Translations under genes and position numbers: made by a program
Shown: one piece after another, positions 1 through 32,000 of the stretch
Layout: the number at the start of each line of letters is the position of its first letter
Numbering within the stretch: position 1 is the stretch's first letter
The notes under the pieces: model-generated
Told to the model about the DNA's origin: nothing
Database searches by the model: none
The model's input: the letters and a program-made list of their open reading frames with translations, nothing else
DNA from: Desulfobulbus propionicus DSM 2032
GTDB lineage: Bacteria > Desulfobacterota > Desulfobulbia > Desulfobulbales > Desulfobulbaceae
NCBI RefSeq assembly: GCF_000186885.1
Contig: NC_014972.1
Span: 2,940,001 to 2,972,000 of the forward strand
Direction of reading: 5' to 3'
Length of the DNA stretch: 32,000 bases

Positions 1-2660
1 TGAAAACCAAGCCGCGCGAGGGGCAGATGCGTGTCCAAGGTCAGTTGCTCCAAATCAAGCGGCAGGCGAAGGGGCAGACTGAGAAGAAAGGAGCCCGGCT
101 CGTTGCCGCTCAGGACGATCTCCCGGCCGATCATGGGCTGGAGCAGCGGCAGCAGCGCCGGAAAATGGGGGGTTAACCGTCCCTGCAGTTCCACACGGGC
201 CGTTGGCTGCGTCCGTATCAGCCCGGTTCCTTCGAGGCCAAACGGAGCGGCATGCAGGGAAAAGGCGGGAATCCTCACCTCTTCCTTGCCGTCCCGGGCG
301 CCGAGCGTGCGCATCTTGAGCGTCAGGCGGGGATCGGTGAACACGTTGCGGGTACCGTCAAACAAGGCAAAAGGCGCCATGGTCACGGTCAGATCGCCCT
401 CCACCACATCGTCGCTGGCCTGGCGGGTCCATGACGTCCGAGCCCTGCCCTTCACCCCCATGCCCTGTCCGATCCATCCCCCGGCCTTGGCCAGGCCCGC
501 CAGCAGGCTGGCGTCGTGATCGCCATGCACTTCCAGGGAAACGCCGGACCGTTTGTCGTGCCAATTGTCCATGGAATAACCGAAGTCAACGACATTGGCC
601 GCGCTCGTGAAACGCAGGTGGCGCAGATCGAGCTGATGGGCCGCGAAATCAAGCAGCAGAAAAGCCCGTTCCTGGTCATTCAAATCCTGCCAATTGTCGG
701 CAACCATCAACTGCCCCAAGGCAACGCCCCCTCTGGAAAGTGGGCCGCCCTCGAAACCGAGACCCACCCGTGGTTCACGGACCAACGGCCCTGCCTCGGT
801 GGCCACGAGCAGCTGAGCCACATGGCCGTCGAGGCGGTCCAGCACGATCCGTTGGCCGTTCCAGGTCCCCGATGCATCAAGCGACAGCTGCCCCTCCAGC
901 CCCAGGGGCAGCGGCCTGCCGCCAAGACCGCGCGCCACGGCACCCATCCGGCCCAGATCCGCCGTTCCCTTGACAAAACAATTGGCGGGGGGCCCCGATG
1001 CCTCCGCCAGTTCGATCGTTCGCGCCTCCGGCTGGATATTGTCGGCCTGCAGGGAAAATGTCCCGGGCCAGCCGGTTGCCTCCAACCGCAGGGCGTGCAT
1101 CCGGCCGTCACGGAACCATGTCGGCGGCCCTTCGATCTCCGCCCGCAGGGAGAGGTCGTGCTCGGGAAACAGCACGGCCTGCTCTCGCAGGAAACCAAAA
1201 CCGCCGATGTCCAGCCGACTTTCCAGCCGATACCGCCCGTCCTCCCCCAGGCGGGACGAGGCGGCGAATGCGGCCTGGCCTCGGGGCCGCACCTCCAGGG
1301 CGAAGATCTTGCCCAATTCGGCGAACATCCGGTCGAGATCGGCCTGCGCTTGCACGGTGAAAGCATCCAAGGTACCGCTGCCGCCGGCCTCGAAGAAAGG
1401 AGCCCGGGCCTGTGCGGTGCGCACCAAAATCTTCCCCTGGTTCGACTCGGCCTCAAGGTTCAAGCGCAACGGCGAATCCCAGGCGATATGCTGTCCCGCA
1501 TGTACTGCCTCCAGCCGCTCGGTCCCGCAGTCGGCCTTGACGGTCAGTTGATCGGGCCGCCCCGCAGCCTGGAGGGAAAAATCGACCCGCCCGTTCTCAA
1601 TGGTTGTCTTCTGGTGCACGGACAGCAGGTGGGGCAGCTGAGCCGCCATTGCCGCCAGGTCGAGCGAACCCGTGGCGGTCAACTGGACATCTTTCTGGTC
1701 CAGATGGCCACTTGCCTGGAATTGAAGCGGATCGGATCGAAGTTCCAAGGCGGACAGCCGCCAGCCTTCGTCGCGATGGTGGCTCCCGGTGAACGTGAAG
1801 CGCAGATCGGTCAAGAACGGCCGGTCTTGACCGAGCACGCCTCCAAAAAGCGCCATCTCCCGCAACGAGGCCTCGCCACGGAGTTCCGCGTCCCTGATCC
1901 CGGCGACGTTCAACCGGCAGGTGGCGTTCAGCAGTCCTTGGCCTCGGGGGAACTTGCCCCGTGCAGCGGCCAACTCAAGAAAATCGGCAATTTCCAGTTG
2001 GTGAATGTCGACCTCGGATTGGGAGATCAAGGATTCGGGCAGCGGCTGACCGGCGGGCGGTAGATTGACAAATCCTTGACTTTTCACCCGTCCCTCCGGG
2101 CCGGCTCGAAAATCCAGGACATAATTGATCGTCCCCACAGCCAAACTGGCGTCGAGGCGAAGGTCATGGGCGATTTTTCGTTCGCCGTGCTGGCCGGTCG
2201 CGAGCACCTGCCCGCCGTTCACCTTGAGCCGGAGGGTCAGACGGTCCCACCAGGGCATCGCCGTGGTGCCGTCCACGGCGACCGGTGGTTTCGGAGGGGC
2301 TGGCTGTTCTTTGCCTGCTGCTGAAGCCCGCAAGGCTATCGTGGGTTGGTCAAGAGTCATTTCCCCCAAATAGGCGGGGGCGAGCAGCAGGGCGAGCAGC
2401 CCTTTGTCGCTGAGCAGAAGGGGCGATCGCAGGTGAAGGCCCGAAAGAGGCTCGTCATAGCGGAGATTGTCGCATCGCAGCCCCTGCCACCATCCCAACG
2501 AACAGGATTGAACTTGGACCTTGCCGGCAAAATCTCGCGCAACCACGCCGAGAACAAACGGCGCAACCGCTGGGTGGAGCAGCAATCGAGGCAGGAAAAG
2601 CACCAACGCGGCGACCGCGAGAGAAGCGGCAAAGAGTTTCAAACGCCTGTTGCTGTTCAC
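1..2660 (-). CDS. AsmA-family (AsmA/TamB-like) envelope protein, N-terminal 886 codons; the 3' end lies beyond the left window edge
   Basis: Not in the supplied ORF track (no stop inside the window). I read every minus-strand codon from 2660 down to 3 by hand and found no stop. GTG start at 2660-2658 with GAGGGA about 5 nt upstream. The in-frame upstream stop is at 2718-2716 with no other start codon between. N-terminus VNSNRRLKLFAASLAVAALVLFLPRLLL is a single membrane anchor, followed by ...FAGKVQVQSCSLGWWQGLRCDNLRY... and a long beta-rich body, the pattern of AsmA-like proteins. The + strand ORF 516-2063 is its antisense shadow. Confidence 0.7.
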   Translation of the reverse strand, partial: MNSNRRLKLFAASLAVAALVLFLPRLLLHPAVAPFVLGVVARDFAGKVQVQSCSLGWWQGLRCDNLRYDEPLSGLHLRSPLLLSDKGLLALLLAPAYLGEMTLDQPTIALRASAAGKEQPAPPKPPVAVDGTTAMPWWDRLTLRLKVNGGQVLATGQHGERKIAHDLRLDASLAVGTINYVLDFRAGPEGRVKSQGFVNLPPAGQPLPESLISQSEVDIHQLEIADFLELAAARGKFPRGQGLLNATCRLNVAGIRDAELRGEASLREMALFGGVLGQDRPFLTDLRFTFTGSHHRDEGWRLSALELRSDPLQFQASGHLDQKDVQLTATGSLDLAAMAAQLPHLLSVHQKTTIENGRVDFSLQAAGRPDQLTVKADCGTERLEAVHAGQHIAWDSPLRLNLEAESNQGKILVRTAQARAPFFEAGGSGTLDAFTVQAQADLDRMFAELGKIFALEVRPRGQAAFAASSRLGEDGRYRLESRLDIGGFGFLREQAVLFPEHDLSLRAEIEGPPTWFRDGRMHALRLEATGWPGTFSLQADNIQPEARTIELAEASGPPANCFVKGTADLGRMGAVARGLGGRPLPLGLEGQLSLDASGTWNGQRIVLDRLDGHVAQLLVATEAGPLVREPRVGLGFEGGPLSRGGVALGQLMVADNWQDLNDQERAFLLLDFAAHQLDLRHLRFTSAANVVDFGYSMDNWHDKRSGVSLEVHGDHDASLLAGLAKAGGWIGQGMGVKGRARTSWTRQASDDVVEGDLTVTMAPFALFDGTRNVFTDPRLTLKMRTLGARDGKEEVRIPAFSLHAAPFGLEGTGLIRTQPTARVELQGRLTPHFPALLPLLQPMIGREIVLSGNEPGSFLLSLPLRLPLDLEQLTLDTHLPLARLGF

Positions 2661-2692
2661 CGTTCCCTCGGTCTTTCTTTGCTCTGCAAGCC

Positions 2693-2721
2693 TGTATAAC
2701 TGCTGAATCGCACAGGGTCAA
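2693..2721 (-). promoter_or_regulatory. candidate sigma70 promoter for the AsmA-like gene
   Basis: On the minus strand: TTGACC (2721-2716), 17 nt spacer, TATACA (2698-2693), about 30 nt upstream of the GTG at 2660. Sequence match only. Confidence 0.35.
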
Positions 2722-2876
2722 CTTGCCGCGAAAGGGTCCGCCTGTCAACCTTGGAATGGGCGAGAAAGACAAGAAATGTCCGTTGAATCCAAGATGATCG
2801 GTGCCCGCCCCCTCGGTGGCCCATATACCACATAAGCGTGGGATTAGCAGCGGGCAGCCGACGTCCAGGGCGGCGG

Positions 2877-3479
2877 TCAGGGAGAGGAGAACAGGGTGCC
2901 GCGACGGATCATGTCTTTGAGTTCCGTCATTTTTTTGCGGTAGCATTCCGGGCAGATGCCATGACTGAGCTCACTGCCGGTCGTCTTATTGAGAAATTGC
3001 TCGATGCTGATCCATTGCGTCTGACCGTTTTCGTCCTGCTCGGTGTCGCGAATCTTCTTGCATTCGCTGCAGATGGAGAGCAGCGATTCATACATCCGCA
3101 CGGTCTGCCGCAGTTTGCGATCAGCCAGGCAACGGCTGACCCGCAGGATCATTTCGTCATAGTCATAGGGCTTGGTCAGATAATCATCGGCACCCAGTCT
3201 GAGCGCGCCAACCGCCGCCTCCAGCTCCCGATGGCCGGTGAGGATGAACACCGCCTGATCCGGCCGCTTGTCCTTGGCCAACCGTAGGACTTCCAGGCCG
3301 TCGGTCCCTTCCATCATCAGATCGGTGATGATCAAATCATAGGCCTTGTCCAGGAGCCCCAGGGCCTCATCGCCGCTGGCCGCCAAATCCACCGCGTACC
3401 CCTGATCCAGCAGATCCAGGCGAAGGGTTTCCCGGATCAGCTCCTCGTCGTCGACGATCAAAATGGATGACGATTCCAT
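2877..3479 (-). CDS. response regulator: receiver domain plus C-terminal four-cysteine (CxxC...CxxC) tail
   Basis: Receiver residues D10/D11 (IVDDEE), D53 (ITDLMM), T81 (ILTGH) and K103 (LTKP). The C-terminal 65 aa read ICSECKKIRDTEQDENGQTQWISIEQFLNKTTGSELSHGICPEC (C137, C140, C176, C179). The ATG at 3479 overlaps the 3' end of the upstream kinase gene by 22 nt. Confidence 0.9.
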   Translation of the reverse strand: MESSSILIVDDEELIRETLRLDLLDQGYAVDLAASGDEALGLLDKAYDLIITDLMMEGTDGLEVLRLAKDKRPDQAVFILTGHRELEAAVGALRLGADDYLTKPYDYDEMILRVSRCLADRKLRQTVRMYESLLSICSECKKIRDTEQDENGQTQWISIEQFLNKTTGSELSHGICPECYRKKMTELKDMIRRGTLFSSP

Positions 3480-4633
3480 GACGCACTCCCTGCATTGTCC
3501 AGATTGGCGGCGGGCAGACTGACCGTCACAATCGATCCCCGGCCCGGCACGGCCTCAACCTGGATGAGTCCTTGATGCTTTCTGAGGATGTCGCGGACAA
3601 GCGACAACCCGGCCGCCCCGATCATGAACGATGAAGGGAGTTCATGCAACGGTGCAGCGGCGCTGGTGCCCTGCTCGGCCCTGTTCTCGACCTCAACCTG
3701 AATCCAATGCCCTGCTCGGCCGGTGCGGATGCGCATTTCGCCCCCTGTTGCCCCAATGCTGTCCCCCCTGGTCGTGATCAAATCGAGCAGCATCTGCTTG
3801 ATCTGGCTTTCCACCCCCGCCACGGGCAGGGGAGCCGCGCCATATTCCCGGCCACACCTGACCTTGCGGAATTTAAGATATTTGTCGAGCAGAAGCAGGA
3901 CGGAATCGAGCGCCTGGTGGAGATCGAATATCCGTCTCGCTTCAGGGCCGGGCACGGCGAACTGCTGCACCGCACGCAACAGGTGTTGCATGCGGGTGCA
4001 CTGTCCAAGCGCCAAGTCGAGGAGGCTCCGTTCCGCGGCTGCGGGATCGGTTTTCCTTGCCATCCGTTCGACCACGCCGCGCACCCCGCAGAGCGGATTG
4101 TTGAGTTCATGAACAAGCGACACGGTCAGCGCGCCGATGGTCCGCAACTTCTCCTGCATCAGCGGCTCTGGACCGCCCCGGTCGTCTACCGCATCGGCCA
4201 AATGTTCAGATTCCTTGCTCTCTCCGGCCTCATGCACGACAAGCACCAGCTCGGGCTGTCGACCGGCGCCGGCGGCAAGAGGAACCGCACTGTAGACGAC
4301 GGACAGCAAGGCGCCGTCCTTGCGCTGCCATTGGCCGGAACGCGCACACAGCGGCTGGCTGCCGGGTAATGTGGGCAGGGGGGGTGGCGAATTGGCACAG
4401 GCAAACAACAGGCCCCAGTGCCGGCCGAGCAGCTCCTCGCTCGGAAAACCGGTCAATTGGGCCAGCCCCTGATCAACGGCCCGGAAACACCCTTTATCCA
4501 GGACGCCCAGTCCAACAATCGCCGCTGACCGGGGTTCCGCCTCGCCGCAGTCTTCTGGAACCGCCGCGAGCGGCATGTGCAGTGAGAATTTGACCGCGTC
4601 GATTAACGGATCATCGTGCTGTTCCCTGGACAT
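3458..4633 (-). CDS. PAS-domain sensor histidine kinase (391 aa) with an atypical ATP-binding domain
   Basis: Track ORF 3458-4954 trimmed to ATG 4633, which has GGAGAGG just upstream. The longer N-terminus is Arg/Cys/Trp-rich and crosses the divergent promoter region. PAS-like segment LAQLTGFPSEELLGRHW. H-box SLVHELNNPL (H174). C-terminal GHKL-like region ends GAAGLSLVRDILRKHQGLIQVEAVPGRGSIVTVSLP. Confidence 0.8.
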   Translation of the reverse strand: MSREQHDDPLIDAVKFSLHMPLAAVPEDCGEAEPRSAAIVGLGVLDKGCFRAVDQGLAQLTGFPSEELLGRHWGLLFACANSPPPLPTLPGSQPLCARSGQWQRKDGALLSVVYSAVPLAAGAGRQPELVLVVHEAGESKESEHLADAVDDRGGPEPLMQEKLRTIGALTVSLVHELNNPLCGVRGVVERMARKTDPAAAERSLLDLALGQCTRMQHLLRAVQQFAVPGPEARRIFDLHQALDSVLLLLDKYLKFRKVRCGREYGAAPLPVAGVESQIKQMLLDLITTRGDSIGATGGEMRIRTGRAGHWIQVEVENRAEQGTSAAAPLHELPSSFMIGAAGLSLVRDILRKHQGLIQVEAVPGRGSIVTVSLPAANLDNAGSASWNRHPF

Positions 4634-4936
4634 CCTGCCTCTCCCAAGCAGATTCCGCCACGCTGCCGCCCTTCGAGTGGCGGCATGATGTACAATGGAT
4701 TCAGGTGATGTAATTTTTCCCTGCCGTGGCAATGCCGTCTCATATAGCAAACCAACAGGTAAACGGCACGCCAAAAAATTGAACCGCCGACACGGGTTCC
4801 CGGCTTTCCGGGTGCAAAAATAGGGCGGGCGGGAAGGATTGTGTTTATAGTCATCCCGTTTTGTCCGTGAACGGTGTCCACCGCCTTCGCGGCCAACCCA
4901 CGCCGACCACAACAAACAAAACAAGGAACAACCCTC

Positions 4937-5359
4937 ATGTGGAAAAAACCGCACACTCTTGAGGAACTCCAGGCCGCCTGCACCTCAACCCTGGTGCAGA
5001 CCCTGGGCATCGAATTCACCGCCGTGGGCGAGGATTACATCGAGGGACGGATGCCAGTCGATGAACGAACCATGCAGCCGATGGGTCTCCTCCACGGCGG
5101 TGCATCGGCTGCATTGGCGGAAACCTTGGGTGGAGCCGGGGCCTATCTGTGCGTCGAAGAAGGGACGATCTGCGTCGGACTAGAAATCAATGCCAACCAC
5201 ATCCGCCCGGCTCGGCGAGGCTGGGTGATCGGTCGGGCCACCCGGCTGCACCAGGGACGGACCACCCAGGTATGGAATATCATGATCCGTGACGAGCAGG
5301 ATCAGCTGATCTGCGTTTCCCGTCTGACCGTGGCCGTGCGCCCGTCGGTGCAGCGATGA
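4937..5359 (+). CDS. PaaI/YdiI-type hotdog-fold acyl-CoA thioesterase (140 aa)
   Basis: Track ORF 4874-5359 trimmed to ATG 4937, with AAGGAA 8 nt upstream. Motifs GLLHGGASAALAETLGG and ...EINANHIRPA...GRTTQVW... are typical of PaaI/EntH/YdiI thioesterases. Confidence 0.85.
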   Translation: MWKKPHTLEELQAACTSTLVQTLGIEFTAVGEDYIEGRMPVDERTMQPMGLLHGGASAALAETLGGAGAYLCVEEGTICVGLEINANHIRPARRGWVIGRATRLHQGRTTQVWNIMIRDEQDQLICVSRLTVAVRPSVQR

Positions 5360-5429
5360 CCACCGCCCGTGGCGCTACAGGTCGACAACGGCAACAGGCC
5401 GTCCCCTATTGCCGTTGAAAAAAACAACC

Positions 5430-5861
5430 TTATATTGAGTGCCTGAGAACTTTCGACGCATAGATGCCGGCGATGTACTGGCGCATCGGCACGTCAAGAC
5501 CGACAAACATCAATCCGGTGGTGAAGTGGTGATCGCGCCGCTGCACATGCCGAACTTGGGCGCGGGCAATGATCTTCTCCCGGCCGAGCATCATGCCCAC
5601 CTTGAGATTTTGATATTCATCCAGCCGGGTGGGAAGATCAACGGCCAGACCGTTCTCACACAAATCCCGCAGAGACCCGCTGACGGTGGCCGTTGTGGTT
5701 GCCACCTGAACCTCGAACCGCTGCGAGCCGAACAGCTGCGATAACTCCGTCAAGGTCATACGTTTGTGCGCACGCTGGCCGTTGGCACTCTGGGGCTGAT
5801 AATCCCAATCCATCTCCAACCCCTCCAGAGGAGGAATGTCACCCCATTTTTTCTTCTCCAT
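5430..5861 (-). CDS. PilZ-domain protein (putative c-di-GMP receptor)
   Basis: RAHKR fits the RxxxR motif. About 30 aa later, DLCENGLAV fits D/NxSxxG with Cys in place of Ser. ATG 5861 has GGAGG 8 nt upstream. The track start (GTG 5867) sits only 2 nt from that SD. Confidence 0.7.
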   Translation of the reverse strand: MEKKKWGDIPPLEGLEMDWDYQPQSANGQRAHKRMTLTELSQLFGSQRFEVQVATTTATVSGSLRDLCENGLAVDLPTRLDEYQNLKVGMMLGREKIIARAQVRHVQRRDHHFTTGLMFVGLDVPMRQYIAGIYASKVLRHSI

Positions 5862-5966
5862 CTTCACTTCCTCCCGTGCGGTTCCATTGGGACCTGCAGC
5901 CCATGGCGACGTTCAGCCGTTTCCTGTCCAACGTAGAAAAACCACCAAATTGAACGCATTAAAAAT

Positions 5967-5995
5967 ATTTTAATATTCAACCGGATATTACGCAA
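5967..5995 (-). promoter_or_regulatory. candidate sigma70 promoter upstream of the PilZ gene
   Basis: On the minus strand: TTGCGT (5995-5990), 17 nt spacer, TAAAAT (5972-5967), inside the only strongly AT-rich patch of this spacer. Implies a 5' UTR of about 100 nt. Confidence 0.35.
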
Positions 5996-6228
5996 GCTAG
6001 GACGCACAGAGACGTGTCTCGTGGTGGCGGGTTGCGAGGCGACCTCCCCCGGAGATCGAGCGCACTGTTGAGCCGAGTACACAACACACATCGGCACAAT
6101 CAACGGTGGGTCGCGGTGAATGCCCTATTTCATTGCGATCCGTTCGTCTGCCAGTCATCGGCGGCCCAAGCAGAAATGAAAAAATGAAAAAACAATAGGA
6201 TGAGCAACACCCAGAGCGCTTGGTGAGC

Positions 6229-6269
6229 AAAAAAAAAGAGAGGGCAAGTCAACTTGACTTACCCTCTCT
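6229..6269 (-). terminator. rho-independent terminator downstream of tRNA-fMet
   Basis: The minus strand reads AGAGAGGGTAAGTCAAGTTGACTTGCCCTCTCT (13-bp stem, one mismatch, 5-nt loop) followed by T9 (the + strand A-run at 6229-6237). Confidence 0.8.
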
Positions 6270-6279
6270 TGTATCTCCA

Positions 6280-6356
<77 letters not shown>

Positions 6357-6369
6357 TTGCAATCAGGGC

Positions 6370-6397
6370 ATAATACCCGATTTTATTTTGCCGTCAA
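6370..6397 (-). promoter_or_regulatory. candidate sigma70 promoter for tRNA-fMet
   Basis: On the minus strand: TTGACG (6397-6392), 16 nt spacer, TATTAT (6375-6370), ending 13 nt before the tRNA 5' end. Confidence 0.45.
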
Positions 6398-6402
6398 GTT
6401 GT

Positions 6403-6864
6403 TTATGCAGCGCTCTTGCTTTTTTCCAGGATCGCCTGGATCTTGTCCAGCACGGACTGGGGAAAAGGAGTCAGTTTACCTTGACGGTTGACGCAGGCAT
6501 GCACGGTGAACCCCTTCACCAGCAGGGTCGACTTGCCGTCGGCCTGCTCGCGGCTGATGGCATAGTGAAAGCGGCAGGTCAGCTTACTCACCTCAACCAG
6601 AGAAACGGCGATGGTGATGAGGTCGTCGTAGGCGGCCGGGGCCTTGAAGCGGAGATAGCTTTCGGTCACCGGCAGGATGCAGCCCAACTGCTCGATGGCG
6701 CTGTAGGGCAGGGCCCAAGCCCGCATCATCTCGGTGCGGCCGATCTCGAAGTAGCGCAGGTAATTGGCGTTGTAAACCACGCCGGCGGCATCGGTATCGC
6801 CGTAGATCACCCGATAGGTGGTGGTGAAAATCGGCTCCATCAAATTGATTGCGAGCTTGCTCAC
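6403..6864 (-). CDS. YbgC/4HBT-family acyl-CoA thioesterase
   Basis: TYRVIYGDTDAAGVVYNANYLRYFEIGRTE is the classic YbgC-type N-terminal motif with the catalytic Asp. GTG 6864 overlaps the upstream stop as GTGA. ATG 6840 is an alternative start. Confidence 0.85.
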   Translation of the reverse strand: MSKLAINLMEPIFTTTYRVIYGDTDAAGVVYNANYLRYFEIGRTEMMRAWALPYSAIEQLGCILPVTESYLRFKAPAAYDDLITIAVSLVEVSKLTCRFHYAISREQADGKSTLLVKGFTVHACVNRQGKLTPFPQSVLDKIQAILEKSKSAA

Positions 6865-8093
6865 GCCGCATCCTCCTGTTCGACAAAGCGACGGAAAAAG
6901 GCGGCACCCGAATCGAGGGTCAAGCCGTTCTCTTGTACGGCCGCCAGAACATTGGCCTCGGTGTAGGTGCGGCCCGAGGGATGCTTTACTCCCCGTGAAT
7001 CGTAAAGGAACATCGGCACCGGCCAGTCTTCGTGGGTACGGCGGTGAATAGGGGTGTAATGATCCATGGTCACCACCAGGCGGAAGGGCTCCCCGCGACG
7101 CTCCATCGCTTCAACGATCGGGGTGACAATCCTGCGGTCAAAATCGGTCACCGCCTGGACCTTCTCCCCGGCCAACCCCTGATGCCCGGTCTCATCCGGA
7201 GCCTCGACATGGACCAGGACAAAATCGTCCCGCTCCAGCACTTTGAGCGCGGCCTCTGCCTTGCCTTCGTAATTGGTGTCGAGATAGCCGGTGGCGCCGG
7301 GCACCTCGATCACCTCCAACCCCCCGAGCACGCCAAGTCCCTTGAGCAGGTCCACCGCCGAGATCAGGCCGCCGCGAATGCCGAAACGGTGCTCCAGGGT
7401 TTCCATGGCCGGCCTCCGGCCCTCGCCCCACAGCCAAATACCGTTGGCCGTTCGTTTGCCCAACCGCTGCCGCTCCCGATTGACCGGATGATCGGCAAAC
7501 ATCTCTGCCGCCCGGGCCATCAGGACACGGAAGGGTTCGACCTGCTCATAGACTTGAAAATAACCGGCCACATCCTGATCGGAATGATCGTGGGGCGGCA
7601 CGGTGGTGAAGCCGGCGGGCAACTCGCCGTGATAGACCAACAGGTGACGATAGCTGACGCCGGGATAGAGGGTCAGTTCCTTGCTGCCGCATTCGGCCTG
7701 GAGAGCGGCGATGAGCTGGCGGCTTTCCTCGGTGGTGATGTGGCCGCTGCTGTAATCGACCATGATCAGGCGACCGTCGCCCGGCCGCTCCACATGCACG
7801 AGATTGCAGCGGAAGGCGATTTCCTCGGCAGTCAGTTCCACGCCCAGGCTTGCGGCTTCCAGCGGGGCCCGGCCGGTATAATACCGTTCGGGCTCGTAGC
7901 CCATCAGGGAAAGGTTGGCGACGTCACTGCCCGGCGGATAGCCCTCGGGCACGGTCCGCACCACGAGCATCTCGGCGGATCGCGCCAGCCGATCCATGGT
8001 CGGCGTTTCGGCCACCTCCAGGGGTGTCTGGTTATGCAAGGCCGGGACCGGGACATCGCCCATGCCGTCGCCGATAAGCAGAATATATTTCAT
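6861..8093 (-). CDS. cofactor-independent phosphoglycerate mutase (ApgM)-like metalloenzyme; probable non-orthologous homoserine kinase
   Basis: MKYILLIGDGMGD..., ...VHVEAPDETGHQG... and ...TMDHYTP... are the alkaline-phosphatase-superfamily metal-site motifs of archaeal-type iPGM. The gene lies 30 nt downstream of hom on the same strand. Confidence 0.85.
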   Translation of the reverse strand: MKYILLIGDGMGDVPVPALHNQTPLEVAETPTMDRLARSAEMLVVRTVPEGYPPGSDVANLSLMGYEPERYYTGRAPLEAASLGVELTAEEIAFRCNLVHVERPGDGRLIMVDYSSGHITTEESRQLIAALQAECGSKELTLYPGVSYRHLLVYHGELPAGFTTVPPHDHSDQDVAGYFQVYEQVEPFRVLMARAAEMFADHPVNRERQRLGKRTANGIWLWGEGRRPAMETLEHRFGIRGGLISAVDLLKGLGVLGGLEVIEVPGATGYLDTNYEGKAEAALKVLERDDFVLVHVEAPDETGHQGLAGEKVQAVTDFDRRIVTPIVEAMERRGEPFRLVVTMDHYTPIHRRTHEDWPVPMFLYDSRGVKHPSGRTYTEANVLAAVQENGLTLDSGAAFFRRFVEQEDAA

Positions 8094-8123
8094 AGGATCA
8101 CACCCAATAGATTCGGGGAAAAT

Positions 8124-9428
8124 TTATTCTTCCTCGAGGATGCGGATTTTGACCACCGGTGCGGTCACGCTCGCCAACCGGTTGATCTCGTCCAGGGCCG
8201 CGCTCACCGCCGATTCCTTGGCGCTGTGGGTGACGATCACCACGGCGACGGCCCCGATCTTCTTGCGTCCCTTCTGAATAACCGATTCGATGCTGATCTC
8301 GTACTTGCTGAGAATCCCGGCAACGGTGGCGAGGACGCCCGGTTGATCAAGCACGGTGAGTCGGAAATAGTAGGGGCCGCACAATTCGTCCATGGGAGTG
8401 ATCCGTCGCGGCCGCATTGCTTCGGGCAGATAGGACAGGGCTGGCACCCGACCGATGGAATGACAGCGGATGTTGCGGGCGATATCGACCACATCGGCGG
8501 CCACCGCACTGCCGGTGGGGATGGAACCGGCCCCCAGACCGTAGAGCAGTACGTTGCCCACGGTGTCGCCATGAAAATGGATGGCGTTGTAGGCGCCATT
8601 GATCGAGGCCAGCAGGTGGCCCTGGGGGACCATGGTCGGGTGGACTCGTGCCTCGACGTGGTCACCGTGGTTACGGCTGATGGCCAGCAGCTTGATTCGA
8701 CAGCCGAGCTCGCGGGCCAGCTCGATGTCCATGGGCTCGATGCGCGAGATGCCCTCGGTGGCGATCTCGTGATGGGTGATCGGCATGCCGTAGGCCATGG
8801 TCATGAGAATGGCCAACTTATGGGCGGTGTCAATGCCCTCGACGTCATAGGTGGGGTCCGCCTCGGCAAAACCCAATTTCTGCGCGTCCTTGAGCACTTC
8901 GGCAAAAGGCATGCCCTCATCGGTCATGCGGGTCAGAATATAGTTGGCGGTGCCGTTCATGATGCCCATGATCGACAGAATCCGATTGGCCACCAGCCCC
9001 TCCTTGAGCGCCTTGATCACCGGGATGCCTCCGCCCACGCTGGCTTCGAACCCGACCTCGACGCCCCGCTTGGCGGCGGCGGCAAAGATCTCGGCGCCTT
9101 CCTGAGACAGCAGGGCCTTGTTGGCGGTGATCACATGTTTGCCATGGGCGATGGCCTCGAGGACAAAAGTCTTGGCCGGCTCGATGCCGCCGATCAGTTC
9201 GACGATGATGTCGATGTCTGGATCGTTGATCAGGGTCCGGGCGTCTTGGGTCAAGGGAATATCGCTAAACCGCTCTGGCAGGGCCGCGGTGCCATGATCG
9301 GCAATACCCGCCAGACGGATGGTCATGCCGGTTCGCCTGACCAGCCGTTCCCGCTGCGACAGCAGCACTTCCGCCAACCCTTTGCCCACCGTGCCAAAAC
9401 CGATCAGTCCGACTTTGATTTCCTTCAT
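8124..9428 (-). CDS. hom: homoserine dehydrogenase with C-terminal ACT domain (434 aa)
   Basis: MKEIKVGLIGFGTVGKG is the NAD(P) fold. Also present: ...VITANKALL..., ...EASVGGGIPVI... and ...MGIMNGTANYILT.... Track ORF trimmed from 9500 to ATG 9428, which has GGGGA upstream. Confidence 0.93.
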   Translation of the reverse strand: MKEIKVGLIGFGTVGKGLAEVLLSQRERLVRRTGMTIRLAGIADHGTAALPERFSDIPLTQDARTLINDPDIDIIVELIGGIEPAKTFVLEAIAHGKHVITANKALLSQEGAEIFAAAAKRGVEVGFEASVGGGIPVIKALKEGLVANRILSIMGIMNGTANYILTRMTDEGMPFAEVLKDAQKLGFAEADPTYDVEGIDTAHKLAILMTMAYGMPITHHEIATEGISRIEPMDIELARELGCRIKLLAISRNHGDHVEARVHPTMVPQGHLLASINGAYNAIHFHGDTVGNVLLYGLGAGSIPTGSAVAADVVDIARNIRCHSIGRVPALSYLPEAMRPRRITPMDELCGPYYFRLTVLDQPGVLATVAGILSKYEISIESVIQKGRKKIGAVAVVIVTHSAKESAVSAALDEINRLASVTAPVVKIRILEEE

Positions 9429-9790
9429 GCCCGTCCCCATCCGAAAAAAAAAGAGTAATTTTATGGGCCGATTTCTACCCGCTTTCCCGTTCCTTGTCAA
9501 AAACTATGCACCGCCAGACCACTCCTTCACCTCCACCGTCCCCTGGTCGCCCAGCCGCTCCGACCACCCGCCGCCATGGGGACCACGCGAAATAAACCTC
9601 TGTTTTCCTGATCTTTGCACCTCTCATCACTTTGCCTGATCCGAACTATCATTTTTCGTGGCGCATTCGGACAAGGTACAGTATATTCCCCAAGCTGATG
9701 AGGGATCATTCATTAATCGGCTCGTTATTTTGTCAATCATATAAAGATGTTACTCAACCATTCTTTGAACCAACCATGGAGGAATCCGGT

Positions 9791-10468
9791 ATGAACATCC
9801 TTACTTTCGGTCCGAACGGCAGCGGCAAAGGCACCCAGGGCGCCATCATCAAACAAAAATACGGCATCGACCACATCGAGTCCGGCGCCATCTTTCGCGA
9901 GCATATCAAGGGCGGCACCGAATTGGGCAAGAAAGCCAAGGCCTACATCGATCGCGGCGATCTGGTTCCCGACGAGATCACCATCCCCATGGTGCTCGAA
10001 ACCCTGGCCAAATCCAAGGACAAGGGCTGGTTGCTTGACGGCTTTCCCCGTTCGGTTGCCCAGGCAGAGGCTCTGGACAAGGCCCTGAAAGAGGCCGGCA
10101 TGAAACTGGACTACGTGGTCGAGATCGTTCTTGACCGTGAAATCGCCAAGGAGCGCATCATGGGCCGCCGCCTCTGCGCCAACGACAACAACCATCCCAA
10201 CCACATCGCCTTTGAGGCCATCAAGCCGGTGGAAAAAGACGGCAAACTCGTCTGCCGTGTCTGCGGTGGCGAGCTTTCCGCCCGCGCCGACGATCAGGAC
10301 GTGGACGCCATCGACAAGCGTCACAAGATCTATTACGATACCGAGACCGGCACCACGGCCGCGATCAACTATTTCAAGAAGCTGCCGGGCGGCGCTCCGG
10401 TGATTTCCGTTGACGGCTCCCTGGCCATCAAGGAAGTCTCCGAACTGATCATGAAGCAACTGCCGTAA
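9791..10468 (+). CDS. adk: adenylate kinase, long form with a metal-binding lid (225 aa)
   Basis: P-loop GPNGSGKGTQ and the lid CANDNNH...CRVCGG. Track ORF trimmed from 9632 to ATG 9791, with GGAGGA 7 nt upstream. Confidence 0.95.
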   Translation: MNILTFGPNGSGKGTQGAIIKQKYGIDHIESGAIFREHIKGGTELGKKAKAYIDRGDLVPDEITIPMVLETLAKSKDKGWLLDGFPRSVAQAEALDKALKEAGMKLDYVVEIVLDREIAKERIMGRRLCANDNNHPNHIAFEAIKPVEKDGKLVCRVCGGELSARADDQDVDAIDKRHKIYYDTETGTTAAINYFKKLPGGAPVISVDGSLAIKEVSELIMKQLP

Positions 10469-10493
10469 GCCATCGGTTGTTGTTCCTGTTCAT

Positions 10494-10532
10494 AAACGTT
10501 TCCGTACCTCTGGGTGCGGAAACGTTTTTTTG
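10494..10532 (+). terminator. rho-independent terminator after adk
   Basis: AAACGTTTCCG, then a 12-nt loop, then CGGAAACGTTT, followed by a T-run. Confidence 0.85.
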
Positions 10533-10568
10533 TTGGAGAGCGCCCCCTTTTCTTTTATGGTTGGCGGC

Positions 10569-11153
10569 ATGAAAACACTTATTTCGACCAATTTGGTCCA
10601 ATCGATCATGGCCAAGGAGGCCTTTGTCAAGGAATCGGTCGACGATATTCTCCTCCTGAGCGAGTGGATCCGGGAGGTGTTCGAGGATGGCGGCAAGCTG
10701 CTCATTTTCGGCAACGGTGGCAGCGCCGCCGATGCCCAACATCTGGCGGCCGAATTCGTCAACCGCTTTCTGATCAATCGCCGTCCCCTGCCCGCCCTGG
10801 CCCTGACCACCGACAGTTCGGTGCTCACCTCGATCGCCAACGATTTTTCCTATGAACTGGTTTTTGCCAAGCAAATTCAGGCGCTGGGCAAACCCGAGGA
10901 TCTGGCCCTGGGCATTTCCACCTCCGGCACTTCGGCCAATGTGGTCAAGGCCATGGAGGCTGCGCGCACCATCGGCATGAAAACCGTGGCCCTCACTGGC
11001 GGCACGGCCCGCCCCGGCGGTGACTTGGCCGCCATCTGCGATCTGGTGCTCAACGTCCCGTCCGATTCCACGCCGCATATCCAGGAAACCCACCTCTGGG
11101 TGGAACACCTGTTGTGTGAGATCGTTGAACGACAAATGTTCGCCTCTTCCTGA
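10569..11153 (+). CDS. gmhA: SIS-domain phosphoheptose isomerase (GmhA/DiaA family)
   Basis: LLIFGNGGSAADAQHLAAEF, ...ISTSGTSANV... and ...HLWVEHLLCE.... The start must lie after the adk terminator, so ATG 10569 is chosen. ATG 10557 is possible. Confidence 0.85.
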   Translation: MKTLISTNLVQSIMAKEAFVKESVDDILLLSEWIREVFEDGGKLLIFGNGGSAADAQHLAAEFVNRFLINRRPLPALALTTDSSVLTSIANDFSYELVFAKQIQALGKPEDLALGISTSGTSANVVKAMEAARTIGMKTVALTGGTARPGGDLAAICDLVLNVPSDSTPHIQETHLWVEHLLCEIVERQMFASS

Positions 11154-11192
11154 CCTGTTTGCTTTCTTTTCGTCTTTTTCCCGCATACGCCC

Positions 11193-12152
11193 ATGGCCGA
11201 CTATCCTCCGGTTCCCCTTGACTTCAGCGGACTGAACACCTATTCCGTGTATGGCCGCCACTCCAAGGTGAGTGTCGCCGATTTCGCTCATCCCCTCCAA
11301 CCGGGAATGACGGTGCGCCAGTTGCTGGCCGCCCTGCCCTCTCAACTGGCGGGAGTCGATTTCCCGGATCTGGTGCGGCGTATTGCCGTGGCGCATGAGC
11401 AGCAACGGCCGATCCTGCTGGGCATGGGTGCCCATGTGATCAAGGTGGGACTCAACCCCATCCTGATTGATCTGATGCGGCGGAGGATCATCACCGCTGT
11501 GGCCCTCAACGGCGCAGGCATCATCCATGACACGGAAATCGCCATGGTGGGCCGCACCTCGGAGGAGGTGGCCGATGTGCTCGGTGCCGGGGCCTTTGGC
11601 GCGGCCAAGGAAACCGGCGAGGTGCTCAACGGCGCCATCATCGACGGTGCCCGACGAGGCATCGGCATCGGCCAGGCGGTGGGCGAGATGTTGCTGGCCA
11701 ACGGCTTTCCCCACAACGACCAGAGCCTGCTCGCCATGGCGGCGCACCTCAAGATACCGGTGACGGTGCATGTGGCCATGGGCACGGATATCATCCACAT
11801 CCATCCCTCGGTGGACGGCGCGGCCATCGGCCAGGCCGGCCACCACGATTTCCGGGTGTTCTGCCGGCTGGTGAGCGAACTGGAAGGCGGCGTCTATCTC
11901 AATGTCGGCTCGGCCGTGCTCCTGCCCGAGGTTTTTCTCAAGGCCCTGACCGTGGTGCGCAACCTCGGCCACCAGGTCAAACAGTTCACCACCGCCAACT
12001 TCGATTTTATCCGCCATTACCGGCCGGCGACCAACGTGGTCCACCGCCCGACCCTGGAAGGCGGCAAGGGATTCAACTTCACCGGCCATCACGAGCTGTT
12101 GCTGCCGTTGCTGGCGGCGGCCGTCCTCGACGAAATTGACAACCATGGGTAA
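11193..12152 (+). CDS. conserved protein with deoxyhypusine-synthase-like sequence pattern; function unknown
   Basis: Clean 319-aa ORF with normal composition. LLGMGAHVIKVGLNPILIDLMRRRIITAVALNGAGIIHDTEIAM resembles the DHS-family pattern (Gly-rich strand, helix, then a TTxGxxxxD-like segment). By-eye assignment only. Confidence 0.55.
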   Translation: MADYPPVPLDFSGLNTYSVYGRHSKVSVADFAHPLQPGMTVRQLLAALPSQLAGVDFPDLVRRIAVAHEQQRPILLGMGAHVIKVGLNPILIDLMRRRIITAVALNGAGIIHDTEIAMVGRTSEEVADVLGAGAFGAAKETGEVLNGAIIDGARRGIGIGQAVGEMLLANGFPHNDQSLLAMAAHLKIPVTVHVAMGTDIIHIHPSVDGAAIGQAGHHDFRVFCRLVSELEGGVYLNVGSAVLLPEVFLKALTVVRNLGHQVKQFTTANFDFIRHYRPATNVVHRPTLEGGKGFNFTGHHELLLPLLAAAVLDEIDNHG

Positions 12153-12217
12153 AGACAGTATATGGCCGCTACCACTGAAACCGACATCGCAAGCCGCCAT
12201 CGCAACAGGACCGGTGC

Positions 12218-13177
12218 ATGAGAACATTGCTGCGCATAGGGACGCGCGCCAGCCTGCTGGCCGTGACCCAATCGACCTGGGTCAAGACCCAGATTGAACA
12301 GGCCCATCCGGGAACCCGGGTGGAGTTGGTGAAAATCACCACCAAGGGGGATCGCATCCTCGACGTGCCGCTGGCCAAGGTCGGCGGCAAGGGGTTGTTT
12401 GTCAAGGAGATCGAAGACGCCCTCCTGGCCGGTGAGGTCGACCTGGCGGTGCATTCGATGAAGGATGTGCCCACCGAACTGCCGGAGGGGTTGCACATCG
12501 GCGTCATTCCGGTGCGGGAAACGCCCTACGATGCCTTTCTCTCCAAGACATGCACCACGCTTGCCGATCTGCCGCAGGGCGCCACCATCGGCACCTCCAG
12601 CCTGCGGCGCAAATCACAGCTGATGGCGCTGCGGCCAGACCTGGACATCGTTGATCTGCGCGGCAACATCGACACCCGGCTACGCAAGCTCGATGAGGGC
12701 GTCTATGACGCCATCATTCTGGCCGGCGCCGGACTGCGGCGTCTGCACTTGGAACACCGGATCACGGCCCTGCTGGAACCCACGCAAATGCTGCCGGCCA
12801 TCAGCCAAGGAGCGCTGGGCATTGAACTGCGCCAGGATGACACCGAACTGGCCGACGGGCTGCGCTTCCTTCACCACGGAGAAACCGCCGTCGCCGTCGA
12901 GGCCGAACGCGCCTTTCTGCTGCGCCTGGAAGGCGGTTGCCAAGTGCCCATCGCGGCCCACGCCACGCTCGACAGCGGTTCGGTCACCCTGACGGGCCTG
13001 ATTGCCAGCGTCGATGGCCGGCAAATCCTCAAGGAAGCAACTACCGGCCCAGCCGAGCAGGCAGCACGCCTCGGTGCGCAATTAGCGCAAACCTTGCTTG
13101 ATCGAGGCGGCAAAGCCATTCTCGATGCGGTCTATTGCAGCGCATCAACGTCCCCCCATTCACCCCTTTCTGCCTGA
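12218..13177 (+). CDS. hemC: hydroxymethylbilane synthase (porphobilinogen deaminase)
   Basis: RIGTRASLLAVTQ, TTKGDRILD, GGKGLFVKEIE and AVHSMKDVP. Confidence 0.95.
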   Translation: MRTLLRIGTRASLLAVTQSTWVKTQIEQAHPGTRVELVKITTKGDRILDVPLAKVGGKGLFVKEIEDALLAGEVDLAVHSMKDVPTELPEGLHIGVIPVRETPYDAFLSKTCTTLADLPQGATIGTSSLRRKSQLMALRPDLDIVDLRGNIDTRLRKLDEGVYDAIILAGAGLRRLHLEHRITALLEPTQMLPAISQGALGIELRQDDTELADGLRFLHHGETAVAVEAERAFLLRLEGGCQVPIAAHATLDSGSVTLTGLIASVDGRQILKEATTGPAEQAARLGAQLAQTLLDRGGKAILDAVYCSASTSPHSPLSA

Positions 13178-13188
13178 ACACGCGACCA

Positions 13189-14769
13189 GTGACCACACAC
13201 CATTCCACCCCATCGTCCACCAACGGCAAAGTGTATCTCGTCGGGGCCGGCCCCGGCGATCCCGGCCTGATCACCCTGCGCGGCAAATACCTGCTCGAAC
13301 ACGCCGAAGTGGTCGTGTACGATTATCTGGCCAACCCCAAGCTGCTCAGCTATGTACCCAAGACCGCCCAGCTGATCTACGCCGGCAAGAAGGGCGGCGG
13401 CCTGCACGCCTTCACCCAGCAAGGGATCAACCGTCTGCTGGTCGATCATGCCCAACAGGGCAAGATGGTGGTCCGCCTCAAGGGTGGCGACCCCTTTATC
13501 TTTGGCCGTGGTGCCGAGGAGATCGAGGAGCTGGTCAGCGAGGGGATTGATTTCGAGGTGGTGCCGGGCGTTACCTCGGCCACCGCCGCCGCCACCTACG
13601 CGGGCATTCCCATCACCCACCGCGAGTACACCGCCTCGGTGGCCTTTGTCACCGGCCACGAGGATCCGACCAAGAAATTTTCCAACATCTCCTGGGAAAA
13701 ACTGGCCACCGGTGCGGGCACCATTGTCATTTACATGGGCATCAAGACCCTGCCGAGCATCACCCAAAAACTGATCGATCACGGCCGCTCACCGGACACC
13801 CCCGTAGCCGTGGTCCGCTGGGCCTCGACCCCGCAACAGCGCTCGGTGGTCGGCACCCTGGCCACCATCTGCGATGTGGTGGCCCAGGCGGATATCAAGC
13901 CGCCGGCCCTGGTGATCGTTGGCGAGGTGGTCAAGCTGCGCAGTACCATCGACTGGTTCGAGAAACGGCCGCTGTTCGGCCGGCGCATCGTGGTCACTCG
14001 CACCCGTGAGCAGGCCAGCGACCTCGTAGCCAAACTGGAGGAATACGGGGCCGAGTGTCTCGAATATTCGACCATTCATATCGAACCAGTGGCCGATTAC
14101 CGGGTCTTGGACCAAGCCCTTGCCGAGATCCACGCCTACGCATGGTTGCTGTTCACCAGCCTCAACGCGGTGACCTATTTCTTCCAGCGACTCTTTGTCC
14201 TTGGGCATGACAGCCGCCATCTGGCCGGAACGAAGATCGCCGTGGTCGGCAAGGCGACCGCCGAGGAGTTAAAGAAATACGGCCTCAAGGCTGACCTTAT
14301 CCCGGATAAATTCACAGGAGAAGGATTGGCCAAGGCCTTGGTCGAAACGGAGGTCAACGGCAGCCGCATCCTTCTGCCCCGAGCGCTCAAGGCCAGCGAC
14401 CTGTTACCGGAAACCTTGATCGACGCCGGCGCCGAGGTGACCATCGCCCCAGTGTACCAGAATGTGCCGCCTCAAGGGCGCAAGGAGGAATTGCGCGACC
14501 AGCTGGAGAGCGGTTCCATCGATCTGATCACCTTCACCAGCTCGTCCACGGTGACCAATTTCCTGGCCATGCTCGACGCGGGCAGCGACGAGGAACTGCA
14601 CCGGCTGATGGATGCGGTGCGCATTGCCGCCATCGGCCCGATCACCGCCGAAACGGTTCGAGAACACGGTCTGCGGGTGGATATCCAACCCGAACGCTAT
14701 ACCATCGACGACATGGTGCATGCGATTGTCGCCGCCTATCGGAATAAGCCGGGACAACCGCAGGACTGA
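13189..14769 (+). CDS. cobA: bifunctional uroporphyrinogen-III C-methyltransferase / uroporphyrinogen-III synthase (CobA-HemD fusion)
   Basis: N-terminal half: VYLVGAGPGDPGLITLRG..., ...LKGGDPFIFGRG... (SUMT). C-terminal half from RRIVVTRTREQASDL... is HemD-like. The start is uncertain. GTG 13189 lies 12 nt after the hemC stop. The track uses TTG 13135. Neither has a clear SD. Confidence 0.9.
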   Translation: MTTHHSTPSSTNGKVYLVGAGPGDPGLITLRGKYLLEHAEVVVYDYLANPKLLSYVPKTAQLIYAGKKGGGLHAFTQQGINRLLVDHAQQGKMVVRLKGGDPFIFGRGAEEIEELVSEGIDFEVVPGVTSATAAATYAGIPITHREYTASVAFVTGHEDPTKKFSNISWEKLATGAGTIVIYMGIKTLPSITQKLIDHGRSPDTPVAVVRWASTPQQRSVVGTLATICDVVAQADIKPPALVIVGEVVKLRSTIDWFEKRPLFGRRIVVTRTREQASDLVAKLEEYGAECLEYSTIHIEPVADYRVLDQALAEIHAYAWLLFTSLNAVTYFFQRLFVLGHDSRHLAGTKIAVVGKATAEELKKYGLKADLIPDKFTGEGLAKALVETEVNGSRILLPRALKASDLLPETLIDAGAEVTIAPVYQNVPPQGRKEELRDQLESGSIDLITFTSSSTVTNFLAMLDAGSDEELHRLMDAVRIAAIGPITAETVREHGLRVDIQPERYTIDDMVHAIVAAYRNKPGQPQD

Positions 14770-15157
14770 GCAACGCTGTCGCGGAATTCAGCTGCCCTCT
14801 TCCAAGGGAAAACGGTCGGCGGCAACCCGATCCGACCGTCAACCGGAGGAAAAGGAGAACATCGTCTGCGCCGTGTGCGGGGCAGCCATTACCCACCGTG
14901 ACCATGTCATCCGGGTCAACAACCGTCACGAACACGCCTTTTTCAACCCGACCGGCATTGCCTTCCTCATCCGTTGTTTCCACACGGCACCAGGCGTTGC
15001 CGTGTGGGCTGAACCGAGTACCGCGTTTACCTGGTTTCCGGGCTATTGTTGGCAGATTGTCCTTTGCGCCGCCTGTCAAAGCCACCTTGGCTGGCTTTTT
15101 TCACCGATGGCTGGCGGTCGATCCTTTTATGGCCTCATCGCCGACCGCCTGTCCTGA
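14720..15157 (+). CDS. cereblon-like CULT (thalidomide-binding-type) domain protein; domain spans 14861-15154; start codon unresolved
   Basis: CAVCGAAITHRDHVIRVNNRHEHAFFNPTGIAFLIRCFHTAPGVAVWAEPSTAFTWFPGYCWQIVLCAACQSHLGWLFSPMAGGRSFYGLIADRLS aligns almost without gaps to my recollection of Magnetospirillum MsCI4 and the human CRBN C-terminal domain. It has two CxxC pairs plus W/W/W/F cage residues. ATG 14720 is the only canonical start that keeps both CxxC pairs. Confidence 0.85.
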   Translation: MRLSPPIGISRDNRRTEQRCRGIQLPSSKGKRSAATRSDRQPEEKENIVCAVCGAAITHRDHVIRVNNRHEHAFFNPTGIAFLIRCFHTAPGVAVWAEPSTAFTWFPGYCWQIVLCAACQSHLGWLFSPMAGGRSFYGLIADRLS

Positions 15158-15345
15158 CCCATCACCCCGCCGGGTTCTCCTTCCGGCCGCCACACCGCAC
15201 CTGGGCCTGCAACGGGTGCGATTCGCTCTTTTTCAAGAATAAATCCAAACAACTACCCGTGATCCGCTCCGCCTTTTTTTCCATTGTTTTTCACAAGACA
15301 GAACAGTACATTATGTCCAGTTAACGTAGAAACCGAGCGACGGTC

Positions 15346-16053
15346 ATGCTTCCTCTCCTCCGACATTTCCTCCTTTTTGCCCTTGTGTTCGCGCTTGTCC
15401 CGCAGGCCGCAAGGGGAAGTGCGACTGAACGAGATCCGGCACCGAACGGTACCGCGTGGGATAACGCGGTGACCAGTCTATTGGCCGCCGGCATGTATGG
15501 TTTCGATGCGGATGCGCTTGACGGCCTGACCGTGCAGTTGCAACACTCCGACCACTTCGCTCCCGGCCTCAACCCCGGCAAGCATCAACTCGGCGGCCAG
15601 GCCATCACCTTTTCCTATGAAGGCTCGGCCGGCTTGCTCGAATTCTCGGCAGGCTATATTCTCTCGACCCAGCAGAATGGCACTGAACCGGGAACCGTCT
15701 TCATGAGTGTCGACCCTGGACTGAACAAGGACTTCGATCCCGGCCGCTCCTGGTTTCTCGCCCTCGATCTTTCCCGCTCCTACCAGATCGATGACGGCCT
15801 CTCCTTTAGCTTGGGCAACAGGGTCATGCTCCTCAACAACCCCTTCAACACCGAAGAGGGACAAATTTTTTCGCTGCTCTTCAACATGCCCATCTCCTAT
15901 AAAGATTATCTCACCATCACCCCGGAGTTCCACTGGTCCCGTCCTCTCTCCGATGCTGCCGGCAGCAACCAAGCCACGATCTCCGGAACCGATGAGAACC
16001 AGGGAAGCGACGGTACGTTCTATGGTGGTGTCTCCATCAAATTTTCGTACTGA
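15346..16053 (+). CDS. small outer-membrane beta-barrel protein (hypothetical)
   Basis: Signal peptide MLPLLRHFLLFALVFALVPQAARG. Alternating-hydrophobic strands (ITFSYEGSAGLLEFSAGYIL, SWFLALDLSRSY, LSFSLGNRVMLL). C-terminal GGVSIKFSY, an aromatic terminus. Confidence 0.6.
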   Translation: MLPLLRHFLLFALVFALVPQAARGSATERDPAPNGTAWDNAVTSLLAAGMYGFDADALDGLTVQLQHSDHFAPGLNPGKHQLGGQAITFSYEGSAGLLEFSAGYILSTQQNGTEPGTVFMSVDPGLNKDFDPGRSWFLALDLSRSYQIDDGLSFSLGNRVMLLNNPFNTEEGQIFSLLFNMPISYKDYLTITPEFHWSRPLSDAAGSNQATISGTDENQGSDGTFYGGVSIKFSY

Positions 16054-16225
16054 TTCCCCTTAGCCAACAGCGGCCCCTTCCGTGTTTTCCTTGACAGCGA
16101 ATGTTTTCCCTTTTCTTTTTGCGAAAAACGCAGGAAGCTAAAGAACTGTTGCACCATTGACAATCGTGAGCAATCTCGCTTCGCTTTCCCACTCATCCTT
16201 CAAACCAGAGACAGGAGCGCCCACA

Positions 16226-17944
16226 GTGAACGTAACACCTCTGTGCACAACCGAACCAACCCGAGCATCGTCTATCCGCGCCAGGATGCGAGCCTTGGCG
16301 CTTGCAATCGCCTGCTGTTTGGTGGCCAGCCTTGTGGCATGGCCCCCGGTAAATGCCGCCCAACCAGCCGCTCCGGCAAAGCGTCAGGTGATCTTTCTGC
16401 CCTTTGACGTTGAAATTTCAGGTTCTTACGCGTATCTGCGCACCGGTTTGTCCACCACCCTTGCCAGTCGATTGGCCACCCGCGCCAATATCGCGGCGGT
16501 CGCCCAAGGAGACGCCTCGGAACAAATGGCCGGTGCGCTAAAATCCGGCGAGTATGGCATTTTCAGCCAACGGCTCCGCCAATCCGGGGCGGAATACCTC
16601 ATCATGGGATCGCTAGCCCCCAAAGCCGGCCAATTTGAACTGACCAGCTACGTCTTTTCGCAAACATCGCTCCAGGCCCCCAAAAAGTTTCAACAGTCGT
16701 TTCAAACGGTGGATGACGTCATGACCGCGGTTGACAACCTCGCCTGGGCGATCAGCGGCGCGGTTTTTGGCAAGCCCAAGCCAGAGGCCGCAGCTGGTGG
16801 AGGCTCCGGAATGGCCGCGTTTCAAACCGCGCATCCGGAGCGCGCCTATCGCGAGGGCCTGTTTGCCGGCACGGCAACCGGCCTGGAAGCTGGCGGTCCC
16901 TTTGAGTTGGTCAGCAGTTACCGCAGCAAGGGCATTCCCGCCGAAGCCAGGGACATGAACGCAGGCGACCTCGACGGCGACGGCACGCCCGAGATTGTCT
17001 TGCTGACCAGTTCGGCCCTGATGATCTACAGAAATGAAGAAGGACAGTTCCGCATGCTGGCCACAGCGGAGTTGCCGAACCATCTACGCTATCATTCGGT
17101 CACCCTGGGCGACCTGAACAACAATGGACAGCAGGAAATCTACATCAGCGGCAGCAATGGCGACTATCCCGACTCGTCCGCCCTCGAGTGGAACGGCAAA
17201 AAGGTGACCACCCTGTTTGAACATGTCGGCTGGTACCTGCGGACCATGAGCGCCCCCGGAGAGCCTATCGCGCTCATCGGCCAAAAGACCCCGGTTTCGG
17301 AACGCGATGGCGCCGACATTTACGAGATGGCGCTCGACGGCCGCGGCGGGGTCAACGCGGGCAACAAGCTGCCCCTGCCCCGAGGCATCAACATTTTCGA
17401 CTTTGCCCGGGCCGATCTCGATCGCGACGGCGTGCAGGAAACGATCGTGCTCAACAACAGCAACCGGCTCCAGGTGTACGATGCCTCCGGTAGCCTCCGC
17501 TTTACCAGCAGCGAAATCCATGGGGCGAGCAACAACTTTTTCGGCACCCTAACCAGTCAGAACAATGCGGCCAACTCCGAGAAGGAAACCGTCTGGGTGC
17601 GGACCCGCATCGTGATCGCCGATCTCGACATGGATGGCGGCAATGACGTGCTGGTTGGTCGCAATCGCCTGGAAACGGTCAGCTTCATGCCCAACCTTCG
17701 CTATTTCGACGGCAGCTCCCTGGCCGCCTACACCTGGGTGAACAGCGGTTTGACCCGCCTGTGGGAAACGAAAAAGATTCCCGCGTACATCACCAATTAC
17801 CAGTATGCCGGCACGCAACGGGAGAACGGCCACTATCAGGTTGTCTTTGCCGAGGCCGCAAGCAGTTATCCCTTTGTGTTCTGGAATGCGCCCACCACCT
17901 TTCTCAACAGCTACACCGTGCGCGTCAACGCGGCGGCCAAATAA
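16226..17944 (+). CDS. secreted/periplasmic FG-GAP (VCBS) beta-propeller repeat protein with an N-terminal alpha/beta module
   Basis: GTG 16226 has AGGAG 7 nt upstream. Alternative starts are 16157 (track) and ATG 16286. Signal peptide ...RARMRALALAIACCLVASLVAWPPVNA-AQ. Repeats DLDGDGTPEIVL, DLNNNGQQEIYI, DLDRDGVQETIVL, DLDMDGGNDVLV. Confidence 0.75.
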   Translation: MNVTPLCTTEPTRASSIRARMRALALAIACCLVASLVAWPPVNAAQPAAPAKRQVIFLPFDVEISGSYAYLRTGLSTTLASRLATRANIAAVAQGDASEQMAGALKSGEYGIFSQRLRQSGAEYLIMGSLAPKAGQFELTSYVFSQTSLQAPKKFQQSFQTVDDVMTAVDNLAWAISGAVFGKPKPEAAAGGGSGMAAFQTAHPERAYREGLFAGTATGLEAGGPFELVSSYRSKGIPAEARDMNAGDLDGDGTPEIVLLTSSALMIYRNEEGQFRMLATAELPNHLRYHSVTLGDLNNNGQQEIYISGSNGDYPDSSALEWNGKKVTTLFEHVGWYLRTMSAPGEPIALIGQKTPVSERDGADIYEMALDGRGGVNAGNKLPLPRGINIFDFARADLDRDGVQETIVLNNSNRLQVYDASGSLRFTSSEIHGASNNFFGTLTSQNNAANSEKETVWVRTRIVIADLDMDGGNDVLVGRNRLETVSFMPNLRYFDGSSLAAYTWVNSGLTRLWETKKIPAYITNYQYAGTQRENGHYQVVFAEAASSYPFVFWNAPTTFLNSYTVRVNAAAK

Positions 17945-18096
17945 TTTTCTCTTTTGCCGACGGGGCCTGTCGAGGCCGTCACCCTTCGACGGGCCCCCTC
18001 CCCACCCATCCTCCAACCTCTTGTTTAATCGTTACTCTTTCACATCCCGCACCTGACCATTGCCGGTAAAAATATTTTTACTCAGGTAAAAAAAAC

Positions 18097-18125
18097 TTGA
18101 CGACTAGGTAAACTTACTCTATCGT
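18097..18125 (+). promoter_or_regulatory. candidate sigma70 promoter with an A/T-rich upstream element for the porin gene
   Basis: TTGACG (18097-18102), 17 nt spacer, TATCGT (18120-18125). It is preceded by AAAAATATTTTTACTCAGGTAAAAAAAA. Implies a leader of about 75 nt ending in AAAGGAGAGGAATATG. Confidence 0.4.
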
Positions 18126-18207
18126 GAAGCCATCCAAGATATGTTCAAAAGGGTTTCTCGAACGAGGGGAACCTGTACGCAACATGAGATAAAAAAAGGA
18201 GAGGAAT

Positions 18208-19581
18208 ATGAAAAAAGTACTTGTTGCAGGCGCTGCCCTGATGGTGGCTGGTGGGATGTATGCCGCTACCGCTTCTGCTGCCGCTGTCGAGCCCGGCGTG
18301 AAGATCACCGGCGATGCCCGTGTGCGTTTGTTTTATCAAAATGACAACTACGGTGATTTCGGCAATGATGACGTTGATGAGTCCAACACCGACATGGATT
18401 CCCGCGTTCGTCTGAATATCACCGGGACCGCCGCTGGTGGTGCCTATGCCAAGGCTCGTATCCGCATGTATGAGGGATACACCACCGACATCGACAACGA
18501 CCCAAGCATCTCTTCCCTGGACAACAGCAACATCTGGGTCGACATCGCCCATGTCGGCATTCCGTTCAATGACAACTTCACCCTGGAAGCAGGTAAATAC
18601 CGCTCCACCTACGGCCCCTTGGGCACCACCTACAACTTTTTCTATGATGACGTTCATCTGAGCGGTCTGCGCGGTATCATCAAGTTCAACGACGTGACCA
18701 TCAACCCGTTCATCGAGTGGGTGGAAGAGTCCCAAACCTATGCCAAATATGATGTTGACGGTGATCCAAACACGAAAGATACCGACAATCCAAACAAAAT
18801 CAAAGACAACGACGCCATGCGCTACGGTGCCCATATCAAGGGGCAGCTCAACAAGGATTGGGCGGTTGGCGGTATGCTCGGCTATCAGAGCGATGAACGG
18901 GACGAGGATAATGTTCTTCCGCACCTCAATTATCAGAATGAAGGGTTCTTTGGTTCCATTTACACCAACGGCAAGGTCAACGCCTTTGGCTTTGTCGCCG
19001 AACTCGCCGCCAACGACGGCAATCTGAACAACTTCAACTCCTGGGAAGATGATGCCGACGCGGTTACCGGCCCTGACCTGATCGGCTCCGATGACACCGG
19101 CTTCGGTGGATACATGTTCCCCAACTACCAGATCGACAAATTGAACATCGGGTTGAATCTGGGTTTCACCGATGGCGGTTTTCAACCGGACCGCGCCTTT
19201 GGTTTCGTCATGCTCGGCTCCTCGGATAACAGCAGAATCAGCGCTGCCCGCATCGGCGACACCGGTGACTGGTTCTGGGGCGGCTTGGTGGCCAACTATG
19301 CGATCAACGAATCCCTCAAGCTGACCGGTAACTTGGTTTACGCCGAGGTTGACGCCTGGGATTCCGAAGGTCCCGATGGAGACGGACCGGATACACGGTC
19401 AGGTGCGCTTGGAGCCGCTCTGGACAGCGCATGGGAGTTGTCTGCGGTTCTGCAGTACACCATCAGCAAGGGCGCGGATGTCTATTTCTCCGCCGGCTAC
19501 CTGGCACCCGAATTTGAAGACTCCACCCTGGAAGACGACGGAGCCTTCGGTGCTTTGACCCGCTTCGAGCTCAAGTTCTAA
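18208..19581 (+). CDS. large outer-membrane porin-like beta-barrel (457 aa), Asp/Asn-rich loops
   Basis: Signal peptide MKKVLVAGAALMVAGGMYAATASA-AA. Strong SD AAAGGAGAGG. Amphipathic strands throughout. C-terminal TRFELKF. The opposite-strand ORF 18145-19185 is a shadow. Confidence 0.75.
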   Translation: MKKVLVAGAALMVAGGMYAATASAAAVEPGVKITGDARVRLFYQNDNYGDFGNDDVDESNTDMDSRVRLNITGTAAGGAYAKARIRMYEGYTTDIDNDPSISSLDNSNIWVDIAHVGIPFNDNFTLEAGKYRSTYGPLGTTYNFFYDDVHLSGLRGIIKFNDVTINPFIEWVEESQTYAKYDVDGDPNTKDTDNPNKIKDNDAMRYGAHIKGQLNKDWAVGGMLGYQSDERDEDNVLPHLNYQNEGFFGSIYTNGKVNAFGFVAELAANDGNLNNFNSWEDDADAVTGPDLIGSDDTGFGGYMFPNYQIDKLNIGLNLGFTDGGFQPDRAFGFVMLGSSDNSRISAARIGDTGDWFWGGLVANYAINESLKLTGNLVYAEVDAWDSEGPDGDGPDTRSGALGAALDSAWELSAVLQYTISKGADVYFSAGYLAPEFEDSTLEDDGAFGALTRFELKF

Positions 19582-19614
19582 GCGCTGCCTAGTACGGATT
19601 CTCCTGTAACACGC

Positions 19615-19658
19615 AATCAGGGGAGCAGGTTCTTGGAACCTGCTCCCCTGATTTTTTT
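19615..19658 (+). terminator. strong rho-independent terminator after the porin gene (may also serve the convergent kinase gene)
   Basis: AATCAGGGGAGCAGGTT / AACCTGCTCCCCTGATT forms a 17-bp perfect stem with a 5-nt loop, followed by T7. Confidence 0.9.
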
Positions 19659-19704
19659 ATCTTTCTTTCCCTGCGGACAGCGAAGAGATATCGCTTTCCC
19701 GCCC

Positions 19705-21531
19705 CTACTCCACCACCCGCGGCAGCAGCACCGTGGCCCGCACCCCGCCCTGCTGCCTGTTGTCCAGGGTCAACCGGCCGCCATGATCCTCGACGATCCG
19801 TTTCACCAGGGTTAGTCCCATGCCTGTGCCAACCAGTTTGGTGGTGTAAAACGGATCGGTGGCATGCCGCAGATTGGTTCCTCCCGTACCTGAATCGCGA
19901 ATGAGGATCTTCACCTGCGCCTCTTCAAGGACAACCTCGATGAACAGTTCGCCGCCTTGGGGCATGGCTTCGACACTGTTGCGAATCAGATGGACCAGGG
20001 CCTGCTGAATCAGCCGCGGGTCGGCATCAATCAACGGATCGGTCTCCGGCAGCAGCAGGATCTTCTTGATTCCTTGCGCCTTGATGGCCGCGAGATGGAG
20101 CAGGAGGGACTTGTGAATCAGCGGGATGAGCCGGATCTTTTCGCGCTCCGGCTTGACCTGATCGACAAAACTGAACAAATCCTCCAGGGTTTTTTCGATC
20201 TTTTCCGCCTCGCCGGCCATCATACCGAGGAAGCGCAACCATTCCTTGTTGTCAATTTTCCGGGAAAGAAGACGTGCTGTTCCCCCGATGGCAGTGATCG
20301 GATTGCGGATGCTGTGGGCCAGTTGGGCAGCCATGTGCCCCAGGGCGGAATAGCGCTCGGCCTCGACCAGCAGATCCTTGTTCTTTTGCAGTTCGCTGGT
20401 TATCTCCTCCAGCTCCTTGATTTTCCGTTGCATGTCCACATACAGCCGACAATGCTCGATAGCCAGGCTGGCTTGGCCGGCAAATCCTTCCAGGGCCAGG
20501 ATCCGCTCCTCATCGATCTGGGCACGATTGACGAAATGATCGGCAATGATCACTCCCAGAGCGCGGCTGGGGGAATACAGGGGAACCACCACAAAGGAGT
20601 CTTCCTGGAGCAAGCCGACCAACTCCAAGGGCACTGGATATTCGCTCCGGCCGTCAACGACGTTGATCGATTGCCGATTGCGGACCGCGCGGATCAGCAG
20701 GTTGTCGGCGTCCAGGGCGTCGACCCGCAGGGCGCGGACAATCCGGTTGACTTCGGTGTCCATGGCGGTTTCATTGCGCTGAATACGGACGAACAGGTCG
20801 CGCAGTCCCAATTCCTGTTCCCGCAGATCCCGCCAGATTCGGCTGCCGTCCTCCCGGTTTCCTGGACCGATGGCCAGGCGCCCTTCAAGCACGTCACCAG
20901 CCTCGTTGAACAAGGCCAAAAAGGCGCGGTTGAACTGTAACCCTTCTTCGGCGGTGATCCCTGCCAAGATGGCATGGAGGATTTCATCGAGCTCCACCAT
21001 GCTCAAATAGGCGGTGTTCATTTTCATGGCCAGCTGGTGGGCGAACTGCAAGCGGAAGTTGGCCTGCTCGATCTGCTGCTGGTATTGGCGATTACGGATG
21101 GTCAGGCGCCGTTTTTCCAAAACCCGGCGCAGGGTGGCCAGCAGATCGGTGAAATGTACGGGCTTGGCCAGGTAATCGTCGGCACCGAGCCGAAGGCAGG
21201 CCAACGCTGTCTGCAGATCGGTCACCGCGGTAAGCATGATGACCGCTAAGTCCCGATCATGCTGCTTCAGCTCTGGCAGGAGCTTGATGCCGTCTGCGTC
21301 GGGAAGGCCGATGTCCAGTAACGCCAGCGCCACCTTGTGCATGCCGAGCTGACGGCGCAGGGCATCGGCCGAACCGGCGGCAACCGTGGCAAACCCCTGC
21401 TGGTGGAGAAAATCCTCCAACAGTCCAACGATATCGGCAAAATCGTCGACAATGACGATCACCTCTCCCTCTTCCAGCAATTCTTCGTTGGCTATGGACA
21501 GGGGAGGAGGAAGATGGGACTGCTCAATCAT
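19705..21531 (-). CDS. hybrid sensor: receiver (REC) - GAF - HisKA - HATPase_c histidine kinase (608 aa)
   Basis: REC: VIVIVDDFADI...LALLDIGLPDADG...MLTAV...LAKP. The central region is GAF-like (...FVVVPLYSPSRALGVIIADH...LALEGFAGQASLAIEH). H-box AAQLAHSIRNPIT. N box LVHLIRNSVEAM. G boxes IRDSGTG and GTGMGLTLV. Confidence 0.9.
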   Translation of the reverse strand: MIEQSHLPPPLSIANEELLEEGEVIVIVDDFADIVGLLEDFLHQQGFATVAAGSADALRRQLGMHKVALALLDIGLPDADGIKLLPELKQHDRDLAVIMLTAVTDLQTALACLRLGADDYLAKPVHFTDLLATLRRVLEKRRLTIRNRQYQQQIEQANFRLQFAHQLAMKMNTAYLSMVELDEILHAILAGITAEEGLQFNRAFLALFNEAGDVLEGRLAIGPGNREDGSRIWRDLREQELGLRDLFVRIQRNETAMDTEVNRIVRALRVDALDADNLLIRAVRNRQSINVVDGRSEYPVPLELVGLLQEDSFVVVPLYSPSRALGVIIADHFVNRAQIDEERILALEGFAGQASLAIEHCRLYVDMQRKIKELEEITSELQKNKDLLVEAERYSALGHMAAQLAHSIRNPITAIGGTARLLSRKIDNKEWLRFLGMMAGEAEKIEKTLEDLFSFVDQVKPEREKIRLIPLIHKSLLLHLAAIKAQGIKKILLLPETDPLIDADPRLIQQALVHLIRNSVEAMPQGGELFIEVVLEEAQVKILIRDSGTGGTNLRHATDPFYTTKLVGTGMGLTLVKRIVEDHGGRLTLDNRQQGGVRATVLLPRVVE

Positions 21532-21686
21532 GACGATACCCGGCTGTTATTGTCTCGTTGTTCCAAGGCTTCTGGTTGTTCTACTCTTGAAAAAAAAACG
21601 TGTCAAGCAACAGCACTGGTCATTCTCGGATTGCCTCCCTGTCCTGGTCGTGGTATGGACCACACAACGACGTCAGCCAATCTGCC

Positions 21687-22115
21687 ATGCCCACCGAATC
21701 CCACCAATTGAAAACAATACCCGAAGTAAGCGATACGGAACTGGTGCAAGTCATTGCCGATTTTCTCGCCTTGGGTCACGCCGACAACATCGTGGCCATG
21801 TTCCGCCAGGAACCCCGCTATTTCACCTGGACCGGTCAGCTGCTCACCGACGAACGTTTTGCCGTCCGGCTGGGAGTTTCCGTGCTGTTTGAGCAGTTGG
21901 CCGCATTGTGCCCAGACCTCCTGCCCCTGGCCATCCCCGGCCTGGAGGACCAGTTGCGCCACCCGGTGGATTGGGTGCGCGGCGAGGCGGCCAGCGTGCT
22001 CGGCATCATCGGCACCGAAAGGGCCCTTGCCCCGCTCCCGCAACTATTGAACGACCGCTCACCTCAGGTGGTGGAAATCGTGCGCGACATCCTTGGGCTT
22101 CCCGCTGATGGATAA
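21687..22115 (+). CDS. small HEAT-repeat (PBS-lyase HEAT-like) protein
   Basis: ...LEDQLRHPVDWVRGEAASVLGIIGTERALAPLPQLLNDRSPQVVEIVRDIL is a HEAT-like repeat pair. Track ORF trimmed to ATG 21687, with a weak SD, so the start is uncertain. The 3' end overlaps the dinG start by 8 nt. Confidence 0.6.
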   Translation: MPTESHQLKTIPEVSDTELVQVIADFLALGHADNIVAMFRQEPRYFTWTGQLLTDERFAVRLGVSVLFEQLAALCPDLLPLAIPGLEDQLRHPVDWVRGEAASVLGIIGTERALAPLPQLLNDRSPQVVEIVRDILGLPADG

Positions 22116-24072
22116 TATTTTTGGCCCGAATGGGATTCTGGCCCAACATCTCCCGGGCTACGAAGCACGATCCGGCCAGCTGGCCATGGCCAAGGCCGTG
22201 GCCGAGCTGCTTACCGCAGAGCAACCAAATCAGGCCACTCAGGCTTCCTGCCTGGTGATCGAGGCCGAAACCGGCTTGGGCAAGACTCTCGCCTATCTGA
22301 TTCCGGCCGTGCTCAGCGGCCGCCGGGTGGTGGTGTCCACCCATACTCGCACTTTGCAGGATCAAATCCTGCAAAGGGAAATTCCGCTGATTCTGCAGTA
22401 TATCGATCCCCACCTCAAGGCCCTGTGCGTCAAGGGACGACAGAATTATCTCTGCCTCTACCGCTGGCGGCAACTGCACGCCTCACGACAAACGGAACTG
22501 TTTACCGACACTGCCGAACAGGCCATCGAGGCCTGGCTGGAAAAGACGGTCCATGGCGACCGTTCCGAACTGAGCTGGTTGACCGCTTCGTCGCCCCTGT
22601 GGCAGAAAATCTGCTGCCAATCCCACTTCTGCCTGGGCGCCACCTGTCCCGAAGCGGCCGGATGCCACCTGAACCGGCTGCGTCGCGATGCCGCAGCCAG
22701 TAGGTTGCTGATCGTCAACCACCACCTGCTTTTCTCCGACTTGGCTGTCCGGCGTACAGGATATGGCGAGGTGCTGCCACGCTACGAGTCCGTGATCTTC
22801 GACGAGGCCCATCATGTCGAAAGCGTGGCCACCACTTTTTTCGGTTCCTCCTGTTCCCGTCATCAGCTCATTGATCTGAGCAGCGACGTGGAACGCAGTG
22901 CCGAGGGCGAACTGTCCGGCACAGCACAGCAGACAGTTCGCGCGGCCGTCGCCCGCCTTGCCGGCGCGACCGAACGGCTGACGAACGCGTTTCCCAAGGA
23001 AAAGGGCCGGTTTCCGCTCCCCCCCCTGCTCCGCAATCAGCCGGACATCATCCCGTTGCGCAGCGATCTTCAGGCAGCGCTGGAAAAGCTGGCCGATACC
23101 CTCGAAGGGCTCCCGGAAGGCCCCTGGAATCAATATGCCGATCGCGCCCGGGATTTAGGCGAACGGTTGCAGTCGATCTTGGTGGAGCAGTTTGACGACC
23201 TCCCCCTTGACGAGGTGCAGTTCACCTACTGGTTTGAGCGCAGCGAGCGCAACCTGACCCTCTGTGCCACCCCCGTGGACGTGGCCACGGACCTGCAAAC
23301 CACATTGCTTGCGACGGTCATCTCCTGCGTGTTCACCTCGGCCACCCTGACCACGGCCGGAAAGTTCACTTATTTTCTTGAACGGCTTGGCTTAGCCGCC
23401 GACACCCCCACCCTTTCCCTGACTTCGCCCTTTGATTATCAACACCGCACCTTGCTCTACGTCCCCGATGCGCCCTTTCCCGAACCGGCAGGCGTCGGCT
23501 ATCCGCAGGCCCTGCACGACCGCATGGCCCGCCTGATCACCCACGCCGGCGGCAGGACGCTGTGCCTGTTCACTTCCTTTGCCGCCATGGACCTGGCCCA
23601 TGCCGCCCTCCGCGACCGCCTCCCCTATCCGCTGCTCGTCCAGGGAGAGGCGAGCCGGCGCACCCTGCTGCGCCAATTCAGCGAGCAGACCGATTCCGTC
23701 CTGTTTGCCGTGGCCAGTTTCTGGGAGGGGGTCGATATTCCCGGCGAATCGCTCAGCCTGGTGATTATTGACAAATTACCGTTTGAAGTCCCCAGCGACC
23801 CTGTTATTATGGCCCGGGTCAACCGCATCAAGGCCTTGGGCGGCAACCCGTTCGTCGACTTTCAAACGCCACGGGCCATTCTCACCCTTCGTCAAGGCGT
23901 GGGCCGACTGATGCGAACCGCCAACGACCGCGGCGTTATTGCCATACTCGATACCCGGCTTTTCACCAAGGGGTATGGCCGTCAATTTCTCAAAAGCCTG
24001 CCTCCCAGTCCTTTGACCAGCGACATGGAGAAGGTGGCAGCTTTCTTTCAGAGCAGCAATGAACACACCTGA
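22108..24072 (+). CDS. dinG: DinG/YoaA-family (XPD/Rad3-like) ATP-dependent DNA helicase
   Basis: Walker A EAETGLGKTLAYL. Cys cluster region ...CCQSHFCLGATCPEAAGCHL.... DEAH box FDEAHHV. C-terminal ...SFWEGVDIPG...LIIDKLPF...GRLMRT.... ATG 22108 is preferred over TTG 22093. Confidence 0.85.
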   Translation: MDNIFGPNGILAQHLPGYEARSGQLAMAKAVAELLTAEQPNQATQASCLVIEAETGLGKTLAYLIPAVLSGRRVVVSTHTRTLQDQILQREIPLILQYIDPHLKALCVKGRQNYLCLYRWRQLHASRQTELFTDTAEQAIEAWLEKTVHGDRSELSWLTASSPLWQKICCQSHFCLGATCPEAAGCHLNRLRRDAAASRLLIVNHHLLFSDLAVRRTGYGEVLPRYESVIFDEAHHVESVATTFFGSSCSRHQLIDLSSDVERSAEGELSGTAQQTVRAAVARLAGATERLTNAFPKEKGRFPLPPLLRNQPDIIPLRSDLQAALEKLADTLEGLPEGPWNQYADRARDLGERLQSILVEQFDDLPLDEVQFTYWFERSERNLTLCATPVDVATDLQTTLLATVISCVFTSATLTTAGKFTYFLERLGLAADTPTLSLTSPFDYQHRTLLYVPDAPFPEPAGVGYPQALHDRMARLITHAGGRTLCLFTSFAAMDLAHAALRDRLPYPLLVQGEASRRTLLRQFSEQTDSVLFAVASFWEGVDIPGESLSLVIIDKLPFEVPSDPVIMARVNRIKALGGNPFVDFQTPRAILTLRQGVGRLMRTANDRGVIAILDTRLFTKGYGRQFLKSLPPSPLTSDMEKVAAFFQSSNEHT

Positions 24073-25075
24073 AACACATCCGCCTGTGGATTTGCGCGGA
24101 ACCACGGCGACCGTCACTGCCCGCGTGGAAGCCGCCATGCGCCATGATCTGACCACGGCCCTGGCCGGCTGCGATCCGCTTCTGGGAGAAATCGTCCATT
24201 ATGCCCTGTTCAACGGCGGCAAGCGCATCCGGCCCCTGTTGACCGTGCTCTGTTCCCGGTGCTGCGGCCGGGATGACGCAGAGCTCTACCAGCTGGCCGC
24301 GGCCTTCGAGTACCTGCACGTGGCCACCCTGGTGCACGACGATGTGATTGACCGGGCCGAGCAACGCCGGGGCACCCCCACGGTGGTTGCCCGTCACGGC
24401 CTGACGGCGGCGATTCTCGCCGGTGATTGGCTGCATGCCCACAGCATGCACCTGATCGGCAAGCTGGCGGGTGGCCGCGGCTTGGAAATTTTCTGCCAAG
24501 CCACGGCCTCCATGGTCAACGGCGAATTTGCGCAACTCCGCCTCATCGGCGACATCACCGGAACCGAACAACAGTATTTCGAGGTCATCCGCCAGAAGAC
24601 CGGCAATCTCATTCGCTCCACCTGCTCCATCGGCGCCTTGTTTGCCGGTGCCGACGAGGCCCGACGCACGGCTCTGGCCACCTATGGCGACCGCATTGGC
24701 GCGGCCTTCCAGGTGGTGGACGATCTGCTCGATTTTCTTGGCTCCGCTCACAGAACCGGCAAGACCATTGGCAACGATTTTATTGAAGGAAAACTCACCC
24801 TGCCGCTGCTCCATGCCCTTGAGCGGGCAGACGATCAAGACCGGCACACCTTGAATCAGCTGCTGACAGGAGATCGAACCCGAACCGAAGCCTACCGGCA
24901 ACTGGTCGACCTGATCGGGCGGTACGCGGGGTTCGACTCCGCCGCGCAAACAGCCCGACAACTGGTGGCGGAAGCAATCCAGGCGCTCGCCCCTTTCCAT
25001 GCCTCCGGACAGGAAGGGGAAAACGTTGCCCTGCTCAAACAACTAGCCGAGTATATCCTCGCTCGCACAAAATAA
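24059..25075 (+). CDS. trans-polyprenyl diphosphate synthase (IspB/long-chain family; chain length not determinable here)
   Basis: First DDxxD motif LVHDDVIDRAEQRRG. Second motif FQVVDDLLDF. KT..DF..GK motif GKTIGNDFIEGKLTLP. Overlaps the dinG end by 14 nt. Confidence 0.9.
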   Translation: MNTPETHPPVDLRGTTATVTARVEAAMRHDLTTALAGCDPLLGEIVHYALFNGGKRIRPLLTVLCSRCCGRDDAELYQLAAAFEYLHVATLVHDDVIDRAEQRRGTPTVVARHGLTAAILAGDWLHAHSMHLIGKLAGGRGLEIFCQATASMVNGEFAQLRLIGDITGTEQQYFEVIRQKTGNLIRSTCSIGALFAGADEARRTALATYGDRIGAAFQVVDDLLDFLGSAHRTGKTIGNDFIEGKLTLPLLHALERADDQDRHTLNQLLTGDRTRTEAYRQLVDLIGRYAGFDSAAQTARQLVAEAIQALAPFHASGQEGENVALLKQLAEYILARTK

Positions 25076-25082
25076 TCGCCTC

Positions 25083-26009
25083 GTGCCCTGTTCCGCTGTT
25101 CGCCTCCTTGCTGTCAGGGCGATCGTGACGGCGGCTCTTGCCACCTCCCTCGCCGGATGCCGCTCGCCAGATGCCCCGGAAAGGCTGCCTGCGGGATCCG
25201 TGCCCACTGCCGCGCCTCCGACCAGGGTGCTCGTGTCGCCCACATCCCTCTCCGAGCAGTTTCCATCCTCCGCATCGCTGTCGACCAAAACGCCACCACC
25301 GCGTTCCGCCCATGAGCGGACCGCTGACGGCAACGCGTCCACAACAGCTGGCCGACCCGAGATCGCGATCATCATCGACGACATGGGCAACGATCTCAAA
25401 ATGGGACGCAAGTTTTTGGAACTTGACGACAATCTCACCTTTTCCTTTCTGCCGGGGGCGCCGCACACCCAGGAACTGGCGGAGCAGGCGTTTCAAGCCG
25501 GGCGCACCGTTCTTGTCCATCTGCCCATGGAACCCAAAGACACCCGGTGGTCTCCCGGAACGGAGGCGCTGCACATTGCTGACACGGAGGAAGGGATCAG
25601 AACGAAAACAGAGACCATGCTGGCGGCGGTGCCGCATGCCGTTGGCACCAACAATCACATGGGATCACGGTTCACCGAACATGGCCTGGGCATGCACCGG
25701 GTACTGACCGTGTTGAAAGAACGGGCTTTGTTCTTTGTCGACTCCTACACCACCGCCGGCTCGCAGGGTTTGGCCACCGCCCGGCGGCTTGCTGTGCCGG
25801 CCACCCGAAGGCATGTATTCCTCGACAACGAGAAGACGCCAAGCAAGATCTGCGACCAGCTTGATCAGCTGGCCCTGTTGGCCCGGCAACAGGGCCATGC
25901 CGTCGGTATCGGCCATCCCAATCAGGCCATGTTCACGGCCCTGGCGCGCTGCGGCCCGGAGAATATGCATCACATCAACCTGGTGAGTGTTCAGCGGCTG
26001 ACGCGATAG
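25083..26009 (+). CDS. YibQ-like divergent polysaccharide deacetylase family lipoprotein
   Basis: Lipobox LAGC after a hydrophobic N-terminus. IAIIIDDMGND, ...FLPGAPH..., ...VHLPMEP... and ...NNHMGSRFT... match the YibQ/divergent deacetylase pattern. Confidence 0.75.
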   Translation: MPCSAVRLLAVRAIVTAALATSLAGCRSPDAPERLPAGSVPTAAPPTRVLVSPTSLSEQFPSSASLSTKTPPPRSAHERTADGNASTTAGRPEIAIIIDDMGNDLKMGRKFLELDDNLTFSFLPGAPHTQELAEQAFQAGRTVLVHLPMEPKDTRWSPGTEALHIADTEEGIRTKTETMLAAVPHAVGTNNHMGSRFTEHGLGMHRVLTVLKERALFFVDSYTTAGSQGLATARRLAVPATRRHVFLDNEKTPSKICDQLDQLALLARQQGHAVGIGHPNQAMFTALARCGPENMHHINLVSVQRLTR

Positions 26010-26025
26010 GGAACTGAAAAAATTC

Positions 26026-26946
26026 CTACACCTCCAGTTCCGGAACGAGAAAGCTGATGTGTTCCTCCTCGCCCTCCATTTCGGTCACCGTCACATCCCC
26101 CCACCGACGCAGCCAATCCACCACCCCCACCACCAGGTGCTCCGGAGCCGAGGCTCCGGCGCTGACCCCGACCCTCTTGACCCCGGCAAACCAAGCCGGA
26201 TCGATCTCGCTGGCATCGTCGATGAGATGGGCCGGTGTCTGCCGCAATTCCGCCACCTCCCGCAGCCGGTTCGAGTTGGAACTGTTTTTTGAGCCGACGA
26301 CCAACACCAGATCCACCCGGTCGGCCAATTCGCGGACCGCAGCCTGCCGGTTGGTGGTCGCATAGCAGATATCGGTCCGATCCGGCTCGGCAATGCGTGG
26401 AAACCGCCGGCGAATGGCCAGGAGTATTTCCCGGGTATCGTCCACACTCAAGGTGGTTTGGGTTACATACCCAACCTTGTCCGGATCGGTCACCTGCAGC
26501 TGGCCGATCTCCGACGCCTTGGACACCACGTGCACCGGTCCCACCGCCTGGCCGCAGGTTCCCTCGACCTCGGGATGCCCCTTGTGGCCGATCACCAGCA
26601 CGTCATATCCCTGGGCATTGAGCCGGATCATCCGCCGATGCACCTTGGACACCAGGGGGCAGGTGGCATCAATGATCCGCAATCCAAGGGCCGTGGCTCG
26701 TTGTTCCACCGCCCGGGAGACGCCATGGGCACTGAACACGGTGACCGATCCCCGGGGAATATCCTCCAATTCCTCGACAAAAACCGCCCCGCGACACCGC
26801 AGTTCCTCCAGCACATGCGTGTTGTGGACAATCTCGTGCAGGACATACACGGGTGGCCGATGGCGCTCCAGGGCCTGATGAACGATGGCAATGGCACGAT
26901 TGACTCCGGCACAAAAACCGCGCGGCTTGGCAAGAATGACTTCCAT
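26026..26946 (-). CDS. ispH: 4-hydroxy-3-methylbut-2-enyl diphosphate reductase
   Basis: MEVILAKPRGFCAGVNRAI, HEIVHN, ...DATCPLV..., ...TNRQ.... Track ORF trimmed from 26973 (TTG) to ATG 26946, giving the canonical IspH N-terminus. Confidence 0.95.
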   Translation of the reverse strand: MEVILAKPRGFCAGVNRAIAIVHQALERHRPPVYVLHEIVHNTHVLEELRCRGAVFVEELEDIPRGSVTVFSAHGVSRAVEQRATALGLRIIDATCPLVSKVHRRMIRLNAQGYDVLVIGHKGHPEVEGTCGQAVGPVHVVSKASEIGQLQVTDPDKVGYVTQTTLSVDDTREILLAIRRRFPRIAEPDRTDICYATTNRQAAVRELADRVDLVLVVGSKNSSNSNRLREVAELRQTPAHLIDDASEIDPAWFAGVKRVGVSAGASAPEHLVVGVVDWLRRWGDVTVTEMEGEEEHISFLVPELEV

Positions 26947-27001
26947 GGGGTACCCGTGGTCAGATTTCAACAAAAGGAGGGCGGAACCGGATTGATGCCG
27001 C

Positions 27002-28417
27002 CTAGTTCTCGATCTTCTTCACCGCCTCGCTGATGGAAAGCGGATAGGGATGATGCTTGCGAAGAAAAACTGGCATGCTGTTACGCGCTTCCCGGGCTGC
27101 TTCCAGGCTGTCATACATGCCGTAAAAGACGAAAATGGTGGGGGGAGAGGTTTTTTTACGCAAAACATAGAGTTGTTCCCGAACCTGATAATAGTCATCC
27201 TCGGTCAGGGTAGTTGCGATGCTCGACTGGGCCTGATCGGAGACCAGCATCATCAGTTGAATGGTAAAGCCGCCCTTGTAGATGCCGGCCAGCCAACTGG
27301 CGCTGGCGCCCAGCCGCTCGCGGTAGAGCTTGTCGCCATCCCGGATCTCCTGTGGGGCGGGAGGCGGCTGGAGAACATCCTCCACCGCCTGCTCAGTTCC
27401 GCCGCCCTCCCGCACGCCGGGAGCCGATGCTGGACGGGCTGTCGCGGCTGTTTTCACAACAGGCTCACCACCAGCGGACTCCTCTTGGCCGGTGCCGCTG
27501 AGCAGCACGCCGATGACCAGCATCATCGCCGCCACCCCGGCCAGCGCTCCGATCACAAGCCTATTGGAGCTGAGCAGTTCATAGATCTCGATCACCTTGT
27601 TGTCCGGCTTGAACGGTTCTTCCTCTTCCGGCTCGACATGATCCAGCAGGACCATGAACGATTTCTCCGCGCACGAGGCTTGCAGGGTCTCGTCAGCCAA
27701 AATGTTGGTGATCCGGAGATTGCCCTTCGCGGCACTGAAGATCTTGGTGACCGCCCCCTCGGTGAAGACCTCGGCAAATTGCTCACGGCGCATGCCCGCG
27801 GCATTGACCCGGTACCGGAGATACTGTCTGGTCTCGCTTTCGGTCAGATTGTCCAGGAAATAGCCGGCATGCACATCGACCTTGGCATGGAAGACGGCCA
27901 ACTGGTCAAGATTGGCGTCGAGTCCGGGACGGCCAGCAAGCACCAACACCAGGTCCAGGCCGTCCGGTCCGTCGCCGACATGCCGGATCAACCGTTCCAG
28001 GGCGGCGAGAAAGAGCTTTTCCGCCTCGTCGATCACAAGCACGGTCTTCATGCCGGACGCTCGGCGCTCGGCCAGCAGTTGCTGCAACGCCTCGAAAAAA
28101 TGCGTCTGTTCGTGCGCCCCTCTGGGGTCCATGCCCAGATCCAGACAGACAAGGCGCAACAGTTCATCAAACGAGCCAATGGGATTGTCGAGCACGACTA
28201 CCTGGTATCCGGAAGACAGACGCTCGGCGATCAACCGGCAAATCAGCGTTTTCCCCGAACCCTCCGGGCCAATCAGTTTGATCAACTGCTTGCCGGCCAG
28301 GATATCGAGAATCATCGACTGGCAGATCTCTTCCCTTTTTGCTCCCGGAAAAAAAATTTCCGAATCCGGCTCTTCCACAAACGGCGGGTGGGTCAGGTGA
28401 AAATGTTCGAGATACAT
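27002..28417 (-). CDS. ExeA/GspA-like AAA+ ATPase with a transmembrane helix and C-terminal SPOR-like domain
   Basis: MYLEHFHLTHPPF is the typical ExeA N-terminus. Walker A GPEGSGKT. Walker B VLVIDEAE. TM helix LVIGALAGVAAMMLVIGVLL. Pro/Ala-rich linker. C-terminus GGFTIQLMML...IFVFYGMYDSLEAAREARNSMP is SPOR-like. Track ORF trimmed from 28462 to ATG 28417. Confidence 0.8.
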   Translation of the reverse strand: MYLEHFHLTHPPFVEEPDSEIFFPGAKREEICQSMILDILAGKQLIKLIGPEGSGKTLICRLIAERLSSGYQVVVLDNPIGSFDELLRLVCLDLGMDPRGAHEQTHFFEALQQLLAERRASGMKTVLVIDEAEKLFLAALERLIRHVGDGPDGLDLVLVLAGRPGLDANLDQLAVFHAKVDVHAGYFLDNLTESETRQYLRYRVNAAGMRREQFAEVFTEGAVTKIFSAAKGNLRITNILADETLQASCAEKSFMVLLDHVEPEEEEPFKPDNKVIEIYELLSSNRLVIGALAGVAAMMLVIGVLLSGTGQEESAGGEPVVKTAATARPASAPGVREGGGTEQAVEDVLQPPPAPQEIRDGDKLYRERLGASASWLAGIYKGGFTIQLMMLVSDQAQSSIATTLTEDDYYQVREQLYVLRKKTSPPTIFVFYGMYDSLEAAREARNSMPVFLRKHHPYPLSISEAVKKIEN

Positions 28418-28648
28418 GCGCTCAGAACCAGGCTGGTGAAAGACGGGCTGTTTCGACAACAAGCGGGAAACGGTAACAAGTCATTTGATTATCAATGAGT
28501 TACTGTTTTCTGTAAACCTCTTTTTACATCAAAAGGCTCATTTTTTCCCGAAAAGGCAAAGAAACCCGCCATACACCTTCGAGCTTGCCTTTTCCCTGAA
28601 CCGCTGTAGGATTCGCGCTCAACCGTTTGAATATTCCCCCATAATCCC

Positions 28649-29332
28649 ATGCCCGTTTTCCGCCTTACCGACGACCTGCTCTTTCCCGCTCCCGAATTTG
28701 CCGAGGATGACGGCCTGCTCGCCGTCGGCGGCGATTTGCACCCAGCACGGCTGATCATGGCCTATAGCCTGGGCATCTTTCCCTGGTTCTCGGAAGGCGA
28801 TCCGATTCTGTGGTGGTCGCCGGCACCGCGGCTGGTTCTTTTCCCCGAAGAATTCCATCTGCCCAAACGGCTCAAACGAACCCTCAACGCCGGGGCCTTC
28901 ACCGTGACCGCGGACACCGCCTTTTCCCAGGTAATCGCTGGCTGCGCCACCGCCGCCGGCCGGCGGGAGAACGGCACATGGATCACGGGGGCCATGCAGC
29001 AGGCTTATTGCCGTCTGCATGCGCTCGGCTTTGCCCACTCGATCGAATGCTGGCGGGACGGCCAGCTGGCGGGCGGGTTGTACGGTGTCTGCCTGGACCG
29101 GATCTTTTTTGGCGAGTCGATGTTCACCCGCATGACCGACGCCTCCAAGGTGGCTTTGGCCGCCCTGGTCGAGCAGGCCCTTCATCGGGACATCGCCATG
29201 ATCGACTGTCAGATGACCACCGATCACCTGCTTCGCTTCGGGGCGCGAGAGATTTCGCGCGAGGCGTTCCAGGCCCGATTGGACCAATATATCGACGCCT
29301 GTCTGCCGCAAAAAAAATGGCGTCTGTCCTGA
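28649..29332 (+). CDS. aat: leucyl/phenylalanyl-tRNA-protein transferase
   Basis: GLLAVGGDL, AYSLGIFPWF, ILWWSPAPR, GGLYGV..., FFGESMF, KVAL. Confidence 0.92.
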   Translation: MPVFRLTDDLLFPAPEFAEDDGLLAVGGDLHPARLIMAYSLGIFPWFSEGDPILWWSPAPRLVLFPEEFHLPKRLKRTLNAGAFTVTADTAFSQVIAGCATAAGRRENGTWITGAMQQAYCRLHALGFAHSIECWRDGQLAGGLYGVCLDRIFFGESMFTRMTDASKVALAALVEQALHRDIAMIDCQMTTDHLLRFGAREISREAFQARLDQYIDACLPQKKWRLS

Positions 29333-29361
29333 CAGGTGCGACCTGGCAGAACAGACGCCAT
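29310..29361 (-). terminator. rho-independent terminator for the RSH transcript, embedded in the 3' end of the convergent aat gene
   Basis: ATGGCGTCTGTCCTGACAGG / CCTGGCAGAACAGACGCCAT forms an 18/20-bp stem with a 5-nt loop. Read on the minus strand it is followed by T7-8 (the + strand A-run at 29310-29317, which encodes QKK of Aat). No T-run follows it on the + strand. Confidence 0.6.
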
Positions 29362-29530
29362 GGGAAAGAAAGCAATCAAGCGAGGCTGCAACCACATTCC
29401 CGAAGAAGGCAATCCGACTTGGAACACAGCAAAACAGTTTCCCGGCTCGGCTTTATAGATGCACAGTAACCACCACGATGTCGGAGTCAAGCTGTTTCAC
29501 GCATCAGGCCCGTCTTGAAGCAGGCGTGCG

Positions 29531-31636
29531 CTACAGCTCCAGTTCGAACTCATAGCGGAGGCCGGATCGGGAAAAGTGGCGATCCACCTTTTTCAGGCCG
29601 TACAGGTTCGTCACCTGAAAATTGATTTCCCAATCGCCGATCAGCGCTGCGCCTTTGCCAAGATAGACAATGTCGATCACCTTCATCTCCTCGGGCGCCA
29701 CCGACAGCAGCATCAGCAGGCGGTTGCGGCTCGCCTGCATGACAATGATGCGCTGGTTCTTCTCGATCCGGGTGCTTTTCAACTTCCAGCGGACTTCCAC
29801 CGCGTCTTCCCGCTGAAAATTGATTTTCTGCAACTGGGTGCAGTCCTTGCGATGCAGGGAAAGGCCGCGCTCGCTCAGCAGGCCAATCACCCCCTTGTCC
29901 AGGGGGCCGGGTTTGCAGCAGGCCGAGGATTTCATCACCACCGGGTCGAGGGTGGTGAGGTCAACCCGGTTGAACACGCCGGTCGGCTGGAACAGGGTCG
30001 GTTTGCCGACGTAGAGGCCATTGCGGATCTCGTAAATCAGCTCCCGCAGCCGCACCCTTCCCTCGCCCAGCTGCAAATAAAAATCCTCCATGGACTCGAT
30101 GTTGAAATAGGCCAGAATATCGACCATGCCCGCTTTCTCAACCACCTCCCGGGGCAGGCCGTAGCGCCGCAGCTCCTGGGCGAGCACCGAGGCGCCGATT
30201 TGCCGGGTGACCGCCTCCCGCCGCAGGCGAAAGGCCTTGGACAGTTCGGAGCGGGCCTTGGGGGTCTGACACAGCGCCTGCAACGATGGGTCGAAATTGA
30301 CCGGCGCCTCTTGCCGGATAACCTTGATCACGTTGCCGTCACGCAGTTGATGGTCGAGTCCCACCTTCTGCTTGCCGATCAAGCCGCCGATGCAGGTATG
30401 ACCGATGGCCGTGTGCACCCGGAAGGCAAAATCGAGCAAGATCGAGTTGACCGGCAGGCAGATCAGATCCCCCTGCGGAGTGTAGGTATAGATTTCCTTG
30501 CGGCCGCTGGCGGCGATCATATCCCGGTAGGAAACCGAATCATCGCTACCGAGGATGTCGAACATCTCCTGGATTTCCTTGAAAAAGCGACTAGTGGTTC
30601 GGCTGTCGCCAGCCCAGTCGCGCACCATGCCGCGCTGGGCGCGGCGGGCCATTTCCTCGGTGCGGATCTTGAACAGGTATTTGCGGCCGTTGATGTTGGG
30701 CCGGGCATGCAATCCCTGATAGCCCGAGGGTTTGGGGCTGGCGATGAAATCGCGGATGGTCCGGGGGATGGGCGGATAGATCTCGTTGAGTACCCCCAGT
30801 GCCTGGTAACAGCCACTGCGGTTGTTCATCAGGATCAAAATTTCCTGCGGGCTCTCGATCTCCTTGATCAGGATACGGTTGCGCACGTCGTAATAGCCCC
30901 ACAGCCCCTTGGTGCGCAGGGTGACCTTGCCGTCCAGCCCTTCGCGGTCGATGGCCTGTTGGACATTGTCGACGATCTTGAGCACCTCCGGGTCGTTGCG
31001 CAGGCTGTTGATGTGCATCTGCAGCCGGCTGCCTTGACGGGGAAATTTGTAGGCCAGCGCCAGGTTGTAGAGTTCGCGCTTGATGGCGAACAGGCCAAGA
31101 ATGGTGGCCAGGGGGGCGTAGATGTCCAGGGTTTCGTCGGCGATCTTCTGCCGCTTGTGTTTGGGCATGCTGGAAAGGGTGCGGAGATTATGCAGCCGAT
31201 CCGCCAACTTGACGATCATGACCTCCAGCTTGGCCGCGGCGCCGCTGAAAATCTTGCGGTGGACCAGCTTCTTGAAGGTCTGGCGGTCGCCGGTGTAGTG
31301 GGTCACCTTGGTGCAGCCCTCGACGATCGCCTCCACATTGGGGCCGAATCGTTGGCGGATCACCTCGTCGGTGACCTCCTCCACATCCTCAACCGTATCG
31401 TGCAACAGGGCGGCGGCCAGGATTTCCGGGTTGCGGATGTCCAGTTCCTCGGCCAGAATCCGCGCCACCGAGCAGGGATGCATGATGTAGGGATCGCCGG
31501 AGCGCCGCCACTGGTTGCCATGGGCCTCGAAGGCGAAATCGAGCGCCTTCCAGAACACCTGGGAGTCCGGCCCATTGCCGATGAATGCCTCCATGGTCTG
31601 GCGGTATGCATCCAGATCGAATTTAACGTACTGCAT
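29531..31636 (-). CDS. spoT: long RelA/SpoT homologue (HD hydrolase - synthetase-like - TGS - CC/ZFD - ACT), 701 aa
   Basis: HD motifs HP...LLHDTVEDV...KLADRLHNLRTL. Synthetase-like region RTKGLW...GYQGLH...FKIRT. TGS IYTYTPQGDLICLPVNSILLDFAFRVHTAIGH. CCKPGPLDKGVIGLL...HRKDC. Track ORF trimmed from 31909 to ATG 31636, with AGGA 6 nt upstream. The 91-aa extension is junk and would overlap the divergent gene. Confidence 0.92.
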   Translation of the reverse strand: MQYVKFDLDAYRQTMEAFIGNGPDSQVFWKALDFAFEAHGNQWRRSGDPYIMHPCSVARILAEELDIRNPEILAAALLHDTVEDVEEVTDEVIRQRFGPNVEAIVEGCTKVTHYTGDRQTFKKLVHRKIFSGAAAKLEVMIVKLADRLHNLRTLSSMPKHKRQKIADETLDIYAPLATILGLFAIKRELYNLALAYKFPRQGSRLQMHINSLRNDPEVLKIVDNVQQAIDREGLDGKVTLRTKGLWGYYDVRNRILIKEIESPQEILILMNNRSGCYQALGVLNEIYPPIPRTIRDFIASPKPSGYQGLHARPNINGRKYLFKIRTEEMARRAQRGMVRDWAGDSRTTSRFFKEIQEMFDILGSDDSVSYRDMIAASGRKEIYTYTPQGDLICLPVNSILLDFAFRVHTAIGHTCIGGLIGKQKVGLDHQLRDGNVIKVIRQEAPVNFDPSLQALCQTPKARSELSKAFRLRREAVTRQIGASVLAQELRRYGLPREVVEKAGMVDILAYFNIESMEDFYLQLGEGRVRLRELIYEIRNGLYVGKPTLFQPTGVFNRVDLTTLDPVVMKSSACCKPGPLDKGVIGLLSERGLSLHRKDCTQLQKINFQREDAVEVRWKLKSTRIEKNQRIIVMQASRNRLLMLLSVAPEEMKVIDIVYLGKGAALIGDWEINFQVTNLYGLKKVDRHFSRSGLRYEFELEL

Positions 31637-31810
31637 CTGCCATCCTGCCTTCCCCTGGCTTTTCCTTTCCTTACCGTCTGAATGGTGTACAATTGCCTCT
31701 TCGGACAGTGGTGCAAGGTTGCACTCTAACAGAGACTCTCCCGCGGACAAAGAGAAATTCTCCCCGCGTGGAGATTCAACAATAACCACAAAACAGGGAA
31801 CAGAAACGAG

Positions 31811-32000
31811 ATGGCCAGAAGATTTCTCCGGGGAAGGAAACCGACGGGTGCGCCGCGCAAAAAACGGCATCAGCGTGGCATGCCCCACACAGCAACAGGC
31901 CCGTTGCACGCCTCTATCCTAACCCTGCTTGCCGAGCAGAAGATCCCCCTGACCACCAACGAGATTGCCCTGGCCCTCCATCTCGATCACGGCCAGTTGT
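31811..32000 (+). CDS. 5' end (63 codons) of a gene running off the right edge; basic N-terminus then an HTH-like segment, possibly RNase R
   Basis: Not in the ORF track (no stop in the window). ATG 31811 gives MARRFLRGRKPTGAPRKKRHQRGMPHTATGPLHASILTLLAEQKIPLTTNEIALALHLDHGQL with no stop to 32000. ILTLLAEQKIPLTTNEIALAL resembles the N-terminal HTH of RNase R. The alternative start is ATG 31880. The product call is weak. Confidence 0.4.
   Translation, partial: MARRFLRGRKPTGAPRKKRHQRGMPHTATGPLHASILTLLAEQKIPLTTNEIALALHLDHGQL

Follow-up and report, generated by a model that had tools for sequence, protein, structure and literature searches.

Cereblon (CRBN), the substrate receptor of the CRL4 E3 ligase, carries in its CULT domain a pocket that is among the most heavily used drug-binding sites in current pharmacology. 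A nearly unchanged pocket is retained in bacteria, and the gene described here encodes a routine, already named member of this family. The structural model of the bacterial CULT proteins is MsCI4 ('cereblon isoform 4', MGR_0879) from Magnetospirillum gryphiswaldense, available as 4V2Y and in many other structures. MsCI4 binds thalidomide and uridine with low micromolar affinity and folds upon binding (PMC4449219), and CRBN reads C-terminal cyclic imides (PMC11974815). A preliminary description of the locus studied here had called the ligand and role of the bacterial proteins unknown, which agrees with the literature that we found (PMC4287342, PMC4449219); searching the literature for a physiological role of bacterial CULT proteins returned nothing.

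The window, i.e., the whole stretch of 32,000 nucleotides from Desulfobulbus propionicus DSM 2032 that was analysed, contains a CULT gene as the last member of a same-strand array in the order SIS, GSU2086-family, hemC, cobA/hemD and CULT. The organism belongs to Desulfobacterota, as the preliminary description had supposed. The features of the locus are collected in Table 1, with positions counted within the window.

Table 1 Features of the CULT locus and of its product.
Feature	Position	Strand	Remark
hemC (porphobilinogen deaminase)	12218..13177	+	Pfam Porphobil_deam 7e-87
cobA/hemD fusion	13135..14769	+	Pfam TP_methylase 1e-53, HEM4 2e-70; NCBIfam agrees; start provisional
Overlap of cobA/hemD 3' end and CULT 5' end	14720..14769	+	50 nt
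CULT protein CDS	14720..15157	+	145 aa plus stop; most probable CDS
N-terminal tail	14720..14860	+	aa 1-47; basic, Ser/Pro-rich, predicted disordered
CULT (cereblon thalidomide-binding-type) β-tent domain	14861..15154	+	aa 48-145
First zinc motif C50-A-V-C53	14867..14878	+	aligns to MsCI4 C24/C27
RefSeq start codon GTG	14873..14875	+	gives 94-aa model
HEHAFFNP			aa 70-77
NPxG motif N76-P77-T78-G79	14945..14956	+	in inserted β-hairpin; shapes pocket
FTW			aa 103-105
YCW			aa 109-111
Cage W105 (15032-15034), W111 (15050-15052)	15032..15052	+	align to MsCI4 W79, W85
Second zinc motif C116-A-A-C119	15065..15076	+	aligns to MsCI4 C90/C93
LGWLF			aa 123-127
Cage W125, F127 (W-L-F)	15092..15100	+	align to MsCI4 W99, Y101
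FYGLIADRL			aa 136-144
Weak terminator-like hairpin and T-run	15214..15238	+	consensus scan, 5 pairs

Sequence, predicted fold and putative ligand pocket of the CULT domain

The preliminary description had matched the last 98 codons of the reading frame to the CULT domain of cereblon and MsCI4, and phmmer, profile search, residue conservation and predicted fold agree on this assignment. A phmmer search against PDB sequences aligned residues 49-144 to MsCI4 (4v32/4v2y) without gaps at E=9e-26, with 42 of 96 residues identical (44%). Human, mouse and chicken cereblon followed at E=1e-11 to 7e-9, and the best non-cereblon match had E=0.12. The best PDB match, 4v32, is the Y101F mutant of MsCI4, which has a Phe like F127 at this position. 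A family profile searched against the PDB gave significant matches to MsCI4 (E=5e-36) and CRBN (~1e-17), with Yippee and MsrB at 4e-3. Pfam and NCBIfam hold no dedicated model that scores the protein above threshold, and their Yippee-Mis18 and MsrB matches were all sub-threshold; family membership is therefore argued from the PDB sequence and profile searches together with the fold. Judged by these, the protein is an intact bacterial single-domain member of the CULT family. RefSeq already calls this exact protein 'cereblon family protein', and at 50% identity the family falls into at least 1,179 clusters, so that the novelty initially attributed to the gene was overrated.

All strings first quoted for the domain (CAVC, HEHAFFNP, FTW, YCW, CAAC, LGWLF and FYGLIADRL) lie in frame. 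Among the 79 homologues in which conservation was counted, the four cysteines (C50, C53, C116 and C119), the three tryptophans (W105, W111 and W125), F103, F106 and the N, P and G of the NPxG motif described for MsCI4 (PMC4449219) are invariant (79/79). At position 127, 64 of them have F and the other 15 have Y, and H72, C86 and H122 are likewise invariant within the bacterial family. As judged from sequence, the Zn(Cys)4 site and the tri-Trp/Phe cage are intact, as the preliminary description had proposed; alignment to MsCI4, invariance and predicted fold agree on this point.

AlphaFold (AF2) predicts the core of the protein (aa 47-145) with pLDDT above 90 and eight strands, and the predicted fold is a β-tent. 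Superposition of this model by Foldseek, a step already suggested in the preliminary description, placed it onto ligand-bound MsCI4 with a TM (target) of 0.85-0.94 and an rmsd of 1.3 Å, and onto the human CRBN thalidomide-binding domain (TBD) with an rmsd of 1.1-1.6 Å at 28% identity. The predicted geometry of the cage is read from this global superposition.

Two other zinc-protein assignments were weighed against these data. A Yippee/Mis18-type protein would fit the observation that PF03226 is the sole Pfam family with E below 0.01 (18.5-19.4 bits), but this score lies below the gathering score of 26.6, and YPEL5 reached E=0.004 vs 5e-36 for MsCI4. By sequence, the protein belongs not to Yippee/Mis18 but to a sister family of it. 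Decay of the gene is excluded by functional residues that are intact and invariant across 79 species, and we regard all versions of this alternative, a spurious ORF included, as effectively refuted. Alternatively, the protein could be a β-tent enzyme rather than a binder, acting as an MsrB-like methionine-sulfoxide reductase, in the manner of GFA enzymes or as a hydrolase of cyclic imides. Weak local matches to SelR/MsrB (Pfam E=0.092, NCBIfam E=0.0035, profile against PDB E=0.004) and the extra invariant residues H72, C86 and H122 speak for an enzyme. However, the MsrB matches span only ~15 residues around the second CxxC and fall far short of the curated cut-offs (PF01641, 13.1 vs 24.9 bits; NF004036, 17.1 vs 179 bits), and the CULT match surpasses them by >20 orders of magnitude in the single-sequence and >30 in the profile search. 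MsCI4, moreover, has been crystallised with dozens of imide ligands that remained intact, as seen in the structures among the Foldseek matches. We thus consider an enzymatic role very improbable.

The best explanation, which we hold to be highly likely, is a zinc-stapled single-domain CULT protein that reads a uracil or cyclic-imide ring and folds on binding. Judging from the corresponding positions in MsCI4 and cereblon, C50, C53, C116 and C119 would hold a structural zinc that staples the two β-sheets together, and W105, W111, W125 and F127 would form the aromatic cage with the N76-P77 hairpin. By analogy to MsCI4 and CRBN, this cage would accept a five- or six-membered ring presenting a -CO-NH-CO- or lactam face, with uracil/uridine, succinimide/glutarimide or the C-terminal cyclic imide of a peptide as candidate ligands. 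The hairpin and the cage may be partly unfolded in the free protein and fold when the ligand binds.

Gene model and probable coupling to cobA/hemD

The CULT gene is read in the +1 frame with respect to cobA/hemD, whose stop codon (14767-14769) falls within the CULT coding sequence. Translation would start at ATG 14720 or possibly at TTG 14726, and neither is preceded by a strong Shine-Dalgarno sequence. Gene calls made independently in relatives also put the start at the homologous position, 50 nt before cobA/hemD ends; Ca. Electrothrix YB6 (L081) and JGI contigs (L082/L083) are annotated with an overlap of 50 nt, as here. Homologues are 135-150 aa long and share the N-terminal extent of the 145-aa model. 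We place the start near ATG 14720 on the basis of these gene calls, the length of the homologues and the conservation of the reading frame. The start at GTG 14873 in RefSeq, whose product begins MCGAAITH, is probably wrong, because it loses Cys50, the first zinc cysteine, which is invariant in the homologues. If expressed, the annotated 94-aa protein would probably misfold, which makes the corrected gene model useful in practice. A longer version starting at ATG 14612 was set aside because the starts called in relatives correspond to ATG 14720, and an antisense ORF (14642..15085) because homology lies on the + strand. The terminator-like hairpin, located 57 nt past the CULT stop, may be where the operon ends; similar sites are no more numerous in the region than expected from shuffling. 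An Rfam scan of the window returned a tRNA only.

The position directly after hemC and the cobA/hemD fusion (uroporphyrinogen-III C-methyltransferase and uroporphyrinogen-III synthase), noticed at the outset, was borne out by Pfam, and the envelope-type genes expected downstream are represented by a signal-peptide ORF, an FG-GAP protein and a porin. To place this arrangement in context, we examined 80 CULT loci (41 of the Desulfobulbales type and 39 from other lineages) out of at least 580 genomes with a match. In 41/41 Desulfobulbales-type loci, as well as in the window and in 3 separately fetched loci, CULT is immediately preceded by cobA/hemD on the same strand. The genes around the pair vary: upstream of cobA/hemD we found hemC in 22 loci and adk directly in most others, Electrothrix has an AAA ATPase inserted there, and the gene downstream of CULT also differs. 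Counted from the cobA stop, the codon of the first cysteine lies at a distance of 1 mod 3 in 39/42 loci (P~9e-16), and spacer length changes between loci in multiples of 3. In five loci, the spacers are long (187-354 nt) and the start codon lies downstream of the cobA stop.

The picture differs outside this group, where no tetrapyrrole gene, cobA and hemC included, lay within 8 kb of CULT in any of the 39 loci. All-against-all ORF clustering yielded no shared neighbour within 5 kb common to these loci; the exceptions were generic histidine kinases, seen in 7 loci, and small sets of genomes that are close relatives of one another. Pfam analysis of their flanking genes (129 proteins, 154 families) revealed no common theme. 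Conservation of the neighbourhood therefore holds for one part of the comparison (cobA/hemD in 41/41 Desulfobulbales-type loci) and fails for the other (0/39). Within Desulfobulbales, the adjacency to cobA/hemD is more than incidental, and it does not extend to other lineages.

One way to read the overlap is that ribosomes shift into the +1 frame there and append CULT to the C-terminus of CobA/HemD, with no initiation of its own. In every locus the CULT frame remains open ahead of the cobA/hemD stop, and both the +1 relation kept in 39/42 and the weak Shine-Dalgarno context of ATG 14720 would fit. Against this, a possible start codon (ATG, TTG or GTG) is available within the final 16-49 nt of cobA/hemD in almost every locus, frequently just behind an in-frame stop, the five long-spacer loci start beyond the cobA stop, and simple overlap already explains the conservation of frame. 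A frameshift is thus hardly credible. The overlap would couple expression of CULT to that of CobA/HemD transcriptionally and probably also translationally.

An alternative reading is a tetrapyrrole-linked role in Desulfobulbales, in which the protein works with CobA/HemD by binding a by-product, regulating the enzyme or acting as a chaperone. Its ligand would then be a pyrrolinone/lactam or a maleimide-type by-product of uroporphyrinogen or precorrin chemistry. This role would explain why cobA/hemD and CULT are never separated, and it draws on the pair adjoining in all Desulfobulbales-type loci amid varying flanks, on the conserved overlap and frame relation, on the MsCI4 cage taking five-membered lactam/imide rings (piperidin-2-one and similar ligands in the structures), and on UROD, a human heme-pathway enzyme, being a CRBN substrate (PMC11974815). 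Yet the tetrapyrrole link is absent from the other lineages, no CobA/HemD-CULT fusion occurs among the 150 best cluster representatives, and two genes that overlap by 17-50 nt cannot be separated without harm in any case, so that the adjacency can be a frozen accident. We consider a tetrapyrrole-linked role distinctly unlikely. Prompted by UROD being a CRBN substrate, we also considered CobA/HemD as a client with a C-terminal cyclic imide and rejected this idea, as the enzyme ends in Asn/Gln in only 5/41 loci and in Asp in the window.

The reading that we prefer is that the protein may recognise damage of the cyclic-imide type or a metabolite resembling uracil. A lineage in which CULT would be co-expressed with CobA/HemD offers a concrete place to seek its physiological partner or ligand.

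The N-terminal tail and a possible output

The protein was first described as a stand-alone CULT domain. It does consist of a single domain, but not of the domain only, as ~47 residues precede it. Pfam gave no match to the Lon family in these 47 residues, and an acidic patch (PEEKEN) closes the tail just ahead of the CULT domain. The positional pattern of charge and hydrophobicity in the tail is family-wide, with a hydrophobic patch at ~-34 to -30, Arg/Lys at -29, a Gly/Ser/Pro linker and acidic residues at -19 to -5. In the Desulfobulbales relatives the hydrophobic-basic motif reads LR(I/V)xL, of which D. propionicus has a degenerate QRCR version. This motif recalls LRVVK, the ClpX-docking peptide of SspB. 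The conserved tail pattern suggests a docking element. The conservation of the extreme N-terminus (MRLSPPIG / LLPITGT) was not counted as evidence, because it overlaps, in the other frame, the conserved C-terminal helix of HemD (DMVxAIVxYY). Docking of the tail within its own protein found no support, as pLDDT stays below 50 in the tail of the window protein (aa 8-43) and in that of P0013, a homologue with a strong IYCFR motif, in AlphaFold models built on shallow alignments of 20-23 sequences.

As the protein has no effector domain, its output may come from a ligand-dependent surface and/or from the tail recruiting a partner. A wider proposal would make stand-alone bacterial CULT proteins the recognition module of a prokaryotic pathway for reading cyclic imides, these being either C-terminal aspartimide/glutarimide damage of proteins or an imide/lactam metabolite. 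The tail would dock the loaded reader onto a partner, e.g. an AAA+ protease, and in Desulfobulbales translational coupling to CobA/HemD would in addition tie the reader to the synthesis of precorrin-2/siroheme. We regard this as a rather unlikely, speculative extension of the preferred reading.

Comparison with known systems

The protein shares with cereblon a homologous CULT domain and the same cage residues, including the Phe. It differs from cereblon proper in being a 145-aa protein that lacks the Lon-like N-terminal domain and the DDB1-binding region, and the strand leading from the hairpin to the first cage Trp is presumably ~5 residues longer than in human CRBN. To our knowledge, bacteria have no ubiquitin system, so the step downstream of CULT must differ from that of cereblon.

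Yippee/Mis18, MsrB (SelR), MSS4 and the RIG-I C-terminal domain likewise carry two CxxC pairs on a two-sheet β-tent, but no aromatic tri-Trp cage is known in any of them (PMC4287342). Their similarity to the protein is weak and local, confined to the surroundings of the second CxxC, with scores at least 12 orders of magnitude below those of CULT proteins. The secreted eukaryotic CULT proteins (Lupas et al. 2015, PMC4287342) also consist of a single CULT domain and lack a Lon domain. In contrast to these, the N-terminus here is hydrophilic, charged and predicted to be disordered, for which reason we expect the protein to be cytoplasmic.

MsCI4 is likewise a single-domain protein with a Zn Cys4 site, a tri-Trp cage and an NPxG hairpin. 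The two differ in the fourth cage residue, which is Phe127 here, as in human CRBN (F402) and in 64/79 homologues, and Tyr101 in MsCI4, and in the residues ahead of the first Cys, ~49 here vs 23 in MsCI4. They also differ in genomic setting: the gene described here is embedded in and overlaps a tetrapyrrole operon, whereas Rhodospirillales-type loci (L028, L064 and L079) have other neighbours, e.g. SDR or Der GTPase.

Identity, predicted fold and ligand pocket

The preliminary description had read the end of the 145-aa ORF as the CULT domain of cereblon (CRBN) and of MsCI4, the cereblon isoform 4 of Magnetospirillum gryphiswaldense, and database searches bore this out. In a phmmer search against all PDB chain sequences, MsCI4 was the best match (E=9e-26, no gaps, aa 49-144, 42/96 residues identical); the thalidomide-binding domains (TBDs) of vertebrate cereblons scored E=1e-11 to 7e-9 and the first unrelated match E=0.12. 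A family profile built from 23 members and searched against the PDB returned MsCI4 at 5e-36 and CRBN at about 1e-17, with other beta-tent families far worse (YPEL5 0.004, MsrB 0.004, MSS4 0.25, DHX58 1.5). Judged from sequence, the similarity to the CULT domains of MsCI4 and CRBN is real. No model in Pfam or NCBIfam captures the protein: the Pfam Yippee-Mis18 model scores 18.5-19.4 bits, short of its cut-off of 26.6, and the matches to MsrB in both libraries span only 15 residues. An MsrB-like enzymatic role would rest on these sub-threshold local hits and the profile value of 0.004.

The identification of a bacterial CULT protein is correct and well read but ordinary; the protein is already named in RefSeq. 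The closest database protein, P0001 (99% identity), is called 'cereblon family protein [Desulfobulbus propionicus]' at NCBI, and at 50% identity the CULT family, defined in 2015 (PMC4287342), falls into 2,268 clusters (E<=1e-3), 1,179 of which reach E<=1e-10. The representative search had as its top match P0023 (1737 aa), the gene model of a eukaryote-like cereblon in which a 60-aa CULT fragment is repeated in about 22 exact tandem copies; it is almost certainly an artefact of assembly or of the gene model and not a true multi-CULT protein. What we add here is a start-codon correction, an overlap with cobA/hemD that runs through the order, the finding that the family shares no partner gene, and a tail pattern.

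We modelled the protein with AlphaFold2 from a 23-sequence alignment. Residues 47-145 adopt an eight-strand architecture with pLDDT >90, while residues 8-43 remain <50. The top Foldseek matches of this model in the PDB were MsCI4 and cereblon entries only. The predicted structure superposes on MsCI4 with an r.m.s.d. of about 1.3 Å (target-normalised TM-score 0.85-0.94, 42-43% identity) and on the human CRBN TBD with 1.1-1.6 Å (28% identity), and from this superposition we infer the aromatic cage's geometry.

C50/C53 and C116/C119 align to the four zinc cysteines of MsCI4, and W105, W111 and W125 to its three cage tryptophans. F127 aligns to MsCI4 Tyr101, the top-scoring chain being the Y101F mutant 4V32. 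Across the CULT domains of the protein and 78 homologues (n=79), the four Cys, the three Trp and N76, P77, G79, C86, G92, F103, F106, G108, G124 and F136 are invariant, and position 127 is Phe (64/79) or Tyr (15/79) only. The zinc site and the tri-Trp/Phe cage proposed earlier therefore appear intact by alignment. Outside the pocket the homologues diverge down to about 38% identity, so the pocket is under strong purifying selection. The invariant functional residues, together with the profile scores for YPEL5 and MsCI4, rule out both a Yippee-type and a decaying gene.

Beyond zinc site and cage, the bacterial homologues also conserve H72 (77/79), H70 (70/79), C86 (79/79) and H122; human CRBN presumably has no His at the equivalents of H70 and H72. 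Position 93 is a second Cys in 50/79 homologues and Val in this protein.

Start codon and overlap with cobA/hemD

The RefSeq product of 94 aa begins at GTG 14873, inside the first CxxC, and loses the invariant Cys50. Three lines of evidence place the real start upstream of this GTG, within cobA/hemD (see the table). First, homologues are mostly 135-150 aa long with 40-50 residues ahead of the first Cys (median 49.5 in 140 cluster representatives). Second, 42 loci have cobA/hemD ahead of CULT. In most of them 94-127 nt separate the cobA/hemD stop from the first Cys codon, and this length equals 1 mod 3 in 39 of the 42; freely varying spacers would give such a bias with P~9e-16. The spacer is thus coding, in frame with the CULT domain. 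Third, in Ca. Electrothrix sp. YB6 and two JGI contigs, independent gene callers have CULT begin 50 nt before the end of cobA/hemD. The window offers only an ATG and a TTG as candidate start codons, and many relatives offer the TTG alone at the corresponding place (-43 or -40). With start codons available inside the overlap, there is no need to invoke a frameshift fusion of CULT with CobA/HemD. Other database models are shortened as well: P0015 (88 aa) lacks the entire first CxxC, and P0025 begins two residues ahead of it.

Features around the CULT gene
Feature	Coordinates	Strand	Remarks
Shadow ORF, 808 aa	7032-9458	+	opposite homoserine dehydrogenase and phosphoglycerate mutase (- strand); no family match
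Shadow ORF, 592 aa	10449-12227	-	opposite the SIS and GSU2086-family genes; no family match
adk			same-strand array; hairpin after it
Terminator-like hairpin	10494-10527		strong; 15 bp and T-run; directly after adk, 3 nt ahead of SIS ORF
GmhA-like SIS protein gene	within 10530-12152	+	between adk and hemC; NCBIfam scores under equivalog cut-offs
GSU2086-family gene	within 10530-12152	+	between adk and hemC; no Pfam match
hemC	12218-13177	+	same-strand array
cobA/hemD	13135-14769	+	same-strand array; stop 14767-14769
CULT reading frame	14612-15157	+	open from 14612; stop 15155-15157
CULT gene, 145 aa	14720-15157	+	end of array; ATG 14720, 50 nt inside cobA/hemD
Alternative start TTG	14726	+	
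RefSeq start GTG	14873	+	codon 52
235-aa ORF, 595-aa FG-GAP repeat protein, Porin_4 protein	15346-19581		beyond 188-nt gap 3' of CULT

Linkage to tetrapyrrole genes

The array order and the downstream signal-peptide ORF, FG-GAP protein and porin agree with the earlier placement of the gene directly after hemC-cobA/hemD and ahead of an envelope cluster. The hairpin with its T-run suggests transcription of the SIS-to-CULT array as a unit of its own, apart from adk. The SIS and GSU2086-family pair keeps its position in 16-18 Desulfobulbales loci, and the three-gene downstream cluster recurs 3' of CULT in about 11-18/41. Its 235-aa ORF has a signal-peptide-like N-terminus, a C-terminal ...SIKFSY resembling an outer-membrane barrel, and no family match. 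The long shadow ORFs are attributable to the ~60% G+C content.

When one genome per species was scanned, at least 580 genomes proved to contain a relative, and we examined the best 80 loci. In 41 of these the gene immediately upstream is cobA/hemD, on the same strand; the 41 include all loci labelled Desulfobulbales, Desulfobulbaceae, Desulfobulbus, Desulfogranum, Desulfopila, Desulforhopalus or Desulfosediminicola. The gene ahead of cobA/hemD varies (hemC in 22 loci, adk directly in most others), as do the genes 3' of CULT. In the cable bacterium Ca. Electrothrix sp. YB6 an inserted AAA/SMC_N-type ATPase gene (1226-2416 of locus L081) separates hemC from cobA/hemD; the cobA/hemD-CULT pair and its overlap are nevertheless intact. 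The remaining 39 loci (Desulfobacterales, Desulfovibrionales, Rhodospirillales, Spirochaetota, Leptospirales, Gammaproteobacteria, Acidobacteriota) have neither cobA nor hemC within 8 kb of CULT, and we found no neighbour gene common to them; their flanks hold 154 Pfam families among 129 proteins, including SDR, TauE, FIST, CysZ, MFS, Der, Era, YceG, GlgB, PolA, GT4 and MBL.

The cobA/hemD neighbourhood is thus conserved in the Desulfobulbales-type loci and absent from the 39 loci of other lineages, Desulfobacterales and Desulfovibrionales included. Inside one order the link to tetrapyrrole synthesis is real and old, but the CULT family as a whole does not share it. A tetrapyrrole-specific role, for which this linkage is the sole support, is weakened by the lack of the linkage elsewhere and by the last residue of CobA/HemD, which is rarely Asn or Gln. 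The adjacency could also be held merely by the gene overlap, since any break in it would truncate one gene.

In five loci (L030, L044, L070, L078, L080) an asparagine-synthase-like gene of ~640-720 aa, with Asn_synthase and GATase domains, lies about 2 kb upstream of CULT, divergent on the opposite strand. The numbers are small: four Desulfobacterales-type genomes related to one another (two carry the label Desulfobacteraceae and two Desulfobacterales) and one Acanthopleuribacteraceae (Acidobacteriota) MAG. The asparagine-synthase class acts on Asn and Gln amide chemistry.

The N-terminal tail and a proposed mechanism

AlphaFold2 predicts disorder for the tail of this protein and also for that of a homologue whose motif is stronger. 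To judge by residue composition, it is nevertheless not random in sequence. We profiled the tails of 116 diverse cluster representatives, ungapped and anchored on the first Cys. From -34 to -30 the hydrophobic share climbs to 42-50%, with an Arg/Lys maximum at -29 (33%) and a Gly/Ser/Pro stretch next; acidic residues make up 21-50% at most positions from -19 to -5, Arg/Lys reaches 48% at -4, and -2 is hydrophobic in all. A motif in which Arg or Lys comes directly after three hydrophobics occurs in 40/122 tails (19.4 ± 3.7 in shuffles), and its median position is 32 residues ahead of the Cys. The D. propionicus tail, encoded by 14720-14860, carries a degenerate form (QRCR at -32 to -29). The published description of the family does not mention this pattern, and the tail may be a docking motif. 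Conservation of the extreme N-terminus in Desulfobulbales was discarded as evidence because the conserved HemD C-terminal helix is encoded there in the other frame.

The protein has no enzymatic or effector domain and is probably produced together with CobA/HemD, and a partner would most plausibly bind at the patterned tail. The affinity of MsCI4 for thalidomide and uridine is low-micromolar; in its ligand-free form about a third of the domain, including a hairpin and two cage tryptophans, is unfolded and folds upon binding (PMC4449219). The natural degron of CRBN is a C-terminal cyclic imide arising spontaneously or via PCMT1 (PMC11974815). By analogy with both systems, we take the D. propionicus protein as a putative zinc-stapled reader. 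It would recognise a uracil- or cyclic-imide-type ring, carried by a metabolite or by a damaged protein, and fold upon ring binding as MsCI4 does.
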